Below, piece after piece: positions 1-64,000 of a DNA stretch of 64,000 bases. The stretch is from IMG/VR virus record IMGVR_UViG_3300045988_129927; one strand, 5' to 3'. The notes beneath the pieces were generated by a model. It saw only the letters and a list, made by a program, of their open reading frames with translations, was not told the origin of the DNA and did not search any database. The position numbers were made by a program, and so were the translations under genes. How positions within the stretch are numbered: position 1 is the first letter of the stretch; each line of letters opens with the position of its first letter. Source of the stretch: a virus.

Positions 1-204
1 TGGATGGAAGAATACGAAATTCATGACATCAGGTGAAGTCATGTTTTCACGTGTAGGCAATACTAAGTATCGAGTTTCACCTTCAATTTCCATAGACACT
101 GGGTGTGCTTTACCAAATTTCTTACGAACACGACCATTTTCATCTACAACATAGCCACAAGTTGTCAAAAGTGCGTCGTAGACATCTAACATATTAAGTT
201 TCAT
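1..204 (-). CDS. hypothetical protein, N-terminal part only (gene runs off the window start)
   Basis: ATG at 204 preceded by AAAGGAAT Shine-Dalgarno typical of this genome; 68 codons (MKLNMLDVYDALLTTCGY...) stay open to position 1. Absent from the ORF track because it is truncated. Confidence 0.5.
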   Translation of the reverse strand, partial: MKLNMLDVYDALLTTCGYVVDENGRVRKKFGKAHPVSMEIEGETRYLVLPTRENMTSPDVMNFVFFHP

Positions 205-224
205 TTGAATTCCTTTTATAGAAA

Positions 225-248
225 AAGAGGTAGTGTTAGCTACCTCTT
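225..248 (-). terminator. stem-loop terminator downstream of CDS 254..1828
   Basis: aagaggtag / ctacctctt, 9-bp stem with 6-nt loop, 5 nt after the stop codon. Confidence 0.5.
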
Positions 249-253
249 ACAGA

Positions 254-1828
254 TTAATAGACATTACCTGGGTTATGTCCGCTTTGCATATGGTCAAACA
301 CATCACCCATACCACCAGTATAACCAGTGATACCACTAGAACTGATTACTGTTTCTTCAACCAAATCCATTACCGCACCAATATCACGTGAATTGTTACG
401 ATAGGTTTTAGTATTAGTGGTAATCATTGGGGAAAGTGCAGAGTCTGCGAATGAAGGGAAGATGTAGATTTCTTCTGGTTTACCTTCAAACGAGATGGTG
501 ATACTAATATCGGCATTCATTTCAGCAGATACATGAATAGAATAACCAAGTTCACCACCTTGAGATAACACCATACCCAACTCTTCACCAATGATATTCT
601 CAAGAGAACCAATGATGTTATTGAAGTTGATGTTTTCTACAAAGCCTGCAATATTAGAAATCATTGTAGAATTTGATGTAGCACCAAATCCACCATGTAC
701 CACCATGTTTGTTGATGAGAATTCCAACATACGCAACGAATAGTTCAACATCAGTGTGGTTACCATATTAGAAGCAACCAATGCCATTTGGGTTTCCAAT
801 GTCGGCGCATCCCAAGGGGCACTGTATTCTGTAGTATGATAACCACCATCGAATACATCAGTTTTCTCGTCGATATGTGGATCAATCGCTTGCAACCATT
901 TGTAATCAAATGTAGAGCTAGAACCACCCATAGTGGAAATAGAAGTCAGAATCTTGGTTTGTGTAATGCTAGGGTCAGCACACGCACCACGTGCTTGGTT
1001 ATACACATCATCAGAACTATACGAACCTGAATTAGCAAATAACTTTGCTTGGTCTGTATAAGATTCAATGATTTTTGAAGTCAATGCTGTAGGTGAATTA
1101 AACTTACGATAAGACAGTGTAGGATAATTACTTACTGATTTATAGTCACTGCGAATGGTCGTTACACCACTGTTATCAGGAACATCAGTAATACCGTCTA
1201 CTGAATTAATCTTACCTGATTGAATCAAATTCATTGGCGTCATTTTCAACGCATTTTGACTATTGTAAGTTCCAGCACCTAAACCACCACCAAATACAGC
1301 AAATGAATCTTTAATGACTGGGACAGCAAGGTTATTCAAATAACGTGTACCGATGGTTGATACAGAGTTAATGTAAAACGTAGTATCTGGTGCAATGATG
1401 ACATCTTCAGTATTTTGCACATAGCGATTAGTGTGCGCTACGTCAAATCGGTCAGTATAACCTGTAACCAATTCTGTTGTTTCGATATTACCAGATGTTG
1501 TACGGATTTGCATCATGAACACAAAACGATCTTCATTCCAACCAAATGGAATAGATACTGAATTAGGTACTACATTGTCTGCAAACGCCAGTGTTTCTGG
1601 ACGAGATGAAGGCAAGATAAAGTTAGCGGTTGTTTTGGCAATCACTGAACCTGGAATCTTGCCGTTAAAATCACGAATCATGTTACCAATTTCTGCAGCA
1701 GCCACACCTGTCATTGTAGTGACATTAGGACGCAGAAACTGGTCTTGATACCCTGCTACCTTAATAAGATTAAGATAGTCTACAATTATTGGTGAATTAC
1801 GGTGTGAACCAATAAACGTATTAGCCAT
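254..1828 (-). CDS. hypothetical protein (524 aa)
   Basis: Long ORF with ATG start and an SD-like GGAG upstream. Higher G+C than the intergenic DNA creates antisense shadow ORFs. No motif recognised. Confidence 0.8.
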   Translation of the reverse strand: MANTFIGSHRNSPIIVDYLNLIKVAGYQDQFLRPNVTTMTGVAAAEIGNMIRDFNGKIPGSVIAKTTANFILPSSRPETLAFADNVVPNSVSIPFGWNEDRFVFMMQIRTTSGNIETTELVTGYTDRFDVAHTNRYVQNTEDVIIAPDTTFYINSVSTIGTRYLNNLAVPVIKDSFAVFGGGLGAGTYNSQNALKMTPMNLIQSGKINSVDGITDVPDNSGVTTIRSDYKSVSNYPTLSYRKFNSPTALTSKIIESYTDQAKLFANSGSYSSDDVYNQARGACADPSITQTKILTSISTMGGSSSTFDYKWLQAIDPHIDEKTDVFDGGYHTTEYSAPWDAPTLETQMALVASNMVTTLMLNYSLRMLEFSSTNMVVHGGFGATSNSTMISNIAGFVENINFNNIIGSLENIIGEELGMVLSQGGELGYSIHVSAEMNADISITISFEGKPEEIYIFPSFADSALSPMITTNTKTYRNNSRDIGAVMDLVEETVISSSGITGYTGGMGDVFDHMQSGHNPGNVY

Positions 1829-1849
1829 TTTGAAACTCCATTATATAAA

Positions 1850-3451
1850 TTAATTAAATTCGTCTTGAACAAACTCTTGTTCAGACTCTACTACCAACAT
1901 CAATTCACCGATTTTATTACGAATGTCAGAAGGTAGAATCAAGCGTTTATCACGTGTGACTAAATTGGATTCTTCTAACCATTTTTCTGGCAATGTCAAT
2001 AACCAATTATATTCAAACAATCCTTTATGGATTAATTCAATACAACCAATATACGACATATTGCGTTTTTCTGATTTAGTAATCCCACCTAAATCATAGG
2101 TTTTTGCCAGGCGTTCAGATAAACCTGCTTCCAGATTTTTACGATAACTTGGTTGAACAAATGTAGAATCACGATTGGGTTGTAAAGCAATCGCTGAAAT
2201 CACTGCTGCAAATTCATGAAATCCTTTATGCCAAAGAATAGCACGAACCAAACCAATTAAGTTAATCAACTCATTTAATTCCAAATGGTCGAAAATCACT
2301 GTATTAACAGAACGATGTACTATCCATTTGGTAATGGTTAATTGTACATCTTGAATTGGTTTCATGTACTGTCTATCTTCTGACAAGTAGCTATAGTTGG
2401 TATTCATTTGCATGATATTATCCATGGATTCCAAGTATAAATCTTCAGGCAAATCTGGACACAATGATTGAATCAAACGTTGATGGTCTGAAATAGCTAA
2501 CTTCAAGAACATCTTTTCATCAGCCAATAAACGTGAACGAACAAAGCCAACATCTAATACAGACTGTGAGTTAGATTCATTACCTTTCTTATCTTCTACA
2601 GGATTCTTCTTCATTTGGATTTGAGTAGAATCAGCACCATAAGATTTTGAAGCCTGTTTGATTTTATTAGACAAGAAGAAATAAGTTTGTGCAATCAAAT
2701 GATACGAATCATCATTACCTGAAATATCACCTTGAGCAATCTTCTTCAAGATAATAACAGAATACAGGTAATTATAGAAATCGTCTTCTGATAAACCAGA
2801 TACCAATACAGCATTAGTCTCTAACTTCAGTTTAGTATTTGCAATAAACTCACGTAAGCGATTCTCGGCTGTACAGATATAGTTCTTCTCTGGATTAGAT
2901 ACCATGCATGTATCGTATAAGATTTCCATCGAATACACTTCTTTAGCATCTTTACCAAATTCACTATTTAATCGATTATGTATATCACCCCAAATAGGAG
3001 CGACAAATCGTAATGCGAGTGAGTATGTTACCAAATCTAAATAGTCTTGATAGACATAAGTCGTTTGTGGGTCGTAGTTAGTTTCCTTTTTATTGGAAAC
3101 ATACACTGGCGTATTAGGGAGGGTAATCCAGTGTTTCATTTCATCTAGATTCACTTTAGCGTAAATCTTAATAAAATGTTTATTCAATACTCCAATCAAA
3201 CGATTAACATCATTGATTTCAAGAATAGATTTTTTGATATCTTTATAGATTTCAAAAATTTCTTTGTGCCATTGTGCTGGCTTGGTCTTTAACCATTCAT
3301 TAAATTCTAAGAATGGAGAAGCTGCTGCCATGACATCATGGTTATCTCGACCTTTCTTATAATAGGTCATTGAGAATGACACAGACTCATTCTGATAACA
3401 GACGAGTACATTGGCCTTTGTACTGTCCATTTCAAAAGTTATGTAGTTCAT
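1850..3451 (-). CDS. hypothetical protein (533 aa)
   Basis: Long ORF; AAAAGGAAATCAAAATG start context; tightly spaced with the downstream gene. Confidence 0.8.
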   Translation of the reverse strand: MNYITFEMDSTKANVLVCYQNESVSFSMTYYKKGRDNHDVMAAASPFLEFNEWLKTKPAQWHKEIFEIYKDIKKSILEINDVNRLIGVLNKHFIKIYAKVNLDEMKHWITLPNTPVYVSNKKETNYDPQTTYVYQDYLDLVTYSLALRFVAPIWGDIHNRLNSEFGKDAKEVYSMEILYDTCMVSNPEKNYICTAENRLREFIANTKLKLETNAVLVSGLSEDDFYNYLYSVIILKKIAQGDISGNDDSYHLIAQTYFFLSNKIKQASKSYGADSTQIQMKKNPVEDKKGNESNSQSVLDVGFVRSRLLADEKMFLKLAISDHQRLIQSLCPDLPEDLYLESMDNIMQMNTNYSYLSEDRQYMKPIQDVQLTITKWIVHRSVNTVIFDHLELNELINLIGLVRAILWHKGFHEFAAVISAIALQPNRDSTFVQPSYRKNLEAGLSERLAKTYDLGGITKSEKRNMSYIGCIELIHKGLFEYNWLLTLPEKWLEESNLVTRDKRLILPSDIRNKIGELMLVVESEQEFVQDEFN

Positions 3452-3537
3452 TTTGATTTCCTTTTAATTAAAAGAAGTGGAATATTATCACTAACATCCA
3501 CCATTATAATATTATATACTAGAAATAATATATAATA

Positions 3538-3565
3538 CTAGAGACTCTTAGGAAAGAGTCTCTAG
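3538..3565 (-). terminator. stem-loop terminator
   Basis: ctagagactctt / aagagtctctag, perfect 12-bp stem with 4-nt loop, downstream of CDS 3583..4302. Confidence 0.6.
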
Positions 3566-3582
3566 TTTAGCTTTTAAATTAA

Positions 3583-4302
3583 TTAAGGCAGGAAGTCATC
3601 TTCAAAATCATCGAAATTATTATTACCACCACTATTAGAATTAGATTGACTATTGTTACCACCAGATTGATAGCTACGATTACCATTTGATTGGTTACTG
3701 TCTTTCTTAACGTCTGGGTCTACGAACTCTTGAACCAAAGTAGAAACAATCAGTTTCTTCATGGTTTCTACCCAAGAGAGCATATAGCAACGAGATTTCC
3801 AGCCAGCGTCAGCAGGTTCACCTGTATTAACATTATAAACTTCAATATCACGTTCAAATGTCAGAGGGAACATTACTTTGCCATGATAACCATCAAATGC
3901 TGTGAAGTAGTAAATACCTTTGTCAGTACGACCTACTTGAATAGTACCAATTTGTTTGCGTTCTGCTTTTTGCATTTCACGGGTTTTAATATAACCGTAA
4001 ACAGGACATTGTACTGTTTTCTTTTCACCATCATCTTGATGAAGTGCTAAGTCACGAAGAATATCCAAGATAGCTAAGAAAGAAGGGATTTGACCGTCTT
4101 TAAATTCCATACGGATATTTGGTTGACGTTTTGCTTTATCTTCAGTCAAACCAGTACCGATGTTCAGACGCAGTTTATTGCCAGAAACATACATTTTGCA
4201 ATAAGCTACACTTTTCTCTTCATTACGGCCCCAAAGAGTAGTCAGGTTAACGCTGGTAATATTAGGGCGATACATTGGGTTAAATTGTTGCTTTTCAGCC
4301 AT
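3583..4302 (-). CDS. hypothetical protein with SSB-like Asn/Ser/Gly linker and acidic C-terminal tip (candidate ssDNA-binding protein)
   Basis: 239-aa ORF with a good SD. The C-terminus ...SNSNSGGNNNFDDFEDDFLP resembles the disordered linker plus acidic tip (DFDDDIPF type) of bacterial and phage SSBs. It sits in a replication-gene neighbourhood. Confidence 0.45.
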   Translation of the reverse strand: MAEKQQFNPMYRPNITSVNLTTLWGRNEEKSVAYCKMYVSGNKLRLNIGTGLTEDKAKRQPNIRMEFKDGQIPSFLAILDILRDLALHQDDGEKKTVQCPVYGYIKTREMQKAERKQIGTIQVGRTDKGIYYFTAFDGYHGKVMFPLTFERDIEVYNVNTGEPADAGWKSRCYMLSWVETMKKLIVSTLVQEFVDPDVKKDSNQSNGNRSYQSGGNNSQSNSNSGGNNNFDDFEDDFLP

Positions 4303-4366
4303 TTTCTTTTTCCTTTAAACTAAGGTTTAAATAATTGTATTCATGAATAAGTAAGTGATAAAACTA

Positions 4367-5230
4367 TTAACAGTAATCGTTTTTAATACAAGCTAATAGT
4401 CTCATTCTTAACTGATGGTCTTTAATATCAGAAATATTGTGTCTAATCTTATCCGTAGTAGTAATACTAGACCAATGATAGTCTTTAGCCATTCTGATAA
4501 TTTCTTTTTTAAACTTAGGTACTTTGGTTCTAAATAATGTACCGTCACCTAATAAAGTTAATAAGTCTAACCTAAATGGTAACTCAGGTAAATCTTTACC
4601 ATTGTAATATTTCGTATACCATAACTCTCTACCTTTGGCTTTACCTGTGTGGGTTTCGAGTAAAGTTAAATTCTTAAACTTTCTAAAAGACAATAAATCA
4701 AAAGCATAATGAGTAATCATTAGTGTATTTTGATTTTCTATATCTTCTATAAAATTATCATATATTCGTATTCTATTCGGATTGGTTAACTCTTTTGACT
4801 TATTAAACTCTGGTAAAACAATCTTTAAACAGTTTGTCATTCGTTTGGTATAAGTCTGTTGTAGTGAGGTATTATCTAATCTTAATAAAGTTTCATTATT
4901 AAAATTATCTAATTTCACATAGTTAGGACAATAGAATACAGGCTCAATACCATTTGCTTCTTCACTACAGATATCTTTAATTAAATCAATCTCACTAAAC
5001 ATAGCGTCTGCAAATTGAGCATCTGATGTTCTATCAATGTTTTCTCTATGTACTGAACCGTATATATTACGGTAGAGTGTTTTAATGTTTATCCACACTC
5101 TACCATTTCCTACATACAGTGGTTTATCGTGTTTGATAATCTCACTGGTGTTTAACATAGATTCAAATGCAAGTGATGTACCAATAGATAAAGGGAGTTG
5201 TCCTCTTTCTCTTTCATTCACATAGTTCAT
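4367..5230 (-). CDS. hypothetical protein (287 aa), translationally coupled to the upstream phosphoesterase gene
   Basis: ORF starts 2 nt after the stop of 5232..6368; no motif recognised. Confidence 0.75.
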   Translation of the reverse strand: MNYVNERERGQLPLSIGTSLAFESMLNTSEIIKHDKPLYVGNGRVWINIKTLYRNIYGSVHRENIDRTSDAQFADAMFSEIDLIKDICSEEANGIEPVFYCPNYVKLDNFNNETLLRLDNTSLQQTYTKRMTNCLKIVLPEFNKSKELTNPNRIRIYDNFIEDIENQNTLMITHYAFDLLSFRKFKNLTLLETHTGKAKGRELWYTKYYNGKDLPELPFRLDLLTLLGDGTLFRTKVPKFKKEIIRMAKDYHWSSITTTDKIRHNISDIKDHQLRMRLLACIKNDYC

Positions 5231-5231
5231 T

Positions 5232-6368
5232 TCAATCTTCTTTCAGAATTTCATTTAAGTAATTTGGAATGGTTTTAATCACTTGTGGTGAATATCCTTT
5301 TTGTTCAGCTTTTAAGAGAATCAACTCTTCGATATTATCAGGATTAATAACCAATGGAACATAATCATTTTCAATACTAAATACTTCTTCTTGATTAGCA
5401 ATGATAGATTTATCCGTATTGACTTTAATCGACCAATAAATATCAATGTTTTCCATTTTTAAAACCATGAATGTTTTATCTAAAGAAATAGGGTGTCCTT
5501 GTTCACATTCTATCCTGACTCTAGATAGTGGTGACAATGATTCCACATTTCTTTTGATTTTATCAAAGGAATCTTGTAATGAAAGCCCAGTAATATTAAT
5601 GGTCTTATAAATAGTTGCTGTTTTATTCTCAATGAATTTTGCTTTAAATTCACCTGATGGTTGTAGAATAATTTCTATATAGCCCTTGGGCTCTTCTTCA
5701 CCATGTGTTAATCTAGAAAAACTACCTGGGGCAATAATCTTACCCTTAGAGGAATGTTTGTGGATATGACCAATAATAATTGGACCTTTTACGATATTCT
5801 CGTAATCTTCCTCATTGTGTTTGTGGTCTGGAGCTAATTCTGGTAATTGATATTGAAAACAACCATGCATAATTGCAAAGTCTACTTGTTCAATATTGTG
5901 TTGTTTTAATTTCTCTTGTACAATACTGAATGTTTCTTGAGGAGTTGTTCTTGGTCTATCTGGTACAAATAATACATTGACATCGTATTTAGAAATATAC
6001 ACGATATCAATGGTATCTACCAAAATAACTTCAGCATCGATCTTAGCTTCTTTGTTAATATGTAAAAACTTCTGAATCTGTCCTGCATCATGTAGCGGTG
6101 TACCATCTACAATACAAAATACAATATCATGGTCTTTACAATATCGTAACAAGTAATACATAGTGACTTCTGTATCAATAGCGTCTTGATGGTTATTGGG
6201 TAATAACTTATCATACCAGTCGCCATCTAATACCAGAATATCTGTACCTGCTGCATCTTTACCATAGGGGAAACACTCACGTATCTCTTCTGAAATTTTA
6301 ATAGTAGGCGTAGAAGAGTGTCCATTGTGGACATCACCGAATGCTTTAATTTTAAGTGGTCTTAACAT
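5232..6368 (-). CDS. calcineurin-like metallophosphoesterase, Mre11/SbcD-type nuclease candidate
   Basis: Ordered phosphoesterase motifs: GDVHNG (DxH), LDGDWYD (GDxxD), DGTPLHD, AIMHG and IGHIHKH (GHxH). Confidence 0.7.
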   Translation of the reverse strand: MLRPLKIKAFGDVHNGHSSTPTIKISEEIRECFPYGKDAAGTDILVLDGDWYDKLLPNNHQDAIDTEVTMYYLLRYCKDHDIVFCIVDGTPLHDAGQIQKFLHINKEAKIDAEVILVDTIDIVYISKYDVNVLFVPDRPRTTPQETFSIVQEKLKQHNIEQVDFAIMHGCFQYQLPELAPDHKHNEEDYENIVKGPIIIGHIHKHSSKGKIIAPGSFSRLTHGEEEPKGYIEIILQPSGEFKAKFIENKTATIYKTINITGLSLQDSFDKIKRNVESLSPLSRVRIECEQGHPISLDKTFMVLKMENIDIYWSIKVNTDKSIIANQEEVFSIENDYVPLVINPDNIEELILLKAEQKGYSPQVIKTIPNYLNEILKED

Positions 6369-6406
6369 TGGACACTTCCTTTTAAACTAATATTCAGAAA
6401 TGGTTT

Positions 6407-7051
6407 TTAGTAAGAAATAAATGGATTAGATTCACCATTTACCACATCATCTTCACTATTAGTTTGTTTCTCGTTGGTTTCACCTGTAGGTTTAAATAAG
6501 CCCATTTTCACAAAGAATGCATTCCATTTTGCTCGATGTGCGTCAATGACATTTTCATCAAATCTCTCTAACATACTTTCGTATAAATCTGTACGAGATT
6601 TACGTGAGATAGTTCGATAATTATCACCTGTATTATTAATGATTTCAAACTTACGACCTAATGAAGTAGTATTATCATCAATCTCTTCTACTTCTTCGTT
6701 TAACAATACATAACTGTTATTAGGATACATAGACGGTACAGTAGCAACAATGTTTCCGTTTTTATCTACTAAGTCTACTTCATTAAACGGACCACCGGCA
6801 AAGTCTAACCAGTCTTCAATACTGTATCGGTCTTCGTCAGTAACATAACCACAATGCATGGGTAAGAAGTTATCAATGTATTCTAAAACATTAATGATAG
6901 AACGAGATTCGTTTTTAAGTTTTGCTTCATTGTTTAATGCATCGACTACTGGTTTAACGCTGTTTACCATAATAGCTTGTTCATTAAACTCTTCGCCAGG
7001 ACGGACAACTGATAAGTCATTAGCTGATTCTACTAAGCTATATTCTGCCAT
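6407..7051 (-). CDS. hypothetical protein (214 aa)
   Basis: ORF with AAAGGAAATTAAAATG start context. Confidence 0.8.
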   Translation of the reverse strand: MAEYSLVESANDLSVVRPGEEFNEQAIMVNSVKPVVDALNNEAKLKNESRSIINVLEYIDNFLPMHCGYVTDEDRYSIEDWLDFAGGPFNEVDLVDKNGNIVATVPSMYPNNSYVLLNEEVEEIDDNTTSLGRKFEIINNTGDNYRTISRKSRTDLYESMLERFDENVIDAHRAKWNAFFVKMGLFKPTGETNEKQTNSEDDVVNGESNPFISY

Positions 7052-7072
7052 TTTAATTTCCTTTTTTACTAA

Positions 7073-7561
7073 TTAACGTGGATCACGGTAATCTTCCGAG
7101 ATAGAAAAACCTGTGTTGAATTTATCCAATACATAATTGAAGATACCTTCTTTATAGATTACATTCTTCTCAAAAACAACGAATTTATCGTTATCGTAAT
7201 ATTGGACATTCATTTTAATACCCACTGCATTTTCTGCTTCTAATTCGTGGATATCTTTAATTACACCATCTACTGTAGTAACATAGACTTCAACATTCAC
7301 ACTCTCTAAATACTTTCTTAAGTATTCAGTAACACTTGTTTCTAGTTGTTCCCTAAGAGTAGAAATGTCTTCTATATTATTAGCTGCAATAGATTGATAG
7401 GTGGGTATGCTACCATAGTATAATGTAGATTGAGACGCTTCAGATGTAAAAAAATAAGCTAACAATCTATCTAGTTTATTCTTTTCACCATATTGTAACC
7501 ATCCTTCTTTATCCAAAGTAGGAACCAGTTTTAATTTTGGATTATTGCTTCTAGGTTTCAT
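7073..7561 (-). CDS. hypothetical protein (162 aa)
   Basis: ORF in the same-strand gene string. Confidence 0.75.
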   Translation of the reverse strand: MKPRSNNPKLKLVPTLDKEGWLQYGEKNKLDRLLAYFFTSEASQSTLYYGSIPTYQSIAANNIEDISTLREQLETSVTEYLRKYLESVNVEVYVTTVDGVIKDIHELEAENAVGIKMNVQYYDNDKFVVFEKNVIYKEGIFNYVLDKFNTGFSISEDYRDPR

Positions 7562-7594
7562 GATTTACCCTAAAAAATAAAAGTTATAGGAAGG

Positions 7595-7622
7595 CTACTA
7601 CCACTAGTAATAGTGGTAGTAG
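7595..7622 (-). terminator. stem-loop terminator
   Basis: ctactaccacta / tagtggtagtag, perfect 12-bp stem with 4-nt loop, downstream of CDS 7636..8268. Confidence 0.6.
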
Positions 7623-7635
7623 TCTGTATCAGATA

Positions 7636-8268
7636 TTAAAGGTATGCACCATGTAAACTAGATGGATCTTCTTCACCCTCTGAAATCATGCCATAGAATC
7701 TATTCCAGTTATTACGCACCATAACTTTCTGATTCATTAAGAGTTCAGGAAGTTCATCTAATGCGTCATTGGAATAAATGACAAATTTCTCATCGTGTTC
7801 TTCACCATCGTAATGCTCATCAGCATACTGAACCATACCATCCACCACTTGTTGATAATATGGATTGTTTTCACCTGTGAGTTTAGGGAATCTGTCTTCT
7901 TCAAATCCCCAACCTTCGATACGTCCACTACTATATTCTTTCTGGAAGTAAGGATTAGAGAGAATGTATCGTTGGTTATTACGAGATGCCACCCTAAAGT
8001 CATCAATGCTAAACATTTGGCGGATACCATCATCGAATACACCACCACTATAACGCATATTGTTTTGAGCAATATTGATAGAACGAATAGCACTGTCGTT
8101 AAATCTTTGCTGTAGTTTATCTTGAAACCACGCCGCCCCTTCACCGTATAGGTTAGTAATGTTATCAATTCTATTTTGAATAAAATTGACTGTATCCATG
8201 TTCATGGTACCGTACATATGTACACGAGCTGTATCTCTACCGCCCAAGTGTAATCTAGCCATACTCAT
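7636..8268 (-). CDS. hypothetical protein (210 aa)
   Basis: ORF 8 nt downstream of the RNAP beta-prime fragment gene. Confidence 0.8.
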   Translation of the reverse strand: MSMARLHLGGRDTARVHMYGTMNMDTVNFIQNRIDNITNLYGEGAAWFQDKLQQRFNDSAIRSINIAQNNMRYSGGVFDDGIRQMFSIDDFRVASRNNQRYILSNPYFQKEYSSGRIEGWGFEEDRFPKLTGENNPYYQQVVDGMVQYADEHYDGEEHDEKFVIYSNDALDELPELLMNQKVMVRNNWNRFYGMISEGEEDPSSLHGAYL

Positions 8269-8276
8269 TCCTTTCT

Positions 8277-9812
8277 TTATGCTACAAATCTAGACATAAA
8301 GTCAGCTTGTGCTTTGGTTGGTTGTTGCTCATCGTGTAGCAATAACGTATTCGCTAAAGCCATTGCTGTTTGTTTAGAAATGGAAGTCACACCGTCTGCT
8401 TCGTAAACATTGATTAAATCACCTACTGAATACTTAGCGTCAAATGGTTCAAATGCTTTTGACATACGTTTATCCAGTACAGCTAAGAAAGTTTCTTGGT
8501 CACCATCAAAGTCACCATTATACCATGCTGCAATTTTACCAGAGGTTGAAGCAGACATATCACGCACATCTGTCTTAACACCTACTACTGGAGGAATACG
8601 TAATCGTACAATCGAACCATGTTTCAACGATGGGTTGCGGTTAATGATAATAGTAATGCCTACATTACCTTCGGAGTCTGTAGATTCACTAATCAACTCT
8701 AACATGATTTCATGTATCTTAGGGTGATAAACCTTTTGATACTTAGTCATGATTTCATTTACTCTAGCTGAAGATAAACCATACTTGTGGTATAGTTTGG
8801 CACGAATTTGTGGAGCAAACATACCCATAAACCCAATCCATGGTAAACGCACTTCTGAATAGTGGTGTGGGCCATTGATGGCAGTTACTACAAAACGACC
8901 TGTAAAGTTAGAACGTGTAGCAATAACGTGTTTACGGATTTCACCTGGTTTAGAACCCAAGAACTTAGGGTTAATTTCCATAGATTGATATTCACTAAAA
9001 TAGCTCAAGAACTTAGAAGCTCTGGCTAATTTGGTTTTAGTAGAAATACCACCACGGACATTATCCTCATTGTCAATACCTACCATTAAACGAATAGCTC
9101 GCAATAGTTTTGGTGTACTTGGGTCAATCCACTTTTTACCATTTGAGTTTTCAATAATGGTAACAGCTTTATTTGGGATTTGAATATATTGCTGCCAAAC
9201 AATATCTCGATTTTCTTTGAAAAGTTTTAGCAATGCTTCACCAGATACTGAAGTCGTATCGGAACTGCGTCTAAATTCTTTTTCTGTTAAAAGTAAATGA
9301 ATATAAGTATCGAAGTTATCGTAAAAGTGCTGATAATCTCGAACATTTAAACCTAATTCATCTAGTCTTTGTAACATCATCGAAATAGATTTGGTGAACT
9401 TTGTTACCTTAGGTTTATACGTAGGGTCAGTTAACCATTGCAACAAATTAAACTTATAGGTCGAACGTTCCAAATACGTTTGTAATTGAAACCACAACAT
9501 TGGATTCATCAATGCAGGAACACCAATTGGCGCACGTACCCACATTTTATTATCTAAGTCGGTAGATACGACCTCTTCTGCGACCGAATCACATTTACTA
9601 CATCGTACACCTTTGTAGATGTTCATTGAAAGTGCACCACATTGACAACTAGGGATATTGTCAAATGCTTCACCTACTTCCAACATCAATAAACTATTTA
9701 CAATCGCTTTGTCACGTATCGTGCGATTAGATAATTCATTGATGACGATTTTAGTGTGATGGGTTCTATTAAATAGCTCATCTGAGCTAATGTATTTTAA
9801 ATGTACACCCAT
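8277..9812 (-). CDS. multisubunit RNA polymerase beta-prime subunit, N-terminal fragment (phiKZ-type split RNAP; probably the non-virion enzyme)
   Basis: CQC...CSKC Zn-finger near the N-terminus; INRNPSLKHGSI (compare bacterial NRAPTLHRLGI); catalytic YNGDFDGDQE (NADFDGDQ motif). The ORF stops about 90 aa after the catalytic loop, as in split jumbo-phage RNAPs. It is adjacent to the chimallin candidate, as gp55 is to gp54 in phiKZ. Confidence 0.85.
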   Translation of the reverse strand: MGVHLKYISSDELFNRTHHTKIVINELSNRTIRDKAIVNSLLMLEVGEAFDNIPSCQCGALSMNIYKGVRCSKCDSVAEEVVSTDLDNKMWVRAPIGVPALMNPMLWFQLQTYLERSTYKFNLLQWLTDPTYKPKVTKFTKSISMMLQRLDELGLNVRDYQHFYDNFDTYIHLLLTEKEFRRSSDTTSVSGEALLKLFKENRDIVWQQYIQIPNKAVTIIENSNGKKWIDPSTPKLLRAIRLMVGIDNEDNVRGGISTKTKLARASKFLSYFSEYQSMEINPKFLGSKPGEIRKHVIATRSNFTGRFVVTAINGPHHYSEVRLPWIGFMGMFAPQIRAKLYHKYGLSSARVNEIMTKYQKVYHPKIHEIMLELISESTDSEGNVGITIIINRNPSLKHGSIVRLRIPPVVGVKTDVRDMSASTSGKIAAWYNGDFDGDQETFLAVLDKRMSKAFEPFDAKYSVGDLINVYEADGVTSISKQTAMALANTLLLHDEQQPTKAQADFMSRFVA

Positions 9813-9967
9813 TGAATTACCTCTCTTTAAATTCCTAGTTTCCTTATATAAAAGCAGTATAAACTACTCAAATATATCGAATCTTGAAAAATTATACAAA
9901 ATAAAAATAAAATACTACCGAAGGGTTTTATCCCCTCGGCAGTATCTACTTCTATTTCAGAAGGTAA

Positions 9968-11953
9968 TTAGTAGTTGTTACCACTAGCGTTTACGGCACT
10001 ACTCCAGCGTGCACCAAACAGAGAGCTACGTTGTGTGTTGCTTGAAGTTTGGTTAGACAGGATAGAACGACCCAAAGATTCAATCATTGCTGCGCCAATG
10101 TAGTTTGCAAACATGGTTTGACCGAAGTTAGCCACAGCGTTGCGGTTAATCAGACGTGGGCCTACTTCCAACATACATTGATGTACAGCGCGAGCGTAGA
10201 TGTTTTCAATTTCCAAACGTACACCGTAACCTACGATACGAGCGTGTGGCAACAGAGTACCTACGATTTCTTGTTGAATACCAATGCCTTGTTGTACTTC
10301 CAGTCGCACGTCAGATTGAGCACCTACCAATGCACGAGTGAATTCCAGGTTTTCTTTAATGCCGTTAACGTTATTGTCCAAGAACAAACGGTCAACGTCT
10401 TGCAGAGAACGCAATTCGTTAGTTTGTGCATTGTGGTATTGACCTACCAGGTAACGACGATTTGGCAGAGTAAACACCACACGACCAGTACCACCCAAAG
10501 AAGAGTAAACTTCTTTAAAGCGACCGCCGAACAAGTGGTTAGTTACAGCCAAGATTTTAGCATTTTCAGAATCAGGTTGTACTGCAACATGGTCTTCTTC
10601 AAACGCTGCGTTTACAAAGTCAGCCATCATCCATTCAGTAGGAGTACCCAAACCTACATCGATTGCAAATGATGTAGAATCCAAGAAGTAACGACCAATG
10701 ATGTCCAAGTAATCATTTTCAGATACATTTGGGTCAGTGGCTGGAGTTGGGAATGGGGCGAACTCAGGCAGACGGAACATTTCAGAGGCTTCGTAACCCA
10801 AACCTGCGATTGAATGCTGCCAATCGTTAGGATGTTTCAGTGGGTTCAATGCTTCGTAGATGTACCAGTAGTCTGCAAATGTAGCGCCAATACCTACACC
10901 CAATGCATAGATGATATTACCCAAAGATTGTGCGCGAGTTGGCATCAAGCTGGTAAATACATTTACTGGCAAGAAGATTTGCTCGTCAGTAGATTGAGCC
11001 AATTTCTTACGTGCCCATGGAGAGTCAACGTGAGTAGTGTTGGCTGGGTTTACCATTACTACGTCAGTGTAACCACAGATAGAGAATACTTCTTTAGCTA
11101 CAGAGCCACCTACAAAACCTACATTGTTTTGTTGTACTTGGCGAGCATTTACAACATGTTGCCAATCAGCACGAACTGGGTTACCGTGGAAGTCTTTAAT
11201 CACACCACCAAGCAGCTTGCGTTCTACTTCGAGGGTTTCTTTCTTGTTGTCGTATTCCAACAAGTTAATATCCTCAAGCTTACCTTGTGCTTCGTTAAAT
11301 GCAGCGAATGCTTTCAGGGTACATGCGTTAATTGCATTCAGAAGAGCTGGTTGAATTTCTTTCTTGTCTTCGAAGTTTACGAAGTCAGTGAAGATTGGGC
11401 AACCACCAGCGAATACAACATCATTAGTACCCAAGCAATCACGAGCAGCTTGCAACAAGAATTGTACAATGTTGTCAGCTTCGAAGATTTGAGATGGGAA
11501 TGTATTGATTGTGTACGCACGTTGGCCTGGTGCATTTTGAGTGGTTTCAGTAGTCAGAGTAGAATCTGATGTACAGATTACCAGTGCATAAACGCCATGA
11601 GGGCCTTTCAGTTCTGTGTCACGGGTAGTAACCAAGAGGATGTCCATACCAAGGTCATGGTTGTTTCGGTCGAGTGGGTAGAAACCCAGTTCCAGTCGGT
11701 TAGATTGGGTGCTCTCTTTGATGATGGTTTTCATTTGTTCAACCATCTTCATCAAGCCATCGTTTACGACGGTGAAGGTAGAACCGAACAAACCTTCTTG
11801 AGAAGCGAATGTAAAGCCAGTGCGTTTAGGTTGTTGGCTTTGTGTGTTGTTGCTGGTAGTGTTACCAGAGTTGCTGTTACCGGCGATTTTGCCGATGTCT
11901 TCCATGCTATTAACGGAAGGTTGTTGTGGTTGGCGTTTGTCATTAATTGCCAT
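9968..11953 (-). CDS. chmA: candidate phage-nucleus shell protein (chimallin)
   Basis: 661 aa. Strong codon and G+C bias typical of a very highly expressed gene, producing many antisense shadow ORFs. Low-complexity N- and C-terminal tails (NSNSGNTTSNNTQSQQ... and ...SNQTSSNTQRSS...). Lies immediately upstream and co-directional with the RNAP beta-prime N-fragment, the phiKZ gp54-gp55 arrangement. A large AT-rich promoter region lies upstream. No diagnostic motif, so the call rests on synteny, size and expression bias. Confidence 0.55.
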   Translation of the reverse strand: MAINDKRQPQQPSVNSMEDIGKIAGNSNSGNTTSNNTQSQQPKRTGFTFASQEGLFGSTFTVVNDGLMKMVEQMKTIIKESTQSNRLELGFYPLDRNNHDLGMDILLVTTRDTELKGPHGVYALVICTSDSTLTTETTQNAPGQRAYTINTFPSQIFEADNIVQFLLQAARDCLGTNDVVFAGGCPIFTDFVNFEDKKEIQPALLNAINACTLKAFAAFNEAQGKLEDINLLEYDNKKETLEVERKLLGGVIKDFHGNPVRADWQHVVNARQVQQNNVGFVGGSVAKEVFSICGYTDVVMVNPANTTHVDSPWARKKLAQSTDEQIFLPVNVFTSLMPTRAQSLGNIIYALGVGIGATFADYWYIYEALNPLKHPNDWQHSIAGLGYEASEMFRLPEFAPFPTPATDPNVSENDYLDIIGRYFLDSTSFAIDVGLGTPTEWMMADFVNAAFEEDHVAVQPDSENAKILAVTNHLFGGRFKEVYSSLGGTGRVVFTLPNRRYLVGQYHNAQTNELRSLQDVDRLFLDNNVNGIKENLEFTRALVGAQSDVRLEVQQGIGIQQEIVGTLLPHARIVGYGVRLEIENIYARAVHQCMLEVGPRLINRNAVANFGQTMFANYIGAAMIESLGRSILSNQTSSNTQRSSLFGARWSSAVNASGNNY

Positions 11954-12285
11954 TTTGATTTCCTTTTCTTAAGAATGTTAAATTAAGCTTAATTAAACAC
12001 GGCTGTATTAGCCTTGTTTGTAATATGTAATATTGACATCAATACTACCTACTACACTTTAATGATATATTACCATAATTTTTTTAAATACATTAAAAAT
12101 TAATGTTTTCTCATGTATATAATAAAATAGATATTATATCTCCTAGGGTCGATACTCTCATGAGTATCTAATTCGTACATATTCATATATAGGTATATTC
12201 AAGTTTTATCTTAGTATAATAAATAATAAAATCTTATGATGATACTTTTATTCTATTACCTATTTAAATAAGAAAGACTATAAAT

Positions 12286-13380
12286 ATGTTTAATCTAGTC
12301 GGATTTCCTACACGGTTTCGTAAAGAGGATGTGTGGCACCTAAAATTCGCTAATCGAGTTATTGATAACCGACTAGCTAAAGCCATTAACTGGTATCGTA
12401 ATAACTACTATTACGTAGGTGGTTACCATATTCTTCACCGTATTATTGAATCATTTGCCATGCCTAAAAATATACCAGATAAATTCGTATCTGCCTATGT
12501 TTATAATAACGATAAGGCATGGTATCATGCAAATGCATTAGGTTTATCTTCAGACCGAAGTATTGGTAAATTACACTATGGTAACTTCTACGGTCCCACT
12601 ACTACAGAAATCATTACACAAGTAGATAACTATTGGGATTGGGAATATGTAAAAGAAAACTGGCAAGACTTAGTGCCTGTTACTGTTTTACGTCATGACC
12701 AAAACCATATCAGTTATAACTTAATGACCAGTAAAAACTATGTAGATAGACCTGGATTTGCTATTATTCAAATTGACATCAATTTATTGCATTTACAGTA
12801 TGCTGCGTGGTTAAGACACCATAGAGAAATAAAGTTGGTTAATCCTGACCATAAATTACCTAATACAGGATATTTCTTAGGAATGTGTGTTTTACCTAAT
12901 ATGTTACCTAGCCACATTAACCAAGTAATTATCAATAAGAATATCTTATTGACAGATGACTCTATGGCTAAGACTATTGATTATGCTGGTACTTCTTTTT
13001 ACATAAACAATAATAGTAAAGAGTTAGATAAAGATATTGAAGATATTTGGATAATGGCTAGAAAGGGTAACTACCCTATTGAGAAGATAGCTGCTAATAT
13101 TCATGGTGTAGGTGATATAAGGGCATTAGAGTTTATGGATACACCTAAGATATTGTTAACCAGACAAAATAAATGGATATATGTATTGGCTATGAGTAGG
13201 TTCTTAAAGCATTGTCTATTAACACCTGCTATTACTGATAAAAACGTTAATAGTGGTTATTTAACACGCTTAAGACAGGAATTGATTTCTCTTAATGGTG
13301 GGCGTGTATTTAAGGACAGTAGGATTTCTGATTTACATGATTTATATGTTGAAGAAATTGAATGGTTATTTAAACTATAA
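12286..13380 (+). CDS. hypothetical protein (364 aa)
   Basis: ORF divergent from the chimallin candidate across a 330-bp AT-rich region. Confidence 0.8.
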   Translation: MFNLVGFPTRFRKEDVWHLKFANRVIDNRLAKAINWYRNNYYYVGGYHILHRIIESFAMPKNIPDKFVSAYVYNNDKAWYHANALGLSSDRSIGKLHYGNFYGPTTTEIITQVDNYWDWEYVKENWQDLVPVTVLRHDQNHISYNLMTSKNYVDRPGFAIIQIDINLLHLQYAAWLRHHREIKLVNPDHKLPNTGYFLGMCVLPNMLPSHINQVIINKNILLTDDSMAKTIDYAGTSFYINNNSKELDKDIEDIWIMARKGNYPIEKIAANIHGVGDIRALEFMDTPKILLTRQNKWIYVLAMSRFLKHCLLTPAITDKNVNSGYLTRLRQELISLNGGRVFKDSRISDLHDLYVEEIEWLFKL

Positions 13381-13403
13381 AAAATAAGATATAGATAAGT
13401 ATA

Positions 13404-13433
13404 CTCTACTCTACCTTAATAGGTAGAGTAGAG
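13404..13433. terminator. bidirectional stem-loop terminator between convergent genes
   Basis: ctctactctacc / ggtagagtagag, perfect 12-bp stem with 6-nt loop. Confidence 0.65.
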
Positions 13434-13439
13434 ATATAT

Positions 13440-13829
13440 TTACTTACTTTCTTTAAGTTTGTAATCTTTATCGATTGAATGAATGGCTTTATTAACAGTA
13501 TCAGAATCAAGAGCATGACCTACAGCTTCTGAAGCAACCATAGCGTACATGGTTTCTTTATTTGGAATAACGATATTGAGAAGAATAGTGAATACTACAA
13601 ATCCACCTAATACACCCCAAAATTTCTTATTTAGGTTTTTCCAAAACTCATTGATTTCTTCTTTATTAAGATATTCGTTTTCTTTAACGTATCCATCTTT
13701 ATCGATGTAAATAAAGTATAATACCTTAACAGCAAATGCTATAGCAATAGCTACAGTAATACCACCAAATACTTCACGTATTCTATTTACTACATAGACA
13801 ATATAAATCCATAAAGTCAAATCATTCAT
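13440..13829 (-). CDS. small membrane protein (2 predicted TM helices), paralog of 13822..14172
   Basis: Hydrophobic segments ITVAIAIAFAVKVLYFIYI and VLGGFVVFTILLNIVI; shares the NIVIPNKETMY / NIVVPSKQTIY motif with its neighbour. Confidence 0.7.
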   Translation of the reverse strand: MNDLTLWIYIVYVVNRIREVFGGITVAIAIAFAVKVLYFIYIDKDGYVKENEYLNKEEINEFWKNLNKKFWGVLGGFVVFTILLNIVIPNKETMYAMVASEAVGHALDSDTVNKAIHSIDKDYKLKESK

Positions 13830-14172
13830 TTTTGGTTTCCTTTTTAATATCTTTTAACTCTTTATCAATCTTCAATTCTAGAAGTTCGATGGTTTTTTGA
13901 GCAATAGGTTGGTCTAAGATAACATCAGTGGTTTTAACACCTAACATGATATAAATCGTTTGTTTACTAGGTACAACGATATTAATAATAACAGAAACTA
14001 CCAATACGATACTAGCTGTTATAAATTGCCATCTAGGTGCATGTATGTTATCTGTCTTCAAACCTATTAATAGCCACAGAATAAGTGTAGATACACATAT
14101 CAATACAAAAGCGGTAACTTTTATTGTACCTACGATATCTGCTAGGTATACACCCCAGAATATACTATTCAT
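13822..14172 (-). CDS. small membrane protein (2 predicted TM helices), paralog of 13440..13829
   Basis: Hydrophobic segments VTAFVLICVSTLILWLLIGL and ITASIVLVVSVIINIVV; overlaps the downstream paralog by 8 nt. Confidence 0.7.
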   Translation of the reverse strand: MNSIFWGVYLADIVGTIKVTAFVLICVSTLILWLLIGLKTDNIHAPRWQFITASIVLVVSVIINIVVPSKQTIYIMLGVKTTDVILDQPIAQKTIELLELKIDKELKDIKKETKNE

Positions 14173-14184
14173 TTTGATTTCCTA

Positions 14185-16371
14185 TTAATAATAATCAGAA
14201 ATTAGTTTAGTTACATTCTTATCCAAGAAGAACATACCTACTGCTTCTAATGCGATATAGTAAGGGCTACAAATATTTGCTACCAATTCTCGCTTAGCTA
14301 CATAAGGGATAATCTCTTTTGGAATAGACTTACCTACGAATACTTCATACGGGATATTGATGGTACCTAATACATCTTTACCACGTCTTTGCATATTCTT
14401 CCTAATCTTATCTGCTAATTCTTGATTTTCAAATGAGTCTAAGAACTCTTTCATTTTAGTCTTATTGTTAATACTTAGTTTTACATCAAATGCACTATAA
14501 GGTGGAGGTGCTGTAAAACCGTAATAATGACCAAATGTTTCATTCCAGAAGGTATAGTGAGCATAAGGTGAATTCTCACCATCATTCTTATACGCTTCCT
14601 CGTCTTTAATCTGTTTAGACCGATAATATTCTACATCACCTTGGTCTACAATTCTGAAAATCTTTCTTTCTTCATCAGCAATTTCTTTAAGAATGCTGGT
14701 TAATTTAATAGAATAATTGTCTAGCTTTCTTTCTGCTCTCTCTTTAATACTATAAAGACGAAGCATAATATCTTCAGCATGGTTAATAATTTCTTGAGGT
14801 GAGTTAGAGTTCTTTAAGTGAACACCTTTCTTCTCAATAGAAATCTTACTATATACGTTGCCTTCTTGATAGTTAATCGAAGCAATATAGTGTTTGGTTT
14901 TACCCATGGAAGCGAATGTATCAAAACTAAACTCATTCTTCATGGAGATTAAAGACCATTTCTTCTTAGAGACACCTAAGTTAAAAGACATAATAGCCAA
15001 ATGATGTTTTAAAGTAGCATCTACTAAACCTACAATATTTGCAAATACAGGGAAACGCAAGGTTTCGTCATTGGTTTCATCTACAATCCAGTTTGTCCAA
15101 CCTTGTGTGGTAAACATAGAGGAATCTGTATCTGACATCAATACTACTTTCCTTAAGCTATTTGGGAACATAGCAAGAGATGGTGGGATATGATTACTTC
15201 TTAAGAATGTCGTAATATAATCACTGTATAATTCAAAAGTTTGGTAGATATTAACAATACAGCTACTGATTTTTAAAATAGTATCTGTATCTACGTATTG
15301 GTCTTCTTTCAAACCTTTTACTAAATCAGCATTAATCTGGATACCAATATTACGAATAGATTCTTTTGCTTTACTGAAGATGGTTTTAGCATCAGCAATA
15401 GTCATGTCAGAATCAGGTACTTTATTGGTCGCTAAACGAATAATAAACTTTTTCATGAATTCTGGATTATACTTACGCATTAAATACATGTCGTAAGTAA
15501 ATGCAATAGAAGCTCTTTGTTCTCGATTACATTTCTTTAAGAATTCTAAAATTATTTGTTCTTTTTCAGACCATCTCCAATATAGACGTGTAGAGTTTAA
15601 TATGTCTTCAAATAACTCTTCAGCTGTAGGGACATAAAGGTTATTATCATTAAGAAACTTCTCAATCTTATCTTCATCAATTCGATAAGTTAGTACACAA
15701 AGGTTATTAATGGTAATGTCTGGATTATGATAATGGCGATTACCACCCAATAGCTTCTCATTATTGGCATTAGCGTAACCTGAAGTCATCCGACAAGTAG
15801 AAGTAAGGATAGGGTGCATAGAGGCCATGTAGATAGGCGTAGAAACGATAGAAGAAGCACCAGAGATGGAGTTAATAGAACGTTTAATATTGTTCTGCCC
15901 GTTATTAGCAAATGCTTCACCTACTTTATCACCTTCTTGTTTCTTTTGAAACTGGAGTTTCTTTAATTTTTTACGCTTAGGGATTTGGTGGTCTACATAT
16001 TCCGAAATATAAGATAATTTTTTATCTTGACTAACAAATGTCGTAAATGTCGCTGTTAATACTTCATTCTCTTTTAAAGTAGAGTTAATATAAGTTAATA
16101 AACTAGTTCTGTCTTTAACTCGGTCACCATATTCATCTTTACGAACATAAGTTACCATTGGGTTTCTAATAGGATATTTACCTTCTTTACCAATGGTTTT
16201 CTTAACAAATGTTTCTGCTTCTTCTATAGAGATATCTTCCATGATGTGTAAGAATTGAACTTGTTGCTCGATATACTGACCAATTGGGTCAATATCTCGT
16301 TTATATTCATCTACTGGAAGAATGAATAAATCTCTATCAAAATCTATATTTATTCTATCTAGATAAGACAT
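14185..16371 (-). CDS. family-B DNA polymerase, polymerase-domain (palm/fingers/thumb) fragment
   Basis: KRSINSISGA fits motif B (Kx3NSxYG); VVLMSDTDSSMF fits motif C (DTDS); GKTKHYIA fits the KxY motif. A possible degenerate motif A (IDFDRDLF) lies at residues 9-16. No exonuclease motifs are present in this ORF. Confidence 0.55.
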   Translation of the reverse strand: MSYLDRINIDFDRDLFILPVDEYKRDIDPIGQYIEQQVQFLHIMEDISIEEAETFVKKTIGKEGKYPIRNPMVTYVRKDEYGDRVKDRTSLLTYINSTLKENEVLTATFTTFVSQDKKLSYISEYVDHQIPKRKKLKKLQFQKKQEGDKVGEAFANNGQNNIKRSINSISGASSIVSTPIYMASMHPILTSTCRMTSGYANANNEKLLGGNRHYHNPDITINNLCVLTYRIDEDKIEKFLNDNNLYVPTAEELFEDILNSTRLYWRWSEKEQIILEFLKKCNREQRASIAFTYDMYLMRKYNPEFMKKFIIRLATNKVPDSDMTIADAKTIFSKAKESIRNIGIQINADLVKGLKEDQYVDTDTILKISSCIVNIYQTFELYSDYITTFLRSNHIPPSLAMFPNSLRKVVLMSDTDSSMFTTQGWTNWIVDETNDETLRFPVFANIVGLVDATLKHHLAIMSFNLGVSKKKWSLISMKNEFSFDTFASMGKTKHYIASINYQEGNVYSKISIEKKGVHLKNSNSPQEIINHAEDIMLRLYSIKERAERKLDNYSIKLTSILKEIADEERKIFRIVDQGDVEYYRSKQIKDEEAYKNDGENSPYAHYTFWNETFGHYYGFTAPPPYSAFDVKLSINNKTKMKEFLDSFENQELADKIRKNMQRRGKDVLGTINIPYEVFVGKSIPKEIIPYVAKRELVANICSPYYIALEAVGMFFLDKNVTKLISDYY

Positions 16372-16475
16372 AGTTAGAACTCCTGTTAATATTAATCACT
16401 ATCAAAAAAGATAAGATACCAATAATATTTACTATACACCAACCATAAGGTCGGCGTATAGTAAGTTAGTTTAAA

Positions 16476-16841
16476 TTAAACTTCAGTGGCACTACCTGAG
16501 CGAGCATTACGGCGAGATTCCTCACCAGTTACAGCATCACCGGCACCTGCGCGACCTGCTTCGGCATTTACTGGAGGTACGAAGTTAGCGCGGTTGGTAG
16601 CTGCATCACTACCAGTTTCTTCTTTACCAGCTTTACCATCAGCTTTTTCTTCTTTAGCTGGTGGTAATTCACCACGATACATTGCTTTACGGTTTTTCAC
16701 CAATTGGTCATTGTGTTCGTCTTTAGGCAAAGTCTCATCATTGTAAACAACTTTCAGACCAGCAATCAAAGTAGAATCAGATTCCAAAGGTTTCTCAGTA
16801 GGTTCTAGCTCAATAGGGAGCTTAGGGAATTTTTTAGACAT
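16476..16841 (-). CDS. hypothetical small protein with G+C-rich, Ala/Gly/Glu-rich disordered C-terminal half
   Basis: 121-aa ORF with a good start context. Composition is strikingly G+C-rich for this genome and gives an antisense shadow ORF. Confidence 0.65.
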   Translation of the reverse strand: MSKKFPKLPIELEPTEKPLESDSTLIAGLKVVYNDETLPKDEHNDQLVKNRKAMYRGELPPAKEEKADGKAGKEETGSDAATNRANFVPPVNAEAGRAGAGDAVTGEESRRNARSGSATEV

Positions 16842-16920
16842 TATAATATCCTTTTTTCAATTTAAAGATTAACATTAATCGAGTATCCATCGACCTCATA
16901 AAAACATAATAAACTATTTC

Positions 16921-16950
16921 CCTCTAGAGTAGGATATCCTACTCTAGAGG
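16921..16950. terminator. 30-nt perfect palindrome (stem-loop)
   Basis: cctctagagtaggatatcctactctagagg; forms the boundary of the ORF-free block 16951..17342. Confidence 0.55.
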
Positions 16951-17342
16951 TACTATAGCTTTTCTTTTCATCAACTTCTCTTAAAAGGAAACCAAAACGA
17001 TTCAGTGATTACCGTCCCTGTTTAATACACTGATTGAGGTGGTCGTTAGGTCATTATCCACCTATGGAAATTTTCGGTACTTGTATTCGCTTCCATGTGT
17101 AGCCTAATTCCAGCGGAGAGTGAACGAGGAGTGGCCGGATGTGACTAGTTATAGAATTTCTATCTATCGTAAAACTTTGTTTAGAAGTGTACCGAGGGAT
17201 TACCCTTACAATAGATATTCAGCCTTATTGTTTCTTCAACTATCAAAGGCAAACGAATAAAATCAACTTTAAATAAACAAACTAGGAAAATACGAACGAA
17301 GCAATTAGTCTTAAAAATCACTTTATTCATATATAGTGTAAA
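16951..17342. other. ORF-free, G+C-elevated intergenic block; candidate structured RNA or long structured 3' UTR
   Basis: About 390 bp without any credible ORF in an otherwise gene-dense genome. Local helices: tcagtg/cactga, aggtgg/ccacct, atggaa/ttccat. Long-range tcggtac(17074-80)/gtaccga(17189-95). Confidence 0.3.
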
Positions 17343-17786
17343 TTAACGTTCTGATAATACGATTGAAATATCAGTATATCCTTGCATGGTTAATGCCTTA
17401 CGAATAATTTCAACGTCATTATTAGACACACCATTAATAGTCACTGTAATCTTATTAGGAGACGTTTCTTGAATAGTAGAACGATTAATCCAATCCATTG
17501 CATAGATTGTTTCTTTACCGTCTACACTCACTAGCTTGACATAAGTCATGTCAAATGGATTATTATTATAACCTGGTGGTAGGTGTGGTTTCATTCTTTC
17601 ATGGAATGACTTAATGTCTAGACCTGAAGAAATGGCTGTTTGTGCATTCATTACTGCTAGACACTCTACGTTAATTAAGCGAGTACCTAGTACTTCTGGT
17701 GAATAGGTATCAAATGAATAGACTTTACCTACTTCTAGTTGTCGAATAGTCTTAGTTGTATTTGTCGGATTTGCTGTATTTGTCAT
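17343..17786 (-). CDS. hypothetical protein (147 aa)
   Basis: ORF in the same-strand gene string. Confidence 0.75.
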   Translation of the reverse strand: MTNTANPTNTTKTIRQLEVGKVYSFDTYSPEVLGTRLINVECLAVMNAQTAISSGLDIKSFHERMKPHLPPGYNNNPFDMTYVKLVSVDGKETIYAMDWINRSTIQETSPNKITVTINGVSNNDVEIIRKALTMQGYTDISIVLSER

Positions 17787-17790
17787 GATT

Positions 17791-18312
17791 TTATATCCAT
17801 GGGTTATATTTAATTAAAGTAATTGAAAATTGATCCCAGTTACGAATGCGATAACACATTATTAACTGGCCATTAATTTCAATATAGAGCTTTTCATTAA
17901 TAATGGTGTTAATAATGGTAATAAAAATATTGACACTGATTTCTTTCAATGTTTCTACTTCACCGCTGTTTTTACTAAATTCAAACATTTTATCGTAAGG
18001 TGCTTCGTATATAGTACGATAGATGTTTTCTTTATTGTAGAAATATTGAAAAGGGAAGCTATTAAGTAGAGTATTAAAATACATCATGTAATCAAAAAAC
18101 TCTTGAACATTAAATCTGATTTGCTGATTTATCATTCTAAAGCATTTTAAAATAGCATTCCCATCAGTTAGGATAAACTCATCTGGTAAATTAATAAATC
18201 TATCTACTATTTCACTTTCGAGTTTTTGGTTCCTTTTTTCAATTTCATTATTAATTAAATTGCCAAGATTATTACTTCTAAAGTGATTGATGTCGTAGGT
18301 TCGATTACTCAT
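17791..18312 (-). CDS. hypothetical protein (173 aa)
   Basis: ORF; start overlaps the upstream gene by 8 nt. Confidence 0.75.
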   Translation of the reverse strand: MSNRTYDINHFRSNNLGNLINNEIEKRNQKLESEIVDRFINLPDEFILTDGNAILKCFRMINQQIRFNVQEFFDYMMYFNTLLNSFPFQYFYNKENIYRTIYEAPYDKMFEFSKNSGEVETLKEISVNIFITIINTIINEKLYIEINGQLIMCYRIRNWDQFSITLIKYNPWI

Positions 18313-18715
18313 GGATTATCTCTAGTATAGTTAAGTCAAACACTGATACGACTTTATTATCTTCTAGATAACTGCTTCGATAATGACTCTTTTCTAAATA
18401 CTCAAATAAACAACTAACAATATCTATTAAACAAGATTTTATTCGTAGGTAAGCAGATGATACTATTGGTGTGTTTTGATAAAGAGGTAAACTTACTGAG
18501 AATGCTTCTGTAAACAAAATAACTTCAGCGATTTCTGCAGCGATTTGTTTAATATCTAAATCTTCATGTAATTTAGAAATTGCTTGGCGTATGATGAAAT
18601 CAATAACTGCCAGTTTGTTAATAGATTCCTGTACAATGTTTTCAATAATATTGCACACTGTATCTAGACTATCTGGAATTTCTACTTTATTGATTTTAAA
18701 ACTTCCTAATGACAT
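18305..18715 (-). CDS. hypothetical protein (136 aa)
   Basis: ORF in the same-strand gene string. Confidence 0.75.
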   Translation of the reverse strand: MSLGSFKINKVEIPDSLDTVCNIIENIVQESINKLAVIDFIIRQAISKLHEDLDIKQIAAEIAEVILFTEAFSVSLPLYQNTPIVSSAYLRIKSCLIDIVSCLFEYLEKSHYRSSYLEDNKVVSVFDLTILEIIHE

Positions 18716-18753
18716 AATGGTTTACCTCTTATAATGAATAAAAGTTAAGTTGG

Positions 18754-19191
18754 TTAAGTGGTGTTCAAGTAACTGATTCGCATAGTCGGGATTAAATCTT
18801 TCTCATTTGACGAAATAGAAGCAAAGAACTTTGTCTTATCGTCAAAAATTACTTGGTTAAAAATAGGTGTAGTTACGCCAATTAAAATATCTACAGCCGT
18901 ATCGATTTCAGATAGTGAGAGACCCATATTGACTAACACATCTGCAAAGTCAGTATAAGCATTACTATCTTTATCTAAAAAAACTTCATCGAATAATCTA
19001 GGTACAAACTCTCTAATTAAACTATCTAAAGATTCGTACCCTAATTCTCTTAAAAAAAAAGAACCTTGCTTAAGTTCTCTATTAGAAAGAGAACGGTGTA
19101 AGTGTAAGTATAAGTCCATTACAGAGACGTCTACTACACCTACTACCGTATTCTTTTCAAATGAATCCAGATAAGGGATATCGGTTTTCAT
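18754..19191 (-). CDS. hypothetical protein (145 aa)
   Basis: ORF in the same-strand gene string. Confidence 0.75.
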   Translation of the reverse strand: MKTDIPYLDSFEKNTVVGVVDVSVMDLYLHLHRSLSNRELKQGSFFLRELGYESLDSLIREFVPRLFDEVFLDKDSNAYTDFADVLVNMGLSLSEIDTAVDILIGVTTPIFNQVIFDDKTKFFASISSNEKDLIPTMRISYLNTT

Positions 19192-19212
19192 TTCCTTCTC
19201 GTTTTGAAATAG

Positions 19213-20133
19213 TTACATTAAAGTTAAAAGTAAGCTCTCGTATTTAACTAAGCATTCTTTCTTTGTCATCTCTAAATAACTATCCAAAATATTTAAAGTA
19301 ATCGGTTGTGGCATGGCTGAAATCATACTAGTATTAGAAGCATTAAATGAATCATCTTGACCGACGCTAGTCGCTCTGTCTACATTCATCATCTTCATGA
19401 GTTCCCATTCCACAATACGGAAGTCACCGTAATTAATTACCAAAAGATACCCACGATAGTGCATACACTGACACAATAAACGTGGTGTCTTATCTTTAAG
19501 AATGGCGACGAAATCATTAATATCATCAATAATTTCCATAAGTAATCTATATACAGGATGTGTATTTAAACCAACTGGAATATTTAGACTAGAAATGATT
19601 TCTTTGACTTTAGAGAATTCAGCCATTACGGGTTGGAAATATTCTCGAATAATGTCTGTAATTAAACGATACTTGTTTGTCCCACCGTATTGTTCTGGTA
19701 GATGAGATGTTGTAACATGTTGACAAATCTTATTGATAATAGAAATACTACAATACCGATGGTTTGTAGCAATCGTAATATTACGGTTGTCTTTTTTACG
19801 ATGAATCAACTTATCTTTAATTCTACCATCAGTCAATTGGTAGACATTATTACGATAGAATTGATTAATCATTTGTTCATTTTGTTCAAAGACAACGACT
19901 TCATTATCTGATTCTAAATAATAAGATTTGCCTTCTTCTATTAGTTTCTCACCTGTAATAGGATTATAGAAACCATATCCACCATATGCTGTTCCACTGT
20001 GGATTTCATTACCATGATTAATCAGTAAAATATCCAATGCATCTAGGATATGGGAAATATTGTGTACTGAAACAGTAGGACTAACATCAATGTAATGCCC
20101 ATTTTCTTCCAGTAATTGTTTTTCAAAATCCAT
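19213..20133 (-). CDS. hypothetical protein (306 aa)
   Basis: ORF in the same-strand gene string. Confidence 0.8.
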   Translation of the reverse strand: MDFEKQLLEENGHYIDVSPTVSVHNISHILDALDILLINHGNEIHSGTAYGGYGFYNPITGEKLIEEGKSYYLESDNEVVVFEQNEQMINQFYRNNVYQLTDGRIKDKLIHRKKDNRNITIATNHRYCSISIINKICQHVTTSHLPEQYGGTNKYRLITDIIREYFQPVMAEFSKVKEIISSLNIPVGLNTHPVYRLLMEIIDDINDFVAILKDKTPRLLCQCMHYRGYLLVINYGDFRIVEWELMKMMNVDRATSVGQDDSFNASNTSMISAMPQPITLNILDSYLEMTKKECLVKYESLLLTLM

Positions 20134-20144
20134 TGTTCTCTCGC

Positions 20145-20822
20145 TTAGTGAGCAAATATAATACTAAGATAGATTGGGTCTATCACGAAGGTAATAGGAA
20201 TAACCAATCCGTTTTTATCGATGTTTCTTTCATCTAAGAAATACGTAGATGTATCAGACATTTCATAAGCATCATTCAGTGCTTTAATGGTTTCTGGAAA
20301 TACTTCTTCCAGAGTATTGGTGAGTGCCAATTCTTCTAAACCACCTAATGTAACTTTATAGCTGATTTCATCTTTTTCATCTTCTTGATAATGCTTAATC
20401 TCATCCATTAGTTTATTGGCATTAAGTGGATATCGACCTAAGTTATTAAATACCCACATTTGGCGGTATTTAGTTAACCAATAACCAACAATCATTTCCA
20501 AAACTTTAAGATAATTCCACCGACTAAGGTAGATATCTAGTTTCAATAATTCTTCATGGTAAACATGATTAATACCCAGATTAGTAAACCAATTAACAGA
20601 AGTTAGTTTATATTGGTGGTCTTTAATATTAGAAGCAATAGCAGCAATAACTTCATTCTTTCTTGCTTCTTTAGGTTCAGTATTAAGTCCTGCTTTTTTC
20701 AAATCTTCTTCAAATCCTTCTGGATAATCTAATAGTACAGTAGCATATTGCATAATACGTTTGACTTCTTCCAATGGATTTGGCCATTTAATAATTTCTT
20801 GGGAGGGTAAAATATCGGACAT
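20145..20822 (-). CDS. hypothetical protein (225 aa)
   Basis: ORF; first gene of a minus-strand string, beside a divergent promoter region. Confidence 0.8.
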   Translation of the reverse strand: MSDILPSQEIIKWPNPLEEVKRIMQYATVLLDYPEGFEEDLKKAGLNTEPKEARKNEVIAAIASNIKDHQYKLTSVNWFTNLGINHVYHEELLKLDIYLSRWNYLKVLEMIVGYWLTKYRQMWVFNNLGRYPLNANKLMDEIKHYQEDEKDEISYKVTLGGLEELALTNTLEEVFPETIKALNDAYEMSDTSTYFLDERNIDKNGLVIPITFVIDPIYLSIIFAH

Positions 20823-20970
20823 TCTATTTCCTTTTTATAAATAATTACTCTTCATAATTTTCTTTTCCCGTAAATATTTCTACGAAAAAACCGTCTTCAA
20901 GTTAATAATATATACGAGAATAAAAATAGAGTAACGTATGAATATTACACAGTTTTATAAGGAGTTTGTG

Positions 20971-21786
20971 ATGAGTATGTTATCACTTTCAATTAACAAT
21001 ATCTATAATGAAATACCTGATGAGATTATCGAAGAGGCATTTGTTATTCCTTTTCGTAAAAATAGATTTGCACCTGTTAGTGCAGATGCAATGATTATAC
21101 AGGAAGTTATCAATAAACGAGTTATGCCTGACTTGAATATTGAGTATGCTACCAAACTTAATGTCCCTATGCGTGACTGTAAAGTAGAAATGGTCACACC
21201 TACAGACTGGATTGTTACTGTTCCTGATGAAGTAACCAATAATCGAAAAATCATTACTGTTTTGGGTGTTAACCTATTAGACTTATATGCAGAAACAGGC
21301 GGTATTGGTACAGGTGGTTTAAGTATGCCTACTTCTAGTGGTGGTGCTATCTTAACAGGTGCACAAAAGATGGCAAACAATACTGCTGGTATACCTCTGA
21401 ACTACGAAGTTAAAGTAGACATGATTTCAGGTAACTCTTTTAGAATCAGACGTACCAGTTATATTACTACAAACTGTTATATTGAGTTAATTATTGAAAA
21501 TGACCCTCAGTTAAATAATATTCCTATTACTGCTGCTGACTATATTAAGAAATTAGTATTGTTAGCTACTAAGGCTTATATTTACCGTAAGTTAAAAATC
21601 AGAATTGGTCAAGCTAAACTAGACGGTGGTGCAGAACTGGGTGAATTTATGCAATTTATTGATAGCTATGCTGACGCTAATGAATTGTATTTGGAAGAAT
21701 TAAAATATGCTTCTCGTATCCAGTGGTTGGGTAATGAGGAAATGAAATATGACTTCATGCAAATGTTAGTCCCTAATAATATTTAA
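20971..21786 (+). CDS. hypothetical protein (about 271 aa)
   Basis: The track ORF starts at 20938, but ATG 20971 has an AAGGAG SD 6 nt upstream, so I prefer the shorter form. Confidence 0.7.
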   Translation: MSMLSLSINNIYNEIPDEIIEEAFVIPFRKNRFAPVSADAMIIQEVINKRVMPDLNIEYATKLNVPMRDCKVEMVTPTDWIVTVPDEVTNNRKIITVLGVNLLDLYAETGGIGTGGLSMPTSSGGAILTGAQKMANNTAGIPLNYEVKVDMISGNSFRIRRTSYITTNCYIELIIENDPQLNNIPITAADYIKKLVLLATKAYIYRKLKIRIGQAKLDGGAELGEFMQFIDSYADANELYLEELKYASRIQWLGNEEMKYDFMQMLVPNNI

Positions 21787-21798
21787 AAGGAATTTGAA

Positions 21799-22395
21799 AT
21801 GTCCATTCATGTATTTGGTAAAATGAAATATATCGGTGATTTGAGTTTAGAAAGCATTAACTCCGATATTGAAAAAAATAATTACGATGTACCTGTCTAC
21901 GGTGATTTTGCAACATCTGTGGCTAAGAAGCTAAATGACATGTATGCAAAAGACGGTAAAGAGGAAATGGTAGAATCATTAGGTCGTGATTTAGATGGTA
22001 GTTCTGCTGATTTTAACTATAAACTAGGTCGCAATGATGTAGTTACTGGTATTGCTGATACACCTGCTTTTGTACAAGATACGCATTTGTCTGTTGAGAG
22101 TGTCAATCCAATGGGTATCGGTATTTACAACATTATCCACGAAGTAGCTGGTTTAGCTAAAGGCGTACCACATCCTGTTATCTTTACCATGGAACACCAT
22201 TTGGTAAAAGATGAAGATATAGAATTAATTAAAGACTTGATTGTACGTGGTAATAAACATGTTATTTTGATTCTGTTTATTCATGGTAATCTTGGTGTAG
22301 ACCAAGTGAAGATTAATGCACCTGCTCTTTACGAACTTATGGAATCTACCAACCATCTAACTGTATTCTTAACTTACAAAGTAGATAAAAAATAA
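21799..22395 (+). CDS. hypothetical protein (198 aa)
   Basis: ORF with an AAAGGAAT SD. Confidence 0.8.
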   Translation: MSIHVFGKMKYIGDLSLESINSDIEKNNYDVPVYGDFATSVAKKLNDMYAKDGKEEMVESLGRDLDGSSADFNYKLGRNDVVTGIADTPAFVQDTHLSVESVNPMGIGIYNIIHEVAGLAKGVPHPVIFTMEHHLVKDEDIELIKDLIVRGNKHVILILFIHGNLGVDQVKINAPALYELMESTNHLTVFLTYKVDKK

Positions 22396-22410
22396 AAGAT
22401 TAAAAGATAG

Positions 22411-22442
22411 CTATAGTAGAGAGGATATCCTCTCTACTATAG
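22411..22442. terminator. bidirectional terminator, 32-nt perfect palindrome
   Basis: ctatagtagagaggatatcctctctactatag, between convergent genes. Confidence 0.65.
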
Positions 22443-22448
22443 TGTCTA

Positions 22449-23225
22449 TCAATTAACATACTTTTTATCTTTTCCGTTATATAGTTTATCTTTAACGTAT
22501 GTTTGCCAGTGTACAATTTCAAAATCAATGAATGTTTGATTATACAGTTTATATCCTGGATTATCTATACATTCTTCATCTGAAACTTCAGGTACGTTAA
22601 GATAGTTGTCTATAACTATATTGTGTTCTTCATTTTCTTCACATATCCATTGAACAGGTTCTTGTGGTAACATGTAGAAATACGTATTAGATGCTGTTGC
22701 TAACAATGATTTATCGTAAGCCAATGGTAAAGTAAGGAATACAAAGCCATATCTTGTATTACGTTCCTCGTCTTTAACAACGATTACACGTCTACAAAAG
22801 TCTAAGACTTTTAATTCCTTACCATTACTGTACTCTTCAGATAGGTGATAGAAATTGGATTTAACAGAATGCATCCATCTAGCATACGTTATATTGACGT
22901 GTTCTGTTTTCCAATTAATGGTTTCACCACCTGATAATTTGTTTAACAATGTATCTATTGTTTGTTTTTCAAATGAAAACAACGTGCGTGAATAAGCTAT
23001 AGACATCATTCCTAATGGGAAGTAATACTTAGTAATATTAAGCTTACCTTCATTTTCGTAGTCTATCACTCGAACATCTTTTCCTCTTTTGGTAAAAGCT
23101 TCAAGTGATTCGACCATTACGTTTTCAATATCGATAAGATGTCTATCTAGTTTGATGACTTCTTCTACTTCTTGGTTTTCACTAGATGTAAAAGTATATT
23201 TCTCCGTTTTATTCATCATAAGCAC
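22449..23225 (-). CDS. hypothetical protein (about 258 aa)
   Basis: ORF abutting the upstream gene; exact start uncertain (GTG 23225 or ATG 23219). Confidence 0.75.
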   Translation of the reverse strand: MLMMNKTEKYTFTSSENQEVEEVIKLDRHLIDIENVMVESLEAFTKRGKDVRVIDYENEGKLNITKYYFPLGMMSIAYSRTLFSFEKQTIDTLLNKLSGGETINWKTEHVNITYARWMHSVKSNFYHLSEEYSNGKELKVLDFCRRVIVVKDEERNTRYGFVFLTLPLAYDKSLLATASNTYFYMLPQEPVQWICEENEEHNIVIDNYLNVPEVSDEECIDNPGYKLYNQTFIDFEIVHWQTYVKDKLYNGKDKKYVN

Positions 23226-23226
23226 C

Positions 23227-23934
23227 TTATAGGATGTATTCTGAAATTGAAGAAATCGATACCTTATTTAACAATCGTTTCATTTTATTACCTAAGCGTT
23301 TACCACATTTGCTGGTAATAAACTCAATTGATTCTTTGGTAAGATAACAATTACTAAAACAATGATTGATTGCTTCTTTAAATGCTAGGTTTACCTCACG
23401 TTGTCCCAATGGTGAATCCAAGCCCTCAGCTACGCAGTAAACACTGATAGAGGAAATAATAATCAAGAGATTTTCTTCATCTTCATTCAGTGGTTTCTTA
23501 CGTGCGTTAAGATTATTAATCTCACGGTCAAGGGTTTCATTCAAAAGACCTTGGAAGATATCCAGAATCTTAGAGTCTTGCCAAGAAGAGGAACTGGATT
23601 CTTCTTTCAAGAAAATACGGATAATAAACAAAGTAGAAACTACCCAGTCTTTGGTAGTTACTTTGATTTTATCATCGCTAATTAATTCTGAGTAATCTGT
23701 ATCTAACAAAAAAGTAGGAAGATATTCCTTATTTTTGTATTCTTCTACAAATTTACTGAATCGATTGGACAACTCGTCTAATCGGTTATGGTATAATACG
23801 TAAAATGATGTATTCATCACTTTAATAATATCGGTGATGACACTATTTTCAATGTAAATATCTCGATAAAGTGTATCACTGGTTTTAGCAATGTACTCTT
23901 TAAACAAAGACATTAACTCTTGCTGCTTATTCAT
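23227..23934 (-). CDS. hypothetical protein (235 aa)
   Basis: ORF with AAAAGGAAACTAACATG start context. Confidence 0.8.
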   Translation of the reverse strand: MNKQQELMSLFKEYIAKTSDTLYRDIYIENSVITDIIKVMNTSFYVLYHNRLDELSNRFSKFVEEYKNKEYLPTFLLDTDYSELISDDKIKVTTKDWVVSTLFIIRIFLKEESSSSSWQDSKILDIFQGLLNETLDREINNLNARKKPLNEDEENLLIIISSISVYCVAEGLDSPLGQREVNLAFKEAINHCFSNCYLTKESIEFITSKCGKRLGNKMKRLLNKVSISSISEYIL

Positions 23935-23980
23935 GTTAGTTTCCTTTTATAAAAAAGAGAGGATCGCTCCTCTCTTTTAA

Positions 23981-24799
23981 TTAAGACTTAGATTCTTCCA
24001 ACTCTTCAATAGCTTTAAGAAGAGAAGTAAGTTTATCTTTAATCTTTTCTAAGTTAGTTACTTTAGCTTCAGCTTTAGTCAGTTTAACAGATTGAGTATC
24101 AAACTGGTTTTTGGTTTGAGTGAGAAGGAAATTTAATTTAACATTTTCTTCTTGCAACTCATTCACTTTGTCATTGACATCGGTTTTTGATTTGTAAATT
24201 GGATTTACAATTTCAGCTTCTGGGAGTACAGAACTGATGTTAACACCAATTACGCTACAAACAGCGTATGCGATATCAAGTACAACAACTGCATCGTTAC
24301 CACCTTCTGCTTTCTTGTTCATTTTTAATACATTGAACAAGTAGTGTGGAAGAACACCCATTTCACGTGCAACTTTAGCGATTGTATAACCTTTATCGTA
24401 AATCAAATTACGCAGGTTAATGCGAAGCTCATTGTTGTATTTACGGAACTTAGAAGTATCCGTTTTGAATGAACGTGGTTTACGTTGCTTTTTAGGTTTA
24501 GCTTCTACTGGTTTTGCTTTCACTTCTGTTTTAACAGGTGCTTTTACAGGAGTTTTAGCTACTGCTTTACTAACTGTTTTAGCAGTAGCCTTAACAGTAG
24601 GAGTACTTGCAGGTTTTGTAGCTGGTTTTACTGCTTTTGGTTTAGCAGTACGTGGTGTACGTGTAGTTTTAGCTGGAGTTTTAACAGCAGGCTTAGTAGT
24701 TACTTTAGCTGTTGTTTTAGGGGTAGTTTTAGGTTTAGCTACAGGTTCTTTTTTGCCTTTAGTTACTGCAGCTACAGTAGATTTAGTGAGTTTAGCCAT
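23981..24799 (-). CDS. histone-H1/AlgP-like Lys/Pro/Ala/Thr-rich protein with central HTH and C-terminal coiled coil (candidate DNA-binding protein)
   Basis: Start moved to MAKLTK, which has AAAGGAAACTTTAAAATG context. About 110 aa are KP/KT/AK-rich low complexity. YTIAKVAREMGVLPHYLFNVL looks like a helix-turn-helix. A heptad-like C-terminus follows. Codon bias is strong. Confidence 0.55.
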   Translation of the reverse strand: MAKLTKSTVAAVTKGKKEPVAKPKTTPKTTAKVTTKPAVKTPAKTTRTPRTAKPKAVKPATKPASTPTVKATAKTVSKAVAKTPVKAPVKTEVKAKPVEAKPKKQRKPRSFKTDTSKFRKYNNELRINLRNLIYDKGYTIAKVAREMGVLPHYLFNVLKMNKKAEGGNDAVVVLDIAYAVCSVIGVNISSVLPEAEIVNPIYKSKTDVNDKVNELQEENVKLNFLLTQTKNQFDTQSVKLTKAEAKVTNLEKIKDKLTSLLKAIEELEESKS

Positions 24800-24846
24800 T
24801 TTAAAGTTTCCTTTATATAAGAATGCAAACATTTTAATTAAAAAAT

Positions 24847-24878
24847 ATTCTAGGTAGGGTTTGCTTCCTACCTAGAAT
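24847..24878 (-). terminator. stem-loop terminator
   Basis: attctaggtagg / cctacctagaat, 12-bp stem with 8-nt loop. Confidence 0.6.
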
Positions 24879-24898
24879 ACAAGACAGATAAGTAATGA

Positions 24899-25396
24899 TT
24901 ACTTACCCAGTTTCTCTTCACCTTGGGCATACAGATGATCGCGAACTGCTGCCAGGTTAGCAGAAGAACGAGCTTTTACAGAACCTACTTCCAGCTTGGT
25001 ATCAAGACGACCATGTTTGGTAACAGGTTCAGCTTTCTCACCATTACGTGGAATAGGTGTGATTTCATAATCACGTGACACAGTGTGTTTCACTTTCACT
25101 TGCTTGGTCACACCGAATTCAGCAGTCAGGGCATCCAGAGATTTATCTTTCTTCATCTCTTTGATACCAGCTTCACCGGTAGCCAAGCCAGTACCTGCAG
25201 TAAACAGGCTCAAGGCGGTGAAGGTATTCTTGATTTGTTTTTCATCCAAACCAAGTTTTTCTTCTTCATTGATTACTGCCAGTGCACTTTCCATTGCATT
25301 GCCAGTGGTTTTCAATGTGCGAGTCTCTGCGTCGAATGAGAGGTGTTTTTCCGCTACTACGTCAGCGATTTTCTTTACAGTTTCATTAATAGCCAT
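24899..25396 (-). CDS. hypothetical protein (165 aa), probably abundant
   Basis: ORF with G+C-enriched codon usage (two antisense shadow ORFs) and AAAGGAAACCTTAAAATG start context. Confidence 0.8.
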   Translation of the reverse strand: MAINETVKKIADVVAEKHLSFDAETRTLKTTGNAMESALAVINEEEKLGLDEKQIKNTFTALSLFTAGTGLATGEAGIKEMKKDKSLDALTAEFGVTKQVKVKHTVSRDYEITPIPRNGEKAEPVTKHGRLDTKLEVGSVKARSSANLAAVRDHLYAQGEEKLGK

Positions 25397-25468
25397 TTTA
25401 AGGTTTCCTTTTTAAAGATTAAGTTTAAATAAAATACTGAAGGAAACAGGATTAGTCCCCTTCAGTAA

Positions 25469-25494
25469 AATAGTATAGGTTTGAAAATATTTTA
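25469..25494 (-). promoter_or_regulatory. conserved 26-mer (copy 1), promoter-like TATACTATT box read on the minus strand and followed by a stem-loop
   Basis: aatagtataggtttgaaaatatttta is identical to 27619..27644. A stem-loop (25435..25467) lies between it and the ATG at 25396. Confidence 0.4.
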
Positions 25495-25510
25495 TCTACT
25501 GCTTGATGGT

Positions 25511-27355
25511 TTAAGAAATATACTTAATAAAGTTTTTCTCACCATTTTGGTCAAAAGCGTAGTCTAAATAGTTGTGATTGTACTCCATATAGAGTTTACC
25601 ATTGACTTCTACCACATTACTAAAGCTAATCACATCTTCTACAATGCAATAGTGTAATGGGTTTTTAGTAGCATCAACAAATGCTTGCGCTTCTTCTTCT
25701 GTTTTGAATGCAATCACATAGAGTGAATCAAAACTCTGCGTAGCATTAAGGTCACGAATCACATTACTGTTATCAATACCATATTTTACAGCAGTTACTG
25801 GGTTAATAGTATAAACACAATAAAGACTAGTATCACGTTGGGTATCAGAAGGTTCAGTGTTATGTAATTCTACCGCTGGTACACTTTCCAAATAGAGGTC
25901 AGTTAAGATACTACCACCAAAACCTACGTACTCTTCGTGTAGTGAATCATGGAAGCGATACATTAAGTCTTCTCTGATGTCAGTTAACTTAGTACCTGGT
26001 TTCAATACTGGCAACATACGAATCAAATCAATGATTTTATCACTGTTTTGTTCTACCAGATTTTCAATCAGACAATGACAATGGATTGGTTCAAGAATAC
26101 CTGATACCATATCGTGTGTCATGCTGATATGTGGGACGAATTCTTTAACATATGGTTGGATAATATAGAATACATTACCACCACCTACTGGGTTAAGAAT
26201 TTCAGATTTAACCAAACCTTTTTCTTTTGGAAGCATTTTATAGACATGCTCTGTAACTCTACTAAATGCATCTGCAAAGTTACCTGGATTCATCTTGACA
26301 ATATCATTACCTTCTGTATCAGTTACTTCAACGACAAATACATCGTAGTCGGTATGGGTGTCATGTTTGACAGTGGATTTAAGAGATAGTTTCTTAGCGA
26401 CTTTGGCAGTCACATTACCTTCTGTAAATAAAACATCTTCTAAATCTTCACCTTCTAGATTTTCCATACCTACAGTGATGTAATTATCACCATTTGGGAA
26501 ATGACGCAAACTATCTGCTTCAACAGAGAAGATTTTAATTTCGTCGTTATACCAATAATTAGATTCCAATGTATCGATGTCTACTGGTACAATTGCCCAA
26601 TCTGGTTGAATCACTTCACCAGAAGCATTAACTTTTTCCATTAATTTCTGGAGATATTTGATAATACCAAAAGCATAATTGATGTCAGTATACAAAGACA
26701 CCATACCAGTATATTCAACCAAACTGATATCTTTTGCTTTACGCGTTGGATAGAAATCATAATCGCCTTTCATGAGTACGTAATCTGTTAAATCGTATTT
26801 AATAGGTTCCCATTCAGCTTTGTCATTGGTTAAGAAAATAGCATAAGCCAATGGGTGAGCAGACTTATAATCTACTGGACGGTCATACGTTTTTTGGTCA
26901 CGGAAGAGCGCTACTGGACGCAATGTTTTCGCATCAGCCAAATAATAGCTACTACGATCTTCTGAAAGCAAAGTAGTATAACCATTATCACTTACTACTT
27001 TGAATACTTTCTTCAAAATAGCATCGATAAACACATTTGGTTGATAGAGAGCATAAAGTTCTTTATACTTGTCTTTCAACTCTGTGTCTTTAGGATTAGC
27101 AATAGCCGCATTAATGGCACTGAAGATTGTAGAAATATCTACTTTAGCCACATCTTTATTTGTTTCTGCCAAATGACGGATGTTCTCTTCGTAGGTTTTA
27201 TTAACACCAGAACTATTAACGATATCAGTAGTAATGGTTTCTACGATTTCATTAAAGAGTTTTTCATGAACTGGATTAGGAGTTACTTTGGGTTGCTTTT
27301 GTTTATTTCCGTATTGCTCGATTTGTTTCATTTTAGATGGGTTAATTTGTTTCAT
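25511..27355 (-). CDS. hypothetical protein (614 aa)
   Basis: Long ORF with AAAGGAAATCAAAATG start context. Confidence 0.85.
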   Translation of the reverse strand: MKQINPSKMKQIEQYGNKQKQPKVTPNPVHEKLFNEIVETITTDIVNSSGVNKTYEENIRHLAETNKDVAKVDISTIFSAINAAIANPKDTELKDKYKELYALYQPNVFIDAILKKVFKVVSDNGYTTLLSEDRSSYYLADAKTLRPVALFRDQKTYDRPVDYKSAHPLAYAIFLTNDKAEWEPIKYDLTDYVLMKGDYDFYPTRKAKDISLVEYTGMVSLYTDINYAFGIIKYLQKLMEKVNASGEVIQPDWAIVPVDIDTLESNYWYNDEIKIFSVEADSLRHFPNGDNYITVGMENLEGEDLEDVLFTEGNVTAKVAKKLSLKSTVKHDTHTDYDVFVVEVTDTEGNDIVKMNPGNFADAFSRVTEHVYKMLPKEKGLVKSEILNPVGGGNVFYIIQPYVKEFVPHISMTHDMVSGILEPIHCHCLIENLVEQNSDKIIDLIRMLPVLKPGTKLTDIREDLMYRFHDSLHEEYVGFGGSILTDLYLESVPAVELHNTEPSDTQRDTSLYCVYTINPVTAVKYGIDNSNVIRDLNATQSFDSLYVIAFKTEEEAQAFVDATKNPLHYCIVEDVISFSNVVEVNGKLYMEYNHNYLDYAFDQNGEKNFIKYIS

Positions 27356-27429
27356 TTTGATTTCCTTTATTTAAAAAATAAGATTAAGATTACCCTATGG
27401 TTTTTCCATAGGGTAATCAGATAGCTAAA

Positions 27430-27558
27430 TTACTTTTTGTTTTGTTCAAAGAACTTTTTGTATTTCTCGTAATTTGTTGATACTTTATAAATACCAATAC
27501 ATGCGAGAAGTGAGAAAATAAATAATGCGATAACGATTGCAAAAATCAGTTTAATCAT
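27430..27558 (-). CDS. small single-pass membrane peptide (42 aa)
   Basis: MIKLIFAIVIALFIFSLLACIGIYKVSTNYEKYKKFFEQNKK; AAAGGAAATTAAAAATG start context; below the ORF-track size cutoff. Confidence 0.5.
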   Translation of the reverse strand: MIKLIFAIVIALFIFSLLACIGIYKVSTNYEKYKKFFEQNKK

Positions 27559-27618
27559 TTTTAATTTCCTTTATAAAAAGTTAATAAATAAGGTAGAAAG
27601 ATTCGACTCTTTCATGTG

Positions 27619-27644
27619 AATAGTATAGGTTTGAAAATATTTTA
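27619..27644 (-). promoter_or_regulatory. conserved 26-mer (copy 2) in a divergent intergenic region
   Basis: Identical to 25469..25494; a short stem-loop (27596..27613) lies between it and the ATG at 27558. Confidence 0.4.
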
Positions 27645-27704
27645 AAAAGTTATGAATGACTAATTTATTTTACTATTTAATACATTTAACATAAAGGACA
27701 GAAA

Positions 27705-28955
27705 ATGGATAAACATGTAAAAGATGTATTTAATGATTTGTGCGGGGAATTGTCCTTCGATAACAAATTAGGTGATAAAATTATTCGTTACATGAATAGT
27801 TTTATTTCCAAGAATGTAGAACATGCTTCTTTCTTTGGTGGTAATTTAACAGGTGTTTATGTGGTTAAATTTACTAATTCAGACCGAAGTGTTTGGTTTG
27901 ATGAAATTCTTAATATTAACGAAGAAGAACTCTTACCTAGACTCAATGAGATTATTAATCCAGTTTACTACGTAGTAGCGGGTGATGCATTTAATCTGAG
28001 TTGTGTCTGGTTAAGCCATATGTTCTACAAATCTTCTAAAATCAATGAAAAGCGTAAAAATGAGATAATGTCGGCTATTTATAATGTCTTACAATTTCGT
28101 TTTATCACTTCTCGTCTACAGAGACACTGGCCTTATCCTTGCTCTAAAGAAGTTGCCGAAGCAACATTAGCTGCGATGAGTAATAAATACGCCATTAAAC
28201 AAAAAGGCACTTGGATAAAAGTAGTACAAGACAGAAGTGACGATATTATTGACATGAAACACTCTATTCATCGACTAACGATTCAACGAATGGAACACGA
28301 TATTCGTAATACGGGTGAATCAGTAGGTTATTTGTTAACAGATACACAAGGTCGGAATAAGGCATTACTTAAAAACATTTACGGTTTACAAAAACAAGTC
28401 CAAGAGTCTGGGATGAGGGTGAACAGTACTTCTTCTACATTTATCGAGATGGATGGTGAAGCTGTTCTTAAGGATAAGGCAAATGCTTTGGAAACTTATC
28501 GTAATTACCTAGCTGGTGTTATACCTGATAAACCGAGTTTTATTAAACTGGATTTGATTTCTATTATTGAAAGTTCTAATAAGACAATGCCTGTTTCTAT
28601 GTTCAGAAGTACACTAAGTTGGATTAGTGATTCGTATGGTAAAGGTGATAAAGGTAAATTAGAGATTGATGAAGTGGTTAATAAAATCATGACACATCTA
28701 TTAACTTACTTAAACCAAAATAGAAATGCGATGAAAAATAAATCTGACATTAGTGGTTTAATCAGTAAAATGAAAGGTGTTTATACATCTTCTCGTAGTA
28801 CTGATGAGTTGTTATTATCCATCCGTGATGATGTGGAAGATATCGTTAAGAAAGCGACTAAGATTAAATCTGGTCCATCAATAGCAGCCACACGCACAGG
28901 GGTAATGTTATATATAGTACTGAGAGCCTTTACAATGCGTTATTATTCCAGCTAA
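27705..28955 (+). CDS. hypothetical protein (416 aa)
   Basis: ORF with an AAAGGACAG SD. Confidence 0.8.
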   Translation: MDKHVKDVFNDLCGELSFDNKLGDKIIRYMNSFISKNVEHASFFGGNLTGVYVVKFTNSDRSVWFDEILNINEEELLPRLNEIINPVYYVVAGDAFNLSCVWLSHMFYKSSKINEKRKNEIMSAIYNVLQFRFITSRLQRHWPYPCSKEVAEATLAAMSNKYAIKQKGTWIKVVQDRSDDIIDMKHSIHRLTIQRMEHDIRNTGESVGYLLTDTQGRNKALLKNIYGLQKQVQESGMRVNSTSSTFIEMDGEAVLKDKANALETYRNYLAGVIPDKPSFIKLDLISIIESSNKTMPVSMFRSTLSWISDSYGKGDKGKLEIDEVVNKIMTHLLTYLNQNRNAMKNKSDISGLISKMKGVYTSSRSTDELLLSIRDDVEDIVKKATKIKSGPSIAATRTGVMLYIVLRAFTMRYYSS

Positions 28956-28979
28956 GGGAACACATTCGAAAGGCGAATT

Positions 28980-29369
28980 ATGTGTCTAATAGAAAAACTA
29001 CTCTCAAAAAGTTTTAGTATAATGGATTACTTCTCTGGTAATAAAATATACTCAGAGGTAGATGAGCCTAATTGTGAAACCAATGTAAGAATTATTAATT
29101 ACGAAGGTTTTCCTTTAGAGATTCATGTTACTAAGAAACATTTTGTATTAGAGAGAACTGGTTGGTGGTTCTTTAAAAAGAAACATCTTATTCTTTATAG
29201 AGTTGATTGTGTTAAATCTTGGGATTTACCTATTACTTCTACTGTCTTAAAACAACCTGTCTATATACCTCGTTTGTTATCAAGACTATTAGGTGAAGAA
29301 AAACAAATTAATGCGGTAATTTCAGCTTATTTAGATATTCAAATAACCAGAATCAAAAACAATAAATAA
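28980..29369 (+). CDS. hypothetical protein (129 aa)
   Basis: ORF; weaker start context. Confidence 0.6.
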   Translation: MCLIEKLLSKSFSIMDYFSGNKIYSEVDEPNCETNVRIINYEGFPLEIHVTKKHFVLERTGWWFFKKKHLILYRVDCVKSWDLPITSTVLKQPVYIPRLLSRLLGEEKQINAVISAYLDIQITRIKNNK

Positions 29370-29378
29370 AAAAAAAAT

Positions 29379-29416
29379 AATAATACTATCGGGGTCAACA
29401 CCTCGATAGTATTATT
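29379..29416 (+). terminator. stem-loop terminator
   Basis: aataatactatcgggg / cctcgatagtattatt, 16-bp stem with one G-U pair. Confidence 0.6.
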
Positions 29417-29488
29417 CCTATTTTATACGTAAATACGACGATTTGGTTATATTTTTGAAATGTGCTTTTATACTTAAAGGATAATATC

Positions 29489-31825
29489 ATGATATTATTT
29501 TTACAAGACTGGATTAAATATCCTAATGCTATTGTCCATACTTCGACTAAAAACCAGTCGTTTATTGATTTAGCAAACATTTATAAAAAGATGGGGATTA
29601 AGAACTACTACTTCCATTTACAATTACACGATAGACGTTTAGAGTTTGTAGACCCTTACGACCCTAATTTAACACAAGAACAAAAGATTTGGATTGCTGC
29701 TGAATGTGCGATTAATCCATTTTATTATTTTAGAGAAATTGCGCCTACTCCTGAGGGTAATCTTAAAAATAGATTTAGGGCTAATAGGGCGAATATCTCT
29801 TTATTTTGGTCATTCTTTAATAACTGCCAATATCTATTAATTCAACCACGTCAGACTGGTAAGTCTTATTCGACAGACGTACTCATGACTTATCTTCTAA
29901 ACTTCAGTACTGGTTTACGTATGTTACTGTATACAAAAGATAGACCTCTGGCTGTTAAGAACGTGATTCGTTTACGTAAGCTATTTGAGCGTATGCCTAA
30001 ATGGTTAAATCGAATGACTAAAAAAGACAGTAATAACCAAGAAACCATTACTGTATTAGATAGACGTAATTACTACAATACTATTGTGGCACAAGACTCT
30101 GTAGAAGATGCGGATAAAAAAGGTCGTGGTGATACTGTAGAAATTCGACATTGTGACGAGATTGCGTATTGTAAGAATAACTTTATTACCATTCCTACCA
30201 TGGGTTCTGCGATGAACGCGGCAAAAGATGATGCGATGCGCGAAGGTAAGTTTACTGGTTCTATCTTTACTACAACTGCTGGTAAGAAGGACTCACCTGA
30301 AGGTAAATGGGCATATGAACTATTCATGGAATCTGCACAATGGGATGAAAAATATCTTGATTGTAAAGATGTGGTTGAATTTGAGAAAATGGTTCGTAAA
30401 GACTCTAACCCACAATCTGAAATTGCTAAGATTACAGGTACGTTCAGTATCCAAGGAACATTCTCTCATCGTCAAATGGGTTATACGGATGAATGGTTGA
30501 TTAATAAGATTGTAGAGAACAGGGTTTCTCCTGAAGCAGCTCTTCGAGATTATTATAACGTTTGGACTTCTGGTAACGAAGTTTCTCCATTTACCACAAA
30601 ACAATTACAAATGATGACCAACAGTAAGATGGAACCTGTATATCGTGATATTGGTACCAATGGCTTAACTGTTAAATGGTATTATAGTCAAGATGAAATT
30701 AGCCATATGATGAATACTGTTCCTGTTATTGTAGGTATGGATAGTAGTTCTAATGTAGGTAGAGACTCTACGACATTGACTTTCGTTAATGCGATTAATC
30801 TTGAAATTATTGGATGTGCTGATTGTAATAATGTTAACTTATATAATTACGCTCAATGGTTAGCTGACTTAATGATACGTTATCCTAAGATACTTATTGT
30901 TCCAGAGAATAAGTCTTCAGCACAAGGTATTATCGATTACTTAATCGAGGTGTTACCTAGTTACAATATTGACCCATTTAAACGTGTGTTTAATATTGTG
31001 GTCAATGAACGTGATTCTAATCCACGTCGATTTGATACCATGGATTCACATCCTAGCCGTATGTCTATTGCTAACCAATACAGACCTTTATTTGGTTACA
31101 TGACTACAGGTACAGGTCGTTATACTCGTAATAACTTGTATAATGAAACATTGTATCGTGCTGTCGATATTGTTGCAGATAAGATTAAAGATGCTAGATT
31201 GGTAGATGAACTATTAGGTCTTGTCGTAATGGATGGTCGCATTGACCACTTGAAAGGTAAACATGATGACCAAGTAATTAGTTGGTTATTGGCTTGTTGG
31301 TTTATCTTCAATGCTCGTAATGTATTCTATTACGATATCATCAAGCAAAGATTCTTATCTGATGTAGTTGAAGCAGGTACTGCTGTAGACCCAGCTAAAC
31401 TAGCATACAATCGTGAACAAGAAAATATTCGTAATAAGATTGAATCTCTTTATAATGATTTAAATAACACTGATGATTATTTTGAATTTAGTAAGATTGA
31501 GAAATCTATTCGATTATTGGAACAACGATTAAATCCAGAAGAACGTAATAAGATTATTGGTATGTCCGATATGATTAACGAATTGAAAGAAAACCGTAAG
31601 ATTAACATGATGAAACAATCACCTGTTATTGTGGATAATATCTTAGGTAGTTTAGATTCTATTCGTACTGAAGCGATGTTAAGCAATAAAGCCAATTACT
31701 TTGGTAGAAATGATATGTTCGGATTTGGTAGTTATAATGGTAATATTAATACTACTTATAATGCCAATGTTAACACTACGTATTCTTCTGATATCGATAG
31801 CTTAGATTATTGGAATTCTTTATAA
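29489..31825 (+). CDS. terminase large subunit
   Basis: Walker A LIQPRQTGKSYS; Walker B-like VEIRHCDEIAY; nuclease-domain VIVGMDSS and GKHDDQVISWLLA motifs. Start moved from GTG 29462 to ATG 29489, which has an AAAGGA SD. Confidence 0.85.
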   Translation: MILFLQDWIKYPNAIVHTSTKNQSFIDLANIYKKMGIKNYYFHLQLHDRRLEFVDPYDPNLTQEQKIWIAAECAINPFYYFREIAPTPEGNLKNRFRANRANISLFWSFFNNCQYLLIQPRQTGKSYSTDVLMTYLLNFSTGLRMLLYTKDRPLAVKNVIRLRKLFERMPKWLNRMTKKDSNNQETITVLDRRNYYNTIVAQDSVEDADKKGRGDTVEIRHCDEIAYCKNNFITIPTMGSAMNAAKDDAMREGKFTGSIFTTTAGKKDSPEGKWAYELFMESAQWDEKYLDCKDVVEFEKMVRKDSNPQSEIAKITGTFSIQGTFSHRQMGYTDEWLINKIVENRVSPEAALRDYYNVWTSGNEVSPFTTKQLQMMTNSKMEPVYRDIGTNGLTVKWYYSQDEISHMMNTVPVIVGMDSSSNVGRDSTTLTFVNAINLEIIGCADCNNVNLYNYAQWLADLMIRYPKILIVPENKSSAQGIIDYLIEVLPSYNIDPFKRVFNIVVNERDSNPRRFDTMDSHPSRMSIANQYRPLFGYMTTGTGRYTRNNLYNETLYRAVDIVADKIKDARLVDELLGLVVMDGRIDHLKGKHDDQVISWLLACWFIFNARNVFYYDIIKQRFLSDVVEAGTAVDPAKLAYNREQENIRNKIESLYNDLNNTDDYFEFSKIEKSIRLLEQRLNPEERNKIIGMSDMINELKENRKINMMKQSPVIVDNILGSLDSIRTEAMLSNKANYFGRNDMFGFGSYNGNINTTYNANVNTTYSSDIDSLDYWNSL

Positions 31826-31842
31826 AACATAAAACCCTAGTC

Positions 31843-31870
31843 CCTCTAGTACTCTTAGGAGTACTAGAGG
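31843..31870 (+). terminator. stem-loop terminator after the terminase gene
   Basis: cctctagtactc / gagtactagagg, perfect 12-bp stem with 4-nt loop. Confidence 0.6.
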
Positions 31871-32176
31871 CTATAGGCTTGGAGAGAAATCATGTATTTC
31901 AAACGATAAGTGGATCAAGTTTATTCAAATTGACCCGCGCCATCTTAACTAGCACGATGCTTTCTCAACCCCACACTTATCCCGAAGTTACGTGTAAGAT
32001 ATCAAAAACACAGATGGCTGCATTATGCTAATCGGAGTTCCTCTATATGCTATCCTAATCCTCGGGAAAGAAAGATATATACAGAGCACGAAATAGGAGA
32101 GCTACTTTCTATTTCATATAAAAGTAGTTTCTAATAAAATAATTTAAGTAACTTACGATACAGAGTATCTAAGTCG
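31871..32176. other. ORF-free, G+C-elevated block bracketed by the terminators of two convergent genes; candidate ncRNA or cis-acting element
   Basis: About 300 bp with no credible ORF (the track ORF 31810..32031 overlaps the terminase end and a terminator). Composition is unlike the AT-rich spacers elsewhere. Local helix ctacttt/aaagtag. Confidence 0.3.
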
Positions 32177-32194
32177 CTTGAATTATAAAATAAT

Positions 32195-33946
32195 TCAAGT
32201 AATAATCACAGGCATTGGTGCAATAGAATAGTAGACATCATTGTCTTGGGTTCTACTGAAGAACAATACCTTAACCACATCTGTTGCAGTTACTTGAGCA
32301 TTAACTTGTAATTCTGTATTCCATTTACGAATTGGGAATTCATACTCATTGTTTTTAATGATTAACTTAAACATATTTGGTTTTGGTGCATTAGGTTCAC
32401 GACTGGTACGATATTGTGGTTTGGTAGTGTAATACACTTTCTCTAACCATTCTTCTAGTACAGTTTGACCACAAGAAATATTATATCTATAATCAGTAGC
32501 AGAAGCAATACGTACTTGACAGATGATGTTCTCACCATAAGCTGGATTCTGATAAGCGTCAAAACCTAATAGGAATCGATCACCTGAAGCATCAGATGCA
32601 GGTCTTAACAAACGAATATCAACTGTTTGTGGGTGGATATGTTCTCTAAATGTATTGTTAATTACACCTAAATCAATCGCAACATCTAATTGTTGCAATG
32701 GGCCAAATAGTTTACCATTTAGGCTTCTATTTGGACTATTCTGGGTAATGTATACACTATTGGTTACATCCAACCATTGGTTTCTATCTAATGTAAATAA
32801 GTACCAGTCAAGCTGATAACCAATATCGTTATTAATCCACTTAGGTACAGGATAGAGCTTAACAGAATAAGCGCCATCTCGCTCAACGATTGTATAGTTA
32901 AACGAACGTACAATTAAGTGTCGGTTATTGTTATTAATAACATGCACTGATTTCTCATTATCTGCTAAGTAGTATACTAAAGATAAAGAACCTTTAGTAG
33001 AAGCTACAGATTCAGCAGCTTTATCCAAATACAGTAATTCAAACTTATTACCATCTACTGGATAAGTAATGGTAGAACCATCTGAGTAATGTACTTTACC
33101 CATTAAGTTAATAGAGTTTTTCAATACTTGTTCTGGAATCAGAAGATTAGAATCATCTGTAGAATCGATATAGAATGACTCAAGAGAAATGTTATTAATA
33201 AACTTATCTGCATCTGATACATCGCGCAGTAATGCCGAATACTCAACAATCCAGTTAGTACGTGAACACAAACCACCACGGTCATCGTAAATCAAGATAA
33301 GAATCATCTCACCTTCTTCTAACTCATGTGTACAGTAGAAATCTGGGATATACCACTGAGTGTGATTATTAGAATCACGTTGTGCAACAGGCATTAATGG
33401 GATTTCGTTACCAATAAAGTTAAAGCTTTGGTCGTATCGAGCTGAAATAGCTAAACCACCTTGACCAGCAATAGTTCCCTTATAAGCAACTGCGTGGTGA
33501 GGCGTTGTACCTTGAATGTGGAATTGAGATGGAATCTTTAGTGTAGGACGTGCGACAGAATTATCGTAGAAAATCTGACGTGAGCAAGGTGTAGCTAATG
33601 TACCACCTGCAAAGAATCGCCCTTCTTCAGAAGTCATTTCATCAACCGCAATTTTATTGGATTGAATCAATCGTAATTCAGGTACTTGTGTGGTTGGGTC
33701 AATAGACATTACTTTATAAACTTTAGGTGGTTCTAAGCTAATGTCTTCAACATAATCATTTACTTTAGGAATCCATTTACGGTGGCCTTCTCGACCTAAA
33801 TAGATATCGTGCATTGCCCAGCGTCGCCATGTCTGGGTATCATCGTAAATAGGCGGTTCACCGTCAATACCTACGATTGATGTATCCACAGCATGGTTTC
33901 TGGCATACACAGGTAGATTAGTTGGAATGTCCGTTGGACTAGGCAT
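32195..33946 (-). CDS. hypothetical protein (583 aa), possibly a virion or tail component by position
   Basis: Long ORF overlapping the upstream ORF by 8 nt; located in the sheath/terminase neighbourhood. Confidence 0.8.
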   Translation of the reverse strand: MPSPTDIPTNLPVYARNHAVDTSIVGIDGEPPIYDDTQTWRRWAMHDIYLGREGHRKWIPKVNDYVEDISLEPPKVYKVMSIDPTTQVPELRLIQSNKIAVDEMTSEEGRFFAGGTLATPCSRQIFYDNSVARPTLKIPSQFHIQGTTPHHAVAYKGTIAGQGGLAISARYDQSFNFIGNEIPLMPVAQRDSNNHTQWYIPDFYCTHELEEGEMILILIYDDRGGLCSRTNWIVEYSALLRDVSDADKFINNISLESFYIDSTDDSNLLIPEQVLKNSINLMGKVHYSDGSTITYPVDGNKFELLYLDKAAESVASTKGSLSLVYYLADNEKSVHVINNNNRHLIVRSFNYTIVERDGAYSVKLYPVPKWINNDIGYQLDWYLFTLDRNQWLDVTNSVYITQNSPNRSLNGKLFGPLQQLDVAIDLGVINNTFREHIHPQTVDIRLLRPASDASGDRFLLGFDAYQNPAYGENIICQVRIASATDYRYNISCGQTVLEEWLEKVYYTTKPQYRTSREPNAPKPNMFKLIIKNNEYEFPIRKWNTELQVNAQVTATDVVKVLFFSRTQDNDVYYSIAPMPVIIT

Positions 33947-36680
33947 GTTGTTCTCCTATTCTTACAAAATGAGATAATTCAATACTGTTTCGATAATAGA
34001 TACGAACGACTTGTTTTAACCATCTCATCTGGTGATAAGTAATGTCTGTAATCGTATTCTTATAAACCGGATGGATAGTTACGTGTTTCAAACTAATTGC
34101 ATCCAGTTTAAATGATGGTTCAATTTTAAAGAACTCTTGATAATTAGCTTCCATGTAATCAATGATTTCTTGGTCTAAGTATCTAGATTCCATATTAGGG
34201 AAGTCAACCAGATTCTCCGATAAATCGTAAATCAAACGACTTAATAGTGGAGAGAACAATTTATACAATCCATGAATTGGTGGATTGGTGGTTGTCCTTT
34301 GTTCTGGTAATAACATAGTCATGTAATCAGAAATCTTCTTATCTAATACTTCAGCTTCTTTCTTAAACTGATAAGCATCTTTAGGATAAGTATCTCGTTT
34401 ACCAGAAATCACGTCAACAATTTCGTATGGTTTACCTTCTAATACATCTCTTCGTTTAGGAATCACCAAACCATCTTCAGAGAAACCTAAGTCCTCTTTT
34501 GCAATAATACCATTACCTACTTTAATTAAAAGATTCTTTTCTTCCAAAATATCCCATCTATTATTCTTCGACAGCATACCATTGTTTACATAACCGACTT
34601 GTCTGTTGGCATTTAAAATACCAGTCAGTTGAGTAATGGTACGTTTATCTACTGTAGTATGGTTTTTCGTATCAGGGAAACCATACATTCTAAATGTAAT
34701 CTTTTGTTTTTCTAAACTAAAGTCAATACAGCCTTTACTGATAATATGGACTTTAGGAAAGTCTACGAAGTAATCAATACCTTCAATTAAAGCATAACCA
34801 TTTAAGAATACGTCTAAATACCCGTAGGGTACTTTAACAGGTTGTTCTTTTAACTTCTCTTCGTCAATATCTTGATAAACTTGAGTAAGTGTGAAAGATA
34901 AGTTATTCTTCACTACTCTTGCTTCTACATCTCGACACAAAAAGTCATCGTCTGTACGATAAATAAAGTATTTATCTACTGTATTGTACATAGGTTCACG
35001 AGAAGACGGTGTTTCGTATTTATCACTTAACCAAATCTTAGTTTCATCTGTTTGTTCGTCGTATGATTTATTTAACATTACTTTATCAGTAATGTCTTCC
35101 CAAACAGTATAGTCATTTTGGTTTTCGTTCAATAACTCTTTCTTACATCCGTAGAATCGATATTCTGAATCTTTACTAGCAATAGTAAACTTATTCTTAC
35201 CTTCACCAAAGTAATGGTATGGTTGTCGTGTACCTACACCACCAATAAATTCAACATATCGTGTACGTGAATCTTCAACTGGATATTGATTATAATTACC
35301 TAGTCGAGACCATTTCAATAGTTTACCATTTTCATCGTATTCGAAAATAGTAGATTTGTGCCTAAAGGTATAAGGCACATTAACTACTTTACCACCTAAA
35401 CCATCATCAACAAAATCTTTATAAGGATGTACTGATTTTGCAGTATACCAAGTAACAGCATTGTAACCATAAGCATTTTGAATACGTTCAAGATCGCAAA
35501 TAGGTTTATCCAAAGAGACTAACTTCATTAAATCAGAATTCTCTAATACATCAGCACGCCATTCTTGGATATTTGAATTTACACCTAATAAAGCAGCTGT
35601 ACGATTACGGTAAGGTAGTTTATTTAACTCGTGTAATCGATGTGCATTGTAAGGGAATCTGATGTTACGATATTGTTTACGGTAATGTACTTGGAATACA
35701 ATTCTACCTTGTGCTTGGTCAATAAACTCATGGTCATGAATTAACTCTTTAACCAAGTTAGTGCTGATTGAGAAATCGCAATTAGTTACTTGACGTACAT
35801 TGGATATATTGTTACGATGTAGTAATACGCCTTTGAACATCTTAGGAGTGTTATTGTGGTAGAATGATAAGTAGAAATCACAATCGTCAAAATATTCAAA
35901 TGTATTAGAACGATAAGATTTATCATGGGTAAATAAATACTTACGAATACCGTCTAATAAAGATTTAAATGTAGGTGTTTGATTTATGTTAATTTCTACT
36001 GTTTTGTAAATAGTCGAATCGTAAATAATCTCAACCACATCGCCTTCCAAGATAGGATAAGAAATAGGATTATCTACAATATAGCCGTTAATATACGTAA
36101 ACATCTTACCTGGTTTTCTTTCGTACTTACGATAGAAATCGCTAATAATAGTACGTTGAGACATCCTGATTAATTTAAGATATAAGATATCTGTTTTATC
36201 AGCTGGTTGGTTTGGACCAGGTGTTGTATGTAATGCATTTCGATAAGTTCGAAATGTAATGTCTTCTTTATCCATATCCCAAGGGATTTTTGTTTCTTCT
36301 CGGATAATAATAACAATATTCTTCTCTACTGTAGTCGTAAAGTAAATATGTGTTAAAGGAATCATAATGCCTTTTACTGTATAGAACTGGAACAACACAT
36401 TGGTTTCTTTACAGTATTCTGCCATGTTCACCCATTCTGAACGTTCTGGGTATTCTATAAAAGGCAGATTAACAATAGGTTCAAATACTTGTCCTAATAC
36501 ATAAGCATGATATCTATCGTATTTAGTAGGTAAGTTATAGTCTTCCGAGAAAATTTGGACGTGGTTACGCGCACCGCCAAATGGCGTAATTCTAGCAGGT
36601 CGAATAATCGATTGATTATCTTGGTGAGGCGCACCCCAAAGGTTATAGATAAAATGACCGATAAGATAAGGTACCTTCAT
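33939..36680 (-). CDS. hypothetical protein (913 aa), possibly a virion or tail component by position
   Basis: Very long ORF, translationally coupled to its neighbours. Confidence 0.85.
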   Translation of the reverse strand: MKVPYLIGHFIYNLWGAPHQDNQSIIRPARITPFGGARNHVQIFSEDYNLPTKYDRYHAYVLGQVFEPIVNLPFIEYPERSEWVNMAEYCKETNVLFQFYTVKGIMIPLTHIYFTTTVEKNIVIIIREETKIPWDMDKEDITFRTYRNALHTTPGPNQPADKTDILYLKLIRMSQRTIISDFYRKYERKPGKMFTYINGYIVDNPISYPILEGDVVEIIYDSTIYKTVEININQTPTFKSLLDGIRKYLFTHDKSYRSNTFEYFDDCDFYLSFYHNNTPKMFKGVLLHRNNISNVRQVTNCDFSISTNLVKELIHDHEFIDQAQGRIVFQVHYRKQYRNIRFPYNAHRLHELNKLPYRNRTAALLGVNSNIQEWRADVLENSDLMKLVSLDKPICDLERIQNAYGYNAVTWYTAKSVHPYKDFVDDGLGGKVVNVPYTFRHKSTIFEYDENGKLLKWSRLGNYNQYPVEDSRTRYVEFIGGVGTRQPYHYFGEGKNKFTIASKDSEYRFYGCKKELLNENQNDYTVWEDITDKVMLNKSYDEQTDETKIWLSDKYETPSSREPMYNTVDKYFIYRTDDDFLCRDVEARVVKNNLSFTLTQVYQDIDEEKLKEQPVKVPYGYLDVFLNGYALIEGIDYFVDFPKVHIISKGCIDFSLEKQKITFRMYGFPDTKNHTTVDKRTITQLTGILNANRQVGYVNNGMLSKNNRWDILEEKNLLIKVGNGIIAKEDLGFSEDGLVIPKRRDVLEGKPYEIVDVISGKRDTYPKDAYQFKKEAEVLDKKISDYMTMLLPEQRTTTNPPIHGLYKLFSPLLSRLIYDLSENLVDFPNMESRYLDQEIIDYMEANYQEFFKIEPSFKLDAISLKHVTIHPVYKNTITDITYHQMRWLKQVVRIYYRNSIELSHFVRIGEQHA

Positions 36681-36702
36681 CTTCTTTTATCCTTTCAGTA
36701 TC

Positions 36703-37608
36703 TTATCGTCCAGTTACAATACCATTGACACCTAGGACGAATTGTTGTTTATCTCTTGAGAAATTTCTTAATGCGATTTTAGTCAAACCAGCATTCTTAA
36801 ATGGTTGCTCTGTCAAGCACATTGCTAAAACAGCAATAAATGTAGGAATGTGTTCCATGGAGATGGAGAGTAATTCCATCTTATCTAAACCTACCCAAAC
36901 TGCACTATTTAAATTCTTAGCAATTGTAGTGTAGAACATACCGATATTCAAACCTTTTAATGTAGGGTTATCAATCTTCTCATGTACATCTTTAATAAAA
37001 TCATCTACAGATTTATAAACCAAACCATTTACATATCGTGTAATATAAGTCGCAGGGATATTAATATCACGAGAGAGTTTAGCAATCACTGCTTGAAGTT
37101 CTAAGTCACCAATAACTTCTTGTTCGCTAAGCATAGAGTAATATAACCATGCGCCTAATACACGCAGTGTAACAATATCATCTGGACCACAATGAAACGC
37201 CATAGAGATAGCATTGGTAATCAAATCGGAATAAGTCTTCATGGCATTTTGAGACAATGATTTAATAGCACGTGGACCATTCTCTACTAAATCTGAAGTC
37301 AAACCACTACGCAGTGTTTGTAAGGTATAAAGACTACGGTTACCTACAGTGTATTCACCAGGTTGCATTTCACGTACAAATGCTGTTAAGTCTGTTGCAA
37401 CATATTTTAAATTACGACCTAAGTCAACCACTACAGGATGGTCAAATTTAGGGATGATGTCATTTGGGTAAATTAAAATAATACGGTTATTTTCATCTAC
37501 TTTAATCCAAGGGTAGTTCTGTGCTAAAGCAGTACGAATCTTTTCTTCTACACCTTTAATATTTAATACTTTACCAATGGTGGTTTCGTAAGGAGATTGA
37601 TAAATCAT
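36703..37608 (-). CDS. hypothetical protein (301 aa)
   Basis: ORF; first gene of a minus-strand string divergent from the sheath gene. Confidence 0.8.
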   Translation of the reverse strand: MIYQSPYETTIGKVLNIKGVEEKIRTALAQNYPWIKVDENNRIILIYPNDIIPKFDHPVVVDLGRNLKYVATDLTAFVREMQPGEYTVGNRSLYTLQTLRSGLTSDLVENGPRAIKSLSQNAMKTYSDLITNAISMAFHCGPDDIVTLRVLGAWLYYSMLSEQEVIGDLELQAVIAKLSRDINIPATYITRYVNGLVYKSVDDFIKDVHEKIDNPTLKGLNIGMFYTTIAKNLNSAVWVGLDKMELLSISMEHIPTFIAVLAMCLTEQPFKNAGLTKIALRNFSRDKQQFVLGVNGIVTGR

Positions 37609-37901
37609 TTTCAGTATCCTTTAAAATTAAAAAAATAATGTTTATTTTAGCTAAAATACCTACTGTTTCAAATAGGCTACATTCATACTTTCTACTTTTA
37701 TTTATTGCAATTTAATTATAAATAAATTTAATACTGTTTATATATATCAGTATTTCATTTTGATTATTATGAATGTCGAACTGCTCGTTTGATTTCAAAT
37801 ACCATTTAAAAGGATTGTGTGCACACACTCTTTACTATTCAGTTTAAAATGGTAAAACGACTTTTACACTAAATTATAAACCAAAATATGGAGACTCTGA
37901 A

Positions 37902-40061
37902 ATGAGTAAAGTTGATATTTACGTATCCAATGCTACCCCTTATAGCTTCCATCTTGGTACTGATGATAAATCAGGAAAAGTGCAAACTCTAAAAACATTG
38001 CCTCGCCCAATGCATTTGCCTTTCTTCCTGTTCTATGGTCAAAAAGGTACTCTAGATGAAGTCATGGTAGATGGTGCTGCTTTTGCTAAAATTTACGGTA
38101 CTGAAACGCTTCGTGAAAATAGTCCCTACTTTAACCACGTATCCCCTTTTATTAAAGGTGTGCTTGAAGATGGTGGTACTATTCTTGCTAAACGTATTGT
38201 ACCAAAAGGTGCTGAAAAACTGGCCTCTGTACGTGTTTCTTTAGAATACGTAGAAACTACTGTTGATGAATACCAACGCGACCGTGAAGGTAACTTTGTT
38301 AAAGACAGCCGTGGTGGCTTTACTACTACAGGTAAACAAATCCCTGGCGTACTTTATCGTTTCGTAACAGATGAAATCCCTACTACTGAAGTAACTGCTG
38401 GTACTAATACTTACAAAAACTTTGAATTTGGTATTGGTTCAGAATCTGTTGGTGACTTGACCGATGGTCAAGGTGCAACTTCAAAACGTGTTCCGTTGTT
38501 TGACTTTGTAACTAACTCACCAGGTGCACATGGTAATCTGTCTGGTATCTCTATTTGGAGTCCTACTAGCAAAGACGCTTCACCTATCAACCACATTGCA
38601 TTCTCTGATACTGGAAGCTATCCTTTCCGTATGCAATTGGTTACTAAAGAAACTCCTACCTCTAACCCTGTTGTGGCTACTACTGTATCTGGTGCTCGTG
38701 AGATTGACTTCTCCCTGAAACCAGAAGCTGTTTCTAAATCTGGCTTGCATTATCACTTAGGTGAAACCTTTGTTGAATTGTATAATGACTTGACTCCAGC
38801 TAATCCATTGTTGCCACCTACATTTGGTCCATTTACTCGTCTGTATGTTTACCAAAATAACATCGACTCTGTACTGGAACTCTTTACTACTAAAGAGATT
38901 TCTGCTGAACAACGTGGTGATTTCTCAGGTGTAACCAGTACTGATGTAAGTGCTAAAAAATATTTGTTTAACCTATTTGGTGGCCGCCATTCTGATGGTG
39001 ATCCTTATCAAACTTACCGTCAAGGTGAGTTAGGTACCAATGGTGTTATTCTAGGTAGCAACAGCGTGATGTGGGCTAAAGGTGGTACCGATGGCGACAT
39101 GAATGATGATGACTTTGCTAAAGCTGTAGAAGCTTGGTTGGAAGAAGTAGCTGACCCTAATGGTAAGTACATGGACAATGTATCTTACAATGACTCTACT
39201 TTCTGGGATACTGGTTTCCCTCTGGAAACTAAGTTGAAACTGGGTAAATACATTGCTACTCGTAAAGACCGTTGGGTATGTGTTAGCACCCATGTGGCTG
39301 GTGAGGAACAACCTATCAGCATCGCTGAAGAAAATACCCGTGTAGCAGCTATTCGCTCTGCTGTACGTTTGTTTGCTGACTCTTCTATTTACGGTACTGG
39401 TGCTTATCGTGCTGTAATCGTAGCGGGTTCTGGTCGAATCGATAAAACCGTTTCTTCTTATAAGAAACGTGTTCCTAAGTCTTACGAACTATGCCGTATC
39501 GTTAGCAAATACTGGGGTGCTGGTATCGGTCGTGCTAATAGCACTTACGATTATACTGAAGGCGACAATAACTACTTCAAGTATCTGGTTGATGTGACTA
39601 ACTCTTGGGCACCTTACCAAGTACGTAATGAAACTTGGGCTTCAGGTGGTATGTGGTCTGAACGTTCTGACCGTAAAGTTGACTTCTTCCCAGCATTCCG
39701 TACTGTATACGACAATGACAGCTCTACACTTACTACACTTCGCCCTATGTTGGTTCACGTAGAACTGAACAAAATTGGTTACGAAGGTCATCGTGCATTC
39801 AGTGGTAAAGATTGGCCAGAAGAACGCTTCTTACAAGAAGCTACTGATTGGTATTACGACCAAATTAAAGACTACAAGTTCGGTGGTAAAGTCGAAGTAG
39901 AATGGAGTATTGAAATTACTAAACTTGATAAAGAAAAAGGCTATATGTGGCATACTGAAGGTATTGTATACGCAGATGGTCAACGCACTGTTCAAGTATT
40001 CAATACTACTAATATGCGTCGTTCTGACAAACCTGAGAACTCACCTGCTATTGTAGCGTAA
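37902..40061 (+). CDS. contractile tail sheath protein (candidate)
   Basis: 719 aa with strong expression-type codon bias. Followed by a 289-aa similarly biased ORF (tube), as in phiKZ gp29-gp30. No motif-level proof. Confidence 0.6.
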   Translation: MSKVDIYVSNATPYSFHLGTDDKSGKVQTLKTLPRPMHLPFFLFYGQKGTLDEVMVDGAAFAKIYGTETLRENSPYFNHVSPFIKGVLEDGGTILAKRIVPKGAEKLASVRVSLEYVETTVDEYQRDREGNFVKDSRGGFTTTGKQIPGVLYRFVTDEIPTTEVTAGTNTYKNFEFGIGSESVGDLTDGQGATSKRVPLFDFVTNSPGAHGNLSGISIWSPTSKDASPINHIAFSDTGSYPFRMQLVTKETPTSNPVVATTVSGAREIDFSLKPEAVSKSGLHYHLGETFVELYNDLTPANPLLPPTFGPFTRLYVYQNNIDSVLELFTTKEISAEQRGDFSGVTSTDVSAKKYLFNLFGGRHSDGDPYQTYRQGELGTNGVILGSNSVMWAKGGTDGDMNDDDFAKAVEAWLEEVADPNGKYMDNVSYNDSTFWDTGFPLETKLKLGKYIATRKDRWVCVSTHVAGEEQPISIAEENTRVAAIRSAVRLFADSSIYGTGAYRAVIVAGSGRIDKTVSSYKKRVPKSYELCRIVSKYWGAGIGRANSTYDYTEGDNNYFKYLVDVTNSWAPYQVRNETWASGGMWSERSDRKVDFFPAFRTVYDNDSSTLTTLRPMLVHVELNKIGYEGHRAFSGKDWPEERFLQEATDWYYDQIKDYKFGGKVEVEWSIEITKLDKEKGYMWHTEGIVYADGQRTVQVFNTTNMRRSDKPENSPAIVA

Positions 40062-40068
40062 GGATGAT

Positions 40069-40099
40069 AGTAGGGTAATCTAATTTAAGTTACCCTACT
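40069..40099 (+). terminator. intercistronic stem-loop between the sheath and tube genes
   Basis: agtagggtaa / ttaccctact, 10-bp stem with 11-nt loop. Confidence 0.45.
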
Positions 40100-40137
40100 T
40101 ATTGATTTTTTAATTAATGTACAAAAGGATTACAATA

Positions 40138-41007
40138 ATGGCTCGCGTACAACCCGTCTTTATGGCGAAAGGCAATGGTGGATTTGCCGATGGTATCCAA
40201 ACCAATGTATCCCACTTAATTGAAGGTGGTAACTTTGGTTATGCTAAACAATGGCATTCTTGGGTCAATAACCACCAATATACTTCACGTCCTCTTTTGA
40301 CATTCTTGTTAGAACCACCTATTGGTTTTAAATTGCTACCTAATAAAGAAGACCACATTGGTGCACTTCGTTCTCTAGTAGAAACTGTGCGTCACCGCTG
40401 GACTGGTTTGCAACACAAACTGACTGTTAACGTGGAATCTTCTCAATCATTCGGTGGTAGTGGACAAAAATACGAAGTATTCACTAACGTAACTGAAGAA
40501 CAATCTAGCGTTTCTCTATCTGTATGGGAACGTCCAGGTTTGGCTATCGGTCGTTTCTTTAAATTCTGGATTAACATGTTGATGATGAATCCAGAAACTA
40601 AATATGCTTCTATCTCTACTGTAGCTGGTACCGAAAAATACGACTCTATGCCAGACATGTACGCCATGTCTATGTTGTTTATCGAACCTGATACCAACCA
40701 CCGCCATGTTGTTCAATCTTGGATTGGTATTAACATGTGGCCTAAAGACTCTGGCGATAACGAAGCTAAACACGATAAAGATAACCCATCTGAAGTACGT
40801 GAATTGACTATTGGTTTCACTGGCATCTTCCAATATGGCCCTGGTGTAGACTACTTCGCACAGAAATACCTGAATAACATTAACTTGATTGGTGCAAATG
40901 AATTCCATCAAAAAGCTGCTATCCAAGGTATTGATGCAATGGTAGCTAACGCCCGTACGAGCTACGTTGACACTGTACGTGCGGTGAGTAAAGCGCAATA
41001 TAAGTAG
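40138..41007 (+). CDS. tail tube protein (candidate)
   Basis: Start moved to ATG 40138 (AAAGGA SD); codon-biased; immediately downstream of the sheath candidate. Confidence 0.55.
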   Translation: MARVQPVFMAKGNGGFADGIQTNVSHLIEGGNFGYAKQWHSWVNNHQYTSRPLLTFLLEPPIGFKLLPNKEDHIGALRSLVETVRHRWTGLQHKLTVNVESSQSFGGSGQKYEVFTNVTEEQSSVSLSVWERPGLAIGRFFKFWINMLMMNPETKYASISTVAGTEKYDSMPDMYAMSMLFIEPDTNHRHVVQSWIGINMWPKDSGDNEAKHDKDNPSEVRELTIGFTGIFQYGPGVDYFAQKYLNNINLIGANEFHQKAAIQGIDAMVANARTSYVDTVRAVSKAQYK

Positions 41008-41109
41008 CAGGTTTTGACGATTTTGCATAACCTCTACGACTACAATGGGTACAGTATTTATATTCATATTACCATTATATGAGTAAGTATTAAAACATAG
41101 TAAATGATT

Positions 41110-41139
41110 ATCCTTGCTCTCCTTAGTGGGAGCAAGGGT
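41110..41139 (+). terminator. stem-loop terminator after the tail tube gene
   Basis: atccttgctc / gagcaagggt, 10-bp stem including one G-U pair. Confidence 0.5.
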
Positions 41140-41196
41140 GATTATCTATTATGTTTATGCTTTTTATATTAACTTCCACTTAAAAGGAATATTGGT

Positions 41197-42480
41197 ATGT
41201 CTGAAAGTTTTGGATATAAAGAAATTAAGGGTTTTGAGAACTATTTGATTTACGATGATGGTAGTGTTTTTAATAAGAATACTGAAAAAGAATTAACTGG
41301 TGAGAAGATTGTCTTATATAACAACGGTAAGACTAAATGGTTTACTAAATCTGCTTTAATGAAAGAATACTTTCCTACTGTTGACTTAAAAGGATTTAAA
41401 ACTATCCCTGGTTTCTCTGATTACATGGTAAATAGGGAAGGAGTAGTATATAGTAAAGTATATAGAAAAATACTTAATTTAACTAAAGATTGTAATGGGT
41501 ACCATGTTATTTCAGTTTTTAATGATAACAGGGTTAGAAAGACTAAGAAAGTACATCATTTAGTATTAATGGCTTTTAAACCAGATGATTATAAGTTAAT
41601 CACTACTGATTATAAAAATAACCATAATGCTGATGGTAAGATTTATACTACTAATCACATCGATGGTGTAAAAACAAATAATCGTTTAGATAATTTAGAA
41701 GTCATTGAGCATAAAGATAATGTACAACATGCTATGGATACTGGGTTAGTTTCTACTGTTAAACCGGTTAAGATTAAGTTTCATGATACTGGTGATATAA
41801 AACATTACCCGAGTATGATTGCTGCTTCTAGGGCCTTAGGAATGCAGGAAGACGGTGTGTTACAAAGACTAGAGCATCCTAACTATAAGTGGGTTTTATG
41901 GAGTGATGGTACGCAGATTATTCTTGAGAGTGATGGTGAATTTGAAGATATAAGATACATTCCTCGTGAAGGTGGTGGTATGTATCAAAATATTGTCGCC
42001 ATTGACTATAAGAAGAATGCATTTGAAGAGATTATCTATCCTAGTATTAACGAATATTGTAGGGTTAATGGTATTACTCCTTCTACAGTTAAGAAAGCAT
42101 TTGAACATACTGGTCATCCTATTATGCGGAATTTACATAGGATTAAGAAAATGGATGATCCTAATAACTGGGGCTTGCCTGTTAAGTTAGATCCGATATT
42201 TGAATTGGCTACGAGTAGTTACAATAAAGGAAGAATCTATGTATTCTTGAAAGAAGGAAATGTACCTATTATTAAATTACCTAATGAAGACTTTAAAATA
42301 GAAAGTGATAGTAGGTTCTCTAATACGAATATAAATAAGATTAGAGAAAAGTTAAGATGTAGAGATAGATATAATCTAGATGATGGTTATAGTGTAATGT
42401 ATTATGAAGATTTTATTAAAACTGAGGAATATAGAAAATGGAGAGGATTATTTAATCAATTTGAATATCTAGGTGTATAA
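41197..42480 (+). CDS. free-standing HNH homing endonuclease with NUMOD4-like N-terminal repeats
   Basis: GFENYLIYDDGSVFN and GFSDYMVNREGVVYS (NUMOD4-like); HHLVLMAF...NHIDGVKTNNRLDNLEVIEHKDNVQHA (HNH_3-type H-N-N/H core); C-terminal HTH-like INEYCRVNGITPSTVKKAF. Confidence 0.8.
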   Translation: MSESFGYKEIKGFENYLIYDDGSVFNKNTEKELTGEKIVLYNNGKTKWFTKSALMKEYFPTVDLKGFKTIPGFSDYMVNREGVVYSKVYRKILNLTKDCNGYHVISVFNDNRVRKTKKVHHLVLMAFKPDDYKLITTDYKNNHNADGKIYTTNHIDGVKTNNRLDNLEVIEHKDNVQHAMDTGLVSTVKPVKIKFHDTGDIKHYPSMIAASRALGMQEDGVLQRLEHPNYKWVLWSDGTQIILESDGEFEDIRYIPREGGGMYQNIVAIDYKKNAFEEIIYPSINEYCRVNGITPSTVKKAFEHTGHPIMRNLHRIKKMDDPNNWGLPVKLDPIFELATSSYNKGRIYVFLKEGNVPIIKLPNEDFKIESDSRFSNTNINKIREKLRCRDRYNLDDGYSVMYYEDFIKTEEYRKWRGLFNQFEYLGV

Positions 42481-42523
42481 TGATTGATTATTACCAATAT
42501 AAAAAAATAAGGTTATATAGGAA

Positions 42524-42559
42524 ATATACTACTCTACCTCTTTAGGTAGAGTAGTATAT
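42524..42559. terminator. bidirectional terminator with 16-bp perfect stem
   Basis: atatactactctacct / aggtagagtagtatat; shares the ACTCTACC...GGTAGAGT core with 13404..13433. Confidence 0.65.
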
Positions 42560-42572
42560 TCTTATGTTCTTC

Positions 42573-42776
42573 TTATTCTTGGCGAACTTTTGCTGTCTTC
42601 TCAATACCAAATATTAATGCATTTACAAAATCTAAATGCATTTCGTATTCGGTATAGGTGTAACTATGCATATCTAGATATTGATATTCCTCTAGAAGAT
42701 CCATTAAATTACAATTAGCGGTATTGACTATATCTCTCATTACCTCTATATGCAACAAATTTTCATTTATAACCAT
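42573..42776 (-). CDS. hypothetical small protein (67 aa)
   Basis: ORF downstream of 42806..44449. Confidence 0.55.
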   Translation of the reverse strand: MVINENLLHIEVMRDIVNTANCNLMDLLEEYQYLDMHSYTYTEYEMHLDFVNALIFGIEKTAKVRQE

Positions 42777-42805
42777 TATCGTCTTCCCTTTCTTTGGTTA
42801 ATTAA

Positions 42806-44449
42806 CTAACTGTTAGTAGGATTTTCACCTTTAATCCAATCATAGAGTTCCTTATCATTCAAAACAACGATAGCCGAATCTCGTACTAATCCTTTAATAA
42901 GTTTATTACGGGATTCTTTAAGGCTTGCTTTAACCTCATCTGCTACTCTATAATAAGAATGTCTAAACAAGTATTGACTGGGAGTTTCGCGTAGATTGGG
43001 AGTTCCAAGTACTTGATTAACATCGATATCCTCTGGTGCAATAGAGTAACCATATTTACTATTAACAGCATCGAGTATAACATAAGGGTTATCAAAATAT
43101 TCATCGACATACTCTTCAACAGCATCTTCGTTTACTTTAATAGTAATTTTAGTTGAGGTAAACAGACCAAAGTTTTCACTAATCATTCGAATAGTGCCCA
43201 ATGGTTTACTTCTATTCCATGGTTGTACAGAACTATCATTAATACGATACAGACGATCACCATCCACACGAACAAATGAGAATAATCCTTTAAAGTCACT
43301 TGGATTTTTAAAGTTACCTGTATTTAAAGAATCTTTACACAAGTTTGTAGACGGATAGATTTCTATACTGCGAGAAATCATCGCTTCTTCTTCTGTACGG
43401 TTACGTAATGCTGTATCGAATAAGTGTTGAGTAGAATGACGAATTGAATATTCGGATAACTTACCTACCTTTTCGTTAGCGATTTTATCGTAGCGTGATT
43501 TGAAATCAAATTGATTACCTAAGATTTCACGTTGGTGCTGACGTTGTTCCTCAGTAAACTTCACTGGTTCAAACGCAGCTGGTGACTCTTGAGCTTTTTG
43601 AACATTATCCCAATTAATATTAGGTTGTTCTTTAGGCTCTTGAGGTTCTTTAGGTTGTTCTTTCTCTTTAAATTGATCATAGCCTAATTTTGCAATAAGC
43701 CTATCACGAAATCCAATAAGGTTATCTATCACTTGGTTGATTTCATCAATCTCATTGACAATATGTTTAGATGAAAAAGGATTAAACCCAGGGGTAAAAT
43801 CAGGACGCGTTTGTCGATTACCTTGTGAAAAAGGACGACTATAAAACTGGCGGTTGTAAACATTTTCATGTTTGCTAAAACGAGCACTTCCGTTGATTCT
43901 AGCCATTGTTTCTTCAAACATTTCTTTACGGCGTTCTTCATCGAGACGTTCTTTTTCAAGATTCTCTCGCTTCTGAAGTTCTTTCTCAACGCGCTCTTTA
44001 ATAATCGCTTCCAAACGTTTTTCGCCGAACTTTTTAATCAGAGCTTCATCGGAAAGATATTCTTCTTCGTTAACTAATTTAGGTTTATCTTCAGGTTTCT
44101 TGATGAAGTTGCTGAATTTAAATGGTGAGTATTGGTATACAGACGCAGTTGGTTTTAAGTTAACTGATTCTGTCACAGTTGATTTATTTATAATCAACTC
44201 AATCACCATCTGGATTCGTTCAACCAGGTTAAATGGCTCAACCAAATCTTTTACTTCACCTTTATGTTCTACACGCACAATCTTGTCAAGCGGTTCTGTC
44301 AAGATTTTGTGGAATTCATTAACTTCACCGTTTTGTTTCAACATACCTGCGGTGATGAATTTGATTTCTTCTTTAGAATAGCCCATAGAGGCTGCAATGT
44401 AAGATACAATTGCCAAAGAACGACGGGTACTTAATACAAATTTTTCCAT
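42806..44449 (-). CDS. hypothetical protein (547 aa) with central Glu/Lys/Arg-rich coiled-coil-like region
   Basis: Long ORF with AAAGGAATCTTAAAATG start context. Confidence 0.8.
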   Translation of the reverse strand: MEKFVLSTRRSLAIVSYIAASMGYSKEEIKFITAGMLKQNGEVNEFHKILTEPLDKIVRVEHKGEVKDLVEPFNLVERIQMVIELIINKSTVTESVNLKPTASVYQYSPFKFSNFIKKPEDKPKLVNEEEYLSDEALIKKFGEKRLEAIIKERVEKELQKRENLEKERLDEERRKEMFEETMARINGSARFSKHENVYNRQFYSRPFSQGNRQTRPDFTPGFNPFSSKHIVNEIDEINQVIDNLIGFRDRLIAKLGYDQFKEKEQPKEPQEPKEQPNINWDNVQKAQESPAAFEPVKFTEEQRQHQREILGNQFDFKSRYDKIANEKVGKLSEYSIRHSTQHLFDTALRNRTEEEAMISRSIEIYPSTNLCKDSLNTGNFKNPSDFKGLFSFVRVDGDRLYRINDSSVQPWNRSKPLGTIRMISENFGLFTSTKITIKVNEDAVEEYVDEYFDNPYVILDAVNSKYGYSIAPEDIDVNQVLGTPNLRETPSQYLFRHSYYRVADEVKASLKESRNKLIKGLVRDSAIVVLNDKELYDWIKGENPTNS

Positions 44450-44663
44450 TTTAAGATTCCTTTATATAAAGTTAATAATAGATAAAAGAAAGATTGAGAT
44501 TAATCTTTCACTATAATAGTATATTTTTATATAAAAATAAAATGTAACACCACTATTGTAAATAGTTAAAATTTATATATTCAATAGACAAAAATATGAA
44601 CTAATTTATTTCGAATGACTTTAAATTAGCACTGCTTTACTTAGTAATTAACTGGAGTTTATC

Positions 44664-45137
44664 ATGGAAAAACAATTGACAGAAGATTGGAAAGAAGAGC
44701 TACAAAATGCTTCTAATGAAGAGCAATTAGAGATAATAAAAAAATGTCTTATAACTGTAAGAGATAGTTTAAAAATCTCTACTGAAGATACTATTTCTTT
44801 ACTACTTTATATCGATCCCTATAACATCAATGCACCTATGGGAATTGATAAAGAAGTCGTAAGTGAAGTATTTAGAAATACAATGAAGTTTAACTACTTT
44901 ATTAAACATTATGTATTTAATAATGATAATTTTGGTTATCGTCTAGACGGTAAAAAAGTTTCATTTAGTTATTTACGTAATTATCTAAGTGAAGATGATT
45001 CATTTGGTTGGTTGAAATTCGTAACACGACGTAATTGGGGTGACAACCATTTATATCTTCGTTGTGTGAAGAAAAATATCGCTAAAATAAGAGCTGCAAT
45101 CACTGAAGCTTTTATTGATTTACTTAATTTAAATTAA
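44664..45137 (+). CDS. hypothetical protein (157 aa)
   Basis: ORF with a GGAG SD, directly upstream of nrdA. Confidence 0.75.
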   Translation: MEKQLTEDWKEELQNASNEEQLEIIKKCLITVRDSLKISTEDTISLLLYIDPYNINAPMGIDKEVVSEVFRNTMKFNYFIKHYVFNNDNFGYRLDGKKVSFSYLRNYLSEDDSFGWLKFVTRRNWGDNHLYLRCVKKNIAKIRAAITEAFIDLLNLN

Positions 45138-45152
45138 AAAGGAATTAGAAAA

Positions 45153-46037
45153 ATGACGTCAGAAATGATTAAAGTCACTAAACGAGACGGACGTCTAGAG
45201 AGTTTAGATATTGAGAAAATTCACCGAGTGGTGACGTGGGCTGCCGAAGGATTGGATGTCTCTCCATCTGAAGTAGAATTAAAAGCCCAAATTCAGTTAT
45301 ACAATGGTATTCGTACTGAAGATATCCACGCTACTTTAATTAAGTCAGCTGCAGACTTAATTAGTTTAGAGAATCCTGATTATCAATACATGGCTGCTCG
45401 ATTGGCTGTATTTAATATTCGTAAAATCGCCTATGGTGAATATACACCTCCTAGACTTTATACACATATTCATTCGATGATTGAAAAAGGCATTTACGAT
45501 AAAGAGATTTTAGAGAAATATACTGAAGAAGAAATCGATTTAATTGAATCTTTTGTAGACCATAATCGCGATATGAATTTTGCTTATGCTGGTATTAAGC
45601 AAATGGAAAGTAAATACTTGGTACAAAACCGAGTAACTAAACGAGTATACGAATCTCCACAAGTTGCTTTTATTCTAATTCCTACTTATTTATTTGCAGA
45701 ATATCCTAAAGAAACTCGTTTAGATTATATTAAGAAATTCTATAATGCATTGTCATTGTTTAAGATTTCATTACCTACCCCTATCATGGCAGGCGTACGT
45801 ACTCCTACCAAGCAATTCTCAAGCTGTACCGTCGTTCCATGTGGTGATAGCTTAGATAGCATTAATGCAGCTAATTCTGCTATTGTTAAATATATCTCTC
45901 AACGAGCAGGTATTGGTATCGAAGGTGGTCGTATTCGTGCATTGGGTAGTGAAATTCGTAAAGGTGAAGCTATCCATACTGGTGTTATTCCATTTTGGAA
46001 GATGTTCCAAGCAGCTGTAAAATCATGTTCTCAGGGT
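45153..46037 (+). CDS. nrdA: ribonucleoside-diphosphate reductase alpha subunit, exon 1 (295 codons)
   Basis: Near-colinear with E. coli NrdA from the ATP-cone (VTKRDGRLESLDIEKIHRV) to ...AVKSCSQG. The last 8 codons of the track ORF (KLFCPAL*) are intron read-through. Confidence 0.9.
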
Positions 46038-46395
46038 AAACTATTCTGCCCAGCTCTGTAGAAATATAGAGTTAAAAACATCACTCTTAATTGCTGGGAA
46101 ATCTATACAAAGTATAGACAATCAGCAGCCAATACCTAATTGTATTTATATACATTTAGGGAAGGTTCAACGACTAGTCGAAAGACGTACCACTCAAGTG
46201 AGGTCTCTGTAACGGAGTTTGGGGAAATAGAGTGACTACCGCAGTGGATTAATGTAATCCTCTATGTGGTTTCCTTATATTAGGAATCTTACCAGGTAAT
46301 GCTGGAGAAGAAGATATAGTCTCAACGTCTATGGTAACATAGAGCTGTCTATAATAGACAGGATACGGATTAACGACCCGTATTGAAGATATTTG
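46038..46395 (+). ncRNA. group I self-splicing intron (358 nt, no ORF) in nrdA
   Basis: Interrupts the conserved KSCSQG|GIRGGAATL. The 5' splice site follows a U. GGGU pairs with GCCC 10 nt into the intron (P1 with a U-G pair). The intron ends in G. It shares long sequence blocks with nrdB intron 1. Confidence 0.8.
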
Positions 46396-47787
46396 GGAAT
46401 TCGTGGTGGAGCTGCTACTTTATCTTATCCTATTTGGCATTTGGAAGTTGAGTCGTTATTAGTATTAAAAAATAACCGTGGTGTAGAAGACAACCGTATT
46501 CGTCAGTTAGACTACAGTGTGCAGATTAATAAACTAATGTATCAGCGTTTGATTGAGGATAAAGACATTACATTACTGTCTCCTCATTCTGTAGAAGGTC
46601 TATACGATGCTTACTTTAACGATCAAGAGCTATTTGAGAAATTGTATTTAGAAGCTGAAAATAATCCTCTGATTCCTAAGAAGACTATTAAAGCTACTGA
46701 ATTGTTTACACTGTTGATGTCAGAACGTGCAAACACTGGTCGTATTTACATCATGAACGTAGACCACTCAAACACACATTCTTCATTCATTGAAAAAGAA
46801 GCTACAGTCTATATTAGCAACTTATGTCAAGAAATTACGCTACCTACTAAACCTTTAAATAATATCCTAGATGAAGAAGGTGAGATTGCTTTATGTACAC
46901 TAGGTGCTTTAAACCTAGGTACTGTAGATAAAGATAAGTTAGAAGATATTGAAGAGTCTATGGACTTAATTGTACGTGCTCTTGATTCTGTATTAGATTA
47001 TCAAAACTATCCTGTTAAAGCAGCTCGTAATTCTGTAGATAAATATCGTCCATTAGGTATTGGTGTAATTAACTATGCTTATTACTTAGCTAAAAATGGT
47101 GCTCGTTATAGTAATGCTAGTGGGCATAAGCTAACTCACGAATTGTTTGAAGCTATTCAGTATTATGCTTTAAAATCATCAGTGCAATTAGCTAAAGAAA
47201 AAGGTAAGTGTGGTGCATTTAAAAACACTAAATACTCTAAAGGTATTTTACCAATCGATACTTATAAAAAGTCTATTGACGAATTTGCTTCATTTGACTA
47301 TAAACTAGATTGGGAAAGCCTTCGTAAAGATATTGTAGAGTATGGTTTACGTAATGCTACACTGACTAGTTTAATGCCATCAGAGAGCAGTAGTCAAGTA
47401 AGTAATGCGACTAATGGTATTGATTTACCTCGTGGTCCTATTACTGTTAAGGCTTCTAAAGACGGTATTTTAAAACAAGTCGTTCCGGAATATGAAAAAT
47501 TAGCTTATGATTACGAATACTTGTGGTACGATAGTAATAATATGGGTATGTTGAAACTTGTAGCCATTATGCAAAAGTTTGTAGACCAATCTATTTCTAC
47601 TAATACTCGTTATAATCCAGCTAATTATCCTAATGGTAAAGTACCCATGAAAGAGATGTTAAAAGAGCTATTGCTTGCGTATAAGTATGGTGTTAAGACT
47701 TTGTACTATCACCACACTAACGATGGTTCTGATGACACTCAGGATAGCTTAGATGACGGTTGTGCAGGTGGTGCTTGTAAAATCTAA
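46396..47787 (+). CDS. nrdA: ribonucleoside-diphosphate reductase alpha subunit, exon 2 (463 codons)
   Basis: GIRGGAATLSYPIWHLEVESLLVLKNNRGVE..., SNLCQEITLPT active-site loop, and C-terminal CAGGACKI redox pair. Confidence 0.9.
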   Translation, partial: GIRGGAATLSYPIWHLEVESLLVLKNNRGVEDNRIRQLDYSVQINKLMYQRLIEDKDITLLSPHSVEGLYDAYFNDQELFEKLYLEAENNPLIPKKTIKATELFTLLMSERANTGRIYIMNVDHSNTHSSFIEKEATVYISNLCQEITLPTKPLNNILDEEGEIALCTLGALNLGTVDKDKLEDIEESMDLIVRALDSVLDYQNYPVKAARNSVDKYRPLGIGVINYAYYLAKNGARYSNASGHKLTHELFEAIQYYALKSSVQLAKEKGKCGAFKNTKYSKGILPIDTYKKSIDEFASFDYKLDWESLRKDIVEYGLRNATLTSLMPSESSSQVSNATNGIDLPRGPITVKASKDGILKQVVPEYEKLAYDYEYLWYDSNNMGMLKLVAIMQKFVDQSISTNTRYNPANYPNGKVPMKEMLKELLLAYKYGVKTLYYHHTNDGSDDTQDSLDDGCAGGACKI

Positions 47788-47895
47788 CTAAAAAAGAATG
47801 GGCTAGGGATAATTCCTTAGTCCTTTCTTTATATGAAAGGAAAAAAGAAGAACTAAGTTTCCTTAATTCTTCTTTATGTTTATTAATGGTGGTTT

Positions 47896-48045
47896 TTAAT
47901 AACCGTGGTGGTGGTTTTCTAACCAAGAATCTAATGTTTGGTTTTCAGCAGTTAACGCTGTTTCTAACCACTCATTTTCTTCTTTAGTTATTGTACCCAT
48001 CATCTTCTTAATTTGAAGAGTTTGGATAAGATAACTTGAATCCAT
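47896..48045 (-). CDS. small protein (49 aa), paralog of 53030..53170
   Basis: MDSSYLIQTLQIKKMMGTITKEENEWLETALTAENQTLDSWLENHHHGY, preceded by GAAAGGAGGTAAAATAATG (strong SD); below the ORF-track cutoff. Confidence 0.55.
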   Translation of the reverse strand: MDSSYLIQTLQIKKMMGTITKEENEWLETALTAENQTLDSWLENHHHGY

Positions 48046-48282
48046 TATTTTACCTCCTTTCTGTTGTAGTTTGTTAAAAGATGGAAGGAAAAGAAAGACA
48101 ATGCTGGTTACATTGCCTTTCTTCGATTTGTGTTAGTAATAATTGCTATTTATCCATGAGTCTAGTGAATGATTTTCTGCACAAATAACCTACTTTCTGT
48201 AACGTGATTTACTCTATACTCCTGCGCTAACAGGAGTATAGAGTAGTCGCTTTTATGTTTTATGCTTTTATATTACTTTATA

Positions 48283-48504
48283 TTACACACGGTGTATATT
48301 TTTAGCCAACTCTTTATTATAGAGTTTACGTGCTCTTCTCTCAAGCTCTGGGAGCATTGCGTCACACAGGTCTTCAACATCTGACCTAGTAATTTTAGGC
48401 TGTGGAGCTTCTTTAAAATTACTTTTAAAGTTGCTCTTTAAACCATTATTTTTAAACCCTACCATAAAGGTTCCTGGCTTTTTACAGGTTTTCTTTCGTT
48501 TCAT
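48283..48504 (-). CDS. hypothetical basic small protein (73 aa)
   Basis: ORF in the same-strand string. Confidence 0.6.
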   Translation of the reverse strand: MKRKKTCKKPGTFMVGFKNNGLKSNFKSNFKEAPQPKITRSDVEDLCDAMLPELERRARKLYNKELAKNIHRV

Positions 48505-48525
48505 TCTACTGTCCTTTCTTTGATT

Positions 48526-48981
48526 TTAATCTACTTTAATAGGTGTAAGATATTTAGGATCTACTTCTGTCCGATATTTAAATACCCTACGGTCATGGTG
48601 TTTATATGCTTCATTAATAAATTCACCATAATTGGTATCATCCAAATTATAAAAGAAACAAAGGAATTTCTTCAATTCTTTTTGTTCTTCTGTAACTGGA
48701 ATATCTACTTCATCTAATACTTCCTTTAAATACGAAAGGGGTTTATTTTCTGTTAAATCACGAAGTATTTTTAAACTAAAGTGTTTATTAGACTTCATGG
48801 TTTTTAACCGAGTTAGCCACTGTTGCGAAATCTTTTCCGTAGAATAATATGGTTTCACCATTTTATCTGGTGAAACATATAATCTACTAAGAGAGCGATC
48901 TCGCATATCCACAATCGTCTCAATCAATGCCATGGCATCGCCTAGAACGTATGCTTTATCCAATAAAATTGTCTTTAACAT
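48526..48981 (-). CDS. hypothetical protein, short member of paralog family A
   Basis: Shares KMVKPYYSTEKISQQWLTRLKTMKSNK and FLCFFYNLDDTNYGEFI with 48996..49916. Confidence 0.75.
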   Translation of the reverse strand: MLKTILLDKAYVLGDAMALIETIVDMRDRSLSRLYVSPDKMVKPYYSTEKISQQWLTRLKTMKSNKHFSLKILRDLTENKPLSYLKEVLDEVDIPVTEEQKELKKFLCFFYNLDDTNYGEFINEAYKHHDRRVFKYRTEVDPKYLTPIKVD

Positions 48982-48995
48982 TATCTTACTCTTTC

Positions 48996-49916
48996 TTAAA
49001 CAATTTTCAGAATAAACACTACTTTAGTCTTAAGGTCTTTAAAGATACTTAAAGATACAAAAGGATGAGACAAAGTATCATCATCAATAAACACTGGATG
49101 AAGTACGTAGTCTTCCTTGTTTGCTCTGTAGATATAACTTTCTAGTTTACCCTTACCATACTCACCAGTTAATTCTATACCACGTGCTTTCAATGTAGGT
49201 TTACCTGCTACGATATCTTCTAAGAAATAATTTACATGACCAATAACCATACTATCAATTTCACTTAATTTGATTTCGTTTCTATCAAATTTATCGAGAT
49301 CAGGTTTAATGATTACAGGTATTTTTGCTTCCTTAGGTTTACGCATATTGCTATCAGCAACATCAGTAATCAATGTATCAGTATCTGAATTAGTAATACA
49401 ATGTTTATAGATATTATCTACAGCTTCTCTATTATATTTATCACTAAACATAATTTCGATAACATCATGCTTACCCTTAGCAGTATCTCTCTGTTCAATT
49501 AAATTTGAAGAGGTATTAGAACGTGCGTAATAACGATAATAATAAGTCATGAACCTATTGAATTTATCTTCTGTATCTAGGTTGTAGATAAACTTAATAA
49601 AGTCAGCAATCATGACAGTATCATCGTGTTCATTAAACATAATGTTCGAAATAGTGGATGCAAGAGAATAAACAGATGTGCCGTAGAAGTATCGTTTCAA
49701 TCTAGATACATCTAATTCTTTAGATTTCTTCATCTCACCTAATCGACTAAGCCATTCTTGAGAAATTCGCTCCAATCTAGTGTATGGTTTAATCATCTTC
49801 TCTACTGGTTTGTAAATTGAAACCATAGTGTCTTTGTAACTATGGTAAGAATTTTTGTTCTTTAATTCGGCCATTGCCAAAGCCAATTTACATGCTCTAT
49901 CTTCAATACGATCCAT
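48996..49916 (-). CDS. hypothetical protein, paralog family A
   Basis: KMIKPYTRLERISQEWLSRLGEMKKSK; FIKFIYNLDTEDKFNRFM; C-terminal ...VLHPVFIDDD...VVFILKIV. Confidence 0.8.
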   Translation of the reverse strand: MDRIEDRACKLALAMAELKNKNSYHSYKDTMVSIYKPVEKMIKPYTRLERISQEWLSRLGEMKKSKELDVSRLKRYFYGTSVYSLASTISNIMFNEHDDTVMIADFIKFIYNLDTEDKFNRFMTYYYRYYARSNTSSNLIEQRDTAKGKHDVIEIMFSDKYNREAVDNIYKHCITNSDTDTLITDVADSNMRKPKEAKIPVIIKPDLDKFDRNEIKLSEIDSMVIGHVNYFLEDIVAGKPTLKARGIELTGEYGKGKLESYIYRANKEDYVLHPVFIDDDTLSHPFVSLSIFKDLKTKVVFILKIV

Positions 49917-49928
49917 TTTTAATTTCCT

Positions 49929-50807
49929 TTATAAAATATCTGATTTTTTAACCATTTTAAAACAAATAATCTTAACCACATCTTCACCTTTAGGGTCTTT
50001 ATCACCTGCTGAGTGAATATAAACTGGAGTTAAAATTACATCATCGAAATTACCGTAATTACGGTGGTTAATAAGAGAGTTAATCACACCACGTTCAATA
50101 TCGTTAAAGAAACCTAGTTGGGTTTGTTCGATAGTAGCACGTAGTTCACCATAATCCATAAAGATGGTTTTAATTTGATAAGCTGTAGACTTAGCGATGT
50201 CTTCTTCTAATTGAGCCAATGGTTGATTAAGGTCTGGATTTACTACTACAGGAATACCATCTAGATTTCTTTTTAACTTCCATGAACTGCTTATCATGGG
50301 GTCGTTAAACAAAAGTGGTTCAACAATGTTAAAACCATCTGCAATTAAGAAATCTTTTCTACGTTTATCGATAATAGCATTATTTAAAGTCTCACGTTTA
50401 AGTGTAGTACTTGTGTAGTTAAATACTACCGCACGTACAAAATCGTCCATTTCATTATCTTCTACACTATATAGAGATTTAATAAGGCGATACATATCGC
50501 ACTTACCAATCAATGAATTGATGATAATGTATGGTAAATCTGTAATCTTATTTGAAAACAGATTTTGTTTATACACTTCGTTTTCTGAATAATGCCACAT
50601 ACAGTGTTCTACCAGTTTCTTACAAAATGGTGCTAGCTCATTATGGTAGATGTCATCTGAACCAAATGAAAGAGAATATACAGTATGTTTAACCAGTGTA
50701 TCTTTACGTAATGTAATGGAACCTAAAAATATACTCAACTCACGAACACTTTCGTTGTGTTTATTATTTAGAGTTACATATGCTGCCAAACTGTTTACTT
50801 TGTTCAT
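49929..50807 (-). CDS. hypothetical protein, paralog family A
   Basis: Start moved to MNKVNS (AAAGGAAATTAAAATG context); the C-terminal VILTPVYIH...VVKIICFKMV matches 53950..54879. Confidence 0.75.
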   Translation of the reverse strand: MNKVNSLAAYVTLNNKHNESVRELSIFLGSITLRKDTLVKHTVYSLSFGSDDIYHNELAPFCKKLVEHCMWHYSENEVYKQNLFSNKITDLPYIIINSLIGKCDMYRLIKSLYSVEDNEMDDFVRAVVFNYTSTTLKRETLNNAIIDKRRKDFLIADGFNIVEPLLFNDPMISSSWKLKRNLDGIPVVVNPDLNQPLAQLEEDIAKSTAYQIKTIFMDYGELRATIEQTQLGFFNDIERGVINSLINHRNYGNFDDVILTPVYIHSAGDKDPKGEDVVKIICFKMVKKSDIL

Positions 50808-50877
50808 TTTAATTTCCTTTATAAAAAATAAGATTACACTACGGTTTCCCATAGTGTAATCCTAGCTATTAAATAAA

Positions 50878-51474
50878 TTATTCTTTACGATACATGCCCA
50901 CGCCTGTGGGTTCACTATTAAAGAATGGTATAATGTTTTCAGTAAGATAACGTAAGTTAATTCCACCTTGATTCTCACCATTTCTAATCCACAATAGATT
51001 CATTGCTTTCATGAAATCTCTATCGTCATCGATGATAAGATATTGTGTCTCACTACCTTCTGGTTGATCCATTAACCATTTCCATACTTCATGACCACGA
51101 CATAGTTTAGGAATTTCTTCCTTATCCACTCCTTCTACAATATCTAAATTATACTGAATATAATCACGATTAACCTTATATCGAGTATCTTCATCAATGT
51201 AGACAGGAGTGCGCCAGCGCTCATGGATAGGTAATTTAAAACCAGAATTCTCAAACACTTTTGATATATCTTCGACTTTATTACAACGTCGCCATGATGA
51301 AGAGATTACAAACTTGATATCTGGGTGTTGTCTGAGTAAGTCTTTAAGAATAATCAGGTTAGATGGGTCTACTTTATCATGAAAATAAGTTCCTAACATA
51401 TTACAAGCACCACGAAATGCTGTATGATTAAGAACACCATCAATATCTAGAAAGATTATTTTTTCTTTAAGCAT
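50878..51474 (-). CDS. HAD-superfamily hydrolase / phosphatase
   Basis: IIFLDIDGVLNH (motif I, DxDG), FVISSSWRR (motif II) and YLIIDDDRDF (motif IV). Confidence 0.7.
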   Translation of the reverse strand: MLKEKIIFLDIDGVLNHTAFRGACNMLGTYFHDKVDPSNLIILKDLLRQHPDIKFVISSSWRRCNKVEDISKVFENSGFKLPIHERWRTPVYIDEDTRYKVNRDYIQYNLDIVEGVDKEEIPKLCRGHEVWKWLMDQPEGSETQYLIIDDDRDFMKAMNLLWIRNGENQGGINLRYLTENIIPFFNSEPTGVGMYRKE

Positions 51475-51863
51475 ATTACATTACCTCGTTTAACTGCGTA
51501 CATAAATTTATTGTTTAAATCACGATTGTAGGTTGAAAAGAAATACACTTTCTTACCGTCTGAATAAATAGTAAAGTATTCAGCTTCTGCAATAATGATG
51601 TCTTTATTTGAGTATTTCTCAGTGAAATCCAAGTCGATGTGGTGTACATCAACATTGGTTTTAATATAGAATGCAAAATCATCAGAATTACCGGCTCGGC
51701 GAACATTAACTTCTTTAATAAAGTCAATCTTAGCTAAATCTCTTTTGAGCTTTTCTATATGCTTACTATACTCACTAGAAGCATAATCGCCTATATCCAA
51801 GTGATTTTTATAATGTACTTCTTTAGGTTTTTTGAATAACAACAAATACGATAAAATACTCAT
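51456..51863 (-). CDS. hypothetical protein (135 aa)
   Basis: ORF overlapping the downstream HAD gene by 19 nt. Confidence 0.75.
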   Translation of the reverse strand: MSILSYLLLFKKPKEVHYKNHLDIGDYASSEYSKHIEKLKRDLAKIDFIKEVNVRRAGNSDDFAFYIKTNVDVHHIDLDFTEKYSNKDIIIAEAEYFTIYSDGKKVYFFSTYNRDLNNKFMYAVKRGNVICLKKK

Positions 51864-51906
51864 TTTTAATTTCCTTTAATAAACATACCCATGATAATAT
51901 TCCTTC

Positions 51907-52938
51907 CTATCGATTAACGATGTACACTGTGCGATCATTGGAGATAATGTGGGTAAATATTGTATTATACTTACCATTCGGCATGTATACTTTACCAATA
52001 TCACTTTCGATCACTTTCCATGCTTTACGGATATTATCCTTAGTGGATTTAGCAGTAACCTCATCCACTATGGTAATGTTACTGAAAAGATAGTCCAGAC
52101 CCATCCTAACCAATACTGTTTTGATGAGTTTCTTGGTGAGTTTCTTATTCAAACCATGTTCTTCGACAAACTTTTCAGTGTGATTTTGCAACTTAGCCCA
52201 CATTTGTAAAGGCAAGGTATACTTGAATTTGTATTTAGCATAACCAAACTTTACAGTAAACCACAAACAAGGTACAGTGTCTTCTTGATAAGGACCGTCA
52301 CCATAACGCCACTTATACGTAATGCCACTGTACTTCCAAGCGACATCATCCAAAGCTTTCATTACCTTCTCACAGTACTTACCGACAGTAGCGTCAGTGA
52401 CTTCTACTTCTTTAGACTTTTCAGGCTCGTCCTCTTTATTCACTTTAGGTGTGTGAATATCTGGGTAAGGATTGCTGAGGCCAGGAATAATATCCATAAA
52501 ACGCTTAGGGTGAGTGATCTCAGTTTCAGTCTCATTCAAGAACTTCTCGCCTTCTTCAATGAGTTCCTCGTCTGAGTACACAGGTATATTACGAGAAGTA
52601 GGATGCTTACGCAGATAATCGACCATCTTCACGTACAGACCAAATCCACGATGTGCCTTATCCTTAACCGCATTAGTAATATCGTCTTTTAGATAGATAA
52701 CAGCGTTCATGGAAGTCATCATCATGGCGATATTTTGGCGATAATACAGGCTATCAGTAGCTGCATCCACCAACTCTTTCGGTGCTGTACTCTTCGTATT
52801 GACTTCTACTACTTTCTCATTACCACGGTTGATAGTGAGTTTGCTGGGCATCAGCATCACTTCGAAACCGGAGTCTTTTAATACAGACACCATATCCTGA
52901 CGGATACTCTCTACTTGTTTCCAAACATAATTACTCAT
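51907..52938 (-). CDS. hypothetical protein (343 aa)
   Basis: ORF with AAAGGAAATCGAAATG start context. Confidence 0.8.
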   Translation of the reverse strand: MSNYVWKQVESIRQDMVSVLKDSGFEVMLMPSKLTINRGNEKVVEVNTKSTAPKELVDAATDSLYYRQNIAMMMTSMNAVIYLKDDITNAVKDKAHRGFGLYVKMVDYLRKHPTSRNIPVYSDEELIEEGEKFLNETETEITHPKRFMDIIPGLSNPYPDIHTPKVNKEDEPEKSKEVEVTDATVGKYCEKVMKALDDVAWKYSGITYKWRYGDGPYQEDTVPCLWFTVKFGYAKYKFKYTLPLQMWAKLQNHTEKFVEEHGLNKKLTKKLIKTVLVRMGLDYLFSNITIVDEVTAKSTKDNIRKAWKVIESDIGKVYMPNGKYNTIFTHIISNDRTVYIVNR

Positions 52939-53029
52939 TTCGATTTCCTTTATATAAAATATTTTCTATCCCTTATATGAAGGGAAAAAGAAAGACAGTG
53001 TTACTAGCATTGTCTTTCTTTTGGTGAGG

Positions 53030-53170
53030 TTAGCGAATAATCGCTAACCAATTATCGAATACGTCGTTTTTCGACTGTTCGAATTTTTTAAGTATAGCTT
53101 TTTCAGTTTCTGAAAGTTCTATACCGCACAGAACTTTGTTCTGTAGAACTTGAATTAAACGCATATCCAT
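53030..53170 (-). CDS. small protein (46 aa), paralog of 47896..48045
   Basis: MDMRLIQVLQNKVLCGIELSETEKAILKKFEQSKNDVFDNWLAIIR, preceded by GAAAGGAGGTGAAAAAATG; below the ORF-track cutoff. Confidence 0.55.
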   Translation of the reverse strand: MDMRLIQVLQNKVLCGIELSETEKAILKKFEQSKNDVFDNWLAIIR

Positions 53171-53376
53171 TTTTTCACCTCCTTTCTGCGACATGACTAA
53201 CCCTCTATTCCTGTTGCTGCAGGAATAGAGGATTGTCGTTTTATGTTAATTAATAAAATCAAATAGAGAAAGAGTTTAACTCTTTCTCTATTATCACTTA
53301 AATAGTATATGTTTAAATTAAACTAAGTAATTTGTTTTATTCATGATGGCTATCGATAGCTTCCTCAATAGCCTTT

Positions 53377-53841
53377 TCAATATTCATATTCACGATGATC
53401 CTCAATAGCTTTTTTAATGTCGTTTCTACTTATCATTGTACCTGTATTAATTTTATCTAATACTTCTCTAAGTGCTGTAACACTTTCCTCAGGAATACCT
53501 TTTACTTCCATGGATAAAGGTTCTGAACTACCTGGTATATTGTCTAAAAAGATATATCTATACTGAGCATCGTTTTTAAACATCTCTAACCACTTATCAA
53601 AACAACTACTAATTCTTGGGTTAGGTTTGAAATAAAGTTCTTCTGGTAATACCGAAATCATTATCTTATCAATATCGATATCGTCTCCAAATAAATATCG
53701 CGTAATAAAACAAGCTTTCCAATAATCAATTAAAAGTTTACCATCTTGTTCTTTCGGGAACTTCTTAACTAGAAATTTACTAATTGGATTTAATACAAAG
53801 ATTTCTTCTCGGGTGGGTTCACATAAAATAGTTTTAAACAT
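53377..53841 (-). CDS. hypothetical protein (154 aa)
   Basis: ORF with an AAAGGAAACC SD. Confidence 0.75.
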   Translation of the reverse strand: MFKTILCEPTREEIFVLNPISKFLVKKFPKEQDGKLLIDYWKACFITRYLFGDDIDIDKIMISVLPEELYFKPNPRISSCFDKWLEMFKNDAQYRYIFLDNIPGSSEPLSMEVKGIPEESVTALREVLDKINTGTMISRNDIKKAIEDHREYEY

Positions 53842-53949
53842 ATGGTTTCCTTTATAAAAAATAATTAATATACCAACGATTTTTTATAGTAGCTCATTAC
53901 CTACTTTAATTAGGATAGGGAAAATATCCCTATCCTAATATATCGTATA

Positions 53950-54879
53950 CTATACTACCAATTTAAACACCAACATTTTCAAAACCTTTTTACCTTCTTT
54001 AGTTTCAAAAATTGGAGTGAGTACCACAACACTGTCTTTATGTGTAAATGTTGTAGTATTCTTTCTAGAGTACATTTTAACCTTACCAAGCTTTTCAAGT
54101 TCATTGTAATGATTCTTGAAAATCAGATATGCTAAACTCTCAGTGTCTGGTTTAAATTTAGCACCTATATACACATCATCCCGAACCACAGTCATTGAAA
54201 CAAAACCTTTAGATACCCCGATCTTATGTTTACTTAACTCTTCTTCATGTAAGTGAGTAAATGTATCAACATCACCTAAATGTTCCATATAGTAATATAC
54301 AGGTACTTTTTTATTTAGTGTATCTACATCTTCATTATAGAAGAAATGGTTAAAACCATCTACATCTTCAACTGGGATATTTTCAAGATGTTGTCTATCA
54401 ATAATACCTTTAGTAGAGTGAAGTGACTTCATTGTGTAGTTATAGGTTTCTCTGAAAACATTGTTTAAGAATACAATGAATTCCTCTTCTGTTTCAATTT
54501 CGTAAAAACTACGTAAGAAATCCTTAAGAGCAACTACGTCATCGTAATATTGAGGGTGGATTTTACTTGGATTCTGAATATACCAGAAGAATAAAGGGAT
54601 ATATGTAATACTCTGCTTTTTAAAAAGTGTACCTACATTTTTTACCCAATCCTTATTTTCTGTTTCTTTTACTTGCTCTAAGTAATTAATCCAATCTATC
54701 GTTAGTTTAGTAAGGGTACTTAATAACGGTACGCCATTAATACCTTTCACAAGATTTGGTAATTCATCTTTATGGATGTAATTATCATATAGCGTTGATG
54801 CTATAGCTTTTCTTCTTGTGATTTCTGATAATACAATAGCGACACGTTTATATCCTAACTCTTTAGTAGTTTTAGCCAT
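53950..54879 (-). CDS. hypothetical protein, paralog family A
   Basis: DFLRSFYEIETEEEFIVFLNN and C-terminal VVLTPIFETKEGKKVLKMLVFKLVV match the 48996 and 49929 products. Confidence 0.8.
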   Translation of the reverse strand: MAKTTKELGYKRVAIVLSEITRRKAIASTLYDNYIHKDELPNLVKGINGVPLLSTLTKLTIDWINYLEQVKETENKDWVKNVGTLFKKQSITYIPLFFWYIQNPSKIHPQYYDDVVALKDFLRSFYEIETEEEFIVFLNNVFRETYNYTMKSLHSTKGIIDRQHLENIPVEDVDGFNHFFYNEDVDTLNKKVPVYYYMEHLGDVDTFTHLHEEELSKHKIGVSKGFVSMTVVRDDVYIGAKFKPDTESLAYLIFKNHYNELEKLGKVKMYSRKNTTTFTHKDSVVVLTPIFETKEGKKVLKMLVFKLVV

Positions 54880-55015
54880 TTTAATTTCCTTTTCGGTTAA
54901 ATATAAAATAAGAAGTTTATTTAAAGTAGCCTTCTTTCACTACTTCATTTAAATAATATATGTTTAATAAAAATTAAGATAGAGGTAATTATCCCTCTAT
55001 CTTAATTACCTTACA

Positions 55016-55435
55016 TTAAAGTTCCATATCTAAATCACCATCTTGGATTTGAGTGTCCACTTGGCTTACAAGATAGGAAGAGATTTCCACTTCTTGTGGT
55101 GCTACTTGAACATTGTCTGAAGTCAACCAGGCATTAATCCAAGGAATAGGATTACTTTTCACTTCTGGGAAGAGTGGCTCTAATCCTATTGCTTTCATGC
55201 GGTGATTGGTAATATACTCAACATATTGACAAAGAATAGCTTCATTCAAGCCAATCATGCTACCATCTTTAAATAGATACTTAGCCCAATCTTTTTCTTG
55301 TTGAGCTGCTTCTTTAAAGATGTTAATACATTCTTCTCTGGTTTCTTCAGCGATTTCTTTCCACTCTTTGCCTTCAGCACCAGATGCCAACGTATTGATG
55401 ATATGTTGAGTAGTAGTTAGGTGAAGTGCTTCATC
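55016..55435 (-). CDS. nrdB: ribonucleoside-diphosphate reductase beta subunit, exon 3
   Basis: The frame is open upstream of the track start: [25 protein letters not shown]...[31 protein letters not shown]..., colinear with E. coli NrdB from the second ExxH iron-ligand motif to the C-terminus. Confidence 0.9.
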
Positions 55436-55748
55436 CGAAGCTGTCCACTACGGTCGTTAATCGTAGCCGGTGTGCTCAAGACACCCGCCCAATATCACTA
55501 TTGGGGTCAGACTATATCACGATCTATTATTAAAATAGACCCTCTGCGTTTGGCGGACTAAACGATTGTCCACTACTCTACTTTCTCTAATAAATAATTA
55601 GGATTTCGATAGTCGTTAGAGTTTGTCAGTTTAAATAGCATAATTTAAACGTCTTTACTACGGGATTGTCTATAATAAATATAATAGAGTTTCCCCGTTT
55701 AGCAGAGTTATTCGACTACCATCACTGATAGAAGCCGCAATGAAGTTT
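55436..55748 (-). ncRNA. group I self-splicing intron 2 of nrdB (313 nt, no ORF)
   Basis: Starts AAAC after exon ...CCGU. CCGU pairs with GCGG 10 nt downstream (P1). Ends ...TTAACGACCGTAGTGGACAGCTTCG. Shares the GGGGAAA...TAGACAATC and AACGACTATCGAAA blocks with the other two introns. Confidence 0.75.
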
Positions 55749-55816
55749 ACGGGAAATTAATTTAATGATTTTAGCATTACCTTCCATGAGTTTACGTTCG
55801 GCAAAACTAAAGCTAC
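55749..55816 (-). CDS. nrdB: ribonucleoside-diphosphate reductase beta subunit, 68-nt micro-exon 2
   Basis: With the final T of exon 1 it encodes [23 protein letters not shown], exactly the 23 residues (E. coli [23 protein letters not shown]) missing from the two track ORFs. Exon lengths 691+68+420 = 1179 nt stay in frame. Confidence 0.85.
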
Positions 55817-56209
55817 CGTTACATTTAATATGGGTCGTTAGGCCATACAATACCTACTTTGAGATATTCCCTATCTTTCAATAGGATACTAGACTATATC
55901 ACCATCTCCGACATTACTCGGTAAGACTCCCTACTAATTAGTAAGAAGGATACATAGAGGTTTTTCAACCACTGTATCTGCTCTCTATTTGGAACTCACT
56001 TGAGTCCTACGTCTTTCGACTAGTCGTTGAAGTTTCTACTTTTATTATACAAAAGTAGCTTACCTGCTGATTACCCAATCTTATTTATTTTCAAACATTC
56101 ACGCCTGTCGTCACCGACTACGTTGTAGTTAAATAAGCTCTAAGGGATTCCCAGCAATTAAGAGAGTTTTTTATCTTATTATTTCTAATAAGTTGCGCAT
56201 AAATTGTTT
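55817..56209 (-). ncRNA. group I self-splicing intron 1 of nrdB (393 nt, no ORF)
   Basis: Starts AAAC after exon ...UGCGU. UGCGU pairs with GCGCA 11 nt downstream (P1). Ends ...CTAACGACCCATATTAAATGTAACG. Blocks CTCTTAATTGCTGGGAA, TTCAACGACTAGTCGAAAGACGTA, ACTCAAGTGAG and TAACGACCC are shared with the nrdA intron. Confidence 0.8.
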
Positions 56210-56900
56210 ACGCAAAAGATACATAGAAACGAATGGCTTCAAGTACATTCACCACAAACATACAAAGATAAATCTTCTTCATCAGTTCACGTTTGCTAAT
56301 TTCAATACGATGGTAAGATTCCATCAGACCATCTTTTGATTGTTTCTTAATTTCAAAAACACCTTCTCCTAGAAGATTATAATATTGAGAATATTCAATC
56401 AAATCATCGTAGTATTGAGAAATTGCACTTGCGCGTTTCTTAATTTCTTCGTTTACTACAATACTATCAAACTCTTCACTAGGGTCAATCAATACATTAC
56501 GCATGATGTACGTATAAGAGTAAGAATGGATGCCTTCGAAGGCGGTCCAGAATATCGTCCAGTGTTCTAATTCAGGGATAGAAATCAAGGGAAGGAATGC
56601 AATGGATGGACTTCTTCCCTGAATTGCATCCAAAAGTGACTGATAATCCAGATTACGCAAGAAAATATGCTTCTCATGCTCTGGTAAACCTTCAAAATCG
56701 ATACGGTCTTTGGACAAATCTATTTCTTCAGGGCGCCAGAAGAACGACTTTTGCTTTTCTGTTAAATCATTGTATACCTGATACTTAGCTTTATCGTATC
56801 GTTGTAAGTTAATAGATTGACCTAAGAACATTGCTTCTTTAGTAGCATCATTAGGTGTTTGATTAAATACTGAAAATCGTTGTTTTATTTGTTCACTCAT
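56210..56900 (-). CDS. nrdB: ribonucleoside-diphosphate reductase beta subunit, exon 1
   Basis: [14 protein letters not shown]...[11 protein letters not shown]...[10 protein letters not shown]. The TAA that ends the track ORF is the last exon T plus the first two intron nucleotides. Confidence 0.9.
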
Positions 56901-56903
56901 TGT

Positions 56904-56987
56904 TTATTCCTTTTCATCAGTTTGTTGTTGATTTTGTTCGGCTTCTTCACCAAAACGAGGTAATACTTCTTCTACAACTGTACCCAT
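56904..56987 (-). CDS. possible 27-aa acidic leader peptide upstream of nrdB
   Basis: MGTVVEEVLPRFGEEAEQNQQQTDEKE with canonical AAAGGAAATTATAATG context; its stop lies 3 nt before the nrdB ATG. Too short to verify by composition. Confidence 0.35.
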   Translation of the reverse strand: MGTVVEEVLPRFGEEAEQNQQQTDEKE

Positions 56988-57007
56988 TATAATTTCCTTT
57001 AATTTGT

Positions 57008-57793
57008 TTATTTAAAGATACAACTATGTTTAGCTGTAATCTGACCTTTTTTAACTTCTATATTTTTATATACTCCCTCTGGGAGTTCTGTACTAGTTAA
57101 ATAGAAGCTAACTTCATTATCAGATTTATCGTCTTTTAAAAATATAGTAATATACGTATAAGGTATTACTCTTTCAATTTTATTTTCATCTAAATTGTAA
57201 AGTAACTTAGGTGGACTAAACTTTAAATCATTTACTCTCACCATTGGTGGTTTGTATTTATAACCAGATACTTTACATATATCAATAAGATTACTTGTAT
57301 CAAATTCTTGTAAAAACGCCATTTGGTGAATAAAACCCATGTATATGGAATAATCATCCGATGGAGGAATATATTCGCTAACATGAACTTTCTCTACTAA
57401 ATCCATTAGTATTGTAGTATTATAGATAGCTTCTGTATTACTTGATAAAATAATATCGTTTTTTACTTTACGTAATCTTTTCATTAAACCAGTAGATAAT
57501 AAATTATTAAAGTGTATTTTAGATAATAAGTTACCGAGTTTGGAATTAAATGCTAACTTATTACTGATTAAATAATCACCTTTAATTACTTCATCTAACC
57601 CAGGTATAATAAAAGAATAATTGATTTTATTCAAATCTTCTGTATATGGTGATTGTTCTATTTTTAAATTATAAGGTTGTTCAGTTAATTCTTTTAAAAT
57701 ATTATCTGACATCCCAGTATAATAACTAACCATTAACTTGTATTTAGACACATTTCCTATATCTAAATAAATTTCATTCAGTAAATCGCTCAT
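57008..57793 (-). CDS. hypothetical protein (261 aa)
   Basis: ORF in the same-strand string. Confidence 0.8.
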   Translation of the reverse strand: MSDLLNEIYLDIGNVSKYKLMVSYYTGMSDNILKELTEQPYNLKIEQSPYTEDLNKINYSFIIPGLDEVIKGDYLISNKLAFNSKLGNLLSKIHFNNLLSTGLMKRLRKVKNDIILSSNTEAIYNTTILMDLVEKVHVSEYIPPSDDYSIYMGFIHQMAFLQEFDTSNLIDICKVSGYKYKPPMVRVNDLKFSPPKLLYNLDENKIERVIPYTYITIFLKDDKSDNEVSFYLTSTELPEGVYKNIEVKKGQITAKHSCIFK

Positions 57794-57811
57794 CTTGGTA
57801 TTCCTTTCGTT

Positions 57812-58933
57812 TTATCTAATAAAATCATTAATTACACTGTGTTTAATAACCAACTCAATTTCGATGATTCTATCACCAATTACATATTCGATAACTACTC
57901 TAGGAACAACTCTAATCTTACCAAAATTATCTATTCCAGTTTTACAACAGATAATATTAACTATATTAGATTTACTGATACGTGTTGTCTTCTCGGCCAA
58001 TCCACTTGAAGATGTTGTAGTCACCCACAATACTGTACCATTACGTTCATGACTTAACAATGTTTTAATTGAACCATTATATTTATCAATTAGGTTATCC
58101 GATAGTTTAACTGGCACTATATTGTTATCTACTACTTTATCTACAACGTTCATTAATTCTTTTAAGCTATGGTTTATTGTATAAAAGCAATCAAACTTAG
58201 TCCCTGTAAGCTTTTGTACAGATGGACTGTTTAAATACTTATTAATTTCATCACTATTAATCTGTAAAATATAATCACCTAAATATACAAAACTGGATGA
58301 TTTACAATCGAGGCTAAGTTTATTGAACTTAGTTTCTTCTTTAGAGAATTTCTTTATCTCTGAAATTTTATTATTACCAATACCCAAAAGACTACCAATA
58401 GTATCTACTTGGTTATTCTTTAAGATATGTCTAATCCTTTGATCCCATGTTTTACATGTTGTATCAGCAATGCTGAAAACAATATTATCAGTAATCCATT
58501 TTAAGAGTGAATCAATCTTTTCAGAAATCCCATTGCGATGCAAATCACGAATTAAATATTTTAGACTCTCTAATTCTTTAATAAAAATAAAAATACCAGA
58601 GAATTCACCAAATACATTATCTACTTCAACAAGATAATCATCTGTATAAGTAAATTCGTTTTCTTTACCTAGTAATTTATTTAATTTAACTGTAGGAATA
58701 TTAAAACCTGGGTTTTCTTCAATAACGATGTCTGATGCAACATCTTGATTAGGGTCGGTATTTGCATTTAAATACTCAATTAAATCTTTTAATTCATGTA
58801 GCATTTTAGTATTGTAGTCTGATATATCAGATTCTGTAAATTCGACTAATTTACCTTCTACTATACTTTTCTCAATTGACATAAGTTTGAATAACTTAGT
58901 GTTATTTAATTTTTCTAAGAAAGTATTTTCCAT
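57812..58933 (-). CDS. hypothetical protein (373 aa)
   Basis: ORF in the same-strand string. Confidence 0.8.
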   Translation of the reverse strand: MENTFLEKLNNTKLFKLMSIEKSIVEGKLVEFTESDISDYNTKMLHELKDLIEYLNANTDPNQDVASDIVIEENPGFNIPTVKLNKLLGKENEFTYTDDYLVEVDNVFGEFSGIFIFIKELESLKYLIRDLHRNGISEKIDSLLKWITDNIVFSIADTTCKTWDQRIRHILKNNQVDTIGSLLGIGNNKISEIKKFSKEETKFNKLSLDCKSSSFVYLGDYILQINSDEINKYLNSPSVQKLTGTKFDCFYTINHSLKELMNVVDKVVDNNIVPVKLSDNLIDKYNGSIKTLLSHERNGTVLWVTTTSSSGLAEKTTRISKSNIVNIICCKTGIDNFGKIRVVPRVVIEYVIGDRIIEIELVIKHSVINDFIR

Positions 58934-59031
58934 TTCGTTACTCCATTTAAAATAAAAAATAAAGGTAAGTATACACTGGATTAATCCAGTGTATACTCAC
59001 TTAATCCATAATATTTTCAACTACTATATTT

Positions 59032-60057
59032 TTAATCAGCGAGAGCTAATTCGTATACAGTACACGGTAATTCGATATTATCTTCACCTTTTATCTCAAC
59101 TACAGTAAGTGGTAAATGGCCATAAAAAGTATTTTCTTTCTCACTGTATGCTTTTATAAGATTAGATGGGATAAAATGATACAACACACCGTCAGAGTGA
59201 TTAAAAGTAATTTCGATACCGTGTTTCTTTTTACTGTATTTAATAACAATTGCTCGTTCGTTATTATTCAGTAAGAAATCACGTACATTAGTATCAAAAC
59301 CAATCAGTGTATTAGTAATACCTTTTTCTTTATCTCCTATTTGTTTAAGTACCATTGTTGCTAAAATAGGCATAATTCGATTATCTTCTTTTTTATCTTG
59401 GAACGATACAACGAATGTCAAATTACCTTTAATAGTATCGATAATAAATGCAAGTGTTTTATATTGGTCATCATTTAAATCTAATTTAATAAATTCACCT
59501 AGACCAGAAGGAATATATGTTCCGAATAGATTCCTGAGTTTATAGCCACTATTACTATCAACATCGTCGATATTAGCTAGTTTTAACTCCTTAGTAGTAA
59601 GATAGAACATAGTACAAATATTAACGAACTTCTTATAGTATTCTAAGCGTTCTAATTTATCTCCCTCGTATAACAGAGCATCTACGATATCTTCTCTAGA
59701 TGAGCCTTGGTATTCTCTATGTAAACACATAGCGTATATGAATACTTTTCTAAAGACTTCGTAGTCAATTTTCTCAATACCTAATTTATCAAATGAATTC
59801 AATAATTCCATTCCTACTTCGGTATAAGCAAAATGATCGTATTTAGATTTAGTACTAAACATACCGCCATCTGTAAGGAATCCGGTTCTATCCGATAATT
59901 TACTAATGTAAATACGAACCCTATCTTTAAAGTAATAATCGAATTCTAATTTAAAATCTTTAGAATCAGAAATCTTTTTATAATCTTTAAAAAACTCATT
60001 GTACATTTCTTTAATGATTTCAATCATTTCATCGCGTTGTTTTGTATAAATAATCAT
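59032..60057 (-). CDS. hypothetical protein (341 aa), paralog family B
   Basis: The C-terminal region (TNVRDFLL...YHFIPSNLIKA) resembles 60131..61168 (TDIRNLLF...IYCIPDNNIEA). Confidence 0.8.
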   Translation of the reverse strand: MIIYTKQRDEMIEIIKEMYNEFFKDYKKISDSKDFKLEFDYYFKDRVRIYISKLSDRTGFLTDGGMFSTKSKYDHFAYTEVGMELLNSFDKLGIEKIDYEVFRKVFIYAMCLHREYQGSSREDIVDALLYEGDKLERLEYYKKFVNICTMFYLTTKELKLANIDDVDSNSGYKLRNLFGTYIPSGLGEFIKLDLNDDQYKTLAFIIDTIKGNLTFVVSFQDKKEDNRIMPILATMVLKQIGDKEKGITNTLIGFDTNVRDFLLNNNERAIVIKYSKKKHGIEITFNHSDGVLYHFIPSNLIKAYSEKENTFYGHLPLTVVEIKGEDNIELPCTVYELALAD

Positions 60058-60130
60058 TTTAGTTTCCTTTTAATAAGTGTTAAGAAATAGTGAGAGATAT
60101 TTAAATATCTCTCACTGTAATGATATATGT

Positions 60131-61168
60131 TTATTCAATATTTAAAAAAGGAACATCGGACATTCTACACATTAATTTAATTCCTTGATTATAAGAAAAG
60201 TTTTTAATAATGGTATAAGTAATTCCATTTTCCTTTATTTCTGTTGCTTCTATATTGTTATCTGGTATACAATATATTCTAGGATTTACTGGGTCATTTA
60301 CTTTAATAAACCAACTATCTCCTTTACAATCAAACTCTATATAAGCATCAGGTTTATGTTGAAATAATAAATTTCTAATATCTGTATTTAAATTATATTC
60401 TTCATTAACAATTCCTATCTTAGGATTAAGTTTATTTCTGTTTTTAACCCTACTTTTTAATTTATTGAGAAAGATAGTTTCTTTATTACTATCTAAGTTT
60501 AACTCAATTTCAAATGCTTTTTCTTTATCTGGAAAACCATAATTAGATAATATAAATTTACCATTTAACTTATTATCCATCATGCTATCAATATGGAATT
60601 TTAACCTATAGCAGCCTTCAAATTTTTCTACATCAAAGTAACCTAAACACAATAAGTCTTTAATAAAGTATTCACCACTATGTTCATCTTGCACTAGTTC
60701 TCTTTTACGTGAAAAACAATATAAGAAACAGTTTAATTTAAACTCTGCGATTTCATTAAAATAATTATCTATAACTCTATCACGCAATGCTGTAGGGCTA
60801 TCGTATTTCGATTCTAAGATTAATAAGAATCCTAAGTTTAATAGTAATTCCTCTCTATATTGTTCCAGTTCACCATTATGTGTAGTTAATTCTTTCATTA
60901 ATTTACTTAAACCAATATTAACCATATTGACATATCTTTTATAGGTACTTGGTTTAATAAAAGAGAATATTCTAGAGAGTTTAGTTTTAATATTTTCGTC
61001 AATATAGTCACGATACATCTCTATATGGTACACACCAGGATAATTAGGTGCTTCCATTAACTTTAGGTAACTATTATATTCTTTTAAATAGTTATCTCTA
61101 ATTTTAGTAATTACTTCTGAACTATTTACTAAGTCCTCTAATATATTTGTGCTTTCTTTAAATATCAT
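60131..61168 (-). CDS. hypothetical protein (345 aa), paralog family B
   Basis: See 59032..60057. Confidence 0.8.
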   Translation of the reverse strand: MIFKESTNILEDLVNSSEVITKIRDNYLKEYNSYLKLMEAPNYPGVYHIEMYRDYIDENIKTKLSRIFSFIKPSTYKRYVNMVNIGLSKLMKELTTHNGELEQYREELLLNLGFLLILESKYDSPTALRDRVIDNYFNEIAEFKLNCFLYCFSRKRELVQDEHSGEYFIKDLLCLGYFDVEKFEGCYRLKFHIDSMMDNKLNGKFILSNYGFPDKEKAFEIELNLDSNKETIFLNKLKSRVKNRNKLNPKIGIVNEEYNLNTDIRNLLFQHKPDAYIEFDCKGDSWFIKVNDPVNPRIYCIPDNNIEATEIKENGITYTIIKNFSYNQGIKLMCRMSDVPFLNIE

Positions 61169-61463
61169 TTCGTGCTCCTTAAAAATAAGTTAATATAAAA
61201 AGTAATATAAAGAGATATGGTGTAACCCATATCTCTTTATTAACTGTAAAATTATACTAAAGATCGATAACACATGTACCGATAAATGCTACAAAAGTCA
61301 GTACCAGTGAAGATACTAACGTAATGTTTGCTATTAATTCCATCTTAAAAAATCCTTTATGGTAATTTACACAAAATAGTCCAAATAACACCTATGGCTA
61401 AAACCAACAGGATACTGATGATAAAATTAAACATTATACTGTGTTCCAATTTATTGTCCTTTT

Positions 61464-63803
61464 TTAAATATACTTATAAGATAAATCCAAATTACCTGCC
61501 CAAGTATAAATATTTTCTAATAGATTAGCTCGATAATATTTATCTAAAGCTTCATCGACTGTATCTGTAGTAATGATTTTATCTGGTAGAGTTGATTCGC
61601 CTTCAGATGTACATATGTTGTGTAATACTGAGAAAAATACATATTTAACAATTAACTCAATACTTTCTCTATCAATCACATGGTCTGGTAAGGCTTCTAC
61701 TTTCTTCCTTAAATCAGTCATGTAATCCGCATAAGAAAGTTTATTGCGCCAATTCTCACCTCTAAACATCAAAGCATTTTTATCAGATACTTTATTTTTA
61801 TACCTGTGTTCAGTATACTTATCATCTGTTATAAGATTATAGAAATCAGACAATGGAATATTATGTGTATTTCCATTCTTATCCATAGCTTTAGTTAAGA
61901 TAAAGAATGTTTTAAATTCATCGTCTTGTGTAATATTAAGTTTGGTCTTTAATTGTTTTAATGCATTTCCTTTTAATACACCATAGTGTAGATTATTCAA
62001 AGCAGACATTTTAACAATATCAAACATTGCATTAAGTAATGTTTTGTACTTATGTTGTTCTACAGAATAGCGGCTATTAAATTCACGCATAAACCAAGTA
62101 TAACCATTTTTAAGATTATCCAATCCCTCATCTGGTGGTCCTAAGTACTCACCTGGTTTTGGTTCAAATAAACTCCAAATATTAGCTATATAACCTAGTT
62201 CTTCTACAAAACCATATCTAACAAGGAATCTATTGTTAAAATTATTCTCACTTAATATTTCTGGTTCTATGTTTTTATTAGCGATATTTAAATTATCTCC
62301 AGTATAACAATATAGTTCTTTAGACAATAAGGTAAAATTAAAACTATAATCAGTATCCATTAACCTTACTTGGTTTTCATTTAATACATTACCACAACAG
62401 AATATTGGAAAGAAGATATTATCATCAGGTGTAGTAGGTGTTAGAGATACTAAATTACTAATCTTACGACTTAATGAATTAAAGATATATTCGCCAATAT
62501 CTCTATTCGTAATCTCATTATTTGTTTTTATACCTGCACCAGCCCAACGATAATCATATTTCACTGTTTTAAACCAAGGATTTGGGTATGATGCACTAGA
62601 ACTAGATAAATAACCACCACTAAATTTCTCAATATCCATATAAGCTTTAAGTAACTCTTTTAGTTTTCTTACCTGGTTAATAAAAATCCTATTCTCCACA
62701 GACCTTTGTACATCAGAATCAGCGGTACCAAATCCATACCATGGTAAATAGGTACTGGAAATATATACTGCAAATTTAAAGAATGCAGTATTAATTCTAT
62801 TCCAAGCACCATTCTTTTTAATATAGATATTGTTTGGAACATAGTCAACTAATACATCATTAGCATTAGCAATCTTATCAGAACGAGCTAGTCTTGTATC
62901 TATTTCAGACTTAACGACTTTAGGATTTCTATTTTTAAACTTCTTAGCTTGTTCCAATACCTTATTTTTAAATTGATTATAAGGCATTTTAAGAATATCA
63001 AAATAACTAAAATAAATAATAGGATTACAAGTAATTACTAAGTCATCCATATTATCAATAATACCATCAGGCATGGTTCTTTCTGATTTACAGTATTCGT
63101 TATTAATAGCACTATTGGTATTTAGTAGTTTAACTAAGTCAAAGAACTCAGGGGTATACTCTATAGCTGGTTTAGTTTGATTATCTTCTAATCTAGTTTT
63201 ATAAGAAGCTAAGTCTTGTTTAAATTGTTCATTAATTGGAAATAACAACGAATTAACTCTAAAACCAAATTCTTTAACAGAATCCCGATAACTAGGTTTT
63301 AGTTTAGTAGAGTCTCTCAACCAACCTTGAACAATAGCTTCTTCTTTAACTTTATAATCTGCAAAGTTATATCCAAAGAACCCAATAGGAGCATAAGGTG
63401 TATAGCTACCAGCACCTTTAATACCGATGTGTTTATAAATAAGAGGTTCGTAGATTTGCTCACGAATTGAAATAATATCCCTATTACGATCAAAGTTCAA
63501 GTCATCTTCATCGTTAATATTAAAGTCATTCGCTCTATGAATATAATTATTTAAATACATCCTTAATACTTTTGGTAAGACTTCTTTAGATATTCTTTTG
63601 CCATATTCGATTTGTTCTGCTGCTGTATTTATCGTGGGTATACCTTCTTTAATAAAATTCATGATAAAATCTTCAGCTTTTTTATCATAAGCGCTATCTA
63701 CAGTTAATCTAAGCTGTTCATTTACGTAACTTCTAGAGTCTTGTCTTCTGTGGAAATGTTTTTCGTATACTGTTTGTAATATATTGTTTTCACCAATAAT
63801 CAT
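61464..63803 (-). CDS. hypothetical protein (779 aa)
   Basis: Long ORF with AAAGGAATATAAAATG start context. Confidence 0.85.
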   Translation of the reverse strand: MIIGENNILQTVYEKHFHRRQDSRSYVNEQLRLTVDSAYDKKAEDFIMNFIKEGIPTINTAAEQIEYGKRISKEVLPKVLRMYLNNYIHRANDFNINDEDDLNFDRNRDIISIREQIYEPLIYKHIGIKGAGSYTPYAPIGFFGYNFADYKVKEEAIVQGWLRDSTKLKPSYRDSVKEFGFRVNSLLFPINEQFKQDLASYKTRLEDNQTKPAIEYTPEFFDLVKLLNTNSAINNEYCKSERTMPDGIIDNMDDLVITCNPIIYFSYFDILKMPYNQFKNKVLEQAKKFKNRNPKVVKSEIDTRLARSDKIANANDVLVDYVPNNIYIKKNGAWNRINTAFFKFAVYISSTYLPWYGFGTADSDVQRSVENRIFINQVRKLKELLKAYMDIEKFSGGYLSSSSASYPNPWFKTVKYDYRWAGAGIKTNNEITNRDIGEYIFNSLSRKISNLVSLTPTTPDDNIFFPIFCCGNVLNENQVRLMDTDYSFNFTLLSKELYCYTGDNLNIANKNIEPEILSENNFNNRFLVRYGFVEELGYIANIWSLFEPKPGEYLGPPDEGLDNLKNGYTWFMREFNSRYSVEQHKYKTLLNAMFDIVKMSALNNLHYGVLKGNALKQLKTKLNITQDDEFKTFFILTKAMDKNGNTHNIPLSDFYNLITDDKYTEHRYKNKVSDKNALMFRGENWRNKLSYADYMTDLRKKVEALPDHVIDRESIELIVKYVFFSVLHNICTSEGESTLPDKIITTDTVDEALDKYYRANLLENIYTWAGNLDLSYKYI

Positions 63804-63860
63804 TTTATATTCCTTTATTAACTATTAACTATCACAATATTAATTAAAAAAAAAAGAGTA

Positions 63861-63892
63861 ATTACAGAGGTAGGAATTCCTACCTCTGTAAT
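63861..63892 (-). terminator. 32-nt perfect palindrome terminator
   Basis: attacagaggtaggaattcctacctctgtaat, directly after the partial upstream ORF. Confidence 0.6.
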
Positions 63893-63896
63893 CTAT

Positions 63897-64000
63897 TTAC
63901 TTAAATATTACTTGACGCCAATGGAAACGAAGTTTTTTATTGAATCGTTTAACTGTAATTGAATCTTCATTAAATCCAGCTACAGTACCTTCTTCAAATA
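63897..64000 (-). CDS. hypothetical protein, C-terminal end only (gene runs off the window end)
   Basis: The frame is open from the window edge to TAA at 63897..63899 (...FEEGTVAGFNEDSITVKRFNKKLRFHWRQVIFK*) and is followed by a terminator. Confidence 0.4.
   Translation of the reverse strand, partial: FEEGTVAGFNEDSITVKRFNKKLRFHWRQVIFK

Follow-up and report, generated by a model that had tools for sequence, protein, structure and literature searches.

Introns in the ribonucleotide reductase genes of phages

Three homologous introns were reportedly found in bacteriophage T4 by Shub et al. in 1988, and the orf142 and nrdE introns of Twort are said to have been the subject of work by Landthaler and Shub in 1999 and by Landthaler et al. 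in 2002. The locus described here lies in a stretch of 64,000 nucleotides (the window; IMG/VR record IMGVR_UViG_3300045988_129927) and has three introns in two ribonucleotide reductase (RNR) genes, one in nrdA and two in nrdB. It resembles the multi-intron genes of T4, Twort and SPbeta in that small group I introns, some of them without an open reading frame (ORF), are inserted in conserved RNR codons, and in that related introns are found at different sites of one genome with a patchy occupancy among relatives. On the other hand, the host is an uncultured jumbo phage, phiKZ-like and nucleus-forming, that has a class Ia RNR, and the lineage shared by two of its introns is defined by a specific expansion of the P8 domain. 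For SPbeta and Bacillus, introns in nrdE and nrdF have been described (PMC2248736).

In T4, it was demonstrated experimentally that a defunct nrdB intron homes in trans by means of MobE (Wilson and Edgell, 2009; PMC2790892). The first nrdB intron of the window occupies exactly the same nucleotide position (…TATGTATCTTTTGCGT|AAA…), and here too an intron persists in nrdB without a working endonuclease; moreover, in one relative (L141) the intron at this position carries an HNH gene similar to that of I-TevIII. However, the T4 nrdB ribozyme differs from the one in the window (core z = 1–4), which belongs to a lineage characterized by a conserved 24-mer and an expanded P8, and no MobE-like gene is present between nrdA and nrdB in the window.

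In the nucleus-forming jumbo phage PhiPA3, the virion RNA polymerase gene gp210 contains a group I intron with an HNH gene (Birkholz et al., 2024; PMC11620839). PhiPA3 belongs to the same group as the source of the window, i.e., the chimallin-encoding jumbo phages, and its intron is located at the catalytic codons of an essential gene; likewise, in a third group of phages (L259, L260, L261 and L266) an expanded-P8 intron is found in an RNA polymerase subunit gene by a …GAD / DGD motif. In contrast with that of PhiPA3, the introns of the window lack an endonuclease and reside in RNR genes. Finally, collaborative homing involves ORF-less introns and free-standing endonucleases (reviewed in PMC3984707). 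The window also combines ORF-less introns with a separate HNH gene; nevertheless, this gene does not adjoin the interrupted genes and is not sporadic, and empty sites occur in relatives that have its homologue.

Organization of the interrupted nrdA and nrdB genes

An Rfam search of the window detected three group I introns (RF00028, gathering score 50) with 84.4 bits for the nrdA intron, 69.6 for nrdB intron 1 and 54.2 for nrdB intron 2. The nrdA gene, on the plus strand, is formed by exon 1 (45153..46037; codons 1–295, ending in KSCSQG), an intron of 358 nt (46038..46395; site 295) and exon 2 (46396..47787; codons 296–758, starting with GIRGGAATL). The nrdB gene, on the minus strand, includes exon 1 (56210..56900; codons 1–230 and the first base of codon 231), intron 1 of 393 nt (55817..56209; site 230), exon 2 of 68 nt (55749..55816), intron 2 of 313 nt (55436..55748; site 253), and exon 3 (55016..55435), which starts with DEALH and contains the iron ligands E238 and H241 (E. 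coli numbering). These boundaries were set by the reading frames and the spliced translation, and they restore uninterrupted NrdA and NrdB proteins of 758 and 392 residues; the three introns proposed in the first-pass annotation are real. All of them begin with AAAC, as was also noted there; an exon U precedes it in each case, and all end with a G. Given their intact cores, the observed covariation, and splice sites with U·G and a terminal G, self-splicing of each intron would be required to restore the conserved RNR frame.

The longest stop-free runs are only 57, 37 and 41 codons for the nrdA intron, nrdB intron 1 and nrdB intron 2, respectively, so none of them encodes a homing endonuclease, as had been stated; likewise, no remnant of the endonucleases of relatives was detected by tblastn inside the three introns (E > 3).

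It had been proposed that these introns are placed next to catalytic residues. This is correct for nrdB intron 2, which splits R236|D237 (E. coli numbering) one residue ahead of E238/H241. The numbering of NrdA in the window coincides with that of E. coli R1, and the nrdA intron splits G295|G296; the cysteine of the KSCSQGG motif is C292, whereas the catalytic cysteines of R1 are C225, C439 and C462. For its part, nrdB intron 1 lies inside the codon that corresponds to C214 of E. coli, ten residues past E204.

A peripheral domain shared by the nrdA intron and nrdB intron 1

An alignment of the nrdA intron with nrdB intron 1 gives 79% identity over 312 columns (z = 24 versus shuffles). Seven of the eight blocks formerly listed as common to both are exact; in the remaining one, TCTTACC.GTAATG, the spacer has two nucleotides instead of one. 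The 24-mer TTCAACGACTAGTCGAAAGACGTA (46166..46189 in nrdA, plus strand) comprises the 5′ strand of P7 and a small hairpin and is the signature of a widespread subfamily of phage introns, found unaltered in more than 120 IMG/VR contigs and in many different genes. In the nrdA intron, the 123 nt that extend from this 24-mer to GATATAGTCT (46190..46312, plus strand) hold a P8 domain with three hairpins, and a homologous three-hairpin domain is found in a segment of 107 nt in nrdB intron 1 (55901..56007, minus strand). Compared with these 107–123 nt, the median length of the P3′–P7′ segment is 47 nt in 101 external introns of the 24-mer subfamily, all of which lack the expanded P8. The two versions of the domain agree at 76 of the 95 positions aligned. 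Compensatory changes keep its helices, with 12 of the 23 predicted pairs covarying between site lineages; among the nrdA-site introns as such, covariation was observed in 14 of 90 predicted pairs. Given this specific domain, the shared blocks do not merely reflect the generic group I core, which had been contemplated as a way in which the kinship could fail.

Because this rare expansion is supported by covariation and is common to both introns, they likely share a common descent, as old cousins of one jumbo-phage intron lineage. This conclusion rests on the P8 domain; substitutions between the site lineages have reached saturation, and the monophyly of the expanded-P8 lineage obtained a bootstrap value of only 39%.

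nrdB intron 2 resembles the td intron of T4

The second intron of nrdB had been considered a more diverged copy of the same family. However, its blocks AACGGGGAA, TAGACAATCC, CTAACGACTATC, GATATAGTCT and TAACGACC all recur unchanged in the td intron of T4 (group IA2, I-TevI), the core of which is its closest match (z = 11.4, versus 6.4 for the nrdA intron and 4.3 for nrdB intron 1). By these similarities, nrdB intron 2 is a separate T4-td-like lineage unrelated to the other two introns, although it differs from td in its host gene and site and in being ORF-less. The idea of one lineage at three sites is in this way reduced to two sites in two genes. The characteristic motif of nrdB intron 2 is confined in IMG/VR to 14 contigs, all from this clade of jumbo phages, and none of the 14 carries a version with an ORF or an endonuclease. 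In the 13 listed relatives its orthologues are 91.5–97.4% identical to the copy of the window, and 6 of 85 predicted pairs covary among the site-253 introns.

Distribution of the introns among related phages

Relatives were sampled as IMG/VR contigs retrieved by exact-word patterns. Across diverged jumbo phages the introns cluster by insertion site and not by genome, with bootstrap values of 99–100% for the site clades. Identity is 80–98% within a site and 65–73% between sites in any pair of genomes. Orthologues of the nrdA intron are 93–97% identical in L114, L025, L062, L076 and L124, and 84–86% in a second subclade; those of nrdB intron 1 are 94–96% identical in L124, L125, L128, L137 and L095. 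Since the grouping follows the site in such diverged phages, the split between the nrdA-site and site-230 introns is old.

A search for intron-less and intron-plus alleles, as suggested in the first-pass annotation, was informative: among uncultured phiKZ-like relatives, empty and occupied sites occur in all combinations, including nrdA and nrdB genes fully devoid of introns (L122), and each of the three sites is filled or empty independently of the others.

Conservation is much higher in the introns than in the exons (92–97% versus 71–85%), which implies a recent horizontal homing. Exons 1 and 3 of nrdB show 71–85% identity in the more distant relatives, with approx. 50–60% at third codon positions, and where the identity of the host gene drops to about 72% the site-253 intron is still 92–97% identical, loops included. 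Identity at the third codon positions of exon 2 is raised only in genomes with the site-253 intron, a co-conversion signal that comprises just 23 such positions per genome. Purifying selection, rather than recent transfer, could account for part of the high conservation of the introns.

Endonuclease genes in relatives and in the window

The lack of an endonuclease had been seen as a puzzle, but versions with an ORF exist at two of the same sites. In L135 the nrdA-site intron has 1117 nt and encodes a 241-residue NUMOD4+HNH_3 protein; in L141 the intron at nrdB site 230 has 1271 nt and encodes a 287-residue HNH protein with 45% identity to I-TevIII of T4 (E 5e-19). Both ORFs are placed in the P6 region. 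Such homologues had been named beforehand as evidence against spread within the genome.

In the window itself, the gene at 41197..42480 (plus strand) encodes a NUMOD4/HNH_3 protein of 427 residues, identified with Pfam, and no other homing-endonuclease family was found among the 51 ORFs of at least 90 residues. It is indeed the only endonuclease recognized in the window, but not a sporadic free-standing homing gene. Its homologues keep the same position behind the genes for sheath and tube in almost every relative, intron-less ones among them, and in distant relatives the syntenic proteins are 30–41% identical; for these reasons the gene looks vertically inherited. It is a resident gene, probably outside the intron system, and, being also present in intron-less relatives, a poor candidate to drive it.

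Origin and maintenance of the introns

We consider it reasonably probable that these phage RNR genes hold three independent group I introns, each specific to its site and without an ORF, for which the ORF-bearing versions of relatives supply the homing nuclease. Each intron would splice itself out of the mRNA, restoring the RNR frame. At the DNA level, each would be kept, and passed between relatives that co-infect, through homing or gene conversion at the site cognate to it, following a break or nick made by endonucleases from the ORF-bearing versions of the same introns that circulate in the phage population, i.e., a NUMOD4/HNH_3 protein at the nrdA site and an I-TevIII-like HNH protein at nrdB site 230. 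The copies in the window may represent the ORF-less stage of the usual cycle of gain and loss of homing endonuclease genes, and the cleavage of an intron-less allele would still allow them to be copied passively in trans. We infer homing, nuclease supply in trans and loss of the ORF in the lineage of the window. Because versions of these introns with endonuclease genes exist in relatives, the locus points to a known kind of mobile-intron system and not to recent copying in one genome. As part of this whole explanation, the move of the expanded-P8 intron between nrdA and nrdB was, with similar confidence, an ancient ectopic event instead of a duplication in this genome.

A less favoured possibility, of modest probability, is that the expanded-P8 lineage reached its second site through RNA, by reverse splicing, reverse transcription and recombination, from nrdA site 295 to nrdB site 230 or in the reverse direction, and that endonucleases were acquired later. 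The 5′ exon tetramers that pair in P1 differ by one base (GGGU versus GCGU) and the guides differ to match (GCCC versus GCGC). At its different sites this ribozyme lineage carries different endonuclease families, which a later arrival of the nucleases would predict, and the same type of ribozyme is present in an RNA polymerase gene of the third phage group mentioned above. Nevertheless, the window shows no evident reverse transcriptase, and an endonuclease of relaxed specificity that cuts ectopically, or illegitimate recombination, gives the same pattern.

It is rather improbable that the introns are immobile fossils, inherited vertically, kept nearly invariant by selection on the ribozyme and absent only where precisely lost. 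Catalytic cores are highly constrained, the introns of the window lack an endonuclease, and nrdB intron 2 has never been found with an ORF in the 14 contigs; however, the near-identity of the site-253 intron extends to its loops while neighbouring synonymous sites are near saturation, compensatory changes are few in it, the sites vary independently in occupancy, and the rise in exon identity is limited to intron-plus genomes.

Still less probable is homing in trans by the HNH protein of the window, which would cut the intron-less nrdA and nrdB genes of competitors and thereby let the ORF-less introns be copied into them. MobE and collaborative homing are precedents, and this sole recognizable NUMOD4/HNH nuclease of the window has the architecture of the L135 intron endonuclease (28% identity). 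Its gene, however, adjoins neither RNR gene, being separated by three ORFs from the start of nrdA, approx. 2.7 kb away, and lying 13 kb from nrdB; the protein has no similarity to MobE; and homologues coexist with fully intron-less nrdA and nrdB genes (L239 with L122, and L241 with L123), or, for close ones of 80–83% identity, with an empty nrdB site 230 (L145 and L147).

The spread first proposed, in which one intron was recently copied into three nrdA and nrdB sites of this genome, is largely refuted and retains hardly any likelihood, for although the long exact blocks and the rare domain are common to two introns and the AAAC start and the P1 layout to all three, nrdB intron 2 is nearer to td than to the others, each intron has orthologues that occupy its own site in a large number of diverged phages, only 0–1% of bootstraps place the nrdA intron and nrdB intron 1 as sisters, the Jukes–Cantor (JC) distance between these two is about 0.5 whichever genomes are compared, and all three sites are already occupied in a distant clade of 276-kb phages (L038).

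Three group I introns in the RNR genes

Exactly three group I introns were found in the window with Rfam RF00028, all of them within positions 45153-56900. Their scores are 84.4 bits (nrdA intron), 69.6 bits (nrdB intron 1) and 54.2 bits (nrdB intron 2), with a gathering score of 50, and each one covers model positions 1-253 of 253, i.e., the full P1-P9 core. Reading the junctions against the frames revealed that nrdA, on the plus strand, consists of exon 1 (45153..46037), an intron of 358 nt (46038..46395) and exon 2 (46396..47787); nrdB, on the minus strand, consists of exon 1 (56900..56210), intron 1 of 393 nt (56209..55817), a short exon 2 of 68 nt (55816..55749), intron 2 of 313 nt (55748..55436) and exon 3 (55435..55016). 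Excision in silico yields unbroken NrdA (758 aa) and NrdB (392 aa) proteins that align end to end with R1 and R2 of E. coli. The insertion sites are referred to here as nrdA 295, nrdB 230 and nrdB 253, respectively.

All three introns start with AAAC and end with G. The 5' exons that precede them end in GGGT (nrdA), GCGT (nrdB intron 1) and CCGT (nrdB intron 2), and the guide sequences, 10-12 nt into the introns, are GCCC, GCGCAA and GCGG, so that the exon U before each intron is able to pair with a G of the internal guide sequence (U·G). Double changes at predicted pairs were detected in the comparison with related introns (14/90 for the nrdA-site introns and 6/85 for the nrdB site-253 introns, with few broken pairs); these counts come from RNAalifold, which does not model the P3/P7 pseudoknot, and only local helices are informative in them. 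From the intact cores, the splice-site features and the covariation, we infer that the three introns self-splice. None of them contains an endonuclease ORF, the longest stop-free stretches being of 57, 37 and 41 codons, and no remnants of the endonucleases of related introns were found in them, the P6 region being a short hairpin only. The basic observation of the first-pass annotation, three group I introns with AAAC starts and no endonuclease ORF, is thus correct according to Rfam, the reading frames and the stop-free stretches.

Selfish introns and inteins classically target the RNR genes. Residues of the window NrdA have the same numbers as in E. coli, and the nrdA intron splits G295 from G296, just past C292 of the KSCSQGG motif. 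The active-site cysteines of class Ia RNR are C225, C439 and C462, therefore C292 is not one of them. Intron 1 of nrdB interrupts the codon that corresponds to C214 of E. coli, ten residues past the ligand E204, and intron 2 splits R236 from D237 (E. coli numbering), with the ligands E238 and H241 beginning one residue later. The proposal that every intron lies next to catalytic residues is hence accurate for nrdB intron 2 and loosely so for nrdB intron 1, but it fails for nrdA as it was worded, i.e., with C292 as the catalytic residue.

Insertions at residues 225 and 439 of nrdA in related phages were considered as introns and rejected, given that they are in-frame inteins with junctions C/FPAD…VHN/C and NL/CVSGD… (slashes mark the junctions). 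The residue-225 intein, of 1260 nt, is present in L123, L127 and L141 (L-numbers designate related IMG/VR viral contigs); inteins at residue 439 are present in L127, L129-L132, L134, L136-L138 and L141, and those clearly measured, a set that excludes L127, L137 and L138, are of 708 or 984 nt. The window NrdA has no intein at C225 or C439. The RNR genes of the relatives harbor up to five elements (inteins at C225 and C439, and introns at nrdA 295, nrdB 230 and nrdB 253), in every combination of presence and absence, and L141 has five selfish elements across its two RNR genes. The nrdA gene of Pseudoalteromonas phage PH357 was discarded as a case of a site-295 intron, its insertion being likewise an in-frame intein. 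A 969-nt insertion near residue 90 of nrdB was observed in L133 (L133:9031-10001), at a site that is empty in all other genomes examined.

Two different intron lineages

The nrdA intron and nrdB intron 1 show 79% identity over 312 columns (z=24) in a pairwise affine-gap alignment, which replaced a MAFFT alignment of the three introns where a ~55-nt P5-loop insertion of nrdB intron 1 displaced its 5' part. The strongest block that they have in common is the 24-mer TTCAACGACTAGTCGAAAGACGTA, comprising the 5' strand of P7 and a small hairpin. Exact copies of this 24-mer turned up in over 120 viral contigs, within introns whose host genes are tape-measure-like, structural, topoisomerase and tail-fibre genes, among others, and it therefore marks a widespread subfamily. 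When only core columns are considered (260 columns, 110 introns), the JC distance between the nrdA intron and nrdB intron 1 is 0.48, versus 0.39-0.42 to introns in unrelated genes; a core-column NJ reading, according to which the two introns are no closer to each other than to introns of unrelated genes, was revised since it ignored the peripheral columns.

The peripheral sequence is distinctive. The segment from the 24-mer to GATATAGTCT has 107-123 nt in the nrdA-site and nrdB site-230 introns, the median being 47 nt for 101 introns from elsewhere in the subfamily, and the extra sequence folds as three hairpins that constitute an expanded P8 domain. In this domain 76 of the 95 aligned positions match between the nrdA intron and nrdB intron 1, and 12 of 23 predicted pairs covary across the site lineages. 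The block CCTCTATGT was detected in one of 105 external introns and TCTTACC..GTAATG in none of them, both being nearly exclusive to the expanded-P8 domain; the hairpin TCTTACC..GTAATG..GGAG was rejected as a lone lineage marker, as it is also present in ~20 otherwise dissimilar introns. The shared three-hairpin domain, the near-exclusive blocks and the covarying pairs indicate that the nrdA intron and nrdB intron 1 belong to one specific expanded-P8 lineage, with shared features that go beyond the generic group I core.

On the other hand, nrdB intron 2 gave a z of 7.5 with the nrdA intron and of 3.7 with nrdB intron 1 in the pairwise affine-gap alignments. With the T4 td intron as a control, it was found that every block quoted in the first-pass annotation for this intron occurs verbatim in td, with which five blocks are shared verbatim. 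The T4 comparison was redone without ORFs; global alignment against the ORF-containing T4 introns gave uninformative scores. With ORFs removed, the core of nrdB intron 2 has a z of 11.4 with T4 td, 6.4 with the nrdA intron and 4.3 with nrdB intron 1. Given the verbatim blocks and the closer td core, nrdB intron 2 represents a separate lineage, td-like by the criterion of sequence similarity. No ORF-bearing version of it was found, and its signature is present in only 14 contigs, all of this clade. The idea of one intron family is therefore sound for the nrdA intron and nrdB intron 1, which share the expanded P8, and does not extend to nrdB intron 2.

Distribution of the introns among related phages

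PHROG and Pfam matches in the window include a nuclear shell protein, phiKZ gp28/gp29 and a divergent family-B polymerase, and for this reason the virus is placed among the phiKZ-like nucleus-forming jumbo phages. Its best matches among cultured phages are of 65% for NrdA and 31% for the tail sheath. Site occupancy was determined by exon mapping in ~25 related IMG/VR contigs of 150-260 kb. L122, L123 and L132 have no nrdB intron. Site 253 alone holds an intron in L126, L127, L129-131, L134, L135, L138, L145 and L147, and site 230 alone in L136; both sites are filled in the window, L124, L125, L128, L137 and L141. Site 295 of nrdA is empty in L122, L123, L126 and L138.

For any pair of genomes, introns at the same site are 80-98% identical, versus 65-73% across sites. 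The site clades have bootstrap values of 99-100% and the sister pairing of the nrdA intron with nrdB intron 1 of 0-1%. Full-length NJ with outgroups grouped the nrdA-site clade with the site-230 type of L136 and L141 at only 63-75%, the distances being saturated and giving no order of the site lineages. In a more distant 276-kb clade (L031, L038) each of the three sites is already occupied, and at least three ribozyme types are found at nrdB site 230, i.e., the type of the window, the T4 nrdB type, which is unrelated, and a second expanded-P8 type (L136, L141). The clustering by site, the distant clade with all sites occupied and the several site-230 types indicate that the split between the nrdA-site and nrdB site-230 introns predates these phages. 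Spread within this genome, as suggested in the first-pass annotation, finds no footing here, since nothing indicates duplication: the site clades are at 99-100%, the sister pairing is at 0-1%, and nrdB intron 2 is at background level.

An expanded-P8 intron was also observed in a gene for an RNA polymerase beta-type subunit (phrog_2986) in a third jumbo-phage group, consisting of L259 (L259:~7567-7959, plus strand), L260, L261 and L266, where it lies directly 3' of …AAMSGLGAD and 5' of …HDGD; this appears to be a catalytic-aspartate site of the kind that the intron of PhiPA3 gp210 occupies. L260 has a further insertion of ~1.15 kb upstream of this intron. The intron of L003 contains an inserted ORF, and its 3' boundary was not matched by the regular expression.

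Endonucleases in related introns and the free-standing HNH gene

Endonuclease genes are present in introns of some relatives. The nrdA-site intron of L135 has 1117 nt and encodes a 241-aa protein with NUMOD4 and HNH_3 domains. Exon mapping located the second expanded-P8 type of site 230 at L141:10671-11941 (plus strand, 1271 nt) and at L136:10671-11041 (plus strand); the product of the L141 intron ORF is an HNH protein of 287 aa with 45% identity to the T4 I-TevIII remnant (E 5e-19). In both L135 and L141 the ORF is located in the P6 region. nrdB intron 1 and the intron of T4 nrdB share their exact insertion nucleotide, and the 5' exon sequences are near-identical. However, the core z of the T4 nrdB ribozyme is 3.8 with nrdB intron 1 and 3.6-4.0 with the L136/L141 type, versus 11.5 between T4 td and T4 nrdB, and the core-to-core comparison thus failed to reveal homology between the ribozymes of nrdB intron 1 and T4 nrdB past the generic core. 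Since T4 and L141 share the insertion nucleotide, an enzyme of the I-TevIII type marks site 230 in two unrelated ribozymes. Judging from these alignments, the I-TevIII-like endonuclease and the L141 ribozyme appear to have associated independently, and the presence of this enzyme type at the T4 site in a different ribozyme fits the models of independent association of endonucleases and ribozymes.

The free-standing HNH gene of the window (41197..42480, plus strand) encodes a 427-aa protein with weak Pfam matches to NUMOD4 and HNH_3. It shows 28% identity over 116 residues with the L135 intron enzyme and no similarity to MobE; no other homing-endonuclease family was detected among 51 window ORFs with Pfam and PHROGs. 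In nearly all relatives a homologue follows the tail sheath and tail tube genes (the latter used as anchor), as in the window. The gene is conserved in position but evolves fast, identity being 78-85% for close relatives and 30-41% for distant ones, where the sheath is ~52% identical. Homologues also accompany intron-less nrdA and nrdB genes (L239 with L122, and L241 with L123), and are present in contigs with an empty site 230; in this comparison of co-occurrence the targets are diverged, as 5-10 of the central 24 nt of the window junctions are different in empty sites, so that the protein could in principle still act on foreign alleles. The HNH gene behaves as a resident gene and not as a sporadic homing element, and its presence does not track intron content; the protein may be a domesticated or long-resident nuclease. 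The suggestion that it acts as a collaborative partner of the introns lost ground on these results, given that the gene is not adjacent to the intron-containing genes (the distance is 2.7 kb to nrdA and 13 kb to nrdB), is not sporadic, and is present in intron-less relatives.

Mobility of the introns

The site-253 intron is 91.5-97.4% identical to that of the window in every relative that carries it, while nrdB exons 1 and 3 are 71-85% identical in the more distant relatives; in a second subclade the nrdA-site introns are 84-86% identical versus 71-74% for the nrdA exons. Third codon positions are ~50-60% identical. This conservation of introns over exons argues against a purely vertical inheritance. 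The third positions of the 68-nt exon that immediately precedes site 253 are 65-96% identical in genomes with the intron and 48-61% in those without it (23 sites per genome), which can be read as a weak signal of co-conversion. Compared with the window, the close relatives L145 and L147 show 93-96% identity in NrdA, and across 55016..56900 ~72% nucleotide identity in nrdB exon 1, 96-97% in the site-253 intron and ~90% in the last 126 nt of nrdB; by these values their nrdB is a mosaic, with exchange boundaries that map near the intron sites. A study on T-even phages reportedly described a "recent transfer of old introns", and the pattern in the window clade matches this description.

In the scheme that the data support best, the window holds the ORF-less stage of three site-specific introns whose splicing is predicted. 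Homing at the DNA level during co-infection would maintain them and let them spread, each at its own site, and versions of the same introns that circulate in the population with an endonuclease gene would make the break. Such versions exist at two of the three sites, nrdA 295 and nrdB 230. Experiments on T4 nrdB have established that an intron without a working enzyme can be mobilized in trans (PMC2790892).

Reverse splicing could have brought the expanded-P8 lineage from one gene to the other in the ancient past, given that the P1 tetramers are one base apart (GGGU vs GCGU), but direct evidence for mobility by this route has not been obtained in any system (PMC3984707); ectopic cutting by an endonuclease could equally have caused this ancient move. 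We regard as rather unlikely the more dynamic reading, i.e., that the expanded-P8 lineage, specific to nucleus-forming jumbo phages and with no endonuclease of its own, still moves between codons in the catalytic regions of different essential genes (nrdA 295, nrdB 230 and the RNA polymerase subunit gene) and that the td-like nrdB intron 2 is spreading horizontally among diverged phages, driven by a trans-acting nuclease or by cuts at the site 68 nt away. If true, the introns would play an active part in the exchange or competition among co-infecting jumbo phages and would not be decaying relics.

Relation to known phage introns

Group I introns in phage RNR genes have reportedly been studied in T4, Twort, SPbeta and the Bacillus cereus group. 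Related introns of this kind, partly ORF-less and patchy in distribution, have long been known (PMC2248736, PMC3984707). Likewise, intron endonucleases in nucleus-forming jumbo phages are already known, and one of them acts in the competition between co-infecting phages (PMC11620839); given this competition, polymorphic introns could mark the boundaries of genetic exchange. What is new is a class Ia RNR locus with these introns in an uncultured phiKZ-like lineage, a defined expanded-P8 lineage at nrdA 295 and nrdB 230, which a third group of phages carries beside …GAD/DGD in a gene for an RNA polymerase subunit, and an I-TevIII-type enzyme inside a non-T4 ribozyme. These results extend the picture of introns and inteins that target RNR genes to uncultured phiKZ-like, nucleus-forming jumbo phages, and provide a natural series for the life cycle of a homing intron, i.e., empty site, endonuclease-bearing intron and ORF-less intron. 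The RNR intron locus is a good example and not a new principle, and current concepts are unchanged.

Other genes in the window

Outside 40-58 kb, three PHROG families of the terminase large subunit match separate ORFs (2.5e-53, 7.3e-36 and 6e-07), which suggests that the terminase gene may be split or interrupted, and one ORF matches HTH_Tnp_1, a transposase helix-turn-helix (8e-06). Between nrdA and nrdB, at 48526..50852 and 53950..54879 (minus strand), there are ORFs of 151, 306, 307 and 309 aa that have no Pfam match and whose C-terminal ends look similar; judged by eye, they may form a paralogous family. A 198-aa protein encoded between the RNR genes (50878..51474, minus strand) matches the "Swiss Army Knife" RNA repair HAD domain (PF18143, 1.7e-17).

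Follow-up and report, generated by a model that had tools for sequence, protein, structure and literature searches.

The window analysed here is a 64,000-nt stretch of viral DNA (IMG/VR record IMGVR_UViG_3300045988_129927). Its minus strand carries nrdB, the gene for the small (R2) subunit of class Ia ribonucleotide reductase (RNR), which the open reading frame (ORF) list shows only as two fragments, 56208..56900(-) and 55016..55390(-), the latter with a TTG start. We read the gene as three exons separated by two predicted group I introns, neither containing an ORF. Exon 1 (56210..56900(-), 691 nt) runs from Met1 to Ala230 plus T, the first base of a Cys codon; its end, TTTGCGT↓ (arrows mark splice sites), is set by P1 pairing and by intron-free alleles. 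It is followed by intron 1 (55817..56209(-), 393 nt), located at the T4 nrdB intron site, and by micro-exon 2 (55749..55816(-), 68 nt), which supplies the remaining two bases of the Cys codon and continues through an Arg. Intron 2 (55436..55748(-), 313 nt) is placed between this Arg and the DEALH iron-ligand motif, and exon 3 (55016..55435(-), 420 nt including the stop) encodes DEALH to the C-terminus, its frame being open from GAT GAA GCA CTT CAC. In E. coli R2 numbering, micro-exon 2 corresponds to C214–R236 and supplies the R2 segment missing from both listed ORFs (22 residues after the shared Cys), and the exon 3 product aligns to residues 237–370. The exons (691 + 68 + 420 = 1179 nt) give 392 codons plus a stop, and the 392-aa product aligns with E. 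coli R2 without a gap across both junctions (E 1e-161) and matches Pfam Ribonuc_red_sm (E 4e-51). This architecture had been put forward in an initial annotation made from the letters alone, and its exon coordinates, total length, codon count and intron lengths all hold; the alignments bear out the R2 segment that it placed at 55749..55816 and the NrdB identity of the spliced product, as well as the exon 3 frame reaching back to DEALH at 55435, directly after intron 2.

Membership in group I was assessed with the Rfam RF00028 covariance model (gathering score 50 bits). Intron 1 matches at 55869..56219(-) with 69.6 bits (E 1e-15) and intron 2 at 55488..55758(-) with 54.2 bits (E 5.5e-11), model positions 1–253 being covered in both cases. 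Both matches reach the gathering score, as expected from the group I assignment of the initial annotation; the one for intron 2 does so by only about 4 bits, and seven copies of intron 2 in relatives, 91–97% identical, fall below the gathering score in a larger search. At gathering level, Rfam flags neither the T4 nrdB intron nor the type-B introns at the first insertion site in relatives L135 and L140. Because the T4 nrdB intron itself goes unflagged, an Rfam non-match is not evidence of absence.

The splice-site elements agree with this classification. Both introns open with AAAC, preceded by an exon U, and have G as their last base. Checked base by base, P1 of intron 1 is UUGCGU/GCGCAA (6 bp, U·G closing, 11-nt loop) and P1 of intron 2 is CCGU/GCGG (4 bp, U·G closing, 10-nt loop). 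A 7-bp P10 in intron 2 (GAUGAAG/CUUCAUU) adjoins P1; P10 of intron 1 is weak, with 4 bp of which two are G·U. Both introns are AT-rich (35–36% GC); no ATG ORF longer than 22 aa is present in either, and none of at least 20 aa in intron 1. The AAAC starts, terminal G, lack of ORFs and U-G-closed P1 helices with 10-11 nt loops described initially are all confirmed, with P1 of intron 1 now counted as 6 bp.

RNAalifold on 13 intron-2 copies recovered P2–P9.2 with 85 predicted pairs, none systematically broken. Six pairs are altered on both sides and still paired (in P2, P5, P7.1, P8 (two) and P9.2), a count that does not represent independent events since the copies are related, and the P3, P4 and P7/J8-7 core is invariant. 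Covariation was counted for intron 2; intron 1 has only five close, similar copies. In the same analysis of intron 2, two hairpins are predicted in the stretch from P7 to P3' and another two beyond P9; two of these four show compensatory changes. Introns of subgroup IA, the T4 td/nrdB/nrdD type, have additional helices: P7.1/P7.2 separate P7 from P3', and P9.1/P9.2 stand at the 3' end. Judged by the covariance model, P1/P10 pairing and the terminal G, introns 1 and 2 are group I introns.

These observations weigh against a reading without splicing, in which separate NrdB polypeptides would assemble after translation. Such an arrangement has a phage RNR precedent in nrdA of Aeromonas phage Aeh1, split by mobE (PMC3653736), and ORFs do cover each fragment of nrdB, the micro-exon among them, which a TTG ORF at 55722..55850 spans. 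Nonetheless, the covariance model identifies both spacers as group I ribozymes of full length, and RNA helices kept by compensatory changes would be pointless without a ribozyme. An in-frame TAG lies five codons upstream of DEALH, and the first start is the TTG at 55390, which comes 15 codons after the iron-ligand residues. A third fragment translated by itself would therefore be missing its Glu and His ligands to iron; the micro-exon, for its part, would need to be a 42-aa peptide starting inside intron 1. The nrdB fragments do not each possess their own start and functional residues, as they would in an Aeh1-type gene, and we find this reading scarcely credible. An intein or a frameshift was ruled out, as stop codons interrupt every frame of the spacers, which also match the RNA model.

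A third intron lies in nrdA, on the plus strand. Exon 1 (45153..46037(+)) and exon 2 (46396..47787(+)) are separated by a predicted group I intron of 358 nt (46038..46395(+)), also ORF-less, between ...KSCSQG and GIRGGAATL.... It scores 84.4 bits against RF00028 (E 5e-20), with P1 = GGGU/GCCC and P10 = GGAAU/AUUCU, and it is missing from a 96% identical allele (L202). The spliced NrdA has 758 aa and is gapless over the junction when compared with solved class Ia alpha subunits. The phage most likely has a complete class Ia RNR.

The nrdB arrangement recurs across a clade of uncultured phages of about 250 kb. We found the same intron-2 junction in 15 IMG/VR contigs and four nrdB allele states among 18 related contigs: no intron, site 1 only, site 2 only, or both (sites 1 and 2 being the insertion sites of introns 1 and 2). 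The micro-exon is contiguous with its flanks in the intron-free alleles L121, L122 and L131, and in empty alleles the exons join exactly as predicted, GCN T↓GT and CGT↓GAT. The exon bases that contribute to P1 and P10 are kept in intron-bearing alleles (TTTGCGT↓GT; CCCGT↓GATGAAGCACTTCA) and variable in empty ones. The covariance matches, the empty alleles and the compensatory changes in intron 2 together uphold the proposal of a 68-nt micro-exon with a group I intron on either side, and we hold it very probable that two independent ORF-less group I introns interrupt nrdB. An assembly artefact was ruled out by the presence of the twin-intron layout in five independent IMG/VR contigs.

The comparison with relatives also bears on whether nrdB might be a pseudogene in which one or both introns have become inactive. 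The lack of endonuclease ORFs, usual at the end stage of the homing cycle, would fit such decay, as would the score of intron 2 near the Rfam threshold and the weak P10 of intron 1. Against this, the spliced coding sequence is intact in the window, L123 and L127: internal stops are absent, and pN/pS is about 0.1 relative to the latter two (the L136 comparison was left out, an indel having thrown the frames out of register). By this measure the spliced coding sequence is under purifying selection, and nrdA is likewise kept. Furthermore, P3, P4, P7 and J8/7 of intron 2 are invariant, its peripheral helices are kept by compensation, and the P1/P10 exon bases are fixed in intron-bearing alleles only. 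We therefore regard a decaying nrdB as very improbable.

For an intact gene, we propose that nrdB would be transcribed as one pre-mRNA in which each ribozyme folds separately. In P1, which places U·G at the cleavage site, the internal guide sequence would pair with the 4–6 nt that end the upstream exon; in P10 it would pair with the 4–7 nt that open the downstream exon. Free guanosine would attack the 5' splice site, and the freed exon 3'-OH would then attack after the intron terminal G. With both introns removed, the three exons would form an mRNA of 392 codons that encodes a normal R2 protein, rejoining the Glu204 helix with the Glu238/His241 (DEALH) helix. We infer actual self-splicing of the nrdB introns from these sequence features. 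It could also be that splicing depends on a phage or host protein cofactor or on special conditions, so that it would act as a regulated checkpoint on RNR expression. The AT-rich composition of the introns, the short P1 of intron 2 and the weak P10 of intron 1 would suit such a dependence, and Sandegren and Sjöberg reportedly found in 2007 that splicing of T4 introns in vivo depends on translation state. However, nothing in the sequence demands a cofactor, and IA-type phage introns of similar anatomy self-splice in vitro, the T4 nrdB intron being the textbook case. Dependence on a cofactor or special conditions is in our view unlikely.

Site 1 has a counterpart in T4. The T4 nrdB intron is inserted at the same place as intron 1, inside the Cys codon after FYVSFA (TATCTTTTGCGT↓AAAA...ACG↓GTACC in T4 vs TATCTTTTGCGT↓AAAC...ACG↓GTAGC in the window), a site that is experimentally established for T4 and is the I-TevIII homing site. 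The two introns share the gene, a U·G 5' splice site and a terminal G, but the T4 intron is 598 nt long with an ORF remnant whereas intron 1 has 393 nt and is ORF-less; T4 nrdB, moreover, has no second intron, whereas the window has one 68 nt downstream. The T4 intron belongs to subgroup IA, and I-TevIII is defective in T4 and intact in RB3. Intron 1 of the window lacks an I-TevIII-type HNH endonuclease ORF. In relative L140, the intron at site 1 does carry an I-TevIII-like HNH/Zn-finger ORF (L140:4863..5726) that shares 45% identity with the T4 remnant (E 5e-19). T4 is unrelated to the window phage, so use of this homing site extends well beyond the T4 family. In searches of phage records, the core of intron 1 matches 355 records, never at full length. 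In IMG/VR, at least 120 loci have the core of the family that comprises intron 1 and the nrdA intron.

For site 2, no interruption was seen among the sequenced phage isolates examined. Of the 3669 phage records matched by a 50-aa tblastn query over both sites, 3492 align contiguously; the partial matches listed are T4-type site-1 splits, and site 2 may be used elsewhere. With blastn against phage isolates, intron 2 gave short core matches only, at most 32% coverage. The initial annotation had not recorded that site 1 is the T4 nrdB site, nor the third intron in nrdA, nor the recurrence across the clade.

Copies of intron 1 occur in L123, L124, L127 and L136, with 95–96% identity. Between phages with exon identities of 70–84%, copies of intron 2 share 91–97% of their positions, and this excess of intron over exon identity points to lateral spread. 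In the 30-nt flanks of site 2, exon identity is 86–89% in intron-bearing alleles vs 73–77% in empty ones, a comparison of few, non-independent sequences in which P1/P10 constraint accounts for part of the effect. Polymorphism at a fixed site, an intron more similar than its host gene and raised flank identity, the marks of a homing intron, are all found here, and both introns behave, by these allele comparisons, as mobile or recently mobile. Because they carry no ORFs, they would probably move via double-strand-break repair or recombination in co-infection, with the endonuclease, if needed, acting in trans. Intron 2 might piggy-back by co-conversion from breaks 68 bp away, at the I-TevIII site, cut by the endonuclease of a neighbour intron; alternatively, site 2 might be cleaved by a free-standing HNH enzyme. 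The gene at 41197..42480(+) is a candidate for such a trans-acting homing enzyme: its product matches PHROG HNH endonuclease families (best E 5e-29), and its Pfam HNH_3 score (24.3 bits) is just below the cut-off.

The window phage is an uncultured jumbo phage, distantly φKZ-like. Genes for a chimallin-like protein and for a split RNA polymerase beta subunit lie in the window, and PHROG profile matches suggest that the phage is probably nucleus-forming; tblastn and PDB searches with the chimallin-like protein gave no matches. When the nrdB region and 24 kb of the window were compared with 50,697 phage records by megablast, short RNR gene pieces were returned and no relative, and an exact-protein look-up of the exon-1 ORF found no match on record. 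If the host is nucleus-forming, three RNR introns would be spliced in a ribosome-free compartment, and the clade would be a natural system for phage group I folding and splicing without coupled translation. That intron 2 marks an undescribed R2 homing site, spreads with no endonuclease of its own and is one of three RNR introns spliced in a nucleus compartment, all jointly, seems to us rather unlikely.

Automatic annotation would render this locus as two nrdB fragments or a pseudogene, together with a split nrdA, and the RNR would seem non-working. In the clade, nrdB forms a natural series that runs from intron-free alleles to alleles with one intron or both, at two sites separated by 68 nt; endonuclease-bearing and intein-bearing alleles also occur (an intein interrupts nrdB in relative L132). 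The clade should be useful for the study of intron gain and loss, co-conversion, the spread of ORF-less introns and the avoidance of exon skipping by adjacent ribozymes, and it extends the record of introns in RNR genes to a φKZ-like, probably nucleus-forming, lineage.

Introns are known from a nucleus-forming jumbo phage, ΦPA3, in which a group I intron in the RNA polymerase gene gp210 of this chimallivirus encodes an active HNH endonuclease that acts in phage–phage competition (PMC11620839, PMC12908238). The window phage likewise combines group I introns with a chimallin-like gene, but its introns have no endonuclease. Group I introns in both RNR subunit genes, as in the window, occur in Bacillus phage SPβ (bnrdE/bnrdF), Brochothrix A9 (nrdE/nrdF) and Pectobacterium CB7 (nrdA/nrdB), sometimes along with inteins (PMC3653736; PMC7344957); most of those introns contain homing endonuclease genes, whereas all three in the window are ORF-less. 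The initial annotation had called two introns 68 nt apart in one phage gene unusual. The arrangement itself stands, but its unusualness should be toned down, since multiple introns and short exons are documented: orf142 of Staphylococcus phage Twort has three group I introns, a 23-nt internal exon and exon skipping, and Coxiella 23S rRNA has a 34-nt exon (PMC10136302), while nrdE has two introns in Twort and three in Brochothrix A9 (PMC3653736). Twort orf142 and nrdE resemble the window nrdB in having several group I introns per phage gene, orf142 also in its very short internal exon and nrdE in insertion at highly conserved RNR codons. They differ in the genes concerned (orf142 and class Ib nrdE vs class Ia nrdB) and in the introns themselves: those that permit skipping in Twort are near-identical, whereas the two in the window differ in sequence and guide sequence, and skipping of the 68-nt exon would cause a frameshift. 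Because the Twort and A9 precedents exist, the nrdB introns are a new example of a well-known phage phenomenon and not a new kind of system, and they leave the current understanding of group I introns unchanged.

In the window, the ORF list gives nrdB as two minus-strand fragments, one of 230 aa (56208..56900) and one of 124 aa with a TTG start (55016..55390). Joining exon 1 (56900..56210, 691 nt), a 68-nt micro-exon (55816..55749) and exon 3 (55435..55016, 420 nt), all on the minus strand, gives 1179 nt, that is, 392 codons and a stop, and leaves intervening sequences of 393 nt (intron 1, 55817..56209) and 313 nt (intron 2, 55436..55748). This arrangement had been proposed in the initial annotation, and all of its nrdB coordinates and lengths were reproduced when the exon joining and the ORF list were recomputed. 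Also as anticipated, the spliced 392-aa product aligned to E. coli R2 (residues 9 to 388, E about 1e-161) without gaps over either junction, the lone gap of 10 residues lying far from both, and matched Pfam Ribonuc_red_sm (E 4e-51). Read-through from exon 1 into intron 1 is halted at the junction itself by a TAA, its T contributed by the exon and its AA by the intron, and read-through from the micro-exon into intron 2 meets a stop after 8 codons. We consider it very likely that nrdB carries two functional group I introns, the removal of which yields a normal NrdB.

An Rfam scan of the whole window returned three matches at the gathering level of RF00028, the group I intron family, all covering model positions 1–253: intron 1 (55869..56219, minus strand, 69.6 bits, E 1e-15), intron 2 (55488..55758, minus strand, 54.2 bits, E 5.5e-11) and an intron in nrdA (46028..46344, plus strand, 84.4 bits). 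No further match was found in the window at E ≤ 0.1. The group I assignment of both nrdB intervening sequences was thereby confirmed, and the P1 helices with a U·G pair that had been suggested for them were borne out by base-by-base pairing. In intron 1, P1 runs to 6 bp (5'-UUGCGU-3' with GCGCAA, terminal U·G) and P10 is weak (4 bp, GUAG/UUAU, two G·U pairs). In intron 2, P1 is CCGU/GCGG and the guide sequence continues directly into a 7-bp P10 (GAUGAAG/CUUCAUU), which would keep the exon ends abutting. The last nucleotide of each intron is G, and neither contains an ATG ORF longer than 22 aa, in line with the earlier description of them as ORF-free. AAAC opens all three introns of the window, which also have core segments and a 3' extension of about 50 nt in common. 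The last 3' hairpin, P9.2, keeps the loop UUAACGACC in each (55452..55470 and 55833..55851, minus strand; 46361..46384, plus strand); this loop is similar to CUAACGACUA, the J6/7–P7 strand within these introns, a likeness that may reflect a tertiary interaction or some alternative pairing.

Relatives were collected by a protein-guided scan of IMG/VR and are uncultured phage contigs, mostly of 237–258 kb, with NrdB 71–97% identical. Mapping the exons onto their nrdB loci revealed all four allele states: no intron (L121, L122, L131), site 1 only (L135), site 2 only (L125, L126, L128–L130, L133, L134, L137, L144, L146) and both sites (L123, L124, L127, L136, L140). In empty alleles the gene is uninterrupted, with ...TTTGCN T running directly into GT... 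and ...CGT into GATGA..., exactly the exon joins proposed for the window. All intron-1 alleles keep TTTGCGT before and GT after the insertion point, and all intron-2 alleles keep CCCGT before and GATGAAGCACTTCA after it; the same synonymous positions vary in empty alleles (e.g., GCC, GCA, CGC, GAC GAG). Such fixation of exon bases together with the intron is the pattern expected if pairing to the guide sequence depends on those bases. The spliced coding sequence is intact in L123 and L127, with pS of 0.23–0.34 and pN of 0.02–0.04 relative to the window; since it is intact and pN is far below pS, the interrupted nrdB genes are functional genes. A pattern scan of IMG/VR found the intron-2 junction in 15 contigs, 4 of which, all from this clade, also have the window-type intron-1 junction. 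One intron-free allele, L132, carries instead an intein of some 330 aa, read in frame as part of one 723-aa ORF (L132:2735..4906), between ...NLKYQ/C... and ...VTGN/CLLDSVQGR, near the Asp84 iron-ligand region.

Joint folding with RNAalifold of 13 aligned intron-2 copies (85–97% identical) recovered P2, P3, P4, P5, P6a, P8 and P9, two hairpins between P7 and P3' (P7.1, P7.2) and two 3' hairpins (P9.1, P9.2). Six pairs are changed on both sides and still paired (one each in P2, P5, P7.1 and P9.2, two in P8), and several more are altered on one side via G·U. P3, P4 and the two segments forming P7 (GAUAUAGUC and ACGACUA) are invariant; P7 is pseudoknotted with P3 and hence outside the RNAalifold drawing, and its 5-bp GACUA/UAGUC pairing was checked by eye. 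These substitution patterns and the pN and pS values of the spliced coding sequence indicate that the intron-2 ribozymes and the nrdB gene, respectively, are under selection. At gathering level, RF00028 misses the site-2 introns of L125, L128, L133, L134, L137, L140 and L144, which are 91–97% identical to intron 2 of the window, and likewise the T4 nrdB intron, which is proven by experiment; counts of phage introns that rely on Rfam are therefore underestimates.

Intron 2 is 91–97% identical to that of the window even where the exons are only 70–84% identical (in L146, 97% for the intron and 72–78% for the exons). The 30-nt flanks of site 2 are 89% and 86% identical to the window in intron-bearing alleles versus 73% and 77% in empty ones, with P1/P10 constraints accounting for about 11 of the conserved bases, and in L144 exon identity falls from 97% to 85% and 75% moving upstream from site 2. 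This gradient, in a small and related sample, resembles the co-conversion tracts of double-strand-break homing.

Site 1 is the position of the T4 nrdB intron, in the same Cys codon. In T4 (NC_000866, annotated in two pieces), exon 1 ends in TATCTTTTGCGT, the 598-nt intron runs from AAAATGCGCC to ACATACG, and the next exon starts with GTACC. Two intron types occupy site 1 in the clade. Window-type introns are 393–405 nt long and 93–95% identical to each other; the second type, represented by L135 (371 nt) and by a longer copy in L140 (1271 nt, L140:4671..5941), has a 5' end, AAATGAATGCGCC, resembling that of the T4 intron. The L140 intron contains an ORF (4863..5726, 287 aa) with an HNH motif (Pfam HNH_3) and a C-terminal Zn-finger region that shares 45% identity with the I-TevIII remnant of T4 (E 5e-19); judged by this similarity, the ORF apparently encodes an intact homolog of I-TevIII well beyond the T4 family. 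Given the shared T4 site and this I-TevIII-like ORF, intron 1 belongs to a known homing niche, its endonuclease lost or never acquired. In L128 and L133, which lack intron 1, the T4-type target sequence is absent and Ala replaces the site-1 Cys (...TTCGCCG CGAGC...), so this Cys is not invariant.

Site 2 lies between the Arg and Asp of R-DEALH (R236 and D237 of E. coli R2, counted back from H241), one residue before the iron ligand E238. A blastn search of 50,697 phage records with intron 2 returned short core pieces only. A 50-aa tblastn query spanning sites 1 and 2 matched without a break in 3492 of 3669 phage records, and the partial matches, among the matches listed, were T4-type splits at site 1. 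On these searches of phage records, site 2 is likely a new insertion site.

An ORF-less intron (46038..46395) interrupts nrdA (45153..47787, plus strand), separating ...KSCSQG from GIRGGAATL...; once joined, the exons encode a 758-aa NrdA that is colinear over the junction with solved class Ia α subunits. This intron is optional, as L202 nrdA (96% protein identity) lacks it; other copies measure 349 nt (L206) and 1117 nt (L207, where the intron contains an HNH-type ORF of 241 aa). The stretch separating the tail tube gene from the nrdA region holds a free-standing HNH endonuclease gene (41197..42480, plus strand, PHROG E 5e-29), whose product is a candidate for action in trans on an intron-free site. 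The window also encodes a tail sheath, terminase, DNA polymerase, a φKZ-type split RNAP β subunit (8277..9812, minus strand, E 9e-104) and, adjoining the latter, a chimallin-like 'nuclear shell protein' (9968..11953, minus strand, PHROG E 4e-31) without a BLAST or PDB match, its likeness being at profile level only. GC content of the chimallin region is 0.44, versus about 0.33 on average in the window. The phage (about 33% GC) is best viewed as a distant φKZ-like jumbo phage that is probably nucleus-forming, on the profile-level chimallin match.

Group I introns are classical in phage RNR genes, and no other class of phage gene is interrupted as often; nrdE has two introns in Twort and three plus an intein in Brochothrix A9 (PMC3653736), and the CB7 DNA polymerase gene has two (PMC7344957). 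Two introns 68 nt apart are upheld here by the RF00028 matches and exon joins, but with several introns per phage gene on record they are less unusual than first supposed. Short internal exons also have precedents in Twort orf142, where three introns leave an internal exon of 23 nt and exon skipping occurs, and in Coxiella 23S rRNA (34 nt, flanked by two introns) (PMC10136302). In nrdB, skipping of the 68-nt micro-exon would shift the frame; the two guide sequences differ, and exon 1 ...CGU can pair at three of four P1 positions with the guide of intron 2. Chimallivirus introns are on record as well (e.g., ΦPA3 gp210). What is new is modest. Class Ia nrdB gains a second insertion site, apparently not described before, and its intron is paired with one at the T4 site at a distance of 68 nt; none of the three introns of the window contains an ORF; and this uncultured clade of jumbo phages supplies a rich series of alleles.
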